This document shows positions 1-64,000 of a stretch of DNA of 64,000 nucleotides, piece after piece. The notes below the pieces were generated by a model that was not told the DNA's origin, made no database searches, and saw only the letters and a list, made by a program, of their open reading frames with translations. The stretch's first letter is position 1. Each line of letters opens with the position of its first letter. The translations under genes and the position numbers were made by a program. Origin of the DNA: Neodothiora populina (Eukaryota); contig NW_027191404.1 of assembly GCF_041146345.1 (NCBI RefSeq), forward strand, positions 1,550,001-1,614,000. Reading direction: 5' to 3'.

Positions 1-605
1 CTTGGACTTTGACAAGAACAGAACCTTCAAGATTCAAAATGTCAATGTTCGCAACCCCATCAACGGCAAGCCGGTCGCCTACAAGATCCACGCGCCACCT
101 TTCCAGAAGGGTCTCGCAGACAAGGACAGCTTTACACACAAGCGTGCAGAGTTCTCCGACCGCAACATTTACGCTGTCAAGCACAGAGATGGTGAGCTGT
201 ATGCTGGCGGCAGATACACCAACCAATCTAGAGGTAACGCGGGTGTCAGAACTTGGTCGGAGAGGAAGGAGAAGATTGTCGACGATGATCTTGTTGTCTA
301 TGTCCAATTTGGTATCAACCACGTCCCTCGTATCGAGGACTTCCCAGGTAAGTGACCCGAAAGCTCGTGTCTTGCAAACATCTCTAACCTTGCTCGCTGT
401 AGTCATGCCTTGTGAGATCATCAAGGTCTCCATGAAGCCGGTCAACTTCTTCGACAAGAACCCTGCGCTCGACGTTCCTCCCAGCACACAGGAATTCAAC
501 AAGAGCACGCTGATCAGCGAGACGCATCATCAATCTAGTGTCGAGGGTGTCGTCAGCAGTTCGGGGGACGTCTGCTGCAACACCACGCCGTCTAGCAAGC
601 TATAG
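1..605 (+). CDS. Copper amine oxidase, C-terminal part (gene starts before the window); intron 348-402
   Basis: Removing GTAAGT(348)...CTAAC...TAG(402) joins the two ORFs into GINHVPRIEDFP-VMPCE, the conserved C-terminal H-x-P-R-x-EDFPVMP motif of copper amine oxidases, followed by PVNFFDKNPALDVP. Also contains ELYAGGRYTNQS. Confidence 0.93.
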   Translation, partial: WTLTRTEPSRFKMSMFATPSTASRSPTRSTRHLSRRVSQTRTALHTSVQSSPTATFTLSSTEMVSCMLAADTPTNLEVTRVSELGRRGRRRLSTMILLSMSNLVSTTSLVSRTSQVSDPKARVLQTSLTLLAVVMPCEIIKVSMKPVNFFDKNPALDVPPSTQEFNKSTLISETHHQSSVEGVVSSSGDVCCNTTPSSKL

Positions 606-2738
606 AAACAAAAGAGAGGATTAGATTACCAAGCCTGGGCATACTCCACTATTTTGATGGACAAAATGGCCGAGATTGTATTCCCGAATGGGAAACCCGG
701 GAAACGTTGCGTGCATTTCATTACTGTACGTGGCTCGGACTGCCGCGTGTAAAATGCGCCCCTTGCAAGATAAGCAGGACCATGGATGGAAGATTTCATG
801 TATGTAGAGTGAACATATTTAGACCGAGAAGGAATCCATATTGACGATATTTGTCTTTATGTAGAGAGCTACCATCAATGACGATTAATGCCCAAAAGAT
901 CTCGAGCGCGCAATGACCTTCACAAGGTATATGCTTCATGTACGAGCAATAAGGAAGCTGCTCCTTTGCACGACGACACTGCAACTTTGGTCTTGATCCT
1001 GTGATCGAATGACAAAGATGCATAACTACCTTATCTGACTTGCTTTGCTTTGGTCGAGTCAATGGCTTTGCTTCCTGTTCTGCCCGATCCCAGTTCTTTT
1101 AATCTATACCACAGCCAGAATCCCAGTGGCTTGCCTTGTTCTTCTTCTAGCATGCGCCTCGTCCAAGCCATCATGCAGTGTCTCAGAGGATTGTCGTCCT
1201 GGGCTGCTACAGCACTCAGCAGCAGCCTACCGCCTACCCTCGCCACCCTTGGCCACCAACCGATGGGGCCAATGAATGACTCGTTGGCTTTTCTTTGCAT
1301 TTCATTTTCAGCTATACATGCATCTGCTTAAAATCGATTCTATCATGAGAACAACGACTTTCTACTGGCCAGTGCACCATCAATCTCACACGGGTCATGC
1401 CTGGCGTGTCTTTTCCGGCCGAAGGAAAAACCCCACGGCGGAGGTACTTCCATCTGCAAGCGACCGTAACCCAAGATTTCGCAACCGCATACGAGCTTAA
1501 CCCTGGTTTATGCACAGATTTGAGCGGGTGAGGGCAATCTCGAGGCCCTTTCATTTTCAGCAAGCCATTTGTTGACTGCATCGCTGACCGCGTAGGTGAT
1601 CTCTCGATGGATACTGACGAGTCATTGACTCGATTCGATATATGCGCGTGCAGTTCAACTGTCTGCACACCTGTTTCGGGAATTGTCACAGTCGGGAGAG
1701 AGCCATATCCAGAAAAGCTTATGCAGGCCCCCGATATCCGAATACCAGAAAAGCTCCACCTTTTGACATGCACTTGTAGAAAACAAGCCACTATCACCAC
1801 ATTGCATTGGGCGAGAGATGTTGTAGCAAGACCCATGTTTCATCTGTCTCCTACACACCGGTCTATACCCGGAACCACGGTAGCGACGGCGATGCAGTGA
1901 GTCGTGCTCATAGTCGTCCAGATTACGACACGATCAATGCAGGGCAAGCCACCGTGGCGGCAACCTGCTTGTCTGACACACGGTCTATTGTAAACCACGG
2001 CACGCTCGCATGAGCTGAGTCTTAGCCATTCCCGGCGACCTGGTACAGTTGTCATACACGGGGTAAGCCTGGTTCTTCATTATTCACATTCCTGGTTCAC
2101 GAGTATACAAGCCATGGGCAACGATAAGATTCATCGACCGAGCGCACAGCCTTCCTACTCGTTGATGTCGCAATCGCTTGAGTGGGATTGACATCCAGGG
2201 CACCATGCTGCCCAATTGATGCGCACACACACCACACACTTTCGCCAACACTGGTCTTGATAGTTTACGAGCTGTCCTCCTGCATTACCGCTTCGAAAAA
2301 ACTCACAAGAGGATTAGTCTCCTGGACTTTGGTCCGCACGTTGCAATTTGTCGGGTTATTGTCTCGTCATCTGAACACTCTTTCCTGCCCTATTATCTCT
2401 TCACTACGATAAGCACAGATCTACAGCGCCGCCTCTATCCAAGATGGTCGGGAACGGGGGCGGAAAGGGGGGCATGGCAAATACGTGCTCCGTCTGCCTG
2501 GACCACGTGTGTATGCGCCTTCGATCCAGCAACATGGACTCGGTGCACGCTTGTGTCTTCTACCATGATCATATATATGTTCGGCTAGCATGCACCGAAT
2601 CTGTGCTGATTGGGGTCTGCTGTTTGCATTTCGAGTACCCAAGAGTCCTCCATCAAATCATAATTTACGCGCCACGTATCCGGCAGATCTGTGTATATAA
2701 CAGTGTCGAGTTAGTCCTTCTCGACGCCAAAACAAAGG

Positions 2739-4811
2739 ATGACTATACTGAAGGCTGAGACCGCGAGCATCATGAAAAACGGAGGGTCTGATGGTGTATC
2801 CCCCTCAGGGAGTACCGTTACAGCATCTGGCACATCAGACCAGTCATCTCCAGGTCGGACCAAGTCGTCACAGAACAAGCGTACCGTGCGGACGTCTCAG
2901 TGTCGCTCTAAAACTGGATGCCTGACTTGCAGGAGGAGAAAGAAGAAGTGCGATGAGCGTAAGCCCAGCTGTGAGTTTACACTGCCGAGGAGGTGATCAA
3001 ACAAGTACTAGATTAGTCGGCCTTGTGAGCATTGCCTTCCTTTGGAGCACCCAGAGCTTCGATTGTCTCCGGGTCTAGTCTGTTGGTCACAGCCGCACCA
3101 TACCTTACAATGCAGCTGCCGCTAAGGACTCTCACTGACCAGTGCAGGCTGGAATTGTACAAAGAACAACGTATACTGTCTAGGTTATGAGGAACGGCGA
3201 GACTGGGGGAGCAAAGCACAGCATTCAAAAAGCAGTCAGTCCAGGATTGAGTTGTCTCACGAGCATCTGCTGAATAGAAGCATAGTACGACCAACCCCTC
3301 CGCTCCCTCAAATGATAGCAGCAGTCGACAACGCATTAGACCAACAGCTGCTCTCCTTCTACATGTCAGATCTGAGTCACAGTCTGAACATCTACAACAG
3401 TCACCACAACCCTTTCACTCACCTTGTCGTACCGTTGGCATTGAGAGATGCCGGACTGATGCATTCGGTTTTGAGTCTCTCGAGTTCATGTCTTATAGCT
3501 CGGCAAGAACGACCGAGCTGTGAGTTGCTAGTCCGACAAAGCCACCACTTTGGTCTAGCAATAGTCGATCTGAGGCAGCATCTTAACGTGTCGAGTGTGA
3601 ATACTAGTGTGGGTAGCACCACCGACTGCACTATGATCAGGACAATCCTCCATTGTCTAGAGTCGAGCAACGCCGGCAATAGCAATGGAGAATACAGGTG
3701 TCACTTGCAAGCGACCCAGCGTCTCGTGCTCGACTACTCTCAGTCTTCCTCTGCAGAAGTCCATGACTTTGGCCGCCGATTCGTCAACTACCAGAACATT
3801 GCCAACAGCATCATGTCTTTGAGGCCTGTCCACCACCCTCCCTTTGTGGTCCCTCCCGGGCTGGCCGGCTCTCTCGAACAGCCTACGTTGATGTCCTCGC
3901 ACGAGGCCCCGCCATTCCAGAGTCTCCTCACACCCATCGAGTCTCTGCTGGAGACCTTTATTTCCCTCCGCCACCTACGAGACGGTATCCGCACATATCG
4001 CTCCTCGGGCACATCATGGTTCTCCAACGCCCATCTGCTCCATCTCATCTTTGCCATCGATGAGTCTCTGCAGTCGTGGAAATGTCCATCTGTCAACGAC
4101 ACAAGTCAGTATCACGCAGCCCTGCTGTACAGACAATGCGCGTGGATCTATCTCTTCCGAACGATCCGACCCTCGGTACCAAGCGCAGAGCTCGAAGCCG
4201 CCGTCAATGAAGGGATCAGACACGTCTATGGTGTCCTGCGCGATGCAGACATAGCCATACCCACCACGTCTCACAGCGTCAACACTTCGTCAGCGGCAAC
4301 AGGAGAAGTATTGCAGACAGAGAAGAAGACTACTGGCAGCAGTAAAGACACCCAGCAACAAGCCAGACTGCAGATCATTCTGCCCTTCCTCGTCGTACTA
4401 GGCTGTGCGGCATTCGGATCTCGTCAGCGCGAGATGATCAGGCCTTGCTTCCAGGTCCTGCGCGAGAGGTGTCTGGTCGGCAACATCCAAGTCGCGAGGA
4501 GCGTCGTGGAGGGCATGTGGGGGATCATGGATACCTCTGCTTCTGCTGCAGCTGCAGCTACATATACTACTACAACGGCGACGACGACAGATATCTTCGC
4601 CGGCGGTAGAAGTCACTACGATGAGATGATTGGCGTCGGCGTCGGAGCCGTCGGTTGTTTCGATTGGACTACTAATATAAATGAAGAGTATGGCTTAGGC
4701 GGATGCAGTAATGAGCAACAGCGACAGCAGCAACTACAACGAGATGAAGACGACGCTTGGGATTGGGAACAGTGCATGTCGGATATGGGGTTTGATGTTT
4801 TGATCTCTTAG
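2739..4811 (+). CDS. Zn(II)2Cys6 transcription factor with a fungal-specific TF (Fungal_trans_2-like) domain; intron 2971-3147
   Basis: Splicing GTGAGT(2971)...ACTGAC...CAG(3147) gives CLTCRRRKKKCDERKPSCWNCTKNNVYC, a complete binuclear cluster in frame with the 3252-4811 ORF (NPFTHLVVPLA...LMHSVLSLS...WDWEQCM). Start is 2739 or 2772. Confidence 0.9.
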
Positions 4812-5290
4812 ATGTTCGAGGAGAATGGTTGATTATTGTTCGGATATCTAGTCGTCTGTCAGGAAGTGCAGCAGTGCTACCTACCTACTTTATGCATTAT
4901 ACAAGAGCAGTACCTACCCAGCTAGCTAGCTATAGTGAGGGTACGACCTTTGCTCCATAAAACATGTCTGCATGCTTGCTGAAGACATGCCATCTTCAGC
5001 GACGTTATAGAAGTCTTGCCTGCCTGGTCAGCTACGAGATGTGTTACATGTCCTCGCTCAGTGAGCGAGCAAATCTAGTGCTTTTGTTCAGATTCGACTT
5101 CGAACTCAACAGCAACAACAGCAACAGGAATAGAGAGATAGGTTCCTGGGTTGAGTTGTAGAATAGCTCTTTACACCCAAAACCACTGTGTGAGTCAATC
5201 ATGCTGTAATATGGTTCGACCAGCGATACTTCCAATTAAGGTATAGTGCTACCACAAAGCTGCCGGCCTTTAACCACCCTTTTTTTTGGT

Positions 5291-5310
5291 AATCGAATCG
5301 CTCTGATTGG
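5291..5310 (-). promoter_or_regulatory. Putative bipartite CBC:HapX site (CSAAT-N12-RWT)
   Basis: Minus strand reads CCAAT-CAGAGCGATTCG-ATT(AC), about 415 bp upstream of the ATG at 5725. Confidence 0.4.
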
Positions 5311-5724
5311 TCAGTGCCCGTATTCTGCTGACCCAAAAAGAAAGCTACAACGACTCGAGTCTTTTTCGAGCTTAGGCTCTCACCCCCCTCTCTCTTGTAC
5401 AGCAAGGTATGTACCTGCCCGCCAGCCAGCGGGAAGATAGAATGCGGGGCAAGAGCAAGCTTTGGGCTCTCTAAAGTTCAGGTAAGGAGGGAGTGATCAG
5501 GAGTGAGTGACTGACACTGATTAATCGACCAATCACCCCACCTTGGTAGTGCGGTCTGTTTGTTTCCTTCTTCTTTTTCTAGCAAGCAACCCTCTCCCAT
5601 CCCCCAAGTTCAGGCTTCCCACACAATACAAAAGAGAAAAGAAAAGAAAAAATCCAGTAAACAACCCCCCCCCGACCACCACAAAACCACCTTCCCCCCC
5701 AACCCGACCAAAGACCCCCCCAAA

Positions 5725-6171
5725 ATGGCCGCCTCCTCCTCCGCTCAAGTCTGCCCCATAGTAGGCACAACAAACACGATCCTGCCCCCAACCCACCCCG
5801 ACTTCGACCTCAGCCTCCCGGGCCAAACCTGCCCGATCACAAACGCGACCACAGACCACCACCACAACCTGTCCAAGCACCCAGTCGTGCCCAACGCCAA
5901 CGCTAACAACGCGTCCGCCTGCCCAGCGCTCAAAAACGTCCTCTCGGAGCCGCAGAACGAAGCCCTCGACGAGGGCGTCTGTCCCGTTGTGGGACCGGTT
6001 TCGACCATCCTGCCGCCTGATCATCCGTCTACTGCCGCTAATAAGCAAGGCGATGTTTGTCCGGTTACGAAGGCGTCGCTGGGCCATCATGTGGGTAAAG
6101 TCCATGAGCATCCTAACGTTGAGGGCGCGGCGGAGGGCGCGGTTTGTCCTGTTGTTGGGAGGAGGTCGTAG
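5725..6171 (+). CDS. Small (148 aa) uncharacterised Cys-Pro/His tandem-repeat protein, candidate heme/metal-binding
   Basis: ATG in strong context (CAAAATGG). Two internal repeats of the form CP[IV]VG-x4-ILPP-x-HP-x10-CP[IV]T-x5-HH...HP...CP. All 6 Cys are in CP dipeptides; 10 His. Confidence 0.85.
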   Translation: MAASSSAQVCPIVGTTNTILPPTHPDFDLSLPGQTCPITNATTDHHHNLSKHPVVPNANANNASACPALKNVLSEPQNEALDEGVCPVVGPVSTILPPDHPSTAANKQGDVCPVTKASLGHHVGKVHEHPNVEGAAEGAVCPVVGRRS

Positions 6172-6598
6172 GGTGGCGACGGGGTTGTAAGGGGGGTTAA
6201 TTGTTTGGCTTATGCGAGTGGGTTGTTGGTTTCTTTCTTTTTTTTCGCTGAAGGCGCCTGGGGTGTGGGCTTTCGGTACGGGCAAGCAGAACTAAGAGGG
6301 AAGGAGGGGTATCTGGAGGTTATTTCGTCGTTACTCGTGAGATATCCTGTACGTAGAGATGATCTTGTCTGATTCTCATCATGCACTTTTGATTTTCTCC
6401 ATGTGCACGAGTGCAAGCGGGCATGCCATCGAGCTATGTGTCTGACAACAGTCACTTGAATGGGCATGTGAGCTTGATATAGTAAGTTTTACATTAATCG
6501 TTAAAATGAACATGAAAGAAAAATTAAAGAAACTGTTTCCAACTCTGCAATCCTTCATTGCCTCATTATAGTCAAACTTTCATGAAGCGACAAAGGAA

Positions 6599-8109
6599 TC
6601 AAACACCGCTGCTAGCGGTCCTCGAGAACCTATTCCTAGGCTCGTTCTCAGGATGCACCAAGCCCCCGAGCGCCTCATTGGGCTCATGCGCCAACGGTGC
6701 ATAGATCTCATCATGAGTAGCAGGAGCAGGCGAGTCCATGCGTTCGCCAGCCTGGACCTGAGCTACAGTGGCCTGCTGCTGATCAGGGCGATAGCTCGCT
6801 CTGCGGGCTGCATCACGCAAGTACCCCAGCCGACCCATCGACGAGCCCGAAGTCACGGCCTGAGGTCTCTGCGGCAGTCTCTGCGTTGTTGAGGGCTGAG
6901 GAACAGCCGTCTCGTCGCTTGAAGATGTGCGCGAGTTGGCGCGGAAGTTGGACCCGTACATGCCGGTCGGATCGGCTTCCATTGATTTTCTGCCCTGGCC
7001 GTTGGCCATGACGCCGCCGTCCATGCCTCCCGCCGCAGCCTGGGAAGTGGCGAGGTCGTGGGCGACGACTTCTGCTTCGGCGTGAGGCAGACCGGCGGCC
7101 ATGAGGAGCTGGCGCTTCTTCTCCACTTTGGCCGCGTGGTCCATGTCCTGGCCGGGGTTGGCCGTCTCGTACTCGAGCACTTTGATGAATTTGTAAAAGC
7201 CTGCTGCCACGAGACTGCCGAGCATGGGTCCCAACCAGTAGATCCAGTGGTAGCCTGAGAACTCGGCGTTGACGACTGCGGGGCCGAGACTGCGCGCTGG
7301 GTTCAGACTGCCTCCTGTGAAGAAGACGCCGGTGAGCTCGGCGATGAAGAGCGAGAGACCGATGCCGACGGGCGCGATGAAGGTGCCTTTGTGCTTCTCT
7401 GCGGCTAACATGAAGATTGTAAAGACCAGCTGGGCAGTCAGGAACATCTCGATGAAGAGGCCTTGGACGATGGTTGTGCCGCCTCCGAGGGTAGTGCGGA
7501 CGTTGAGCTCGCCAGGGAACATGCAGCTGACGAGGGCTGACGCTACAATGCCTCCAATAAGTTGTGTGACGAATAGTAGAGCTCCTCTGAACCAGGGTAG
7601 AGCGCCAATCAGGCACATTCCCACGGTGACCTGAATCGATCCCGTCAGTAAGATGAGAATCTGGCTCCAGAAAGAATACCACTTACAGCTGGGTTGAAGA
7701 GTCCACCGGAAATGCGGAAGAACACCCATGCATTCACGGCGAGCGAGAAACCAAAGCAAAGTGCAATGTACTGGAGTTGCTGAGGGTTACTGCCAGTCTC
7801 GGCAACACTCAGGCCTGCTGAACTGTTGATGCTGTTCGCGACCTGTGCTCCGGAGAGTGCAAAGTACAAAAACAGAACTGTGCCCACGAATTCACCACAC
7901 ATGGCGATGAAATGGTTGCGGACATTGTCTGGAAGTCGATTGACTATCGGAAGACGGTAATCAGAATCCGTGAGTTCAGCATTTGGGTTCGCTGCCTTTG
8001 TAAAAGGGAGAGCGAAGAGCTTTCCGCCGACGGGTTGCTAGGGACTGCGTCAGTTTCTACACAAAATTTCTGTCCAATTTCGGGTGGAGCTCCTTACATT
8101 GATATTCAT
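6599..8109 (-). CDS. Aquaporin (MIP family, orthodox AQY1-like); introns 8038-8097 and 7631-7686
   Basis: RNHFIAMCGEFVGTVLFL, ISGGLFNPA-VT, FTGGSLNPARSLGP and HWIYWLGP motifs, giving two NPA boxes. Canonical splice sites lead back to the first exon MNIN. Confidence 0.93.
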
Positions 8110-9681
8110 GATTTCGGTGGTGTCGTTCCTTGGAAGCAGCCAAACCCCTTATAAAATCCCCAGTATGGGATCAAGGGCAAAATATACTCAAACACAAGAT
8201 CAACTGACGGAGAATAAAAAGTCGAAAGAGGAGTGATATAAAGAGAAATGAGCCACCTGCCTAGCCACAGATGCAGGCACGAGTATCTATAGCATGTCGG
8301 CCTGCCTTGGGGTGACCACATCCCATACAAAACCAAACCAAACCTTCTCACAGACGGTGATGGTGAGCCATCGTCATCGAAGCCGGCTCACCCTCCCACC
8401 ATCATCAAATCTCCATTTTCCAGCGTCCCGTACGGGAATCCACAGCCATCTACGCACTCAACCCCATGAGATCCAGAGCCGTTGCAAGGTTCCAGCTGCC
8501 TTCACTTTCCAGGCCGTGTTCCCCCACGGACTCGATCTGCTTAATCGAAAGCTTGTCTGCGCATGATCTGCGCGGATCCGCTGACGGTGCTTCGCAAAGA
8601 CGGCAGCGGCTGACTTGGAAAGGAAACTCTCTTTGGTAGTCTACCTCGATTGAGCGAAATCGCTCGAACGGACTTGGTTTTTGTTCGAATGTTGTTACGT
8701 TGGGTCGTGGAAATTGCACGTGGAGGTTGTGGCGCTTCGAAACTTTGATTCGAGGCTATGACGATATCGAAGTGTGGCTAGAACTCACAAGTGGCTATTG
8801 GACCCACGGCTCGACCTCTTGAGGCTTTGCTCTCGACCACTACACTACTCGACCAGTTGTTCGACGATGAAACAGACGGGCAACGATATTTACATCCGAA
8901 AGCGAGATTTGACCTTGATCCTATCTTTTGAAACGGCATCGTGTTCTGATTGACAATCAACACAAGGTGTCAACAGCGTTTTGACAATGACCGAAGATGC
9001 TGTCCGTAGGGTCATAGATGAGGTCGTCAGGTCCACATCATAGGATCCAACCTTCCTACCCCTTGACTCAGCGCTTTACTGGTGTCCGAGAAGTCTGTTC
9101 GTACGCGTTGCGTTGCCCATTGCAAGTCGCTAGGGCTTAATCTAGAGAAGTCAAGACAGAAAGGCCGTCTATAGTTGTCGAACAAGTCGATGTTGACGCA
9201 CAAGCAAAAGCAAGATGTCTGTGGCTGTTTATTCGCAACATAATACCTCTGCTTACTAGACTGCTAGCGAGGTTTTGCTGCTAATTTATACTTCATTCTG
9301 ATCCTTCGCGTGGACTTGCTCATGTCTGCCACAAGCGTGGCGCAGGTCTAGAAGACGAAAAGCCACATTAGATTTGTCCATCTACATCATCCAACGTGGC
9401 ACATGATAACAAGGAAAGGTTGTTGTGCTGATATGACCCTGATAATTATGTTTATTTTGACTAGAGATGAGAGCTAATTCCAAGAAAAACGTCGTCCTGA
9501 CCAAATACCTGCTTCAATTTCTCAAGCCCAATGTATTGCGCATAATATTACCTGTAACACGCCGCATCGCATAAACCGAAAGATGATGCCCCTGTATCAA
9601 CGCAGGATCGTTCCAGCAGTGATTGCGCCAGCGCCTCACTGTTCAGCATCCTCCAACTTTCAACTTCCGTGTCATGGATCA

Positions 9682-12675
9682 TCAATCATGCTTTTCATAG
9701 ATCAAAGCTTTGTCGGGGTCAGCGCTCGACTGCCCTTCCACTGCAGACTTCTCGGGGTCAAGGTCCAAATGCTGCAGCATTGGTAGGGATTGATCCTTGG
9801 ACTTCTCCTCTGTGGCACCGGTGTCCCCTGTATCGACAAAGGCTGGTGAAGAGAGGCCCTTCGATTCCACCTGCTCTTGTCCAGGCAAATTCTTAGGTGC
9901 ATCCGAGTCACCTTCCGACTCGAGCGGCGTAAGCGCACCCCTCTTTTCAGTGTCTTCCCCTGATGAACCTTCCTCGGAGCTATTTTGGCCGTCATTGTGT
10001 TCTTTACTTACAACACCGGCTCTGTTCTCGACTTGCCCGTCTTCGGGTATCTTCTTGCTTTCTGGTTGGTGATTCTCTTCCTTTGTCGTTACCTCGACCC
10101 CCGCATCGGTTGCCCCATCATATGGCTTCGTATTTTCGATGATATCGACCTCGTCGTTGGGTTGATAAGTTCCTTCGACGACCTTGATGTGTGCATCTCC
10201 GTACTTCAAGTAGGCCCTGAGCCCCAGCACACATACTGCACTCCACGGGTCATCAGAATATATATCATCCTCGTCATCCGAGCTGTCTGAAGTACTGCTG
10301 ACGCTATCGTCAATTTCTGGATCCCATTCGAAGTCGTCGTTGACGATGTCATCTTCGGCGTCGTAGATCTTGGCTATGGCTTTGTCTGTCATGTTGTCGA
10401 TTGGAGATCCTGCATTGGTTGGCATACTGCCGTCCGGTGCGAATAGCGCGGGAGGCAGATAATCCGGCGGTGGTGGTGAGACTGATGGAGTGCCACAACA
10501 GTCCGCAGGAAAGTGGACGCCTTTACTTGCGGCCTTCTCACGAACTTCGCGCCAGAAGTTGCGTTCCTTCCTTCTAGCCTTCTCCTTTTCGATACGCTCT
10601 CGCCTTTTCATATCTCTTCGCTTGGCTTCTTGTCTTACTTTCCGCGACTTGGCATTTCTCTCTGTGCGACGCCTCTTGAGTTCTTCTTCCTCTTTCTCTC
10701 TGTTTTCTCTTTCCTTGTCTCGACGTCGACCTTTTGCATGTGCGAGGTCGAAATTGCGGCCTGTCTGCAGTAGCTTTTCACGGCGTGAGCTATACGATGC
10801 AACGACGCTACTGGCAGACACACGCGAAGTGTATCGCTCAGCAGTGATCTTGAGCACGACTGAGTAGGTCCCAGCTGGAAGATCAAGATCTGCCGTCACA
10901 GAGCGAAGGCCACGTGGGGTACATCCGCTTCCAAGCATAGAGCGAGCTATGTAAGTACTCGATGTTGTGACGGGACATGGGTAGATACGGAAGTGAAGCG
11001 AGAACTCATACCGGCCCTCCAACCCGCGGAAATAGCGCGTGTCGGGCTGGCAAAGTACCAGGACTACGGGGCCCGGTTGCGAAATGGTAAGGATGAACTG
11101 AGTGTCTAGATAGTCGGCAACCGGCGGCACATTGACAGATGTCCATTGCTGTATTGCTCTCCATTCGTCAGTGAAGAGACGGGTCCGATCAATGATGTAG
11201 AAGTGCCGAAGAAAGTTCTCGTACGTCATCCAGAACACCTGCGATCTGTCAATATTCGGAACGATTTCTCGATGACCTATACTTACACCAGGATCTTTGA
11301 AGTTGTAGCCGAGTCTATCGACAAGCTCAGAGGACCACTCTGTGAACTTGTGCATCCAAGGTCCATCGTCCTGATGTCTGCCCCATGGATCGCGGAGTTT
11401 CAGCAATTTTAGTTCCTTGTGATCCAGCACCTGGAGCACTGCGTATGCGTGTTGAGAAGTCTTCCCACCGCGTTCATAGTGCTTCGCCCCACCAGCGAAG
11501 AGATATGTGTCATTCGCTGTGCTGAGCTCCTCCCAGAAGCGTTGCTTATCGAGAATCTGTGACGGCTTGAGAGACACGGACACGCCTCCAGTGAGATCTT
11601 CGATGCCTTCACTACAGCCAGAAGTTATTTAAGTCCTGAAAGCTAAATAAGGGCCTGCATACCTGGTATCGCCCCCCTCAACAGAGCCATAATCTCCATG
11701 AGACTTGGCGTAGGCTTTCTCGATCAGTGGAAGCCATGTGTCTGAGTTGTTCTTGCAGCGGGCGAAGAATAAGGCCTCGCCGCCCTTCTGAAGATTCTCG
11801 CGCAGCTTGCTGATATCATAAGACGTGGTGCTAACCTCTTGCTTGCGGTGGCCAGATTCCACATATCTACCAACGAAAAGATCCTCACCGTCCGACACAT
11901 GCAAGAAGAGTCTATCATCTATGACTTCTGGTACCCAAGCGCCGTCTAAAACTGGGGTCAGCCAAGATCACATATCCATGCTCTTTGACTTACCTCGGAA
12001 GAACACAAATCCATATACACCGACTTGTTCGTCGCGGTCAACGCATAGACGTTTTATCAAGCCAGGTTTGGCCGCCAGACTCATGAGTGCGGCTAGTAGC
12101 CAACAGTCCCCGAGTTGGCCTTGTATGACATCGGACGCACTGGCACGGTTCTCATTGAACTGTGGATTTTCGAAGATATCCTATACCTTATGAGTAAGCT
12201 GCTTGGTGCATTTGCTCTTTCTCGTGCCTACCTCAATACGTTTCACGGCGGAAGGTCTCGCATTGTCTTCATCATAACTCGAATTGCCAAGCGGGAAGAT
12301 GCAATCATGCTCTTGATTCTCTAGATCGAAGTGGCGATCGACATATTTCTGGTTCAGTCGTCTGCACTCTGCAACGATGGCACGGACTTTCGCTGTGCAC
12401 TCAGCTTTGGCTTCTTCGTACGAGCTTGTGGGACTCTCGTGCGTATTCAGCCCATTGTCGCCTTTATCAGCAGCTACTGCTGTCTCAGCAACACGTCTCG
12501 CCAGCGATGAACTGGCAGCTGCTCGACTCGGCGACTTGGCAATGAACTTGTCCCAGGAAGTGTAGAAATCATCATCTGGGTTCGTATCATCGCTACTGCT
12601 GGATCCAGGATAGAACTTGGGACCTTCCTGCACCACTTTGATGGAAACAGGCGGTCCGTGATGTCTCGTATCCAT
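9682..12675 (-). CDS. Calpain-like cysteine protease (peptidase C2); introns 12181-12231, 11946-11993, 11612-11662, 11239-11286
   Basis: QGQLGDCWLLAAL (catalytic Cys), WLPLIEKAYAK, EGIEDLTGG, HAYAVL (His), LRDPWG, and a domain-III-like GPVVLVLCQPDTRYFRGLEG. All four introns have GT-AG ends that restore frame. Confidence 0.9.
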
Positions 12676-13600
12676 GTGCGGCGTTCTGTGTTTCTTTTCA
12701 AGGTGATATGTATATAGTTATTTCCACGATGTTGATGAAGTGATAGTATAAAATTTGAAATACGGTGGTGTTTTTTCGGTTCACATACTGAAGACAAAAG
12801 TAGGATGAAATGAGAGCCAAACCCATACAAGACTGGACATCGAATATTATTATACTGTCAACTTAAGTGAGACCGAGACGTAACACCGCTGCGACTGTTT
12901 GCCTTAATTCTGGCATCCTCGAAAATCGGTTGGATAGCGGCGCGGAAGAGTCACGACACCGGTGTAGGCAATGCATCTGACCGACGCAGCAGGGCAGCCA
13001 CGTAAGACCGTGCAGCATGGTTCACCACACTCCTGCTGCATGCAACAGCTGTATGTAGATTCACGATATGCAGAACACCAATACTAGAATATGCAGCCAT
13101 TCGCTATCGAGCGGGTATTGGTGTTACCGCTAGCCTATGGTGGCGGAGGGAAGTGTTGACGCGACAGGATCAAAAGTTCGTGACTGGCCCAAAACCTGAC
13201 AATAGCGATGTGAGCTTCTTGAGAGCAGTAAGTGGAGGTACCGAGTAACGGGTTGATGCACAATGTCAACACAAGGCGAGACAGTCACAAGGTATCGTAT
13301 GGTGTTGATGTCTGATATCTTCTCAAGACAGCTACAGTACTGTACCTTATAGCCTGTCATTTCTGAGCAAATCGAGGATTCAAGACGATAACGGGACCAG
13401 ATCCGATAGACGACAGGTCACGCACGGGCCTGTGAGGCTTCAAATGCGACACTTCATCACTTCCAGCTCTCTCTACCATATCGCAAGAGAGGGTGCTTTG
13501 ACAACACATACCTTAGCTCTTCGCGAGAATAGATAACAGAGGACGAGTGATATTGCACAGCAATACTGAATCAGAAGCTCGGGATTATTGGTGCAACAAG

Positions 13601-14479
13601 ATGCTCAGCGTTTTCCAAACCCGCTACGCGCGGATGGAGCAGGCGCTCAATGCCTTGATTGAGTCGATCGTAGCATATAATCCCTCACTGAATGCTGCAG
13701 ATGAGCTTGTAGCAGCTGATGACGAGGTCAACGAGGCCTTAGAGCAGTGTATGTAGGTATTCATCGTCACCTAGGCCCGTCTTACTAATCCTATAGTGGC
13801 CATCCACCAAGCAAATTACGCGCAAATACTTTCTTTACGTCAGACTGCAGATGCTTTGGACAGCAATATCAAATCAACCATGAGGATGCTTGCCGACACG
13901 CGAAGAGAACTACTCAACATACCCGGTAGACAGGACACGGCTGTCATTCGCGAGGTCCCCGTCGAGGAGCTGTTGTCATATGCCAAGTTCATCAGTAAAA
14001 CGACAGTACCTCCCACATTCAGAGGACACATTCCAAAGGAAATCAATGCAACCCAGCAGTCAACAGAGCAAGCACCGACCCAGATTGCCAATGGTATGGC
14101 TACCCCGGCAGGTACAGGTGCAGACGGTGGTCTGCCACAACAGCAAGGTGAAGGTATTGGTGTGTCTAAGCTCAACGAAGAGACAAAGGACATGCTCGAT
14201 CCTCTAGCGAAGCTGCCCTTCTACCCTTGGCCTTCTCCAGATCTCATCAGAGTGGGTGCTCTGTCAAGTATTCAGGTCATGCTGGAGGATGGCAGAGACC
14301 CTTCAACGGTACTAAGTAGGGAGGAGCAAGAGGCGGAGGATAAGCGTAAGGCTGACAAAGAAGAAAGAAAGCGGCAAGAGGAAGAAGAGCTGGAGCGTAA
14401 ACGCTTGGAGAGCTATGCTATGCGCGGTTCTGGACGACAACAAGAAACTGAGGCTGTCTTCGACCCAGATGAATTGTGA
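13601..14479 (+). CDS. MED4: Mediator of RNA polymerase II transcription subunit 4; intron 13749-13796
   Basis: N-terminal helical segment (LIESIVAYNPS...ELVAADDEV), EELLSYAKFISKTTVPPT, PWPSPDLIRVGAL, and an acidic/charged tail typical of fungal Med4. Confidence 0.85.
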
Positions 14480-15264
14480 GCAATGGCAAGTCAATTTATG
14501 TTGTTTTTGACATTGCTTCTTTACCAAGCAAGCATAATCACGACCATTCTAGGAGAGCTTAGCTGCTTCAGCATAAGCTGTAACATAACTTGACTCTAGT
14601 CTGTCATTCCAGCGCAACCTTGACTCCCATCAGACGTTTGTGTTACACTTGAAAGCAATAAAGATCCTCCGGCTATTTATATAAAGCATGAGAACTATGC
14701 CCCCATTCCACATATGCGCTTGTCGAGCCTTAGCAAAAGTCTGCACATGTCATATGGTATGAGCTGGGTTCGGATATCCCCTCCTCCAAGACCATGAAGG
14801 GACCGGGCCTTTACTTCGCTCATACCATTGGTCACGTGGCTTCCCTCACGTTGTACCGAAATACACTCAACAACGTGGTAAACATACACAGAGTTCACCT
14901 TATAGTATATCAACTCCTACCATATTGTCTTATTATATCTTCACCATTGCTTGAGAATCTGGCCCCTCCCTGCATTCATTTTTCGTCTCTTCGCCTTTAA
15001 GCACTCAACAAGATGTCAAGGTAAGTTCGTATTTTTTTTACACGTTGACCAATCCAATTTCGGGTGTCGCTTGCTACGTAAATGGCATGAGACCAGCATT
15101 ATAGTGCAGTCTTGTAGGGACCTGTCTTTGGCCGTGTCTCTATCGATGCAGGTCGCGGACTTCCTATCAACTACACTCCCCTGCCGGGTAGACAAGCATC
15201 AGTATCACTGTGCTCAATTTTAATATCCCTCTATGCATATAGCAGGTTCTAACGACTAATATAG

Positions 15265-15936
15265 AAGAAAAATGACAGAGGCCAGGCACAGAGTTCGCCA
15301 GCGACGAGTGTATACATAGCTCAGGTGGAACGGCTGGAACTCGAACTCGAGAACACTGCAGAGAAAGAAGATCAGCTCGATAGCATTGTAGAAGACCTCG
15401 GCTGGCTACAGACAACAGGGACTTATCCAGCGTGGGCCAGAGAAATCATCGAGCCCCAAACCCACATTCCATCGCGTCTATGGCGAACAGGCTGGATCTT
15501 TGAGCTGGAAGGCGAGCCCCAGAAGCGCACTTGGTCGCCAGTAGGCGACACCTACTCGAAAGACGACATCCAATATATAATCGCCAAAGTAACGTGGGTG
15601 CGCACGCCTGTGCTCGACCACGAGGAGGTCCAAATCCGACGCCCGATCATCGCTTCGACGGCAATGTCTACTATTCGCGCACAATTTGAGGACCAACGAG
15701 AACGACCAAAGAGGTATGAAATCATGCATGATTTCTACGCAGACGAAGTCGAACAAAGCAGTAATAGAGGTAAAGTCAGGGGCGGCAGGCGTCAGCAACC
15801 ACGCCTAAGCATCTACCACGACTACAATGGCAATCGTCCACTTACAGCAGAGGAGAGGGGAGTGAAGAAATGCTTTGACTGGAGTGAGAATGGGTCGTTA
15901 CTCGTTGCTGAGCCATATGCTCAAGGGCTTGAATAG
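15265..15936 (+). CDS. Hypothetical protein, last exon (5' exon(s) not resolved)
   Basis: Open frame of over 200 codons preceded by a branch point and acceptor (CTAAC/ACTAAT...TAG at 15264). A possible first exon ATGTCAAG|GTAAGT at 15013-15020 is not in compatible phase. No family recognised. Confidence 0.45.
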   Translation, partial: KKNDRGQAQSSPATSVYIAQVERLELELENTAEKEDQLDSIVEDLGWLQTTGTYPAWAREIIEPQTHIPSRLWRTGWIFELEGEPQKRTWSPVGDTYSKDDIQYIIAKVTWVRTPVLDHEEVQIRRPIIASTAMSTIRAQFEDQRERPKRYEIMHDFYADEVEQSSNRGKVRGGRRQQPRLSIYHDYNGNRPLTAEERGVKKCFDWSENGSLLVAEPYAQGLE

Positions 15937-16393
15937 TGATATGAAGTCGATGGAGGGGGTGACGTTGGGCGTCGGACAGGGTTCTCCTCGGGATTCGATG
16001 GCGGTAACGACTACGAATATGCAGTCTGACAACACTGAGGGGAGCTGGGGGATTCTGACGAGTGCCATCGGGGTCTATTGGCTGAAAGTAGGTCGTACTT
16101 TGACGCGTGAATCAGGATAGCGAGGGTACTACAGCGGATGTTGTCTAATGGCGCATGACCTCCCATCACATCACTTGTGCACAAATAGGGTAAGATTGAA
16201 CCAAAGGTCAATGTCTCAATCGAGCGACAAGTGAATGCAGATTGATTTGTCCTTCCCATATAAAGTTGACTATGAACAATTGCCATTTAAGACGGTGGAG
16301 ATATACACATATACAAAACTTCGAAACCTGCCAACGCCAGCTCGACCAACGCCAAAAGACAAACAGGAACCACAAACATTGAGCAGTCCCTCC

Positions 16394-17458
16394 CTAATAG
16401 CTGACTCTATACCGCTTAGCGGTCGATGCCCAGTAGAAGTGAGTAGCAGAAAGTAGATATAGAGCCTCAGCGGACTCCTTCTCCACACTATCATCAGGCC
16501 TGGACGCGATAGCCTTACGCAGCCGCTTGGCCAATTGCAAACGCTCGTTGTGGTGGATCACCAGATGCGCGACGCCTTCTCTCACCTTCTGTCGACCGTC
16601 TTCTGTCATGACATCGGACGACGTGAGGTTGATGCCCGAGTCGACTACAACGAAGTTCATCACTTCACCCTCACGCAAGTCCTTCTCAAGGCCGAGGACG
16701 TCGTTTTGTAAGCCTACGACGCCATAGATCTCTTTTTCTAGGGCGCGCAGTGCAGAAGACTTGGCGTGGTTTTGAGGTAAGGTTTCGCTCTCGACAAGCA
16801 TCGCGAGCGGCGCGATACCAATGGTTCGAACTCGGATCTTCATGTATTCATCCATGTTGGCTGGAGCGATACCTGTGGCTCTGATGGGCGATTCCGCCAT
16901 GATCCCGCCAAAGACATCGCTGGCAGCCAAAATCACTCGACGGTACGTGAACTCCGACAGAAGTGTCTGGAGGTGTCTGCAGAAAGCATATGTGATGTGA
17001 ATGATGCGTTCAGCAGGCGTGTCCTCGACGCTCATGTGGTTTTTGAGTGGGCCATATGGCATTTTCATGATCTTGATGCTTTCTTGAAGTACCTGTTGGG
17101 CTTCGCCGGGATCCATAGCCTCGACAAGATCATCAATCGTGCACAAATACGAGAACCATGCTGTCATAGCAAGAATCGTTTCGCGGTGGCGAAGTGCCGG
17201 GAATGTGATGTTAGTGAATTTGAAGTCGTTTTCGCTTCTCGAAAGCAGCTTCGTCCTGTTGTTCCACATCCATGGTTCACATGCCAAACGGAAGTCGAAG
17301 TGTTCATTCATATGATCCATGTAAGAGTAGCTGTGATCCTGGGCTTCAGCCAGTTCTGCAACGGTTATCGGCAGTTCCAGTCTGAGATCATCCCCAGAAT
17401 ATTGGCCCGGAACATTAAACGCCAGCACAGATGGCTTCTTTCTGATAGTTCGGCTCAT
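16394..17458 (-). CDS. Class I terpene synthase/cyclase (probably sesquiterpene synthase), intronless
   Basis: Asp-rich DDLVE motif, pyrophosphate-sensor Arg in RVRTIG, NSE/DTE-type NDVLGLEKD, and C-terminal WxxxxxRY (WASTAKRY). 354 aa. Confidence 0.88.
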   Translation of the reverse strand: MSRTIRKKPSVLAFNVPGQYSGDDLRLELPITVAELAEAQDHSYSYMDHMNEHFDFRLACEPWMWNNRTKLLSRSENDFKFTNITFPALRHRETILAMTAWFSYLCTIDDLVEAMDPGEAQQVLQESIKIMKMPYGPLKNHMSVEDTPAERIIHITYAFCRHLQTLLSEFTYRRVILAASDVFGGIMAESPIRATGIAPANMDEYMKIRVRTIGIAPLAMLVESETLPQNHAKSSALRALEKEIYGVVGLQNDVLGLEKDLREGEVMNFVVVDSGINLTSSDVMTEDGRQKVREGVAHLVIHHNERLQLAKRLRKAIASRPDDSVEKESAEALYLLSATHFYWASTAKRYRVSY

Positions 17459-20400
17459 GTTGACGTATCACACGATATGATCTTCGATAAGTATCTTCAG
17501 CAGGACTCGGTTGGACACCCGGTAGCACCGTGGTAGAGTTGAATTGATGGAGGATAAATGCCTTTGCACCATGGGAGGCCATGCTGGAGTTTATAGGATA
17601 CTCTTAGCCTCCTTGACATGTGCAAGCCGAACTACCGGTGCGAGAAATCTCCTGTCAGAATTCAGGCATGGACGCCGAACACGCAACGGTCCTGCATCAT
17701 GCCAAAGCTACAACAAAAATACACGAGAGAAGGATGACCGAGATGGCGCTACATTTCTGGAACACTAAGGTGCTGGGCGTCCTGGACACTGCATTAGCCC
17801 AGGAGCGGACATCGACGCTGTTCAGTTGAGCACATACTAGCTCATGATTCGTTCGTGGAAAACTTCTAGAACAGTTGTGCGTATCGAGCTCTAACGCAAG
17901 TACTATCTAAGCGTGTTGCTCCAAGAACGTGGCTATGCCGGCATCAGAGGTTTGTGCTAATACAGTCAGCGCATGACAACTCAGTGCAGGGTTGAATTTG
18001 AATCATTCACTACACCATCTCTGTTCCTATCATGCATGTGTTTGGAGTGGAGAAGCGCAATCCGCCACCCTAAAAAGTAATTGTCTTGTCTCGGACAGCG
18101 TGAGGATGTCCTTCGAGGCTACTACGAGCTCCGGCAGTCTGCACTTACTTGAAAACCGTTGTCCTTGCGCATATCTTTTGACAATAAACAAGATTTGTGT
18201 AGTGATGTTCTTGGCTTGATGTGCTCCATTGCCGGTGATGCCCGGAGATGCCTCTTACCTCCTACCTCGGGCTCGAACGAGTAGTACGCAGTTTGCATGT
18301 ATCAAAGTGCTCACCAGGTACTGTATCGCAGTCCCATAGCAGGTTGCTAACAAGGCTATGGTGTTCATAAGCGGCTTAAGGACATAGTCTAGACCTTAGA
18401 CTGCTGCGAGCCAGAACGTGGATCATGTCCTAATGCATCTTGCTCGATGTTCTTTTCTCGGCTTAAACGACGGTGATTTCATCACCAACGTATAAGCGAC
18501 GAAATGGCACGTTGTAGACGTATGTTGCCTGCAATGGCCAGAGTAGGTAGGGGCGCTAGTGCGCACGAAGCCCTGGCCCTCCATAGGTCGACAGCCATGC
18601 TGCGTTACCATCCCTCTGGGATTTAGGATCCAATATCCAGTCGAATGAATTGAGACACAAGTGGATCCTTCGGATGGACAATCCAAATAGCATGATCGAC
18701 TCTTTATGGTAAGGTATGCTCATCATGCTTGGATGTTACCACGACCGAGCGAACAAGCTGAGTTGTGGCATACATTCAGATTCCTGAGAGACGAGGTTCG
18801 TCGGATGAACGTTAGCAACGGCGTCCCGTTTCTCCACACAGCACTCCGAAGTGAGACGCGTTTTGTGTGTCGCACTGTGATACGCAAACCGTTTTCAAAG
18901 ACGTTGCCAGACAAGAGCACAATATACTTCAATATCTCCTTGGCAGGTGGTCAATAGAGCTATCGGAGTTGAGAAGTTCGATGCTCAGTAACTCGCATCC
19001 TATCGTGGTTTGAGTGCGACAATCGAAGAATCCCAGACACTAGGAGACATTTCCGGATAGAAGATAAACAGCGGGCTGAACACGCGTAGGGACAGTGAGC
19101 TCAACGGCGTCTTGATGGTTTCCACGTAGGAGAAGCTAGAAAACTTAAACTCGCAGAACTCTGCTCGAAGTCTGACACCAGTATGTAACACGGATCTATC
19201 ATTGGCTGTCACGTTACATTGGTTAGCATTGACATGCAGCTTGTCGGATAATGTGCTTTTACATGTCTAACGCTATTTCTTCTCTGCAGCGATAGCATGT
19301 GGGTTTCCTGAGTACGAGGTAGTAGCTTGTGGGTCAGAGCTCAAGGTCGACACTCATGCAGCTGTTCGAACAGAGACTGCTATGATGCTCGTATTGTGTT
19401 CGTCACATGTGCCATGTGGATCGCGTCGTTGGACTGCCATCATACTTGACGACCGACGCAGCTTACTTTATGCTAGTCGCTGTTGTTTTTGTCGCATCTC
19501 TTCGACTTTCCTGACTACAGTCTAACAGAAGTCGTCACCTGATATCATGCTAAAGATTGCGTGAATTTTTTCGCTGTAGGATCGATCCTTATGCTAGGGC
19601 AGAGCCGAAACAACAGCGATAAGGAGGAAGAGTAATCTTAAATGCAGTTCAAGGTATGGTCACGCACATATAGTCCTTACGACCACCATTTCACCACAAG
19701 CTCTACTAAGATCTCGAAGGTCCCAAGAGGCTATGGTGACATTATAGGCTTGCCTGGCACACCATATGGTCAAGATTGAAGAGAGACGGCGCATCAATAT
19801 GCAGTGTTGCGCGAGAAAATAAAGATAGCATCTTATCGAGAACAACCACGCGAGGCGGACCTCACCCGTGTCCTGGGATATATACGCTTAATAGTCGACT
19901 TTCCAACACAAACCTCCAGAGTGCTACTAGGCAACATATATCAGACTATCCGGGAGCAGGATGTTGCCGCGATTTTGATCGTTACCTTAATCGCCCGCCA
20001 CAGTTGATGCCTCAGGCCAACATTACTCGATGACAAGAACACCCGGACCAGGGCTTTACCGGGATCCGTTCTAATCAACCAAGAGCTCATCACTACTCTA
20101 CCTTCCGTCTCAACGCATCAGCGAACAGCTGCAAGATCGTAAAGAAACTCACTTAGGGCATGGAATTTCGTTCGCAAGCCATCATGGTACGGATGCTTTT
20201 GTTCCGTCTCATGCCGTTTCACACAGACTACCTGATCAGCAGGGCGAATGTTTCGGGAAATTTGTTGCCGAGATGTAGGGCACAGCCCTGAAGCCCTGAA
20301 GAGAACGAACCTAATGCATAGAAGGAAGCTTCTTGGAGATCTGCGCATCCGTGCAAAGCAATTTCGATGCCGGTCCCAACTCCAAGAAGTGCCTATAGAC

Positions 20401-20894
20401 GACTGGACGACCAAGGAGATGAGTCTCTGAGTTGGAGAAACCCGTAGACACGCGCGGACAAGTACGGCAAGACCCCCCAAAAATACAGCAGATGCATACT
20501 TGAAGGGTGCAGGGAGGTGCTCCTATTCAAGACCATCATCGAAGTAACAAATACATCTTTCAATCCTGAGGATGGGTTCGAAGCAATGGTGTGAACAGGA
20601 TACAGTATCGGCACATCGCCAGCAACATGTCCAAACCCTAAGCTTGCTAAGGATCGACGACAACCTTCTCTCGAGAAGCCCTACCTGACAAGATCCAATG
20701 TAGGGCAGTGCCGCCAATACGATGCTGGTATGTGTCAATCTATAGAATAGATACGATCTAAGGTAAAGTTAAGTCAGTGGCTCGAGAGCAATGCCGGGAC
20801 TTGGTGAGTATAAGAATGGAAGAAGCACCCACGTAGGTTCTGTCTATCATCACCATAATTTCTTTCTTCTCTTATCTAGCCTCAGAACTACAAG

Positions 20895-21998
20895 ATGCAC
20901 ATTCCCACTCTTTCCGTAGCATCTACGGTTGTCACAGTTGCAGCAGCAAAGAGCAATCTCTGGGTAGACCGCGCTCCCAACCATGTCCGACCATACGTTA
21001 TCGAACACTATGCTCCTGCACAGGCTGTTTCTGTCGGGGCCCAAGTCTACCGCTTTCCAGTGACTGGGCCTGCTTCTGGCGGCAAGTTCTCTCTACTCAG
21101 CACGTCCAGCCCTGCATCGGACGCTCTAGGCGTCCTCCCCCATCTACATCAAACGCATTTTGAGAACTTCTTCGCTCTCAAAGGCAGATTCCAGCTCTGG
21201 ACCGAAAAAGAGGGCGAGGAGAGCTCGCGTCTCCTCACTGTCGGTGATTATGGCGCGTGTCCACGCAACACCACACACACCTTCCAGATCATGGATCCGG
21301 ACACTGAGATGGTCGGGGTAATTTCACCAGGAGGCTTCGAGGAACTGTTCTTTTTCCTCGCAAACAGCAATTACTCCTCTTCTACCGATAGCCCTTTTGT
21401 GCCCGCTGCAAGCACAAACTCCGCCGGCGGTGGCTCTTCGGCCGATATCATAACCACACTCGAGTCTCTCGATGTCTACGCCCAGCTGTCTTACAACCCT
21501 CGTCGCGATATCGTGAACGGCTCCGCGCCCAGCTCGAACTGGCACACTGGCTCTAACTCACTCGCAAACAATTCCCACACTCCCTATTATATCGCCAAGG
21601 ACTTTGGTCCCAAGTACATCCACAACGGCACTTTCTACCAGATCGTCCAGCCATTCGTCACCAACCTCCAGAGCGCAGACACAAACTTCACCGAAGGCAC
21701 AATCACCATGTCACGCCTGCGTGGTGGAGCAAGCTCCCGCGCGGTCACCACTACTATACTTGCCGACCACCATGCGTTCGAAGTCCTCGAGGGGGTCATG
21801 AAGTTGACTATGAGTGGCGAGACAGTGACCCTCATCACTGGCGACGTTGCCTTTATCCCTGGTGGAACACAATTCAAGTACTGGTCCGAGGTCGCTTTCA
21901 CGAAAGTGCTATATGTCGGCGCGGGCACTCAGACGCTGGATAGGACACTCATGGCTAACGCGAGCAGCTGGGATTATGCTGTGTTCCCCACCGCATAG
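20895..21998 (+). CDS. Secreted quercetin 2,3-dioxygenase (quercetinase), bicupin
   Basis: Signal-peptide-like N-terminus. DALGVLPHLHQTHFENF (H-x-H-x4-E metal ligands) and THTFQI match Aspergillus quercetinase motifs. Second cupin has GDVAFIPGG. Confidence 0.92.
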   Translation: MHIPTLSVASTVVTVAAAKSNLWVDRAPNHVRPYVIEHYAPAQAVSVGAQVYRFPVTGPASGGKFSLLSTSSPASDALGVLPHLHQTHFENFFALKGRFQLWTEKEGEESSRLLTVGDYGACPRNTTHTFQIMDPDTEMVGVISPGGFEELFFFLANSNYSSSTDSPFVPAASTNSAGGGSSADIITTLESLDVYAQLSYNPRRDIVNGSAPSSNWHTGSNSLANNSHTPYYIAKDFGPKYIHNGTFYQIVQPFVTNLQSADTNFTEGTITMSRLRGGASSRAVTTTILADHHAFEVLEGVMKLTMSGETVTLITGDVAFIPGGTQFKYWSEVAFTKVLYVGAGTQTLDRTLMANASSWDYAVFPTA

Positions 21999-23075
21999 AT
22001 GGAAACCAGCGAGCGAGGTAGTAGTTCGAAGCTGCGTTTCCCTCTCCGATGTTCATACTGTATTTTCTTGTTTATATGATCCATATCGAAAAGCGAAGCT
22101 CAAAACGCGGACTGTTTCATACAATATAGCTTCATGTATATACTGTGTCATACGAAAGAACGAATCTTTTCAAGTAAATCTGCGAGAAATGAATCTTAGC
22201 CCCTCTCACAGATCATACAGTACTCAAAAATAAAGTACCATGATTTCTAGCCCTAGTTAGAGACTACACCTTCCGTAAGATACCCCTCGTGTTATCACTC
22301 AAACTATGCCTCGGTCTTCGGTCTCCCCGCTAGATGATACTATCGCTGCCGCCATAAACCCTCGGAGCTGGCAACGGATGAATCAACCTTGACCTGATAG
22401 CCTACTGTACTGTACCTTATATTGCCTTGTGTAGCCTTTGGTCCAGCCCTTGTGTAGGCTCTTGTTAGGTCCTTACTCAGACTTCGTTAAGCCTTCCCTT
22501 GCCCAGAGCTGGGTACCTTTCAGGGTTATGAGGAAGGGTTCAAGTAGGGCAGGAAGAGATGTTACCTTGGAAGCGAGAATTACTGTAATAGCCCTACCTT
22601 GCCTAGCAACTGAAGTGAGGTGAGCCATCTCAAGCTACGGATGGTACTGTACTGTTCAAATTATCGGATGGATATAGCATACCTAATTTACTCACTTCAG
22701 TCAAGGGAATAGCATATCACACCGTATCTGAAAAGTGGGTTTCCAACGTTCTCTGGTTCTGTAACAAGCAGCTTGTCGAGCAATATCGATAGCAAAGAGC
22801 ATGCAGCAGCCACCACCGGCGGATATCAAAAGGGTATGAATTTCGATGCTAAGCAAGAAACCGAATTCACAAATCGAAGGCGGCGGAAGGAAAGGGCCAG
22901 CCTCCAAAAAAGCACCAAAAAGCCAAGAAGAAACAACAAAAAAATCCGATCCTGCTCCTGCCATCCGTGAACGGTCGGGACGTTGACGCCAGAAACTCCT
23001 GTTGTCGACGCCGGACACCGCCTATACCTTTCTGAGCATCCAACGTGATATGATAAATTCAGCTTGTGAATCTGA

Positions 23076-24939
23076 TTATGCGGTGACGGCGACATCACCA
23101 GCAGTGCGCTGAGTCTGGCTCTCGAGACCGCCTGATGCGCCCATCTCTGCCCAGTCGCCCCAGAGACCTCGCTTGCCTCTGATACGCATGGGTCCACCGA
23201 TCTGATCTGTCGGTTGATCGACCTTGATCGCGTCCTTGGTGCCGAGAACGAGCATCTCGAAGAACATTTTGGTGGCGTCTTGCTTGGTTGTGCGTGCCTC
23301 TGGACAGATGTCTGTGAAAAGTACGCTTTGTTGTGCGCGGTCAACGTCTGCTGGGGGTTGGCCGTCCTCGTCGGAAAAGCGCTCGCGGAGGATGTGAACG
23401 GCGTGCTTGGTACCCAAGGAGACAGGTCCAGAATCTGCAGGGTGGAGAACGGGCATCGTAGTCTCATCGAACGCAGGTCCGGGAGATATCGGGCCCTCGT
23501 CTTGCTCCTCTCCGGCAAATTCCTCTTCTGGGCCAAGTGGTGCGAAGTCGTCGCCTCCCAGAGTAGGGTCTGCACCGAATCCGGCATCCTCTATCTCTGG
23601 CACGGTGGTCGACGGTCCAGCCGCGAGATGCTCCTCCTCAACAACAGTCTCAGGTAACCCTCTGTCGCGCTTGCGCTTGAGTTCACCAGTGTTGCGCACT
23701 ACCTCGAGTGAAAGGATTCCTCTCAATTCTGGCGCCCATCCCAAACTACGGCCGTCGCCCAGAATACCAGACACAAAACCACCGTTCTTCTGCATCTCCA
23801 TAAGCGTCAAAAGCATGGGGTCACGAGGCAAGAAAGTAGGAGCCCGGAGAATCCTGCTGCGATCTTCTTGCTGAGCCTTGATTTGCGAGTTTGCGAGCTC
23901 AGTGGTGACGTCTGCTTGCAAGACCTTGCGACGCTTTGCGCGCTGCTGCGCTTGAACCATGGTCTCATCTTCTTCTTCCATGGGCTCCTGCTCGAGTCGG
24001 AATGAACGCTCGTATTCTTGCTGAAGGTCGCGTTCGGCACTAGCACGAATGTCCGACAAGGGCGAAGCACTGTCGCGTTGTCGTCCAGCGCGCTCGAGAG
24101 CTGACAGGTTGCTTTCCTCAATGCCGAGGTCAAGGCCGGTCATACCTCCCATCTCAACGTCGTCATCGAATGCCAAGGCTGGCACATCCTCAGGAACTAT
24201 CGTTGGTTCATCTTTGTCGTCAAGTCCAAGATCAATGCCAAGATCTTCACCGTAAAGCATGCTTTCGTCCCTCAGCTCAGGTCTCGCAGACTCGGCACGT
24301 CTGCCGACTTCGATGGTGCGGTCCTCAGGCGGGGGCGACGCGATGTCGTCGCCGAGATCAATGCCCAGATCGTCATCCTCTAGTTGAATGGTCTCCTCGG
24401 CCTGGCGGGTGTCCATGCTCTGAGGCATTATTTGGGAAGTGCCCCAGTCGAGCAAAGTAGGATCCTGACCAGGTGCGCGAACGTCGTCTTGCAGTAGCTC
24501 ATCCAGATCCGGCATGGGTGCGAACAAGTCGAGCTCTGTGATGGTATCTGGAAGAACAAGGGCCGCAGGGTTGGCTGTATGAGATTGGTTAGAAGGCAGG
24601 TCTACGTTTCCTGGGCGAAAAGCCTAGGCTCAGTCAGCATACACGATGCGCAATGTTTTTCTTGTTCCTACATACAAGCTTGATCTTCATAAGGGCCTCA
24701 TTGCAGTCATCTAGCAGATAGCGTGCCTTTCGGCTGTAGATACGAACGACACCAAGCAGCAATTGACCGCTCAAACGAAGCGCGATTGGGGCCTGGTTAG
24801 TGTCGATGATGGTATGAACACTGCTCTCGATATTCGATTGCAGAATATTCTGTTTAGTGAGCTTGCGCTCAATGTTGGCGGCGAGCCAGACACGCGCGAG
24901 CGGGCCTGTCTTGGCCAGGAGAGTCTCCGAGTAGAACAT
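23076..24939 (-). CDS. RAD21: Cohesin kleisin subunit Rad21/Scc1; intron 24624-24675
   Basis: N-terminus MFYSETLLAKTGPLARVWLAA...ALRLSGQLLLGVVRIYSRKARYLLDDC. C-terminal winged helix ATKMFFEMLVLGTKDAIKVDQ. Confidence 0.96.
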
Positions 24940-25064
24940 GACGGATTAATGCTGGGCGGTATCTAGCGACTCAGAACAGAAAGAAAGAAAAGACAAGATA
25001 CGGCACGCCACGACTGGCGGCAGCAGCTCTATTTGGGGATGGGAAGTATTGTTGACGCAGCGTG

Positions 25065-25086
25065 ACGCGACTTGAAAAAGACGCGT
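25065..25086. promoter_or_regulatory. MCB (MluI cell-cycle box) elements upstream of RAD21
   Basis: ACGCGA at 25065-25070 and ACGCGT at 25081-25086, 125-150 bp upstream of the RAD21 ATG. Yeast orthologues are MBF targets. Confidence 0.55.
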
Positions 25087-26035
25087 TCAAGCGGGCGCAA
25101 AGGATCCCTCGGGCTTTGCGGAAAAACACGATGCGCGATTAATGTATCGAAAAAATAATATCGTGATAATGTGGACTTGAACAAGTTGGAGTCAAAAATG
25201 CGCAGAGGCAGAATATCGGTGTAAGAAGAATAATAGATTATGGATGACGGATTATGGATGATAGATGGATACCTGAGCGTTTTGCGAAAGTCGGGTGGCT
25301 GGAGAGAAGACCGCTGCGCGACTGTCGATATGCCAAGAGAATTCATGCTCATTGAGTCGGCGTCGTAGGGCTGAGTGTCGGTGGCTCGCCCCCAAGATAC
25401 TTTTACCTTCACACTTCAGTACGGCTCCTATTATTGTTTCCGTTCTTGGGCGAGACATCGCCAATGATGTGTGCTTCTGGTGTCGAACTTGTATGGAATA
25501 TTCTGCGAAAGACAAACAGGGTTGTCTGAATATCTTTGACATTTGATTCGCTTCTCAAATTCCATCGAGAACTCACAGACTGGGCCGCATCGGCACAATG
25601 GTATATGCTCGAGTCGTGGTTGCTCTCTCTATCGTGAACAGCGTCTCATAGCATTGACAGCTGCATTGCCTTGTTCCAGCCAAGGCATGTTTGCATATTC
25701 CCGAGTTACTGAACTGGTCGAGATTCACCAAAGATTCTCGACATACACATACAAGTGTAAGGTAGCGCTTACGAAGCAGCAGCAGTGAAGCAGCAGGTGC
25801 AGGAACAGGCTGGGGTAGACAAGGTAGTTCTTACAGTAGTTCATCAACAGATAAAGTAAGGTGTTGGTCACTACCGTACCAAAGATTCAAGTAAAGACCT
25901 TCCAAAGCTTTCCCCACGTTTGACAAGTCAGCACAAGGTAAAGATATGCTAGTAATTAAGGCATGGTGTACTAGCAATCACTCCGATGCTACTCTAAGAT
26001 TCCCGTGCCGTAGTTGCGCTTAGGGTTATTTCTGT

Positions 26036-26064
26036 GTACTGTACTGTACTGCACTGTACTGTAC
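26036..26064. repeat. (GTACT)n pentanucleotide microsatellite, about 6 units
   Basis: gtact gtact gtact gcact gtact gtac. Confidence 0.85.
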
Positions 26065-26368
26065 CATACTTGTCAACTACAAGCTGGGACTAGGCTTTCG
26101 TCGTCTTCCTCAAGTCTTTGACCTTTGTTGTCTACTTTGATTTCTTTGTTCTCGCCTTCCCTGACAGCATCCAAAGCGCGTCGCATTAATGAGCTTTTTC
26201 TGAGTACAGCTTCCTTTCATTCTGATTCTTGCTCATCAACGTCTGCGCCATACGGTCCTCGACATCGGTGTTAAGAAACAGCCATCTGTGTACTGCCAGC
26301 TTCTCCTTTTCGTAGCATAGGTCAAACAGCAGCGACACAAGGCCATTGATGGCCACCCACGGCTGTCC

Positions 26369-29300
26369 ATGTCTAGATCCTCCACCCCGGCTCTGCCACT
26401 CTACAGGAACAACAATGCAACTCGCGAGCCTGCGCCATCACTACTCATTCCATCCCAGCCACTCACACCATTGAACCCCCACCCGCAGTCGGCGCATTCT
26501 GTAATTACCCCTTTCTCTTGTCTAGACTATCAGACGAGTGTCAGCGACTAACTAGTTGCAGCAATCAGTGTCATCGACATACTCAATCCTAACGCCTGAA
26601 GAAACAGTCACACGCCTCTTCACTTCGCTTACACATGGACTCCAGCCAGGAGAAGCATCCTCACGCTTACACACTGATGGCCCAAACGAATTACCGCACG
26701 AGGAAGAGGAGCCGCTATGGAAGCGATTCCTGAAACAGTTTCAAGAAACCCTGATCCTCTTGCTGCTCGCCTCGGCCGCCATCTCTGCACTCATGGGAAA
26801 ATTCGAAGATGCTATCAGTATCGGGCTCGCCGTTACCATTGTCGTCACGGTCGCTTTTGTGCAGGAGTACAGGTCGGAGAAGTCAATGGAAGCTCTTAAT
26901 CATCTTGTGCCACATTCGGCACATGTCATTCGCGGCGAGGAGCCAGCCATTGCCAACGGTAGTGTCGATGGCAGAGATCAGGACTCCTTTGCGAAGATAG
27001 CAGCTGCCGAAAGAGTCTCGAGGACCGTCCCAGCCGCATCGCTGGTTGCCGGCGATCTGGTGCTCTTCCACACTGGCGATCGCATCCCCGCAGATATCAG
27101 AATCACCAAGGCTATCGACCTCTCCATCGACGAGTCCAACCTCACAGGCGAGAATGAGCCGGTCCACAAAGTCGCCGTATCGCTGGAAAGCAAGCTTACG
27201 GAGCAGAAAGCATCAGCTATCCCAGGAACCCCCACCTACGCATCTGAAGCTTCAGGTACGGTCGGTGTTGATCTCCGCCTGAATGAACAGAAAAATATTG
27301 CTTTCATGGGAACGCTGGTCAGATCAGGCTATGGACAGGGCATTGTGATTGGTACTGGCGGCAACACCGAATTCGGTGCCATCTCAGCATCTCTTCAAGA
27401 AATCGAGAGCCCTCGAACACCTCTGCAGCTTTCTATGGACCGTCTTGGCAAGGACCTGAGCTACATGTCATTCGGCATCATCGCTTTCATCATGGTCATC
27501 GGTTTCCTACGCGGACGACCTTTCATGGAGCTCTTCCAAATCGGCGTCTCGCTTGCCGTCGCTGCGATCCCAGAGGGCTTGCCCATCATCGTGACCGTCA
27601 CCCTGGCGCTTGGCGTGCTTCGCATGTCTAGACGAAACGCAATCGTTCGCAGACTTCCCAGCGTTGAGACACTGGGATCGGTAAACGTCATCTGCAGCGA
27701 CAAGACAGGCACACTCACCATGAACCACATGACCGTCACCAAGATGTGGCACTTCGATGATGCAGCCCCTGTCGATATCACCAAGATAAGTTCTTCAGAA
27801 CCACCAGATGCCGCAACCCGAACAATCCTCAGAGTAGGCAATCTTGTCAACAATGGACGCATGGGCTCCGACCCCGGCTCTCGTACTACAGCTGCATCTG
27901 CGGCGATTCTTTCAACCATGGGTGGAGATGATGCGGCCAGCGCGAAGAGCCGATGGACTGGCCAACCTACCGATGTTGCTCTTCTCGATTTATTGGATGC
28001 TTTCGGTGAGGAAGACAGGCGCGATCATGCTGGACATCGGCGCAACGAAACTCCTTTCAGCTCTGAACGGAAATGGATGGGCGTCGTACTGCAAAGCCCA
28101 TCAGATGGTAACGGAAGCGACATAGCCTACATCAAGGGTGCCTTGGAGCAAGTGCTTAGACGATGCGATACCTACATTACATCCAACGGCAGCGAGATAG
28201 TGCTTGACGACCAGAGGAGGCAAGAAGTCTCCAAGGCTGCGGATGACATGGCGAGAGAAGGCCTTCGCGTTCTCGGATTTGCGAGTGGAACTGTACGCGA
28301 CACCGAGAAGGCGACCCGCAGCTCTAGGAGCGCAACTCCCTCCGAGAAGGCGTCGACCACAGGCAGCACTTTGGTAGAGGATGAGCATTTATACCAAGGC
28401 TTGGTCTTCGCTGGCTTGGTAGGCATGAGTGATCCTCCACGTAAGGGTGTAGACAAGTCAATCCGGAAACTCATGGCTGGAGGAGTCAAGGTCATCATGA
28501 TCACTGGTGACGCCGAAACCACCGCTTTGGCTATCGCCAGCAAGCTTGGCATGCCGGTGAACATGAACTCGGCAGTCGGATCGCCCGTGCTTCGTGGAGA
28601 CGAGCTTGATCGCATGAGCGAAGAAGATCTGGCCCAAGCCATTGTGAGGACCTCCGTCTTTGCACGTACCAGTCCCGATCACAAGATGAAGATCATTAGG
28701 GCGCTCCAGTCTCGTGGCGACGTTGTTGCGATGACTGGCGACGGGGTTAATGATGCTCCTGCGTTGAAGAAGGCAGATATCGGCATAGCCATGGGCAAGC
28801 TCGGCACCGATGTAGCAAAAGAAGCTGCCGACATGATCCTCACTGACGACAATTTCAGCACCATCCTCGGTGCCATCGAGGAGGGCAAGGGAATCTTCCA
28901 CAACATACAGAACTTTCTGACATTCCAGCTCAGCACATCAGCTGCTGCGCTGGGTTTGGTCATGCTCAGTAGTGCGTTTGGCTACAAGAATCCGCTGAAT
29001 GCCATGCAGATTCTCTGGATCAGTAAGTCGACTATCTGTCTGTACATGTTCACATGGATTATCTAACAAGAGAAATAGACATTCTTATGGATGGCCCTCC
29101 CGCTCAATCCCTTGGTGTTGAGCCTGTCGATAAAAGCCTTCTCACCATGCCGCCGCGCCCTCGCCATGCGCGAGCTCTGACCCCTCGACTTATCCGCCGC
29201 GTTCTTCAGTCGGCTGTGGTGATAGTCGCGGGAACTCTTTACACGTACATCAGTAATCTCACCGAGGCCGACCTTGCTGCTCATGAAGTTTCATCCCGAG

Positions 29301-29644
29301 ACACAACTCTCACTTTTACAGCTTTCGTGCTGTTTGATATGTTCAATGCGCTTACTTGCCGTTCGGCTACTAAATCTGTACTGAATGGTGAGCTACGATT
29401 CTTAGGCGACAAAGCGAACAGTATGTTCAATTACGCAGTCGCTGGGAGTCTCCTCGGCCAGGCACTGGTCATTTACTTCCCACCCTTACAGGGCATCTTC
29501 CAGACGGAAGCGCTTGGGTTCCGGGACATTGTTGGGTTGACTGTGCTGGCCAGTACAGTGTTCTGGGTCGACGAAGGCAGGAAATGGTATGAACGAAGCA
29601 GGGGTGGCGCTGGGGGTTATGTTGGATACAGTTCCAGGGTCTAG
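26369..29644 (+). CDS. PMR1: Golgi Ca2+/Mn2+-transporting P-type ATPase; introns 26501-26561 and 29023-29078
   Basis: [25 protein letters not shown] phosphorylation site, [18 protein letters not shown], and spliced [15 protein letters not shown] (SPCA/PMR1 signature). Confidence 0.95.
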
Positions 29645-30808
29645 AGAGGGATGAAGCCACCATGCATCCTGCACAGCTCGCTTGTACGCATAAGCTTTTG
29701 TTTTTTGGTTTGGCATAGAAACGAAGCACTTGGATCTGCGTTTTAGCGAAACCCCCTTTCCCATCGACACTGAAATAGTTATAGCTTAAAGTACAGCACT
29801 TATCTTTGATGTTCAAATCACCAAAAGTGCATCCGCCAGATTTTATGCACAGCAGCGACACCCGCATGAGGCACAGTAGATCGCTCGAAGCTCGCTCTAA
29901 GGTACGGTATCTTAGTGCATTGACCATGCACGATGATGCGGTGGCCGGACCTCGATCCGTCATCCCGCTCGTGTCGTGACGGTTTCAAGGACGCTCCGGG
30001 CTGAACTTAGCAAATGAAATCCCCCTCTCTGATCCTCGACCTAAAATGAAGCATTGACGAGATTCATGGTCTGGTTCGCGCCAAGGCACAAATTGTATAC
30101 CGTCATGGCGAAGTGGTCAGCAACAGCAGAGGAGTGATAAGGTACAGAGCTTGTGCAGCAGAGATTTCGAGCTCACATGGTACTTGTATGTAGTTCCTGA
30201 GGAATGACTCAAGGGGTCGTCGCTGTTTGAGAACGAGGAAAACGAACCGACGACTATCGTCGCACGATGGTAAGACTAAAGGGATCGATCCATGTTCCGG
30301 TGTGCGCTGCTCCTGCTGGCTGGCTGCTGGCCGCTGCTGTTGCTGCACAGCTTGCATCGAACGTGTTGGCTTTAGTGGGATAAGCTTTGACCTGTGGAGA
30401 GAACCACAGACCCAAATCGATCGTTTTGCTGGAGGATTAAGCCGAGACCAGCTTGGTGGATGGGATCGATCTGTCATCATAAACGCGGCTCTTGTGAGCC
30501 TCAATCCTTAATCCCCAGACCTGCAGAGTGCTGTACGTCAAGGTACGAGATATCGGGCTCTCGCTCCTGCTGTACTGTACTTTATGTGTGTGTGAGTGAG
30601 TGTCGAAGGAGCCGTCAGACTGCCAACCCTTTTCCTTTCAGATCTGCAGCTCTAGAAGCGTCGTAGCGTCCCTCATTCTCTCTCGCGAGACAGGGTCTGT
30701 TCTCGACACATTTGTTATTGCATGTGTTTTACCCGTCTTGTTCTCTGTCGGTCAATGGTCTGGTAGATCCGTCTCGATCAACGCGCTTTCCGCGCTTCTT
30801 TAGAAATC

Positions 30809-33800
30809 ATGCCCGAGGGGAGGCAGAGATCAGAGCAGGACACACAGGTCTTTCTCTCACGATTATTTGAACGATTGAAGACAGACACGCCTGGATATGA
30901 ATGGGATGAGAAGCATCTGCCGTTCCACTCGGTAAGAGAGTACCACCCCCGCCGGGATACATTATCATTCAAGACCACCATCATCATCTTCTTCATCATC
31001 ACCAACCCCATCGCTGCAGTTCGTTCTGAAGCAAGACCATACACTGACCGCGACTCACTGTCCACAGTCCTACGACAACTGGCACACGTTTGGTGTGTTG
31101 AAGGCGGCGAATAAGATCTATCCAGGAACCCGAAGACAGAGCAAGGACTCATTGAAGAGCGCCGACAGCAGAAGCAAGGCGACTCCAGAAAACAAAGCTG
31201 TGTCGGAACGAGGTGGACGAGATGGCATTCCTGTCGTGGCGCGCATATCGCGACACATTGTGCGCCTTGAGAGAGAGTACAAACTGGCAGAAAAACTCAA
31301 GGCTGAAGTGGATCCGCAATGCGACCATTTTGTAGAGCCCATCCAGTTCTTGCGCCTGCCTGCCCGGCTTCCTGGCGAGTCCACACTGGTGGCATTTATA
31401 GTTCGTGCACCTGGGCCGAATTATCTCAAAGAGCTGGTTGAGTTTGGTCCGAATGTCTATCGAGGATCAGTCGATCACACCCCTGCCACTCCCACTCTTA
31501 CTCCCACTCCCACTGCGCCGGTCGACCACCACTACCTGCAGCGCGCTCCGGATACATTCGAGAAGATACCTATGCACTTATTCATGGACTTTGCCATCGG
31601 CGCTGCTGAATGTTGTGAGATACTGCATCACGGAAAAGAACTCGTACACGGCGAGCTACGTGCGGATGCCTTCCACTTCGAATGCAAGTCTGGCCGAGTC
31701 AGGCTTATCAATTTTGGCTCGGGCGCTCGCTCATTCGAGAATGGCTTGACGTCGGCTGGATGGAGTTCGATTACTTCAGAGGTGGGGATAGAGCACAAGC
31801 TGCAATTCATCGCACCGGAGCAGACTGGCCGAATGCCTGCCGAACCCGACACCAGAACAGACATCTACAGCTTGGGCATCCTCTTCTGGACCATGCTCAC
31901 GGGTGAACCAGCATACAGAGGCAGTTCTCCCCTCGAGATCATGCAGGCTCTGCTCAGCAAGCGAGTGCCTGCGGTTGACAGCATACGGCTGGATGTTCCC
32001 CATGTCTTGTCGAATGTCATTCACAAAATGACCCAGAAGACCATGGATGATCGTTACCAGTCATCAGCAGGCCTGAAGTACGACCTACAGGAGATCAAGA
32101 GGCTCCTGGGCGAGGGCGATATCACCGCCATCGATACTTTCGTGCTTGGCTCCAAGGATGTCTCTTGCTTCTTCCACCTGCCAAGCGAGCAGATCGGGAG
32201 GCAAGAACAACGGCAAGCGCTGATCTCTGTCATCGAGAACACTGCTGCGCATGCTGCTCAGACCCTACCCATCTCAAAGCGCGGCTTATACAGCCTGAGC
32301 TCTCACACCTCCACCACGCTCTCCGGCGACCGCGCTGATACCACGCTGATGGATGAGAACTTGTCCGTGAGCTCGGCTTCTGGCGGCGATCGGGATGGCC
32401 GGCACAGCTCTATGATCGAGTCGAACCCGCCAGAGACACTCAGAATGCTGCGCGAACACACGTCTCAAGACAGCGTGGTGTCCAGTACGGAAGGCGCCCC
32501 TCTTGAGCAGAATCCCTCCAGTGAAAGCAGGACTTCTACGGGCAATAACGAGGGTACTTCGTCTAAGCCATCTTTCACCAACACTGGGTCGTTAAATGCT
32601 GGCTCGGATGGCTCGCTTCTCCGAACCGCACAGAGACTAAAAAAGCGTGGCAAGACCGTCACAGTATCTATCTCTGGTAGTGCTGGGCTGGGCAAGAGCT
32701 CCTTACTTCGAACGGCTCAGAACACCGCTAGGAAACATGGCTACTACGCTTCGGCCAAGTTTGATCAGATCAAGAGGGCGCCATTCGAACCTGTCTTGCG
32801 AGTGATGAGCTCCATATTTCGCCAGATTTTCTCCGAGAATGACGTAAATACCGACTTCCACAACAATATCCGATCATACATCAAACCATACTGGCCAACA
32901 CTATCCGATTACCTCGATCTCCCGCCATGGCTGCTGTCCCAGTTCATGCCCGGCACTTCTCATTATTCTGCGTCGAGTACACCAACACCACGCCAGAAAT
33001 GCGGTGCTCAGGGCAATACAGCTGCTGACTGGCTTCGCGCTGGTGGCTCAAATTCGAGCAAGAGCAACCGCTTTGTCCAGACATATATCGAAGTACTACG
33101 TCTGCTTGCGCTGCAGAACTTCTTCGTCCTATGTTTCGACGATCTGCAATTTGCTGATGCCGAGAGTCTAGACCTTCTCTGCAACGTCGTCAAGGCCAAC
33201 ATCCCAATCGTGCTGATACTCACCTTCCGCGACGAGAGTTCTTTGCCGCCAACCGTTCAGCCACTTCTCGAGAAAGCAACCAAGATTGATTTGATGCCCT
33301 TCAGCGAAGACGAGACTGCAGAGTACGTAGCAAACACGTTGCATCGTCCTGCGGGAGTGGTCGCGACCCTGGCCGCTGTTGTACAACAAGCCACGCGCGG
33401 CAATCCTTTCTTCATACGAGAGATGCTGGATGTCTGCTATCGAAAAGGCTGCATCTATTACTCCTGGCGTACATCTCAATGGGAGTTTGATCTAGACAAG
33501 GTCTTCGCCGAATTCTCCTCGCCGAATGCTGATGATTTCTCGTCGAACAATTTCCTTCACCGACGTCTTCAAGAGCTTCCGCGCACTTCCAAGTGTGTGC
33601 TTCGCTGGGCGTGCCTGATCGGCAACAGCTTTTCTTTCAATCTCGTAAAACAAGCGATGAGCTGCGACTGCTCCAGATCTGTTCCACGCGAGCTACTTCC
33701 GCCTGACTCGGGCGATCCAGTGTCGGGACTTCAGGGTGCAATCTCAGCATATATTCTGGTTGCAACGGATTTGGAGGATCGTTTCCGCTTTTCTCACGAT

Positions 33801-36800
33801 CGCTATCTACAAGCCGCGGAGATGCTCTGCGAGGAGTTCGACAAGGCCGAGATGCATTATGTTATTGCCATCGCCATGATGAAACACACGCCTTACGACA
33901 GGATAAACACAAGTTCAAAGGCCCTCTTCGATCAAGCACGTCACATATGCAACGCAATCGAGGTCATCAAGAAGAGAAGGACAGGTTCTGTTGCGCCATT
34001 CCGTGATCTGCTATACCAAGCTGCTGAGACTGCTCGCGAGCAGGGAGCGCGGTCCATCTCACTTTTCTTCTTCCAGCACTGCCTGCTTCTCCTTCCGGAC
34101 GATCCTTGGGACTCCACGTTGCCAGATGTGTCTTATCAAGAGACATTGACGCTGCTCACTAACTCAGCGGCCGCATATTGGTATCTGGGCTACTTTGACG
34201 AGTCTGGCACCATCCTACAGGAAATCTTCCGTCATGCTAGAAGTCCTGCAGACAAGACACCAGGATTCATCATCCAAAGCCGAATGTACGCTCAGCAAGG
34301 TGACAGCAGAACAGCGTTCTTGAGTATGAAACGAGCACTGTTGGACCTAGGAATCTCAATTTCAGATACTACATGGGAGGAGTGTGATCAAGAGTTCCGC
34401 GAACTGCTGCCACTCATCAACGTCACCGACCGGGAACTTTTTGAAGTGCAAGAGTCGGAGATCGATCAGGACATGATCACCATCGGTGCAGTCATGGTCG
34501 AGATGCTGAGCGCAGCATATTGGTCGGACGGACTTCTTTTGTACTATCTCACCTTGAAGATTGTACGCTTATATCTGGAACGCGGGTTGTTTCCACAGCT
34601 CTCTGTTGGCTTTGTGTTCTTGGCAGCTATTGCAGCCACACGATTCGACATGATTGAGGAAGCTGTAGAACTAGGCAACACTGTATTGAAGCTTCTCGAC
34701 TGCTTTGATACAGATTCGTACACTTTAGGGAGAGGCCTGACTCTTCACGCTCTGTTCCTTGCGCACTTCACAACTGACATCAAGGACCAGCTACCGGCAT
34801 TAGAGAGAGGCATGGAGGCCACAGTCTTGGCAGGAGATCGAATATTACACCTGCTGAATTTGGGTGTAATGGCAGCTTACCAGCTATGGAGCTCTCACGA
34901 CTACCAGGAGATCGGGGCCTTCATCTCTTATCAGTATGAGGCCTTTCCAAATTGGCCCAAGGACCTCCGTGGGGGTGTCATCCTTCTATCTGTGCAGCAA
35001 TACATACACGCCATGCAGGGCAAAACTGGTTGGCGATCAGCGGATACGATACTCGATGACGAAAACCACAACGGCAAGGAGTACGTCAACTACATCGCAT
35101 CAAATGCAACAGCACCCGCTAGACCACGCTTCTTCTACGACAGTTACAGGATTGCTGCTCTCTTCCGATTCGGTCATTATAATGCTGCCCTCAAACTGGC
35201 GGACAGCGTCTGCGAGAACATTGACGACGTCTACTCGTTAAGACATCATTATTACGATTTGTTCTACGTAGCTATGTCGTTGATTGCCAAGATAAGGGAA
35301 GACACTACTGCGCCAGATGTCCAGAAACACCTTGCTCGTGTGCGCAAGTGTCACGCTAAGATCCAGCGGGCTGCTAGTATCCGGAGCATCAACTTCGATA
35401 ATTGGCTGGACCTGCTTGCTGCCGAAATAGCAGAGCTGGAAGAACGGTTCTCAGACGCAGTCCTGCTGTACGAAGCTGCCATTGACGGTGCTGTAGTTCG
35501 CGGCACAATGTCAGAAGAAGCGCTCGCCTGCGAGTTGTATGGCGAATTTCTCTCCCGCAGAGGATCCACCCGACCAGCCCGCAGCCTGATCAACGATGCC
35601 ATTGCTGTCTACCATAGACTGAGTGCATTGGGGAAAGCAGAGCATGTCACAGAGAAGCACGCTTTTCTTCTTCATGGCACGAAAAGCCTCATCACTGCGG
35701 ACGCGGGCACACAGACGACCGAAAATGAAGACATCTCATACAATCTCGCGCATAACGAAGCCAACCTTGCCGCCGAGACACCCGCCGATCGGACGCACAA
35801 CTACCTGACACGACAGGAGAAGGTACCACAGCACAGCCTTGAGAGCGATTTCGAATCATTCGCGGCAGTTGGGCTAGACATGATAGATCTTGCAAGCATT
35901 CTTGACTCCTCTCAGCTGCTGTCCTCGGAGCTGAAAGTCGAGAACCTTCTTTCCAAGTTGACCAACATAATCGTTGACTCGACAGGTGCAGGCTTGTGTG
36001 CCATTGCTATCAAGGAAGAAGATGTAGGATGGATTGTTGCCGCAGTCAGTGGTCCTGATAGTATTGCTGCCTTTCAGCAAAACGTCGGTCAGCCGGTCGA
36101 AAAGGCGAATGATCCAGTCGCGAAACAAGTCACGTTGTACGTGTTGCGTTTTCGAGAGGAGGTTTTCTGCCAGAACGTTCTCGATGACGAGCGGTTTGGC
36201 AATGTACCCGAGGAATGGCGGCGAGCGTATCCCGAGGGCAAAGCCATGATTGCACTTCCTATCTTTCATGGCAACGAGAGCACCATGCTCGGCTCCCTTT
36301 ACATCGAGGGTCTGCCAAACTCGTTCACACAGCGAAATCTCACCGTTCTTCGTCTACTCGTAAACCAAATTGCCATCTCGATTGCCAATGCTCTGCTGTT
36401 CAAGCGGCTCGAGAAGGTGTCTGCTTCGAACATATCAATGCTTGAGATCCAAAAGCAGGCACTTGCCCAGGCGCGGGACTCGGAGCGCAAAGCCAAGATC
36501 GCAGAGGCCAAGGCTATGGAGATGGTGAGACTGAAGGAGGAGGCGGCCAAAGCAAAGTCAATGTTCCTGGCGAATGTGTCGCACGAGCTTCGCACACCTT
36601 TGAATGGCGTGATAGGCATGTCGGAGTTGCTCAAGGGGACCACACTCAATAGCGAGCAAGCCGGGTTTGCAGACAGCATCCGCGTCTGCGCCGATACCTT
36701 GCTGTCCGTCATCAACGATATACTAGACTTCAGTAAGCTTGAAGCTGGCAAGATGCAGATGTTCAACGTCCAATTGTCGCTTGTGCAGACGATATCCGAG

Positions 36801-37957
36801 GTCGTCCGGGCGCTGAGCTATACGAATATGGAACGCAACCTGAAGACTTTGGAGCAGATCGAGATCGATCCCGGTCAATTGGTCATGGGCGATCCAGTTC
36901 GCTTACACCAGATTTTGATGAACCTGCTGAGCAATGCGTACAAGTTCACTGCCAAGGGCACTGTGACGATCAAGGCTGTCATTGATGAAGAAGACGATGA
37001 CGGCGTACTTGTGACATGCAGTGTGATTGACACAGGCATCGGCATATCAGAAGAACAGAGAAAGAAGCTGTTTCAGCCGTTCAGTCAGGCCGATAGTAGC
37101 ACCGCTCGAAGCTACGGTGGTACAGGCCTGGGTCTCTCGATTTGTAAAGCTATCATCGAGAATGTACTTGGCGGCCGGATCTGGCTCGAGAGCAATCCGG
37201 GCGTGGGTACTACAGTGTCTTTCCAACTTCGTTTCCAAAAGGTCAAGAAGAGTGCCGAAGTCACCACACAGGGCATGGCGGATCCCATGGCGATGTTTGG
37301 CTCGGGCACATCGTCACACACTGCTGGGGTGAATCTGACAAACATACCCAGAGAGTCACTAAGAATCTGTATCGCAGAAGACAACCCAATCAACCAAAAA
37401 ATTGCAATCAGCTTCGTGCAAAAGCTGGGTTTCAAGTGCGAAGCCTACGGAGACGGCCAACAGGCAGTGGATGCCCTGCTCAAAGCTAGCAAGGCAGGAG
37501 ACCCCTTTCATCTTGTGCTCATGGATGTTCAGATGCCTGTACTAGATGGATACCATGCTACACGCGAGATTCGTCGGCAGACGGATCCGGTGGTCCGTGA
37601 CGTACTTGTGATTGCAATGACTGCGTCTGCCATCCGCGGCGACCGGGAAAAGTGTCTCGAAGCAGGCATGAACAATTACCTCGCCAAGCCCGTCCGGTAT
37701 GTATCATGTAAGGTCTTTCAATGTACGACTAAGCTAACAGTGCTACCAGCGCCCATGTACTCAAGCAAATGCTCGAGGGATACCTCAATCAATTTCCAAA
37801 GGCGATGCCTGACCTTCAGCAAAAGGCAAACCAGCTCGCCAAGGAAATCATCAACGAGGTGAACGTACCTGATGGGACAGCAACATCGGCGACGACCACA
37901 ATGACGACAACGAACACGACAACGAACACGACACCGGCCAGAGCGCCGGGGTTATAG
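30809..37957 (+). CDS. Hybrid histidine kinase, group X type (kinase-like + AAA/P-loop + GAF + HisKA + HATPase + receiver); introns 30932-31067 and 37697-37749
   Basis: Kinase-like FIAPEQTGR/DIYSLG, Walker A GSAGLGKS, GAF region, H-box SHELRTPLNG, N/G boxes (NLLSNAYKFT, DTGIGI, GGTGLGL) and receiver LMDVQMP...YLAKP. Architecture matches Candida Chk1 and S. pombe Mak2/3-type kinases. Confidence 0.94.
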
Positions 37958-40900
37958 GGGTCGTGCTGTAATCGACGATGGGCTCACATGATGTAAAATA
38001 AAAGAAAAGCATCATACAAGGAGTAGTAGTAGTCTTTTTGTTTTTGTATCTGTCATGATGATGGATGATGATTGTTTGGTTTTTTTGTTTCTTTCCTACT
38101 GTTCAACATACCACAGGACAGGACACTCTGTTATACCAGGCGTTCACAAAGGATGTTTCGTTTTCGAAGGACTCGGGGTGGGGTTTGGCATAGAGAGCTT
38201 TTTTGTGTGTATGTGGTCACCAGCATCGGACACCTTTCAGCGAGAAGAGTGGGTTTTTTTCCGAGGGAATATTTACTGTCTATACTGAGGGAAGGGCGTG
38301 TTTCATGAAAGCTAGCCCAGATACCAAATAAATTGATGGTGTTGTTGCTGTCATTCGTCAGTGTTGTTAGATATCCCCCACTCAACCAGAACCGTTTTTG
38401 TATCCATACAGCTGGAAAACTCAAGCACTCTTCTTTCTGCTTCTCCCTTAAGTGAAAAGAAAGCCTGCTATCTTGATCACAGTACGATATCGTCTCATGT
38501 ACCCTGGTATACGTGGATGGGAAACACATCGTCCACAAGCCACATACCACGCAAATTTAAGTCTCACTCGACTCGAAACGTTTACAATGACGCCTGAATA
38601 CAGGTCACGACAACGATTGCCAAGGCGCCTGACAAACATGTTCTACCTGAGCAGCGTAGATGTTCTTGAGTCGTGTAAGCCCCGAGGCTGAGTAGAGACC
38701 GAGCAAAGCAGATGTTTCTCGTCGAATACAGTAGGTATTTTCCAAGTTTGTTCCGGCGTCGAAAAGCTCGAGGGAGACCCTGGTCAGGAGGAATCATGTT
38801 CATTTTCTGGTATTCGTTTCTGTAGCAGCATAGATATAGGGACTGTACATATATATACGCCTTAGAATCGAACCACCATCGCTCGGTGCAGTAAAGTCAG
38901 TGAGGTTTCTTGTTCTGATGTGTGGACTACTTCGACCACCCGGACTAGCTTTTGCAGGCGTGACATGGTGGTATGGTACACGGCCATTCGCACCAGCCAA
39001 CAGAAACGTGTCTTCCTATCCTGATATCCTTGCACTAGTCCAAAGTCGATCAAGACAAGCCAACCAGCCACACCTTGACAGACCAGCCAGTATTGCAGCA
39101 AGGCGATAGATACCAAGTACCCCAATGACCTCTCTGCCCGCACAAGAAACGGAACCCTAGCATTGAGTGTCAAATCCTTACACACGGGTTCCTGCATCGA
39201 TGGTCCATACTTGGTGTTCTGCATACATACATACTTGTGTCCTGTTCTGCATACTTTACCGTCTGGTGGTCACCGTACCCACTTACTTGCATAGCCTAGT
39301 CGTCCCCTTGTGGATGTTCGTACATGTCTCTGTATCGCATCGGATTGATTGTGCAGGCTACAAGTCTTCTGGTTCTTGGACTTTCTGTTCTGGGATCGAG
39401 CTGGAATGTCGAGATGGCTTATACATGTCGGCATCTGGACTTTTGGCCTAAGGGAGGTGGGTTCAGGGAAAGGGGGTTCGTGGTTCTGATACAGGATTTG
39501 TGAATTCTTGTATTAATCGGTAAGGAAAGCATCGTGCATATCGGTGTGCCTTATTCCTGCGGCGTTCCGTTGCTTTGTTGTTACCCTTTGCATCCATTAT
39601 GTTTGCGTCTAATCAAGGAAGAGAGAGAGAGATGAGGTAGGTAAGTAGGTAGATATAACGACAGGTACGTGATTTCTCGTCACCGCTATATATGTTCCTG
39701 TCCTTACCGGTATATTTTTGCTCAGTCTTGACAGAGAGTTCATAAGGAGTGGTGACTACAGGCTCCTGACCCTCATGGAAATCTTCTTTCTTAGACTGCT
39801 ATTCTGTCGTTCTTAGTAGAAGGGAAAGAAAGGAAGGAATAGACGTGACGTGACGTGTATTCCACTTCGCTTTCAATCGCTCAGTTCTGTGTATGTGAAT
39901 GTGTATGTGTATGTGTATCTCTATTTCTATGTGTCAATGTGGCGTACCTTAAGGAAGACACGCTGTATACACAGTGTATCTGTGTACCTTACCGCAAATA
40001 CCTAAATGCCCCTGTGCTACACCACACATCCTTCACACATGCTCTAACACACTCGACACAAAGAATGTCGCAGTGCGAAACCACGCTGTGATCGTTTTCC
40101 CTCTACTCTGTACCATCTCCTCATGAGCAACAACAGGAAGAACAAACCAAGATCAAGGACTGCTTAAGGGATCTGTCGGCAGTCTGGACATCCTCGCCCC
40201 TTCTTTAAGAAGCACTTGATTACTGTACACAAAGCAGGCAAACCTTGACACAACTCGATGAGACCCAACCAGATTTCTTCGGAGAAAGTCCTCTGTCCTC
40301 TGGCCTCTCGAAAGTCATGTCACTTGTCTTGACTCGACCAGGTATATGGATCCTGTAACAGAAGACGAAACCCAGAACGGCGATCGCTCGATTAGCAAGA
40401 CTCTAGTCACCATGTCCCCTTGATTTGGTCCAAAGTAGTACAGTAGTTCAGAATCAAAGAAAAACCGGATAAGAGGGTCCAAGACATCGAGTTCGTTCAT
40501 TCACCGACCATTCATTTGGTCTCTGTACCTGGATCCTGAACGCATCTGCTATGTCGTCTTGGAAGTGCGAGTCTGGCGGCTTTGGCGGTGTGTGAGAGAC
40601 AGGGACATATAGCATCTCGTCGTCGCGCAGAGGAGATGACAAATACCGCCTGATGTTGCCTTGTCTGGCTGTCGAGAAGGCAGCTCCCTATCCTCCTTAT
40701 GCCTGATTCTGGTGCACCAAGGACATGCCGAACGACGAAAAAGGGTCATGTTACGATGGCTTGAGCGGAACGGCCAGGAGAAAGTGGTGTGTAGCCGTAG
40801 CAGTGACAGTATCAAATCGGTAAATAAATGGATGGATCATTTGTGCAGATGACTTTGTCCAGTGGAGGAACATAAAAGACGAGGGGGATGCCTGCTCGAA

Positions 40901-41189
40901 CTCCCTGTTTTTGGCTACTGTATGCTTCTTGGATGTGGCATATTGGGTTCTGTGCATGCGCGATTTTTGCCAAAGACATCGAGTTAACAGAAAACATCAC
41001 CTCGCACGCATCAACCTCGACTGTTCCTCTCATCGTTGCCTCCCTCCTCTGCCTGCAGTGGAACGTCCGAGTACTTGTTCAATCCGTCATCTGTGACCTC
41101 TCTTGTCTCTCTGTCCTCGATCGATCGAGAGGCCCAAGTCATACCATACTTCCGTACCACAAGCGTAACCACAAGAAGCCGCCTCAACC

Positions 41190-42282
41190 ATGCGTCCTCC
41201 TCGCTCGTCCCAGACCATCGCCGCCATCACAACAGCTCTTCTTGTCCTGCTGCCGCGTCTCGTCTCCAGTGTAGACATCACCCGCGACCCCGAGCTCGTT
41301 GCGAAACTCCGGGCATCGGCCAGTAACCTCGACAGGAGAGCTTTGCTGGCCAATGATAGCGATTGGCTTTATGATTTTACGGTCTGTCTTTCCTTCTCCT
41401 GGCCGTGAAGTGAGGGATTTCGAGTAGCTGACTCAAAGGTCTAGCTTCAACGGACTTATACCTTTGCGCCTGGCGGCGTGTCGAATGCAAATGCTGCTAC
41501 GTTTCCCGCGACGGTTGGGCAGGGCATGACCAGTAAGTTTTCTTCTTTGCTTGTTACACTTACGGGAAACACCGGCCTACCTCTCACATGTTCACTGTCC
41601 CTCTCCGAAAAAAATCAGGTAGTTGTCGTACCCATATTATCAGACTTACCCCAAGAGAAAAAGTGGCCGTTCTGAACCTTGGACCCTGTTCCATGCTCCC
41701 AATGCACTGGCACCCTCGAGGCAGCAACTACGTCTACGCCGTGCACGGCACGACAGCAACCTACATGATCAACGAGAACTCATTCGGGGTCGTCAAGCAG
41801 GTTTTGACGCCTGGCAAGATGACGGTTTTTCCACAGGCTAGTTTGCATATGATGATGAATATTGGTTTGTCTTTTGCTCTTTCTTCATCTCCTGTCAAGC
41901 TGAAATGGAACGAAGGAGAGAACTAACAAAGCTGTCAGGTTGCACGAACGCGCAACTCGTCTCGGCGCTCAATACAGAAGACACGGGCACGACAAACCTG
42001 GCCACCGCATTGGCGCTGCTGTCTCCTGACCTCGTAAATGCCGCGTTGGGGTATCAGGACTTCCTTGGTGCTAGTGGCGGCAGTGGCAATTCGAGCGCGA
42101 CGGCCAAGATATGGCCTGTGGGTACGGGTTCGAATTGGGGACCGGAGGCTTGTAGGAAGGTTTGTGCTGGGAAGCAGAAGGTCGAGGATCAGACGGGGAG
42201 TTGTGGACCGCCTGCTCCTTCGGGTGACCGCGATAGTAGTGCGAATGACGAGAGCGAGTGGCTCTATACGTCAGAGTGGTGA
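41190..42282 (+). CDS. Secreted spherulin/germin-like cupin protein; introns 41382-41444, 41533-41663, 41865-41938
   Basis: Signal peptide, W-x-YDF, NANAATFPA, LGPCSMLPMHWHPR, YMINEN and FPQASLH motifs. Three GT-AG introns restore one frame. Confidence 0.85.
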
Positions 42283-42514
42283 GGCTCTTGTTTTATCTTT
42301 GTTGGATCTATTCTGGGACGTGGTTGATTCTTCGTCTGGAGATCCTAAGCAGAGAGGGAGGGACGGAAAGAAGAGGCGAACGATGCAAGAGTGCTTCGTG
42401 ACCATGTATCGGGGGTATCTCGCTGGACATGTTTTTGAAGATTCAAGCTTCATTCCTTCTCAGTGTATGCGTGGTTGTGGCCCATCGTCTTCCACAGTGG
42501 ATTCGCTCTATTCG

Positions 42515-44119
42515 TTAGTCTAAATCACTGAGCTCCGACTCTTCATCACTCGTCTCCTGCTTCTTCTTCCCGCCCTTTTTGCCTGCCTTTGCCTTGGCCC
42601 CGGCTTTGACTTTCTGCTTTTTCTCCTCCCTGCTATCAACCTGTTTCTGAATCCTCTCGCGTTCTGGCCGTCCTCTTTTTGACAACTTCTCTTCCAGCTC
42701 GGTAAACTCGTCGCTCGTGACATCGGTCCCCACAAGACCCTCAAGCATCTCGATCTCACCAGCCCAGATACCCCTGTCTTCTCGGTCTTTGCCCTTTTCG
42801 TCTTTGAGAATGTTGCCGTCGTCGTCGCGCACGTCTATGGGCGTTTCCAAGACCATTGGGAGATTGTGAAAGCGGGAGTCGTTGACGATGGCGTGGAATG
42901 CTCTCAGACCCAGAAAGCCAGTACCGATGTTGGCGTGTAAGTCTCGATTACTGGAAAATGGAGCTTTACTGTCGTTGAGATGCACAGCACGAAGATAGTT
43001 GAGGCCGACAATATCATCGAATTCAGAGAGGGTCTTGTCGAGGGCGGCGGGAGTGCGCAAATCGTAGCCACCAGCAAAGGCATGGCATGTGTCAAGACAG
43101 ACGCCGACGCGAGACTTGTCTTGGACATGAGCAATGATATCACGGAGATCTTCAAAGGTAGATCCCAGGACATTTCCGCCCGCGGCCATGTTTTCGAGGA
43201 GGGTGATTACGGTGGACGTTTCCTTGTGGGCGCGATTGAGGTTGCTGGCCAGATGTGCAATAGCTTCAGCTCGGTCTGTTGTAAGACAATTACCCGGGTG
43301 AAAATTGTAAAGACGAATCCCTAGTTTCTCGCAGCGCTTTATGTCGTCGAGGAATGAATCATAGGCTTGCTTTGTGCGATCTTTGTCCGTATGAGCGAGA
43401 TTGACCAGATAGGAGCCGTGGGGTACGACGTTCTTGTTTTGTTGGTAATCATGTTTCTTGCATTTATCCAAGAATATCGAGGCCACGCTATCTTCTAGCG
43501 GAGGGTTGGCCCATTTGCGCTGAGACTTCAAGAACAATGCAAAAGCGTTTGCACCAATATGAAGAGAGTTTGTGACGGCGTTTCCTACGCCTCCTGCAGC
43601 ACTGACGTGAGCTCCGATGATGACTTTGCAGAGAGGGTTTCTGCCTCGTAGAGGTTGCATTTCGGCTTCCTTTTCTTCCTTTGTCTTGCGTTTCTTGGGT
43701 GTCTTTTTTTCTGTGGCCGTCGTCGAGGGCTCTGCCTCCTCTTCTTTGACTACCTGTTCTTTCTTTGGTGCGGGGGCTTTTCTGGCCTTTTTCGCAGGAA
43801 GGATCTCTTCTTCTTCTCCTTCTTGTTCTGCAGCCTGAGGATCCGGATCCTTCCTGGCTCGTCGACTGCGCTTGGGTGAAGGTAGCTCCTGGGTCACCGA
43901 CTCTTCTTTCACCTGGGCTCCCTTGGTAACAGCAGTACCATTCTTGGCGCTGGCTATGACTGTCTTGTCCCGGGTCACGCGCTTGCGTTTTGTGCCTCTG
44001 CTGGCAGGAGCAGACACTGCAGTTTCTCCCTGGTCTGATTCTCGAATCACGGATGGCGGAGCAGAAGACAGATCGGACGAGTCTTGTCGAGAGGGTTTCT
44101 TGGGGATCCTGGGAGGCAT
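42515..44119 (-). CDS. APN1: Apurinic/apyrimidinic endonuclease (endonuclease IV family)
   Basis: IGAHVSAAGG, PHGSYLVNL, YNFHPG, LLENMA, GVCLDTCHAFAGGYD, HLNDSK, DLHANIG and LETP motifs. Confidence 0.96.
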   Translation of the reverse strand: MPPRIPKKPSRQDSSDLSSAPPSVIRESDQGETAVSAPASRGTKRKRVTRDKTVIASAKNGTAVTKGAQVKEESVTQELPSPKRSRRARKDPDPQAAEQEGEEEEILPAKKARKAPAPKKEQVVKEEEAEPSTTATEKKTPKKRKTKEEKEAEMQPLRGRNPLCKVIIGAHVSAAGGVGNAVTNSLHIGANAFALFLKSQRKWANPPLEDSVASIFLDKCKKHDYQQNKNVVPHGSYLVNLAHTDKDRTKQAYDSFLDDIKRCEKLGIRLYNFHPGNCLTTDRAEAIAHLASNLNRAHKETSTVITLLENMAAGGNVLGSTFEDLRDIIAHVQDKSRVGVCLDTCHAFAGGYDLRTPAALDKTLSEFDDIVGLNYLRAVHLNDSKAPFSSNRDLHANIGTGFLGLRAFHAIVNDSRFHNLPMVLETPIDVRDDDGNILKDEKGKDREDRGIWAGEIEMLEGLVGTDVTSDEFTELEEKLSKRGRPERERIQKQVDSREEKKQKVKAGAKAKAGKKGGKKKQETSDEESELSDLD

Positions 44120-44330
44120 CGCACAGTGTTTTGATGAGTATAAGGCTTGATCAGGACGTTGGGAGATGAGCAGCGTAAGAGAGTAATAAGAAGGTGGGTT
44201 CTTTCCGTTATTGGAAGTTGTAGAATACCTTAGGTAAATGGAAGGTATGACGTTGAGATGCCAGGGACGAGTGAAATGACGGGGAATCTGCCTCCGACCC
44301 CGACTCCGAAAAGCTTATCTCTGCATTGAT

Positions 44331-44344
44331 TCTTATCGATAAGA
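44331..44344. promoter_or_regulatory. Palindromic TCTTATCGATAAGA (GATA-like) element in the APN1/DIM1 divergent promoter
   Basis: Perfect 14-bp palindrome. A further CTTATC lies at 44314, and CTTATCG also occurs upstream of IMP3 (46255-46261). Confidence 0.45.
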
Positions 44345-44447
44345 CTGGCGGGCACTTTACAGTAGATTATTCTGTCCAGTCGTCTACTTTTTTTTCTTCC
44401 TTTTCAAAGCAATACTCAGACACACAAGACAACTACCAGAAAGAGCC

Positions 44448-45648
44448 ATGCCCAAATCAGCGAGGAAGAACAGCGCTGCTGTGTCAAAAGCCGATCCTTA
44501 CGCCGGAGCAGCGTCGCGCAAAAAGGGACATGCGGCGAATAATGTCTTCAAATTCAACACGGATCTGGGTCAACATATCCTCAAGAACCCGGGTGTTGCC
44601 CAGGCCATTGTCGACAAGGCAGACTTGAAGCAATCAGATGTACGACTCTGTCTTTTTTCCCCAAAGCCGCGAGACATGCACTGAGAATACAAAACAGATA
44701 GTCCTAGAAGTCGGACCTGGAACCGGCAACCTGACAGCCAAAATCCTCGAAAAAGCCAGAAAAGTCATCGCGTGCGAGGCCGACCCCCGAATGGCGGCAG
44801 AAGTAACAAAGCGTTTCCAAGGCACGCCGGCCGCGAACCGCCTCGAAGTCATCCTGGGCGACGTGCTCAAGCACCCTCAGCTGCCTTATTTCGACGTCTG
44901 CATATCCAACACGCCCTACCAGATTTCCTCACCCCTGACCTTTCGCCTGCTGGCTCTTTCACCTTCACCTCGCTCCTGCGTGCTCATGTTTCAGCGCGAG
45001 TTCGCCATGCGACTATTCGCCAAGCCGGGCGAGAAGCTTTACTCGCGACTGTCCGTCAACGCGCAAATGTGGGCCAAGATCTCGCACGTCATGAAGGTGG
45101 GAAAGAACAACTTCAACCCGCCGCCGCAGGTCGAGTCCAACGTCGTCAAGATCGTGCCCAAGGTGCCGCGGCCATCCATCAGCTACGATGAATGGGACGG
45201 TCTGTTGCGCATCTGCTTCGTGCGCAAGAATAGGACGCTCAGGAGTTCCTTCCTCGCCACCACGAGCGTCATGGACATGCTGGTGTCCAACTACAAGACG
45301 TGGTGCGCGCAGAATGATATCCTCATCGACGACACCCCTCTTTCCGCCGAGGAGACAACCAACGAAATGGGCATGGAAGACGACGAACCAGCGGACATGG
45401 ACGTTGATGAAGAAGAAAACGACGACGACATCCCCGACTTCTTCAAGGACGAATCGAAAAAGGCGGCGCCAAAAAACAACCCGAACCGCAAGAAGAAATC
45501 CCGCGTCACAGAACTCGTGCGCGCGAAAGTGCAAAAGGTGCTGGAAAAAGACACCGAGCTAGGCGAGAGGAGAGCGCGCCTGTGCGACGAGGGCGATTTC
45601 TTGAAGTTGCTGTTTTGCTTCAACTCGGAAGGCATTCATTTCAATTAG
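44448..45648 (+). CDS. DIM1: 18S rRNA dimethyladenosine transferase; intron 44640-44697
   Basis: [45 protein letters not shown] and YSRLSVNAQ motifs. Confidence 0.96.
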
Positions 45649-46473
45649 GTTTCTTGCTCAACTTCTCCTCGCTTTGGGTTCCTTGCCTGACCCCAGGACT
45701 CTGGACGTGGGAAAACAGGAAAGAGTAACGGAATTGTGGCATTGCCCTGGACGATTATCGTCGGGGGGTTTTCTTTCATCGCGGTGATTTATTGGCGTTT
45801 CTTGTTCGGAGCATGGCGTGGGTCGGAGTTATGTCGAGTCGCTGCAGTGACCAGGTAAAATTACCTCAGTAAAGCTGAACAGAGGAAACGAAAAGGAACG
45901 GCGGAGATGGGCAGGGATTTCGCAGATACGAGCATGTCTTCTATGTATATCCCAGAAAAGCCATCGTTCATGCTGAATAGAGATGAATCTTTTCCTCCGC
46001 ATGTTCGTGCACTTAGGTCTGAGTAATCGACTAGACCATTTCCATATGACCTTTTCTTCTCTCCTCTCCTTGATTATGGCCTCAACCACCCTCAACTTGT
46101 ACCTCTTGTTCAACAACCTATCTTTCTCTTACTTCTCCTCGATTTGTCTAACAGTCCACCTAGCTCCGTGAAATCTCTCGCGCCTAACTCGACTTGCGAG
46201 AAAGATGTCTATATATGAATCATGCGCTACCTCGTATCAAGCGTGACTGACTCGCTTATCGGAGATTGATCGATTTCTGACCACCAAAACCCCATCGACT
46301 TTATCCTCGACCCTGGGAACTTTTTGTCCCATCAAGACTGATTTCTCGCATTCGATCCGCCACAAAGTCCCATCAACGCCCGAGGCCGACGCCTTCGTCC
46401 CACTCACCCACACTCTCTCCAGCCAACCCGAACAAAGAGCACACCGCCGAGAACAGAACAAGAACCCGCGAAA

Positions 46474-47142
46474 ATGGTGCGCAAACTAAAGCACCACGAG
46501 CAGAAGCTGCTGCGCAAAGTCGACTTCACAAGCTACCCCTCGGACTCGAACCACCGCCAATCAGCCATCGTACGGCGGTACTCGGTATCCAACCCCTCGG
46601 ACTACACGTCGTACAACCGCCTATGCGGCCAGCTGCGCCAGCTAGCTCACAAACTGACCCTGCTGCCGCCGGAGTCCGCCTTCCGCCGCAAGCAAGAAGA
46701 CCTGCTGCTGGGCAAACTCTTCGATATGGGCATTCTGGGCACGGGCGGCAAGAGCGGCTTGGGGAAACTCAGTCATGTCGAGCATAAAGTCACCGTGTCG
46801 GCGTTTTGCAGGCGGCGCTTGGGCGTGGTTATGACGCGACTTCGTATGGCGGAGAACGTCACTGCTGCGAATAAGTTTATCGAGCAGGGCCATGTCCGGG
46901 TTGGCACCGAGGTTGTTACTGATTCGGCGTTCTTGGTCTCGAGGTTAGTGTCCTCTGATGCTGATGCTGCTGCTGCTGCTGCTGTTCTTTTGACAAGGGC
47001 ATGCATGCGAAAGAACGAGAGTGCTAATGTGTTACCGAGCAACAGGAATCTAGAGGACTTTGTCACCTGGGTCGACTCGTCCAAGATCAAGAGGAACATC
47101 ATGAAGTACCGCGACAAGCTCGACGACTTCGATCTGTTGTAA
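46474..47142 (+). CDS. IMP3: U3 snoRNP protein Imp3 (S4 domain); intron 46944-47045
   Basis: [37 protein letters not shown] and [14 protein letters not shown] motifs. In-frame 102-nt GTTAGT...GCTAAT...CAG intron. Confidence 0.95.
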
Positions 47143-47697
47143 GCGGTGGCAAGGCAAGGGTGTTCATCTTTTCTTGCTCTGCACTAGGCTGTCGACAACA
47201 GATGGCAAGAGGAAGCGTGTGTGTCATTCGGAATACATTGCATCGAGTGTCCCTCTTTTCTTTCTCTGGGGCCGGACCATCAAAAACCACATTCTGGGTT
47301 TCTTTTCTTTAGCGTGGCGTTAGCGGGTGGAATAGAAGGGAGGACTATCAAGAACAACAAGAAAAAGGGCATGCGACTGGAACTATCGAGGTCGAGGGTG
47401 GAGAAGATCACAGGCGCGATATAGAATCAAGAGAAAGACTATCAAGAACACAGCTCTTGTATCACATTGGGTTTGTCAGGATTGGAATCTCCATGAATCC
47501 AATTGAGCCGGCGAAGAGCGTTTCACCACACCAAGTCCTGTTTTACCTCTGGTAACTCACAAGTGAAAAACGATCAAGGATGAGAGATGTTCAAAAAAGG
47601 AAAAAAAAGTGCAATTTCGGGGGCTGGTTGTGGATGAATGCATGCACGATACTGTACATTATAGAGAACAAAGAACACAGCTCCTCCGTAGTTATGT

Positions 47698-48768
47698 CTA
47701 AAAGGCACCGTCGGTCCTCATCTTCTGCTCACTCGTCCACGGCTCGCTCGTCAAACTGGTGGGCTTGTGTGCGGGCTCGCAGCTGACTCTGCCGCTCAGA
47801 GGACCAGGCGTCGGCAGCTTGACACCCTGTGCGCTGTAGCTTCGTCCCTGGCTCGCGATCTCGGCTCCCGAGCCTGCCTGGCCCGCCGAGGCCTCCTTTC
47901 CTGCCTCGCCGGCGAGCCCGGGGGCCTGGCCGCTCGCGCCCGTCGCCTTTGCTGCCTGTGCTAGCGCTGTGAGCAGAGACTTTGTGGTCTCCGGGGTCAG
48001 GTCCTCGTAGTAGTCGTCGTTGATCTGCACCATGGGGGCGTTGGCGCATGCGCCCAGGCACTCGACCTCGGTGAATGTGAAGAGGCCGTCCTTGGTGGTC
48101 TCGCCGTGGTGGATGCCGAGGTTCTCCTCGATGGCCTTCATGATTCCGTCTGAGCCTCTGAGCTGGCAAGGGGTCTATTATCTTCAAGTCAGCACCTGCG
48201 CAGGCTTTTTAGGTCTCTGGTGGTCAAGTTCGTACAGTTGTGCAGCATTGGACGTGGAATTTCCCGACAGGACTCCGGTTGTACATGGTGTAGAAAGTGG
48301 CAACCTCATAAACACGCATGGGAGGCATCTCGAGCAGTCTGGCGACCTCGTTCATGACGCTGATGCTGGTGAATCCGTGTTGTCGCTGGCCGAGATCGAG
48401 CAGGGGCATGACTGCGGCCTTCTTGTATTGTGGAGGGTATCGGGCAAGCACCTCTTGCATGAGCTTCTCGTTGATCGCATTGAATTTGAAGGGGACGTCG
48501 GGGTTGTTTTCCGGCGAGTCGCGATGCTGCAGGAGAACGACATGGTCAGTCAAGCTTGTCTTTCGATCAAGTCTAGCCGTATCGCTGGACAAGGACGAGC
48601 GCAACGGCAGAATGCAGAATGGTGAAGAAGGCAGTGATGACATACGACCATGAGAGAATCGCTTCGGACGGCGGGAGTCGAGACAAAAGACCGGCGCGGC
48701 TGCTTGAATGCTGCCCGCAGCACTCTGCTGCCACTTCGGAAGGCCATTGGGGTGAATTTGGTAGCCAT
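47698..48768 (-). CDS. NDUFV2: NADH:ubiquinone oxidoreductase 24-kDa subunit (2Fe-2S); introns 48527-48645 and 48175-48235
   Basis: Mitochondrial presequence, [49 protein letters not shown] and [13 protein letters not shown] motifs. Confidence 0.96.
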
Positions 48769-48823
48769 TGTGAGGGTGGTGGTGTATAGCGAATGCGAAT
48801 GTATCGTCTTTCTCGTGCAGGTC

Positions 48824-48863
48824 GACTTGACTTGACTTGACTTGACTTGACTTGACTTGACTT
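48824..48863. repeat. (GACTT)8 perfect microsatellite upstream of the 24-kDa subunit ATG
   Basis: Eight exact GACTT units, about 55-95 bp upstream of the start codon. Confidence 0.95.
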
Positions 48864-48893
48864 GGATGCTGGAGAGGCAGGCACGAAGCTCAG

Positions 48894-48916
48894 CCAATGA
48901 CATGTCGCCCATTGAC
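48894..48916 (+). promoter_or_regulatory. Putative bipartite CBC:HapX site upstream of the complex I 24-kDa gene
   Basis: CCAAT-GACATGTCGCCC-ATT(GAC) matches CSAAT-N12-RWT with an overlapping TGAC. Further CCAAT boxes at 48942 and 49013. Confidence 0.5.
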
Positions 48917-49307
48917 ATTTGGTGCACAGACTCTTTTCCCTCCAATCACAGACTCCGACCTCGAGTGATTCTGACCTCGACACAATTTAGGCATGTCTTT
49001 ATGCAGAAATCACCAATTATGCAACATCAATCAATTGCGCAAGGTTCGCTGTAGTCGAATTGTCTCCAAATCATGACTGTAGAGTAATCTCTCGACTGCC
49101 TCACTATACCGTTCAAGCAGGAATGATTACCACTACCTCGTGGGAACAACTTGAGTGCAGAGATACGTGTTTCCATACCATGTCAAGGAAATACAACTTA
49201 TTCGTGTCACCATGGGTCATTGACACGAGTGAGAGTGGTCTGATATGTACAGAATCCAGATATCGTACAGTCCCAGTCACTCAATCCATAGAGGAACATG
49301 ACACAGT

Positions 49308-50131
49308 CTACCTCCTCTGCATATCGAGAATCTCGGGGTGCTTGTGCACACTGGGCATGAGACCCAGTCCGATTGCGCGTCGCACTGCTTTGGCTAGTCT
49401 CCTCTGGTTGACGGGTCGTAGACCGGTGTCTCTGGAGTGCTTTATTCTTCCAGTCTCGGTCATGTACTCGGACATCATTGCAAAGTTCTGTAAGAGCGTG
49501 ACTTGTCAGTTCATCGTGCGCATACAACCCGTGTGAAGAGACAGGCGTGAAGTCGTACCTTGTAGTGGTCCATGGGGTTGATCTGCAGCAGATCAAACAC
49601 ATCTCTCTTTGGTCTTCCCTTGGGCTGTGACTGTCTCCATTTGCTCATCTCGACACCGCTCAGATCGTGAGGGGCGTACACGTCTCCGCTCTTCCATCTG
49701 CGCGTGAGTTGTCGCTCGAGGTCCTGACGATCATTGGCGCGCTGAATGTCTGCGAGTGACTCCTTTCTCTTGTTCGCAGCACCGATTTTCTGTAGCGAGT
49801 CTTCCATGACGGCAAACAGCGATGAGTTTGGACGATCCGCCCGTTTCGGCTGGTTGAACTGTGGGCGAGCGCGGACCTGGGTGGTGTTGCGAGGTCGCGG
49901 GTTCTGAGTGTTCTGCTCGGCTTTCATATTGGCCATCAACGCTGCGACATCATCAGCATCATGTCACAGATCATCGAGCATTGCGCTCCCAAGTGGTGCC
50001 GACACACCTGTCCACGGGTTTCCCTCTGCGCCCTCGCTGCACCTGGCCGACGAGCTGAAAAGCCGCAAAGATTTTGTGTAGGCCTGCGTGGGCCGCCTGG
50101 CCGCAGCCAGTGTGGTGTTGTACAATGACAT
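49308..50131 (-). CDS. RSM18: Mitochondrial ribosomal protein S18 (bS18m); introns 49942-50007 and 49488-49558
   Basis: Presequence, RRWKSGDVYAPHDLS, and spliced NPMDHYK-NFAMMSEYMTETGRIKHSRDTGLRPVNQRRLAKAVRRAIGLGLMP (S18 signature). Confidence 0.92.
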
Positions 50132-50596
50132 GTCGTTTGTATGTGTCGACAAGAAGACTAGACCTTGGTGGTGGTGGAGGCGTACAAGTCAAGCAGTATA
50201 TAATATTGTTCCATTTCCAGCTCACTCACCACCCAAAACCGCCGGCGCTTCGGGGAAGAGCAGATGTTCTCCGACCTCAAAAAGTCTTGGCAGACAACTT
50301 TTGGAACTGCCAGTCCATTGAATGTGATCGGCGACAATACTACAGTATACTATGCAAACAACTGTGTATGTTGACTTTTCGTGATTAATACCTCTGCTGC
50401 ACTGTCATGGGAAAAACACCTGTTTCCGGACTGTAGACAGCAATTGACGAATGGACTCGTGACAATGTGTCCGACACTACGCCGCGTATAAAACACCCAG
50501 TTGTACTCTCCAAAGTACACATCCAGAAACATAAGACATCAGAGACGACAAGCCGACCGAGCTGCTGCTTCGATACACTTTGCCGCTCAGTCCGAT

Positions 50597-53055
50597 ATGC
50601 CCTCCCAGCTCTCCCGGGTCGTCTTCCGGAATCTGCTCACCAATGAGCCCATTGTATATCCAGGATGTCTGCGCCGTCCCTCGAGGTTACGTCCAGCACT
50701 GCAACCGCGGAGGTGTCTTCAGCGGCCGCAAAGACGTGGCTTCTTCAATATATTCAGTCCGCCGCCGACACGAGAGGCTCTAGGAGCAAGCATTGATCCG
50801 GGTCTGGAGAAGTTGATGGAGCTGGCCAAGATGGAGAGACTCAACGCGAGACTTCCACCGCCGGAACAGGTCGCGCAAGCCTTCGTCAAATTCTTCGAAT
50901 ACAAACGCGATAGGAAGGAAGCCCTCGAGGATGTACAGGCCCAGTATGCCTTGCAAGCACTGAGTTATCTACAAGCACAGCACGACGAGTTTCTCGCCCT
51001 ACCCTCCCTCAGACACGCTCTGTCTGTCCTGGAAACGCGACCACGGCAGCCTTCCGGCGTACATGCCCAATTGGCCATCGCTCTATACGATGCTCTTAGC
51101 GCCAGCAACGTCCGCAGAGACGAGAAAAAGTTTGACATGGCCTTCCTCGAATCTTTGACCAAAGCACTATCGAGGGCTGGTTCGCCCGGTGTAGCGAGAG
51201 ACCATCTCCTAGCGTCTTTGCAGAAGACCGATGTTTCTGATGCAAACAGCACAGGCAAATCCTCCACTACAAGTATACCGCTGGCTTGCTGGAAAGAAAT
51301 CCTCAAGGCTTTCAAGGATCAAGGGAACACATCCGAGTTTCACCAAACCATCGCCCTTATGGAAGAGCATCGTGTCCCAATGACAATGTCCACGGTAATC
51401 TTCATGGCTGAACTCAGTGCTTCGGCCGATGACATCGAGGGAGCAAGGCAGTGGTATCAGCGTAGCATGCAACCCGATGTCATGCACAAAGGACTCAAAA
51501 GTACAGCGCAGCTGCAAGAAATCTTGGTACACCTTTGTATAAGGACGTCGCAAGTCGCATTTGGCCAATCAATCATCAAGGACATGATGTCGGGCACTCT
51601 CACGAAATTGCAGTGGGATTTGATCTTCGTGTGGGCAGCGGGCATCGGCAAGGGCGTCGACGAGATCAACCGTATGATGGGAGTCATGGAGAAAGCCAAT
51701 CAAGACATAGAAGATGAGAAGCTACGCTGTTATCCGGACGCCTCAACTATCAATCGTTTGGTAGAGCTAGCGATATCCCGGAATGACCCTTACACTGCAG
51801 AGCGGTACATTACACTTGGAGAGAAGCGCCAAATACAGCCGAATGCTCGTACCTTTACATTGCAAATCGACTACCGATTGTCTGTCAACGATGTGGATGG
51901 TGCTCTCGTCGCATACAAGCACCTACAGGCTCAAGACGTGTCAGACGATGAAGACTTGCCGTCTGTCAATCGCCTCATATGCGCAATGTGTGCCTCTGGA
52001 CGACAAGATTTCGACTCCATCATGAACGTCGCAGCAGACCTGTCTGACCGCCGCGCTAAATTCGAGGCACCCACTGTTTCCGCGCTCTCTCTTCTCCACT
52101 TGTCAAGAGGAGAGTTCGAAGACGTGGCTGACCTGCTGAATACGCATGTCTTCCACTTGTCTGGCTCCGATAAGGCGTCTGTGCGAGACGTCCTTGTGAA
52201 ATTCTGTACAGACACGACGACATCAACTACGAAAGCCTGGAACACGTATGCTATCCTTAAGAAAATATTCGATGAGACATCACGGGAACAGCGCTCGCTC
52301 TTGATGAACGACTTCTTCCGCCGAGGCCGCGCGGATATGGCGGTTCATGTCTTCAACCACATGAGAATTCATACACGAGAGGATGTCTTGCCGACCATTG
52401 ATACCTACGTGTCTTGCTTGGCGGGTATCGCAAATGTACAGGATGCTGAGAGTCTCGAGGTTGTCCACAACCAACTAAAGCTTGACGACAGCATCGAGCC
52501 GAATACGCGCCTGCTCAATGCCTTGATATTGGCATACACAGCTTGTGGCGTCCCCAGACGCGCGCTGAGCTTCTGGGATGAGATTATACAGAGTCGTGAG
52601 GGACCGACACTCAACAGCATTCATCTGGCTCTCCGGGCGTGTGAGGATGCTCCTTGGGGCGACGAGAAGGCACGAACAATATGGGCTAGACTCAAGCTGA
52701 CGGGTCTGGATCTTGATCAGTCTCTCTGGGCGAGCTATGCCGGTGGCTTGGTCGGCAACGGCAAGGTGGACAGCGCAATAAATGACCTCGAAGAAGCACA
52801 CGATGCGAACCAGCTAGAAATGAGTGCATTCATGTAAGTGTTGCTATATGAGAGAAGGTATGATCGCAAGCTGATAGCATCAACAGACTAGGATCGTTGT
52901 TCAACGCAGCTCCTGGGCAGTCGAAGCAGACAGATGTCGAAGAGTGGGCCAAGCAACGCTTCCCTGCGCTCTGGCGCGAACTGGAAGACATCGGCATGCG
53001 CGTGTCGTCGGACGGTATGCGACACTTCCGAATTGATCGACATGTCGATCCGTGA
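50597..53055 (+). CDS. CIA84: Complex I intermediate-associated protein 84-like (mitochondrial PPR protein); intron 52834-52886
   Basis: Arg-rich presequence. PPR-like repeats (PDASTINRLV, PTIDTYVSCL, PNTRLLNALILAY). WAAGIGKGVDEINRMMGVM and VHNQLKLD motifs resemble CIA84. Confidence 0.8.
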
Positions 53056-54272
53056 TCAAGAGCGATGACCCCAGCGAAGAGTATTTTGTTGATAAACGTG
53101 TACTGCACACAACGGCTGCATCTGTGTATCTATCGCATGCAGCGACACCTCAGCCAAGGGCCACGATTGGCCTTGCATCGAACATGTTACACAGAGCATG
53201 TTCGACCGGTCAGTGCTGTAAAATCCAAGGACTACTATTGTATATAAAACACAAGGCGAGGGAGGATACCTCAGGAAGGATTTCCCGGTCCGCAACAATT
53301 GGTTACTTCAGCCACAGCCGCTTCACCGGTAATGGATGTTGTAAGATATGGCTACTCAGCCTTATTCTAAATATTCTGAGGACACACTCTGTACGTGTAG
53401 CATCAATCATAACAGGCAGTGGAGATTTATCATCTCGACTGTACTAGAAGACTCGAATGCCGGAAAGCGATGGATGAAGATGTCAAGGCTTGCATTACGT
53501 CAATGTGCATGAGGGCAATCATAGTGGACCAGGTGCAGGTGGATGTGGAGGTGATGTGACGAGAGAAAAGGTAGGGTATCCTTAAAGGAGAGGTTGGGCT
53601 GGCTGGACGGGCCGTGGCCTTGATTTTACCTTTTATCTCCAAGGCTCCGTACTTGTACCTTGCCTAATTACCTTCCCTTGAGATACTCGCTTGCTGGCCG
53701 ATCTTGTTCGGGCAACTTCACTATTATCAACTTGCGAGAGCCACTTTTTGTTGTCATCGTTTCCTCGCTTTCCGTAAATACCTTACTCACGCTTGCGCCA
53801 TCTCTATACCCGAACTTTGTTCATCTTCCTGCCTGTGCATTTCTGAAGCCCAAACATCATCACCATCGTAACCTCACCATCCCCAGATCCGCGTCCGTGC
53901 GTGCCACCTCTCCCACGTCACGCGCAGGCACAAGTCAGCAGCGATCACGACGGGGACACACTAAAGTAAACTGGTTGCCTGGATCTGTGTGTGTGTATTC
54001 CTCGTGTCTGCGCCAGTGTTCGTCGGTGGACCCGCTCACTTCTTCCATTCTGCTTCTGCAGCAAAGTAATCTAAATTTATACAAACCCCATCATCTCTCT
54101 GGCCCCGCCTGACAGATCATAACAAGAAACACCCCGCCTCTTATCGCTGCGCGGCTCTTGTCCTTGTGACAGCGCAGATCATCGCGACCAACCAACTGCT
54201 GTCACTCCGACTTAAGGCGAACGTTCTCATCTCTGCTTCTGTTCGACAGTAACAGTAGGGGCGGGACCCATC

Positions 54273-57200
54273 ATGTCCGTCCTGTACAGAGATCGCGATG
54301 AACCCAGGTACACGACTGTGCGTCGCTACAAGGTCCCGGATCGCGCATTCGAAGACGACGACGTCGTCGAAGACAGGAAGCTTGTCATCAGAGAACGAGA
54401 CAGTGGACGACGAGATGTCGACTATCGCGTCATCGAGAGAGAACGAGAAATAGAACGTCCACCGACGCGCGAACGACGTGAGATTCGCTACGAACGGGAC
54501 GTTATTGAACGTCCGCCTTCCCCGCCTTCTCCGCCGCGAGTGCGAGAGTATCGCTTCGAGCGAGACATTGGACGTCACAACGACCCTTATGAACTCGAGA
54601 AGATCACCAGGACTACCGACTACTATCGCGAGCCTCCCCCACCCATCATTATCCGACAGGACCCTCAACCCATCATCATCAAGGAAGCTCCGCGCCAGGC
54701 TCTGGTGCTGAAGCGCGATGAGTCGCAGTATGACATTATCGACCGCGACGAAGTTAGGGACGATCGCCAGCTGGTGCGCAGAGAAGACACAAGGAGAAGA
54801 GACGATGAAGACTACTATTATGAGCGCACCACCCGCGAGATAGACCGAGGACCCAAGCGAGGCGGCGGTGGCGAGGAGTTTTATGATGAGCGCGACTACC
54901 GTCGTGATGTCGGCCCCCGAGATTCAGCTTCCCTATATGCAGGCGACCACTGGAGCGAAGAAGATGATGTCGTGATTGTGCGCAAAGAACGTGGCGGCTC
55001 CCGTGGAGGTTCTCCTCACCACAGAAGACATCTCGCCGAAGGAGCGATCGCAGGTATTGGCGCCGCTGAGCTCATGCGCCATCATCGCAGGAAGCAAGGC
55101 GAAGATGCTGGACACAGAGGTCGTCAGCTTATCGGAGGTGCCGCTGTTGGCGCCTTGGGGGCTGAAGCGTTGAGCCGCGCAAGGAGTCACTTCCGGGGTT
55201 CACGATCAAGATCACGCTCGAGCTCTCATTCTCATCGATCCAGACGGAGACGAAGACACCGAAGCAGAAGCAGAAGTCACTCGCGAGCGCGCACCTTGGC
55301 CGGACTCGGCACTGTCGCTGTCGTCGGCGCACTTGCCGGATACGCTTTGCGCAACCGTAACAACAACAACAACAACAACAACAACAAAGAGACCGTGATT
55401 GTCAACGAGCGCCGCAGTCGATCGAGGCGCCGTCGAAGTTCTGTTGGCAGTGCGCCGGCAGCCATCGAGGAACGTCCAAGGAGCGAGAGCAGACACCTGG
55501 ACCCAGAACACCGCAACAGACGCATTGCGCAGGCCGGTCTGGCTTCGGCCGCTGCCGCAGGTATCTGGGAACGGATCCGCAGTCGTTCTAGAGGCGGAAA
55601 GTCTCGTTCTCGGAGTAAGTTACGCACCGGAGTTCCAATTGCTGCCGCAGGTCTCGGTGGCGCAGCTATCGCTGGGCTGTATGAGCGCAATAAAGCTCGC
55701 AAGGAGGGTAAAGATGAGGAAGTGCGCGAGCGCTCCATGTCGCGATCAAGGTCGCGCAGCCGTTCCATACCTTGCCCTGATGATGGAAGGAAGCTGCGAC
55801 GAAGCACTAGTGATCCCGCCCTCATCGAGTACGGTGGCGATCCCATCTACCCTTCTGGCCGACGTGATGCGTATGATGAGCCACCCGCCGAGTATCGCCG
55901 GAGACGTCGGGGTAGCTCTGCCTCGTCGAGTCCAGAGCGTAGAAGACATAGCAGTAGACATCAATCCCGGAGCAGAAGCAGAAGCAGGAGTAGAGGCCTT
56001 GCTGAGGCTGCCGCTGCCGCCGGAGTCGCCGGAGTCGCTGCTCACGAGCTCGGTAAGAGGAATGGCCGAAAGGAAGAAAGACAGAGACGACGTAAGCTTG
56101 TAATGTGACTATGTGCAAGACCAGAGCTGATTTTCTCTCTTGTAGGTCGCGATGACTCCGAAGATGATCGCTACCCATCAGGACCGCCGTATCCACCACC
56201 TATGGGCCCGAATGCCAATGCGTACGATCCTGCAACCCAGCAGCGCGATTATTACCCAGCAACGTGAGTCGCGGATCTTGGCTTTGTGGTACTATCAGAC
56301 TTACGAAACATCACAGTAATGCGTTCCCTCCGCCGCCAGTCGAGGACTACCATGCAGCCGAGCATCCTGAATATCGACCATACGTAAGTCATTTTTTTAC
56401 TTTTCTATAGACTACACGCTGACGTAGAGAATCAGAATCCGGCAGACTATCCCCCGCCTACTGGAGGTGTTCCGCAACCTCGTCACGATCCTTATGACGA
56501 CAACTTGGGATATCCCACTGGAGGTGACACGTTTGCGGGAGACAACCGCTACAACGCTGAACGTCGCGGTAGGGGCGGTCCCGATGATGTGAGTGTGAAT
56601 GCGAACCTTGCTGCCCCCAATGCTGTTGTTGATGGGCACGAACCTACTTCCGGTGGGTGGTGTGCTCTTTTAATCTCTTCGTCCTTTTGTGTTTGCTTTA
56701 CTGAGCCATAGCTGATGTTTTACAGATAGCCTAGACACGTCCCGCCCTAAGAGCGTGCAATTTGACGTTCCACCGAAGGAAGAAGAGGAATCAGGGTCAG
56801 CTGCGCACCGGAGAGATAGAAGCAGAGACCGAGACCTGCATGACGACGATGACGAAGATGAATATGACGACCGAAAGAGAACCCGCTCCAACCGAGACGG
56901 TGATGAGTACAAAGGACACGAACGAAGACGCCATCATTCAGACTATTACGACGGCACGGCCTCAGACGACGAACAAGGCCGACGACAACATCGACGAAGA
57001 CGCCACCGCCATAGGAGCGATCAAGACGAACGAGCGACCGAAAGCGACGGCGGTGGAGGCGTCGACAGCCGCCGTCGTCGCCGTCGCAAGACTCATGGCG
57101 ATCGAGGTAGCGAGAGCCAAGCAGGAGGAGCACCGCGAGACCACCGCTCCGCGGACGACAGGTCTTCATCCGACGAAACAGAGGAACTGCCGCCGCGCTT

Positions 57201-57372
57201 CGACCAAGACGGTAGAAGAATGCCCGAGCGAGGCGAAGACCCCCTCGCGGACAAGATCCAGGATCTGTTGAGCGGAAAGGGGCTCGCGGGCGGTATTTTC
57301 AAGAGGATCGCTTCGGACTTTACGGGCGAGCCTGCTGGTGCAGGGGGTAGTGGTGGAAGAAGAAGACGATGA
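54273..57372 (+). CDS. Arg/Ser-rich fungal protein, DUF3824-like; several 3' introns (first at 56092-56145)
   Basis: Long ORF with repeated hydrophobic GA-rich segments (HLAEGAIAGIGAAEL, GLASAAAAGIW, AAGLGGAAIAGL) among RS repeats, Pro-rich middle exons, and a terminal ELPPRFDQDGRR...EDPLADKIQDLL exon. Internal exon boundaries only partly resolved. Confidence 0.75.
55359..55385 (+). repeat. (AAC)9 coding microsatellite (poly-Asn)
   Basis: Nine AAC units encoding N9. Confidence 0.9.
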
Positions 57373-57803
57373 GACATGGCCTTTTTTCCAACCCCTCTGA
57401 TTCTTTTCTTTTTTTCTCTTCTGCAGAAATGTCGTTTTTTCATAACGCGCTGATGTTCTTCACGCTTCAATGTTTTGCTTTTTCTCTATCTGACTTGAAA
57501 CACATTAATAATGAATCAACGAGATCGCATGTACTCGGCTTTTTTGATTTCGTCTCGATGCTCCCTTCTGCTTTCTATGCTTATGCTTCTGTTTTACATG
57601 TCTTTCTTGCCCTTTTTTTCCTTTTCTTTATGATATAGATGAACACAAAAAAAAAGAAACATGAACGTGCTTAATCGATTTCATGCTATACCGTGTCTGT
57701 TACCCTGTATTACTAAGCAGTGCTATAGACCGAGAGAAAAGCAAGGAGAAGAAAAATGGGAAAATGGGAGATGCATACACACGAGGAAGGTTTATTCTTC
57801 TAT

Positions 57804-60312
57804 CTAGAACAGACCGAGTAAATCCTCGTTGGTCTTTTTACCCCCTGCTCCTGTTGCTACTGCTGCTGCTGCTGCCGCTGCCGCTGGTGCTGCACTACTA
57901 CCAGAAGGAAGAGGAGCACCACCGCCGCCGTTCATGTCCATGGTGGCGAATGCGTTCATGAGATCGTTGTTGTTTCCACTGCCGCCGCCGGGTACTTGTT
58001 GTTGTTGTGGCTGATCACCACCTCCTCCTCCTCCTCCTCCTCCTCCTCCGAAAACACCCAGTAGATCCTCCATGCCGCTGCCGCCTCCCAGCACACCAGC
58101 ACTCGCAGACGTAGGGCTGGTGATGGGACTAGCGACGCGCATCGGCGTGCCCGCGAGACCTTCGAGACCGGACATGCCGGGCTGCACCGCTTTCTGATTG
58201 CTGGAAGCCGGAGCGGCGCCGTCGAAGTCGATGTCGAGCAGGTTCTCGGCCGTGGCTTGCACGGCGCTGCCGTTGCCGCCGGAGACTGCTGCTGCGGCTG
58301 CGGCGGCGGCGATGGGGTTCTCGCGCGCGTTTTGCGCCGCTTCCTCGATGGCCGCTTGTTGCAGGGCGTTGGCGCTGCTGCGGCCGTGGCCGAGGAAGGC
58401 CGAGGGCGGTTTGTGGTAGACGGATGCCAGGGTCGAGAGATTGGGGAGGAGAGCGTCGAGGAGAGGGGTCGGCAGGGATGTGATGGTTGTTGTTATCTGC
58501 GGTCGCTTGGCTAGGACGACGCTCTGGGGTTCGGGCTGTCAGTATTGGAGATGAGAAGAAAAATGAATTGAGCGCATACCTTTGCTATTTGGGGATCGCT
58601 GGACAATAAACGCCAGTAGACATATGCTCGATCACGGGTATCTGGGTTGTCACATTCTGCTGTTGCCATTTGTAGCACTTTTTGCACTAGACCTTGGGCT
58701 TGTTCGGGTTTCTTGAGGAACAGCTTGACCACGGCTGTGAGGATTTGTAGTTGCGTCTGTGATGATCACGTCAGCTGCTTTAATTTGTTAGATGCAGAGA
58801 CTTTCTTACCTGGGTGAATTCTTCAGTGAAGCCGTCGACAAAGCCAGAAAGAATATCGCCGGCATTGCTGATCTTCTCGGCGTACTCTCCCACAATCCAG
58901 ATCAAGCTACCTCTGGCATTGGGTTCGTCGAGGTCGTCGATGCATTGACATAGCTGAGGGATGATCCCCTCGTAGCCAGGATACTTTCTGAATACATCCT
59001 TGATGACAATAATAACCTCCTGCACGACATACGATACCTTGGTGTTGATGAGGTCGAGCAGCACATTGACGGCCTTTTCGCACGCATTCTCGATCTTGAT
59101 GGCTACCTGTCCGATGGCTTTGATCGCTCTCCTGACAAAATCCATGTCCACCTCCATTGCGTATTCTTTCAATTCGGCGAGCAGTTGGTCCACGTTTTGA
59201 TCGTTGGCTATTCGCACCATGATCTCGAGCTTGGTGAATTTGAGGTAGGTCGGGTCGTTGTACTTGCAGAAAAAGACGCGCATTTCCTTTGACAGGATTG
59301 AGGGCTGCTTTTGCAGCAAGAGATCGATGTTGCGGAGGGCGACGTACTGTACTTCGGGCGCGGACGACACTAGAGTGACTGTAAAAGTGGATTAGCTCTC
59401 TCGTTCAGTGCTACCAAGCAACGCCCGCGCTCAATGAAACTAACCGAGAGGAGGTGCCATCTTCTTGAGATATGTCTGCATCAAGTCGGGGCCGATGTGC
59501 TGCATGTGTAGGAAAACAGCCTTGACGGCGGCGAGCACGACACTCGGGTTGACATGTTGAAACTGAGGAACGACCCTTTCGCAAATGTGCTCTGATTCCT
59601 TCTGGTCCACCGCCTTGTAGTCGGCCAGAGTGGAGAGAATGGTGATACGTCCCCACTCGGTGCACTCATTGAGGGCCAGGAGCAGCTTCTTGAGAGTGTG
59701 CGAAGTCACCACCAGCGCCTTTGTCTCCGGAGCAGCCTCGGTGATCTCGGCCAGCGCGGTGACCGAGTTCGCAACGACCATGGGATTCGAGTCTCCGATC
59801 ATCTCCTGCAGCGTCTCCAAGAAGCCGTTCTCCAGGCAGACGTCGGGTTTCAGGTCGAACAGCTTGGCGACACAGAGCGCCGCCGTCTTTCGCACATATG
59901 GACTCTCATCTCGCAACGTCTTCCGTAATGGCTCTTCCATGTAGTCGACCATCTTGTCCACTCTGATCATGCCCATTGTCCTGATAGCCAATGCTCTGAC
60001 AAGCGGATTGGGGTCTTCCGAGTCCTGGACGAATGTGTTGACCGCCAGAATGCACAGGTCGGGATGACTTTTGGCGTAATTCATGAGATACAGATAGACG
60101 AGCTTCTTCTGGTCCAGGTCTCCGGTGGCGATGTTCTTCAAGACATCGGGGAAAAGAGCGGACACATCCTTGCCCAATGTCATGGACATGATGGTCCTCT
60201 GGATGGCTTCCTTGCGCTCCCATGCATATTGCGACACGAGGCCGGAGCGCAACTCGTACGTCTCACCCTTGCGGGGCATTGCGAGCGCGCTTCTCAGCCT
60301 GTTTACCGCCAT
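57804..60312 (-). CDS. APL2: AP-1 adaptor complex beta subunit; introns 59379-59444, 58757-58809, 58524-58579
   Basis: [59 protein letters not shown] and C-terminal [15 protein letters not shown] motifs. Confidence 0.94.
58021..58047. repeat. (CCT)9 coding microsatellite (poly-Gly in the beta-adaptin hinge)
   Basis: Nine CCT units. Confidence 0.9.
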
Positions 60313-61206
60313 CTTGCCAGCCTCTTGAGGGATCGTGCAATGCTGTGGTCGAGTGGCATCCAGCGAGGGGATAGTCTTGTTGTCGGCGACCCTTGCTGTG
60401 TTGAAAGCTGTCCTTCAACTATGCAACAAAAAGACAGAGACTCGGACACTCGATGAGCACGGAAGAGATATGTCGAGTGGAGCGGGGGATGGCGGGGTCG
60501 AGGGGTTGTATGGGAAGTGTAATGTTTGGGACCCAAGGTTGACAATAAAGGTGTAATTCGGGGGTGTAGTATAGCTTCCCCGTGCATATCCTGCATAACC
60601 TCTTCATAAGCCGTGCACAAATATCACCACAAGTACCGCATCGAGTACCTTTGTACTGTACACACTCACTTTACTCTACCATCGGCGCATACTAATATAA
60701 ACACAACACCATCGTGTCCTAGATATTTCCGACTTCTCCGTAGCCATGGTATGCCGTATAACATGTCTAGAACTCGCTTTCTGCCTGACTAACACTGATG
60801 AAGCCGTCCAACCTGCCCAATCTCCGGCGACTGTTTGTCGAGGCACGCACCGAAGCCGAAGAGAGCGCCTACTCTCGCAATGCTGTAAGTAATAGGAATT
60901 ACACGTCACTACATTTACGGTCGTGCTGACCTTTGCAAGTTCTACAACCTGGTTCTCTTCATGTCTTCGGTCGCTGTCTTCAGTATTGTTGCTCAGCGTA
61001 TGAGTGGTCAGCGTGGCTTGATCATGTCGTGAACACAAAGTATCACCATGCCATTGTTATGATCAAGTGATATCCGTACGTCGTTCAGCGGTTCGACGAG
61101 ACCATCTCGAGCTACGGAAATGGGTATCATACTTTTCTTTGGTCACCACCTAACTCCGGCGAACCGAGTCATCGAATCCTACTCAAGGTCCGCCTCTACG
61201 CTTGCT

Positions 61207-62428
61207 CTATTCACTCTCCTCTCCGCTGTCACCAAAGTCGACGAACCGTGCCGAAGCCGCTGCTCTACGCTTTGGCCTGGCTTCAGGCTCAGACTCCCCG
61301 TCTTCGTCATCGTCTTCGTCTCCCTCGTTGCCCCATTTCTTGGCCCCTTCCTGGACTGCCTCGAGGTCTGCTGCAAGCTCTCTCGCCTCCTTGATCGCAC
61401 TTGCTTTCTCATTCGAATAGCGACCGTCCATGCCAGCGTCTTTTAGCATGTCCTTCAGGTGCTTGATCTTGGCCTTGGGCGTGTCGTAAGGGGCTAGATA
61501 CCTCGACCACACCTTTCGTATGCCGCATTTGACGAGCCAACCTTGAAGGCGCTTGATCTCCACTTCGTCAGCACTCAGGTCTTTGTTCGCTGCTGCCGAA
61601 GTCTTGGTGGCTTTGGTGGCTTTGGCTGGCTTTGCCTTGGTTTTCGACTCTGCGCTGGCACTCTTCTGCCGTCGCTTCTTTGGTGGTTCGTCCAACACCT
61701 CCGAAAGCTCACTTTCAGACTCCTCGTCGGCCTTGTCTACTTTTTCTGCCGATTTCTGCTCGGATGGTTCCTGGTCGGCTTCCGATCCACTCGCTACATC
61801 GGCTTTCGGGCCTGATTCCTCGGCTTCTGATTCACTCTCCTCCACCTTGGTCTTTCCTCGACGCCCAGCCGCTGGAGCAGCCTTTTTCTTTGCGGGCTTT
61901 GGCGACTCTTCTTCACTGAGATCGGACAGCTCATCCTCGTCACTCTCCTGTGGTGTAGAGACGACATCGGAAAGTTCGGATTCCGAGTCCGGCTCAGACT
62001 CGGTGGGTACCCTCTTCTGTCGCTTGCTCGATTTGGCTACTCCCTCGTTGGAAGTTCTCTTGTTCACAGCTTTTGCAGGCGGCTTCGCAATTGGTTTTGG
62101 GGCCGGCTTGGGAGCAGACTTCTTGGCCTTTGTGTTTTCTGTGGGAGCAGGAGCTCGCTTTTGCGGTGATTGTTCTTCGTCCTACCACACCATGATCAGC
62201 ACAAATGCACAGGCCGATTATATACACAATTGCGCAACATACCAAGGCATCCGTGATGATGTCTTTGCTTCTTGCCTTCCATGCATCGCCCTTCAGGAAG
62301 CCTTGATCAAGGCCAAGTTTCTCTTCAGCAGCTGTACGGGCTTCATTGACGGTGAATGGCTGCTCTGACTGCCCCAATTCCCCCACGACTTCGCGTAATG
62401 TTTGCTCTATCTCCTTATCCTTGGCCAT
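61207..62428 (-). CDS. HIRIP3-like chromatin protein; intron 62182-62242
   Basis: N-terminal DEK-C-like helical segment (TVNEARTAAEEKLGL), acidic/Lys-rich linker, and C-terminal EIKRLQGWLVKCGIRKVW...GRYSNEKA...RELAADL. Confidence 0.75.
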
Positions 62429-63594
62429 CGTGGCGGCTCACGCTACACACTATAGTCGCTGTTACAACTATACGGACATATGAACAAGACCTACCTGCGC
62501 GTCCGCGCTCGCTCGCGTATCGGACCCGCGTTCGCTATTGCTGCTGTTGTTTCAGGATGCGGGGGATGGTAAAGCTCGGACGCAGGCTGCTGTCCTGTAA
62601 CTGTGGTATGACGCAAGAGGGCACCTACTGTGAAAATGGAAGTAGGTAAGGTATCTCTTGTACAAGGAAACATGGTCGAATATCTTTGGTCAAAGGCTTG
62701 GGCCAAGTAGAAAGTTCTAAACGATCAGCAGGGCCAATGCCTTGGGTTCTGCAAAAGTCAGTCGTACTGTAGTACCTTAACTTCATTCTCGCCAACGAGA
62801 AAGTTGGTTGAAGAAACTTGGCCCGCGATCCGCAGCCATCCTCCGAAAGTACTGTGAGGTGAGGTACCTTACCTCAACTGTACGGAGGACCTTCCCAATC
62901 GCCCTCTTCTTGTACAATAATGCTGCTTCACCTGACCTCAACTTGACTGATTTGCTAGATTATTGCAATCGTTGATTTTGTACACACGGTACGACCCATA
63001 AAACCCAGGTGATTGGACAGTACCGCTAAGTCTGCCGTACTCGTGTTCCGGCATTCTGACCTCTTGTCAAAAAGACCTGAAGCCGTCGTCACTGTGTCAC
63101 GTCAATTGTGCGTAAGGTCATTTCTCTGAAAGCCCCGACCACCAGTCCCGACGCCAACCAACTTCTTCTGAACATTCCACCAACATCGATGAGTCCGATA
63201 ATAAGGAGCTATACTTAGCTTGCTATCTTTCTTTTCGTTTTCTCCTGTCCGATACTGACTCTTGACTGCTTCGTCAAAGCTATTGCGACCTTTCTCGTAC
63301 TTTCTTCCACCGCCAAGCTTTAGTTCATCCGTTTCGCTGGCAGCCCTGATATACCTTGCGGCGAGTATTCCCGACCCCCGCCTCACCCTACAAACATATC
63401 ATTGCACAAGCCCGCTCTGCAAGTAAGCCTCACATTCTCTGTTGTTGCTGCTTTTCTTATCACCAAGGATCGGCCGTGTTGGGACCACCATCGGTGTGCG
63501 ATCGTGATATTTTACTTGCATACGCTGCATTGATCAATACACCGCTGTGCATCACGCACGTTTCCAATCCCTAGCTGACTTTCTCAAAGTCACC

Positions 63595-64000
63595 ATGTCC
63601 ACCCCTGCAGATGCGAACACGAATGGCAAGGGCCGCTTGCTTCTTGTTTCAAATCGACTACCAATCACAATCAAGCGCTCCGAAGATGGCTCATATGACT
63701 TCTCGATGTCTTCCGGCGGACTCGTCAGTGGTCTCTCCGGTCTAACCAAGACGACAAAGTTCCAGTGGTACGGATGGCCTGGCATGCAGGTTCCGGAGAA
63801 CGAGGTTGGCCTCGTCAAGGACCGCTTATGGAAAGAGTACAGCGCAGTGCCAATCTTCATGGACGATGAGCTTGCGGACAGACATTACAACGGCTTCTCA
63901 AATTCAATCCTATGGCCGCTTTTCCACTACCACCCTGGTGAGATCACCTTTGACGAATCCGCCTGGAATGCGTACCGCGAGGCCAACCGCCTCTTCGCCA
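63595..64000 (+). CDS. TPS1: Trehalose-6-phosphate synthase catalytic subunit, 5' part (runs off the window)
   Basis: Read directly from sequence: GRLLLVSNRLPITIKR...SSGGLVSGLSG...WYGWPG...ADRHYNGFSNSILWPLFHYHPGE. Confidence 0.96.
   Translation, partial: MSTPADANTNGKGRLLLVSNRLPITIKRSEDGSYDFSMSSGGLVSGLSGLTKTTKFQWYGWPGMQVPENEVGLVKDRLWKEYSAVPIFMDDELADRHYNGFSNSILWPLFHYHPGEITFDESAWNAYREANRLFA

What the first reader, a model, noticed from the sequence alone, without database searches (positions are those of the whole stretch)
5725..6171. Small duplicated Cys-Pro/His protein: candidate heme- or metal-buffering protein
Seen in sequence: the 148-aa protein is two repeats of about 75 aa with near-identical spacing (CPIVG-TTNT-ILPPTHP-x10-CPITNATTDHH...KHP...CP and CPVVG-PVST-ILPPDHP-x10-CPVTKASLGHH...EHP...CP). 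Every Cys is in a CP dipeptide. It has no signal peptide, transmembrane segment or enzyme motif. Established: CP-core heme regulatory motifs bind heme in yeast Hap1, ALAS, HO-2 and cytochrome c heme lyase, often with His as second ligand. Inference: the protein is little more than six CP/His sites, so it may be a cytosolic heme sponge/chaperone or a metallothionein-like protein. I do not recognise a characterised family for it.
Basis: partly seen in the sequence, partly recalled or inferred. Interest (0 to 1): 0.75.

Follow-up and report, generated by a model that had tools for sequence, protein, structure and literature searches.

The report
Conserved fungal Cys-Pro/His repeat protein
A small, widely conserved fungal protein made of two copies of a unit with three Cys-Pro and four His sites looks like a dedicated heme (or possibly metal) binder from a family nobody has characterised.

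Summary
Window 5725-6171(+) is an intronless 148-aa gene whose halves are homologous (39% identity, E 8e-14), and all six Cys sit in Cys-Pro (0 of 200,000 shuffles reach six). It is a real, strongly constrained gene: 373 near-length homologues across ascomycete classes, all listed ones unnamed. In 187 full-length members, 1114 of 1117 Cys are in CP, 79% as CPV. The true unit is a ~62-residue triad: CPVxG-x5-LPPxHP, CPVTxA-x3-HH-x5-HP, then CP(A/V)L, giving 3 Cys and 4 His. Pezizomycotina carry two triads. Taphrinomycotina carry up to four, fused to a glutathione S-transferase in 10 of 15 longer hits. The window protein has no Pfam family, but 8 of 41 relatives pass the cut-off of the heme-regulatory ALAS presequence model. 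AlphaFold2 with 118 sequences gives a fairly confident, irregular fold with almost no aromatic core (pLDDT 75) and no PDB analogue. That argues against a purely disordered "sponge". Best reading (about 0.42): a cytosolic, ligand-organised heme-binding protein using CP thiolates and His. Main rival (about 0.3): a Zn/Cu/Fe-S Cys/His metal protein. Binding is untested.

The parts
5600..5724 (+). C/A-rich, pyrimidine-rich tract directly upstream of the ATG (probable core promoter / 5' UTR); ATG context caaaATGgc
   Evidence: Sequence. GC skew -0.645 and AT skew +0.655 at 5600-5719. That it is the promoter or UTR is an inference.
5725..6171 (+). Intronless gene for the 148-aa CP/His triad-repeat protein (P0001), stop codon included
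   Evidence: 373 homologues of similar length. Start and stop agree with the homologues.
5749..5937 (+). Triad unit 1 (residues 9-71): module 1 CPIVG..LPPTHP, module 2 CPITNATTDHH..KHP, module 3 CPALKN
   Evidence: Self-alignment, module parse, alignment of 398 units.
5938..5976 (+). Inter-unit linker (residues 72-84). Helices are predicted at residues 67-73 and 76-80.
   Evidence: AlphaFold2 secondary structure. Linker length varies between relatives.
5977..6162 (+). Triad unit 2 (residues 85-146): CPVVG..LPPDHP, CPVTKASLGHH..EHP, CPVVGR
5752..5757 (+). CP-1 (C10-P11), codons TGC CCC
   Evidence: Invariant in A1 and A2.
5830..5835 (+). CP-2 (C36-P37)
   Evidence: Invariant.
5920..5925 (+). 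CP-3 (C66-P67), directly before the predicted helix 67-73
   Evidence: Invariant; helix.
5980..5985 (+). CP-4 (C86-P87), codons TGT CCC
   Evidence: Invariant.
6058..6063 (+). CP-5 (C112-P113)
   Evidence: Invariant.
6145..6150 (+). CP-6 (C141-P142)
   Evidence: Invariant in A2, nearly invariant in A1.
5794..5799 (+). H24-P25 of module 1 (C-x13-H)
   Evidence: H24 is kept in 100% of 182 six-CP members.
5857..5862 (+). H45-H46 of module 2 (C-x8-HH)
   Evidence: H45 97.8%, H46 100% of 182. The first His is Asp in some members.
5878..5883 (+). H52-P53
   Evidence: H52 99.5% of 182.
6022..6027 (+). H100-P101
   Evidence: H100 100% of 182.
6085..6090 (+). H121-H122
   Evidence: 95.6% and 100% of 182.
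6109..6114 (+). H129-P130
   Evidence: H129 100% of 182.

Best explanation
The gene encodes a soluble, probably cytosolic, heme-binding protein built from two copies of a ~62-residue triad. Each triad offers three Cys-Pro(-Val) thiolate ligands of the heme-regulatory-motif type and three invariant plus one near-invariant histidine, arranged as C-x13-HP, C-x8-HH and HP-x11..13-C. Proposed mechanism (inferred, not shown): ferric heme is taken up reversibly by the CP thiolates. The proline after each ligand (CP six times, HP four times) turns the backbone away from the porphyrin plane. The nearby His supplies the sixth ligand, or takes over on reduction. Because the chain has almost no aromatic or bulky core of its own, the bound ligands organise the fold. 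The protein would then act as a buffer, store or hand-over chaperone for labile heme. In Taphrinomycotina the same array is attached to a Ser-type glutathione S-transferase. Shown here: gene reality, repeat architecture, invariance of the ligand set, absence of any other domain, the weak ALAS-presequence likeness, the GST fusions, and a predicted irregular fold. Inferred: heme as the ligand, stoichiometry, location and physiological role.
For: All six Cys are in CP (0 of 200,000 shuffles reach six). Family-wide, 1114 of 1117 Cys in 187 full-length members are in CP. The next residue is V in 879, A in 150 and I in 78 of 1114, so the motif is mostly CPV. The preceding residue is aliphatic (V/I/A/L) in 721 of 1114. 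CP is the defining and best-explored heme regulatory motif (PMC6356037, passages). Heme-binding CP motifs usually have aliphatic residues on the N-terminal side, and a His three or more residues away can close a six-coordinate loop (PMC10377097, passages). [quoted passage not shown] 1996, seen only as a cited title, with the introduction of PMC4158909). The only family any relative matches is PF09029, the ALAS presequence that carries HRMs. It hits 34 of 48 members of A1 at E<=0.1. 7 of 40 reach the 21-bit cut-off and P0099 does so, at 25.8 bits. The match is always anchored at CP-3 to CP-5. Atlas neighbours carry PF09029 in 22% and 15% of members. The ligand-Pro theme extends to His: H24P25, H52P53, H100P101 and H129P130 are invariant or nearly so. 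A tetrahedral metal site has no obvious need for that. No signal peptide, membrane segment or other domain was found. In 10 of 15 longer relatives the array is fused to a GST. GSTs are classical heme/porphyrin 'ligandins' (recalled, not from a call).
Against: No binding data exist. The window protein itself has no PF09029 hit at E<=1. The family hits are weak (14-26 bits) and may rest on CP plus composition. Known HRMs mostly lie in fast-evolving flexible regions. Here the whole length is conserved (44-55% mean column identity across classes). The triad duplicates only as a block: 170 of 190 members parse as modules 1-2-3-1-2-3. AlphaFold2 with 118 sequences gives a defined fold (pLDDT 75.2, pTM 0.56). 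These are features of a structural cofactor domain and fit metal sites equally well. CP peptides are reported to be predominantly five-coordinate whether or not a His is present (PMC10377097), so simple HRM chemistry does not explain the invariant His set. Aromatic residues, found close to the proline in about 40% of heme-binding CP-motif proteins (same paper), are almost absent: mean 0.87 per protein. The need for CP motifs in heme lyase has been questioned (PMC4158909 introduction). The neighbouring genes give no heme link: a Zn-cluster transcription factor, an aquaporin, a calpain and Med4.
Confidence: 0.42

Rival explanations
1. A folded Cys/His metal-binding protein (Zn(II), Cu(I) or an Fe-S cluster). 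The 3 Cys + 3-4 His of each triad, possibly shared between triads, ligate metal ions that replace a hydrophobic core. The prolines and the invariant Gly of CPxxG shape knuckle-like turns. The role would be metal buffering or chaperoning, or a structural scaffold.
For: AlphaFold2 with the deep alignment gives a moderately confident, compact but irregular chain (pLDDT 75.2, pTM 0.56). It has only short strands and two short helices, and 114 of 148 residues lie at pLDDT 70-90. There are almost no aromatic residues (mean 0.87 per protein), as in metal-stabilised mini-folds. Non-ligand positions are invariant too (G14, L20, P21-22, A41, G90, L96, A117), and the triad is inherited as a block. The xVCPVVG stretch is predicted as a hairpin (strands 84-86 and 90-93), reminiscent of the CPxCG knuckle of rubredoxins and zinc ribbons (recalled). 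The few weak Foldseek rows include Kti11, CTCF fingers and rubredoxin, but at probability <=0.02.
Against: Cys is only 4% of residues. There is no CxC, CxxC or CC pair anywhere, and ligands are 9-29 residues apart. Each knuckle-like turn has one Cys, not two. Foldseek finds no metal-protein fold: best E 5.8, TM <=0.12. No zinc-finger, metallothionein or Fe-S Pfam model matches at E<=1, and there is no PDB sequence relative. Metal ligation does not explain why all six Cys and four His are followed by Pro without exception in about 180 sequences. Model coordinates could not be read, so ligand clustering was not measured.
Confidence: 0.3
2. A thiol-redox or glutathione-linked protein. The six activated CP cysteines act as a reversible thiol/disulfide or S-glutathionylation/S-nitrosation buffer or switch, serviced by a GST. 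That GST is fused in Taphrinomycotina and separate in Pezizomycotina.
For: 10 of 15 longer relatives fuse the array to a complete GST with N- and C-domains. The GST is nearest to Phi-type and other cytosolic GSTs in the PDB (best E 2.1e-9). HRM cysteines of heme oxygenase-2 form a thiol/disulfide redox switch (PMC2742820, title and start of abstract).
Against: It does not explain the invariant histidines or the Pro after them. No GST gene lies in the 64-kb window (tblastn best E 0.62). The fusion is confined to one subphylum and is equally compatible with ligand hand-over. There is no thioredoxin-like or CxxC motif.
Confidence: 0.13
3. Not a ligand binder at all. It is a conserved adaptor or interaction protein, or a precursor of processed peptides, in which CP/HP turns are purely structural.
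For: No ligand has been shown, the fold is novel, and the repeated units could present repeated binding epitopes.
Against: There is no signal peptide and there are no dibasic processing sites flanking the repeats. Invariance is concentrated on classical ligand residues: 6 Cys and 6-8 His.
Confidence: 0.08

Closest known systems
Heme regulatory motifs (CP motifs) of the ALAS presequence (Pfam PF09029), Hap1, heme oxygenase-2, BACH1/2 and the CPV motif of mitochondrial heme lyases
   Same: Cys-Pro followed by an aliphatic residue (79% CPV) with aliphatic residues before it. Several copies per protein, and His nearby. Weak but recurrent profile similarity to PF09029.
   Different: It stands alone and is not an appendage of an enzyme or transcription factor. 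The motifs are part of a fixed three-module triad conserved over its whole length, and a fold is predicted. The window protein is below the Pfam threshold. Heme binding is untested.
Metallothioneins and small Cys/His metal proteins (recalled class features)
   Same: Small, almost no aromatic residues, the ligand set is invariant, and the fold probably depends on what is bound.
   Different: 4% Cys instead of 15-30%. No CxC/CxxC clusters, long ligand spacing, and every Cys followed by Pro.
Rubredoxin / zinc-ribbon CPxCG knuckle (recalled)
   Same: CPxxG with an invariant Gly at a predicted hairpin turn.
   Different: The second Cys of the knuckle is Val or Thr. Foldseek gives TM <=0.12 and probability <=0.02 to such folds.
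Heme-thiolate peroxidases/peroxygenases with the P-C-P proximal-ligand motif
   Same: A fungal example where a Cys-Pro cysteine is a permanent heme thiolate (motif name seen in the search listing of PMC6902001 and PMC6417270). That the Cys sits at a helix start there is recalled. CP-3 here directly precedes predicted helix 67-73.
   Different: No sequence or Pfam relationship. Those are secreted enzymes of about 250-350 aa.
Cytosolic glutathione S-transferases acting as 'ligandins' (recalled)
   Same: Taphrinomycotina relatives carry a full GST behind the CP/His array.
   Different: The window protein has no GST domain, and none lies in the window.

Membership tests
Pfam PF09029 Preseq_ALAS (5-aminolevulinate synthase presequence) | Score at or above the curated gathering cut-off (21 bits) | tested here: not met
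   P0001 has no hit at E<=1. Among relatives, 7 of 40 plus P0099 (25.8 bits) pass. 34 of 48 hit at E<=0.1.
Pfam PF09029 Preseq_ALAS | It is the N-terminal presequence of an ALAS enzyme (a PLP-dependent aminotransferase domain follows) | tested here: not met
   The 148-aa protein ends after the second triad and has no other domain.
Heme regulatory motif (CP motif) proteins, a functional class | Cys-Pro dipeptide, typically with flanking aliphatic or hydrophobic residues | tested here: met
   6 of 6 Cys here. 1114 of 1117 in 187 members, with V/A/I after the motif in 1107 of 1114. Feature definitions come from PMC6356037 and PMC10377097.
Heme regulatory motif (CP motif) proteins | Reversible heme binding through the Cys thiolate (Soret ~370 nm; ~420 nm with His), with a functional consequence | not testable with these tools
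   Needs spectroscopy of recombinant protein.
Heme regulatory motif (CP motif) proteins | Motif lies in an exposed, flexible loop or disordered region | tested here: inconclusive
   AF2 with 48 sequences gives pLDDT 54.8 and no fold. With 118 sequences it gives pLDDT 75.2 and an irregular, loop-rich fold.
Metallothionein | High Cys content with CxC/CxxC/CC clusters | tested here: not met
   6 Cys in 148 residues, no such cluster, and none in the family consensus.
Rubredoxin-like / zinc-ribbon knuckle proteins | Paired CxxC knuckles and the corresponding fold | tested here: not met
   There is no CxxC. Foldseek against PDB: best E 5.8, TM <=0.12.
Cytochrome c/c1 heme lyase (Pfam Cyto_heme_lyase) | Match to the family profile | tested here: not met
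   No Pfam hit at E<=1.
Glutathione S-transferase | GST N- and C-terminal domains | tested here: not met
   Absent from P0001 and from the window. Present only in fused Taphrinomycotina-type relatives.

The most novel reading that the evidence does not exclude
The triad is a new cofactor-organised domain. Each ~62-residue unit clamps up to three b-type hemes between three Cys(Pro)-His(Pro) pairs, so that the hemes themselves form the core of an otherwise core-less fold. This would be a non-covalent, thiolate/imidazole-ligated counterpart of the multihaem cytochromes. It would serve filamentous ascomycetes as a high-capacity cytosolic heme store, buffer or hand-over chaperone, and would be coupled to a GST in Taphrinomycotina.
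Probability: 0.12. Interest if true: 0.9.

Novelty: new variant of a known kind. Interest (0 to 1): 0.62.

Why it matters
How eukaryotic cells hold and move labile heme is an open question. A 2026 yeast study states that the identity and capacity of the cellular heme buffer remain poorly understood, and it proposes GAPDH as the main buffer (PMC13722074, abstract). A dedicated 15-kDa protein consisting only of invariant CP/His sites would be a directly testable candidate buffer or chaperone. It is conserved from Taphrinomycotina to Pezizomycotina and is sometimes fused to a GST. It would also be the first stand-alone, repeat-built HRM protein. If it instead binds Zn, Cu or Fe-S, it defines a new Cys/His metal fold with no PDB analogue. 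Either result names a family of several hundred 'hypothetical proteins', and the same few experiments reach either answer.

Tried and rejected
- **Sequence search of the PDB with the protein**. It returned only designed armadillo-repeat proteins, each stretch worth about 3 bits, summed over repeats. Rejected as spurious.
- **Profile search of the PDB with A2**. One hit at E 0.75, driven by a His tag. Rejected.
- **Foldseek of the better model against the PDB**. Nothing at E<=0.001.
- **NCBIfam**. Nothing relevant.
- **Protein atlas restricted to named clusters, without PF09029**. No usable hit.
- **Second gene copy or a GST gene in the window**. Neither was found.
- **Bacterial and archaeal genomes** (after one search failed because A2 had no conserved stretch). 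One locus, L001, was found. It is a eukaryotic contig with a spliceosomal intron inside a bacterial bin, so it is no evidence for bacterial homologues.
- **Neighbouring genes as functional context**. They give no heme, iron or metal theme.
- **Upstream motifs**. CCAAT is not enriched relative to the window, so no regulatory conclusion was drawn.
- **RiPP or secreted-peptide precursor.** Rejected: no signal peptide and no dibasic sites.
- **Artefactual ORF.** Rejected on conservation.
- **Literature searches for the family**. The search terms were motif strings, the 'ALAS presequence' name, CP-repeat phrases and Taphrina GST plus heme. No paper describing it was found.
- **Complex prediction** was not used, because no protein-protein claim is made.

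Full report
**The observation**

Window 5725-6171 (+) is an ORF of 148 codons starting at the first in-frame ATG.

- The two halves are homologous. BLASTP of residues 1-80 against 81-148 gives 25 of 64 identities, E 8e-14, with the CP, LPPxHP, HH and HP positions in register.
- All six Cys are followed by Pro. None of 200,000 shuffles of the protein gives six CP; the maximum was five, in 29 shuffles. In the other long ORFs of the window only 9 of 188 Cys precede Pro.
- The four HP dipeptides alone are only mildly unusual: 4004 of 200,000 shuffles reach four.
- The protein is 15.2 kDa, pI 6.0, and 12% Pro. It has 10 His and a single aromatic residue.
- The highest 19-residue hydropathy window is 0.92, and there is no K/R in the first 30 residues. 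I see no membrane segment, signal peptide or mitochondrial presequence. A cytosolic location is an inference from these crude measures.

**A real, constrained gene**

- A word-indexed search found 373 proteins of 81-259 aa with E<=0.01. The 120 listed are 55-78% identical over more than 90% of the length.
- Named rows come from Dothideomycetes, Chaetothyriales, Helotiales and several Sordariomycete orders.
- A second search seeded with the divergent member P0126 listed 120 of 173 hits. These were mostly Cladosporium, Zymoseptoria, Cercospora, Elsinoe and rock-inhabiting Dothideomycetes.
- Every source name is 'hypothetical' or 'uncharacterized'. The one exception is a UniRef label beginning '5-aminolevulinate synthase pres...' on P0099.
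- The exhaustive HMMER scan of 1.84 billion cluster representatives found 62 proteins at E<=0.001, many of them fragments. The family is therefore compact.
- I cannot state where it is absent. No listed row named Aspergillus, Fusarium, Neurospora or Saccharomyces.
- The one hit in bacterial and archaeal genomes is L001, a 2954-bp contig in a bin labelled Janthinobacterium. Its copy of the gene has a 48-nt GTATGT...CTGAC...AG intron at about L001 2562-2609, and it sits next to a Ser/Thr-rich membrane protein. It is fungal contamination.
- The window gene is continuous at that intron position and is correctly read as one exon.

**Conservation of the ligand set**

- In a 48-sequence alignment all six CP pairs are invariant or at least 90% conserved. 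So are H24-P25, H45-H46, H52-P53, H100-P101, H121-H122 and H129-P130. The 118-sequence alignment A2 agrees.
- Among 187 members of 135-160 aa, 1114 of 1117 Cys are in CP. 179 members have exactly six CP and 8 have five.
- The residue after CP is V 879, A 150, I 78, K 5 and G 2. The residue before it is V/I/A/L in 721 of 1114.
- Aromatic residues average 0.87 per protein.
- In 182 members pre-selected for six CP, H24, H46, H100, H122 and H129 are 100% conserved. H52 is 99.5%, H45 97.8% and H121 95.6%. H47 and H127 are not conserved, at 51% and 62%.
- Non-ligand positions are fixed too: G14, L20, P21-22, A41, G90, L96-P98, A117.

**The real unit is a triad**

Parsing CP sites by what follows them gives three module types:

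- Module 1: CPV(V/T)G-x5-LPPxHP, that is C-x13-H.
- Module 2: CPVTxA-x3-HH-x5/6-HP, that is C-x8-HH.
- Module 3: CP(A/V)L, without its own downstream His.

170 of 190 members of 135-170 aa parse as 1-2-3-1-2-3. The remaining 20 parse differently under the crude pattern; some look truncated at one end and others show a module read as another type.

An alignment of 398 extracted units, 39 of them from multi-unit proteins, keeps the same invariant columns. The CP and P.HP of module 1 were part of the extraction pattern, so their invariance there is partly by construction. The Gly, LPP, Ala, HH and second HP were not part of the pattern.

Each triad therefore has 3 Cys, 3 invariant His and 1 near-invariant His. 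These can be read as three Cys/His pairs: C-x13-H, C-x9-H and H-x11..13-C.

**Longer relatives**

Of 15 proteins of 260-2000 aa with E<=0.001, 10 carry GST Pfam domains. Two are named, Taphrina deformans P0277 and Savitreella P0124; the others are unnamed.

- Their architecture is up to four triads (one to four among the ten), then a 2-2-3 tail, then a complete GST.
- The GST is nearest to Phi-type and other cytosolic GSTs in the PDB. The best is 6to3 at E 2.1e-9, followed by maize GST I and III and Arabidopsis GSTF2.
- Protomyces P0123 has about four units and no GST.
- P0283, P0284 and P0286 continue into an MFS transporter, an AMP-binding enzyme and other domains. They look like gene-model run-ons.
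- No GST and no second copy of the gene lie in the window.
- The triad is thus old within Ascomycota, and the array grows or shrinks in whole triads.

**Similarity to known families**

- The window protein matches nothing in Pfam at E<=1.
- Its relatives match only PF09029, the ALAS presequence, which carries that enzyme's heme regulatory motifs. 34 of 48 A1 members match at E<=0.1.
- In a per-protein scan, 30 of 40 matched. 7 of the 40 reached the 21-bit cut-off, and P0099 scored 25.8 bits.
- In nearly all of these hits (28 of 30) the alignment runs from CP-3 through CP-5 onto profile positions about 29-103.
- The two nearest protein-atlas clusters (scores 0.88 and 0.84) are ascomycete hypothetical proteins. 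22% and 15% of their members carry PF09029. Nothing else appears when that family is excluded.
- NCBIfam gives nothing. PDB sequence searches give only spurious hits.

**Structure**

- AlphaFold2 with 48 sequences gave no fold: mean pLDDT 54.8, pTM 0.27.
- With 118 more diverse sequences it gave mean pLDDT 75.2 and pTM 0.56, with 114 of 148 residues at pLDDT 70-90.
- Secondary structure is sparse: short strands at 13-15, 84-86 and 90-93, helices at 67-73 and 76-80, and isolated bridges next to several ligand residues.
- Foldseek against 350,542 PDB chains found 5 matches at E<=10 and none at E<=0.001. The best had E 5.8 and TM <=0.12.
- The family therefore probably has a defined, irregular fold with no solved analogue and virtually no aromatic core. 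I take that to mean the bound ligand organises it.
- Coordinates could not be read, so I could not measure whether Cys and His side chains converge. This is the main computational gap.

**Interpretation**

What favours heme is the universality of 'ligand followed by Pro':

- All six Cys, and four of the conserved His, are followed by Pro in about 180 sequences.
- The motif is mostly CPV with aliphatic residues before it. That matches the published description of heme-binding CP motifs (PMC6356037 and PMC10377097, passages).
- It also matches the Cys-Pro-Val motif proposed for heme lyases. I saw Steiner et al. 1996 only as a cited title, together with the introduction of PMC4158909.
- The PF09029 likeness points the same way.
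- A His three or more residues from CP can close a six-coordinate loop (PMC10377097). The C-x13-H and C-x8/9-H spacings allow this.

What counts against a simple HRM 'sponge':

- The whole length is conserved, the triad is inherited as a block, and a fold is predicted.
- The same paper reports that CP peptides are mostly five-coordinate whether or not a His is present.
- Aromatic neighbours are absent.
- The role of CP motifs in heme lyase has been questioned (PMC4158909 introduction).

These points fit a structural Cys/His metal site about as well. However, the protein lacks every standard metal signature: there is no CxxC or CxC, Cys is only 4% of residues, and no zinc or Fe-S fold or profile matches.

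The GST fusion is compatible with three readings: ligand hand-over (GSTs as heme/porphyrin ligandins, recalled), thiol-redox servicing (HO-2 HRMs act as a thiol/disulfide switch; PMC2742820, title and start of abstract), or both.

I commit to a ligand-organised heme-binding buffer or chaperone at about 0.42. Metal binding is about 0.30, a thiol-redox/GSH role about 0.13, and other roles about 0.08.

**Novelty and significance**

No paper describing this family was found. The library lacks most subscription journals, and supplements were not searched.

Multi-CP proteins are known. BACH1, with six CP motifs, appeared only in a search listing. Those motifs sit as appendages in larger, disordered regions. 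A stand-alone protein built solely from a conserved CP/His triad, with a predicted fold of its own and a recurrent GST fusion, is a new variant of that kind.

The identity of the cellular heme buffer is still stated to be poorly understood (PMC13722074, abstract). This gives the family a clear experimental use.

**Surroundings**

- Upstream lies a fungal Zn-cluster-type transcription factor (3126-4811 +, PF11951).
- Downstream on the minus strand lies an aquaporin in two exons (6599-8037, PF00230).
- Further on are a calpain (9685-11967 -) and Med4 (13775-14479 +).
- None of these suggests a heme or metal cluster.
- The 125 bases before the ATG are a strongly C/A-rich tract.

Noticed in passing
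window 5725-6171: Synonymous codon use switches between the two repeats. Codons 1-80 end in C in 50 of 80 cases (Cys TGC x3, His CAC x5). Codons 81-148 end in T or G in 51 of 68 cases (Cys TGT x3, His CAT x5). GC skew runs from -0.64 (5600-5780) to about +0.5 (6080-6320). At the DNA level the repeats share nothing longer than 8 bases. The homologue on L001 uses TGC/CAC-type codons throughout. This is unexplained.
   Followed up: partly
L001 1-2954 (contig JBPBPI010000053.1): A contig filed under a Janthinobacterium lividum MAG carries the fungal homologue with a 48-nt spliceosomal intron (about 2562-2609). It also carries a Ser/Thr-rich single-pass membrane protein. This is eukaryotic contamination of a bacterial bin.
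   Followed up: yes
homologues P0030 and P0202: The only listed non-ascomycete labels are Athelia psychrophila (Basidiomycota; 65% identity, on a 617-kb contig) and Quercus suber. The oak record is probably fungal contamination. The Athelia case could be contamination or gene transfer.
   Followed up: no
window 5191-5535: There are two GACCAATCA boxes (5527-5535 on +, 5302-5310 on -) and a TGAGTCA (AP-1/Yap-like) site at 5191 upstream of the gene. CCAAT is not enriched relative to the window (1.66 per kb), so nothing is concluded.
   Followed up: partly
window 5533-6111 (-) and 5745-6008 (-): Antisense ORFs of 192 and 87 aa overlap the gene. They are Gly/Arg/Val-rich mirror images of the Pro/Cys/His-rich sense frame, and I regard them as by-products of composition.
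   Followed up: no
window 6599-8037 (-): The neighbouring major-intrinsic-protein (aquaporin) gene is split into at least two exons, with MIP profile positions 10-82 and 73-222 in separate ORFs. It has a long Ser/Ala/Gln-rich C-terminal tail.
   Followed up: no
homologues P0283, P0284, P0286: Long 'fusions' of the first ~110 residues of the CP/His protein to an MFS transporter, an AMP-binding enzyme and a multi-domain protein look like annotation run-ons across a missed stop or intron, not real fusions.
   Followed up: partly
models md47060e44346 and m7480f4e12ac6: The predicted structure depended strongly on alignment depth and diversity. Mean pLDDT was 54.8 with 48 sequences and 75.2 with 118. 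A single shallow run would have wrongly labelled the protein as disordered.
   Followed up: yes
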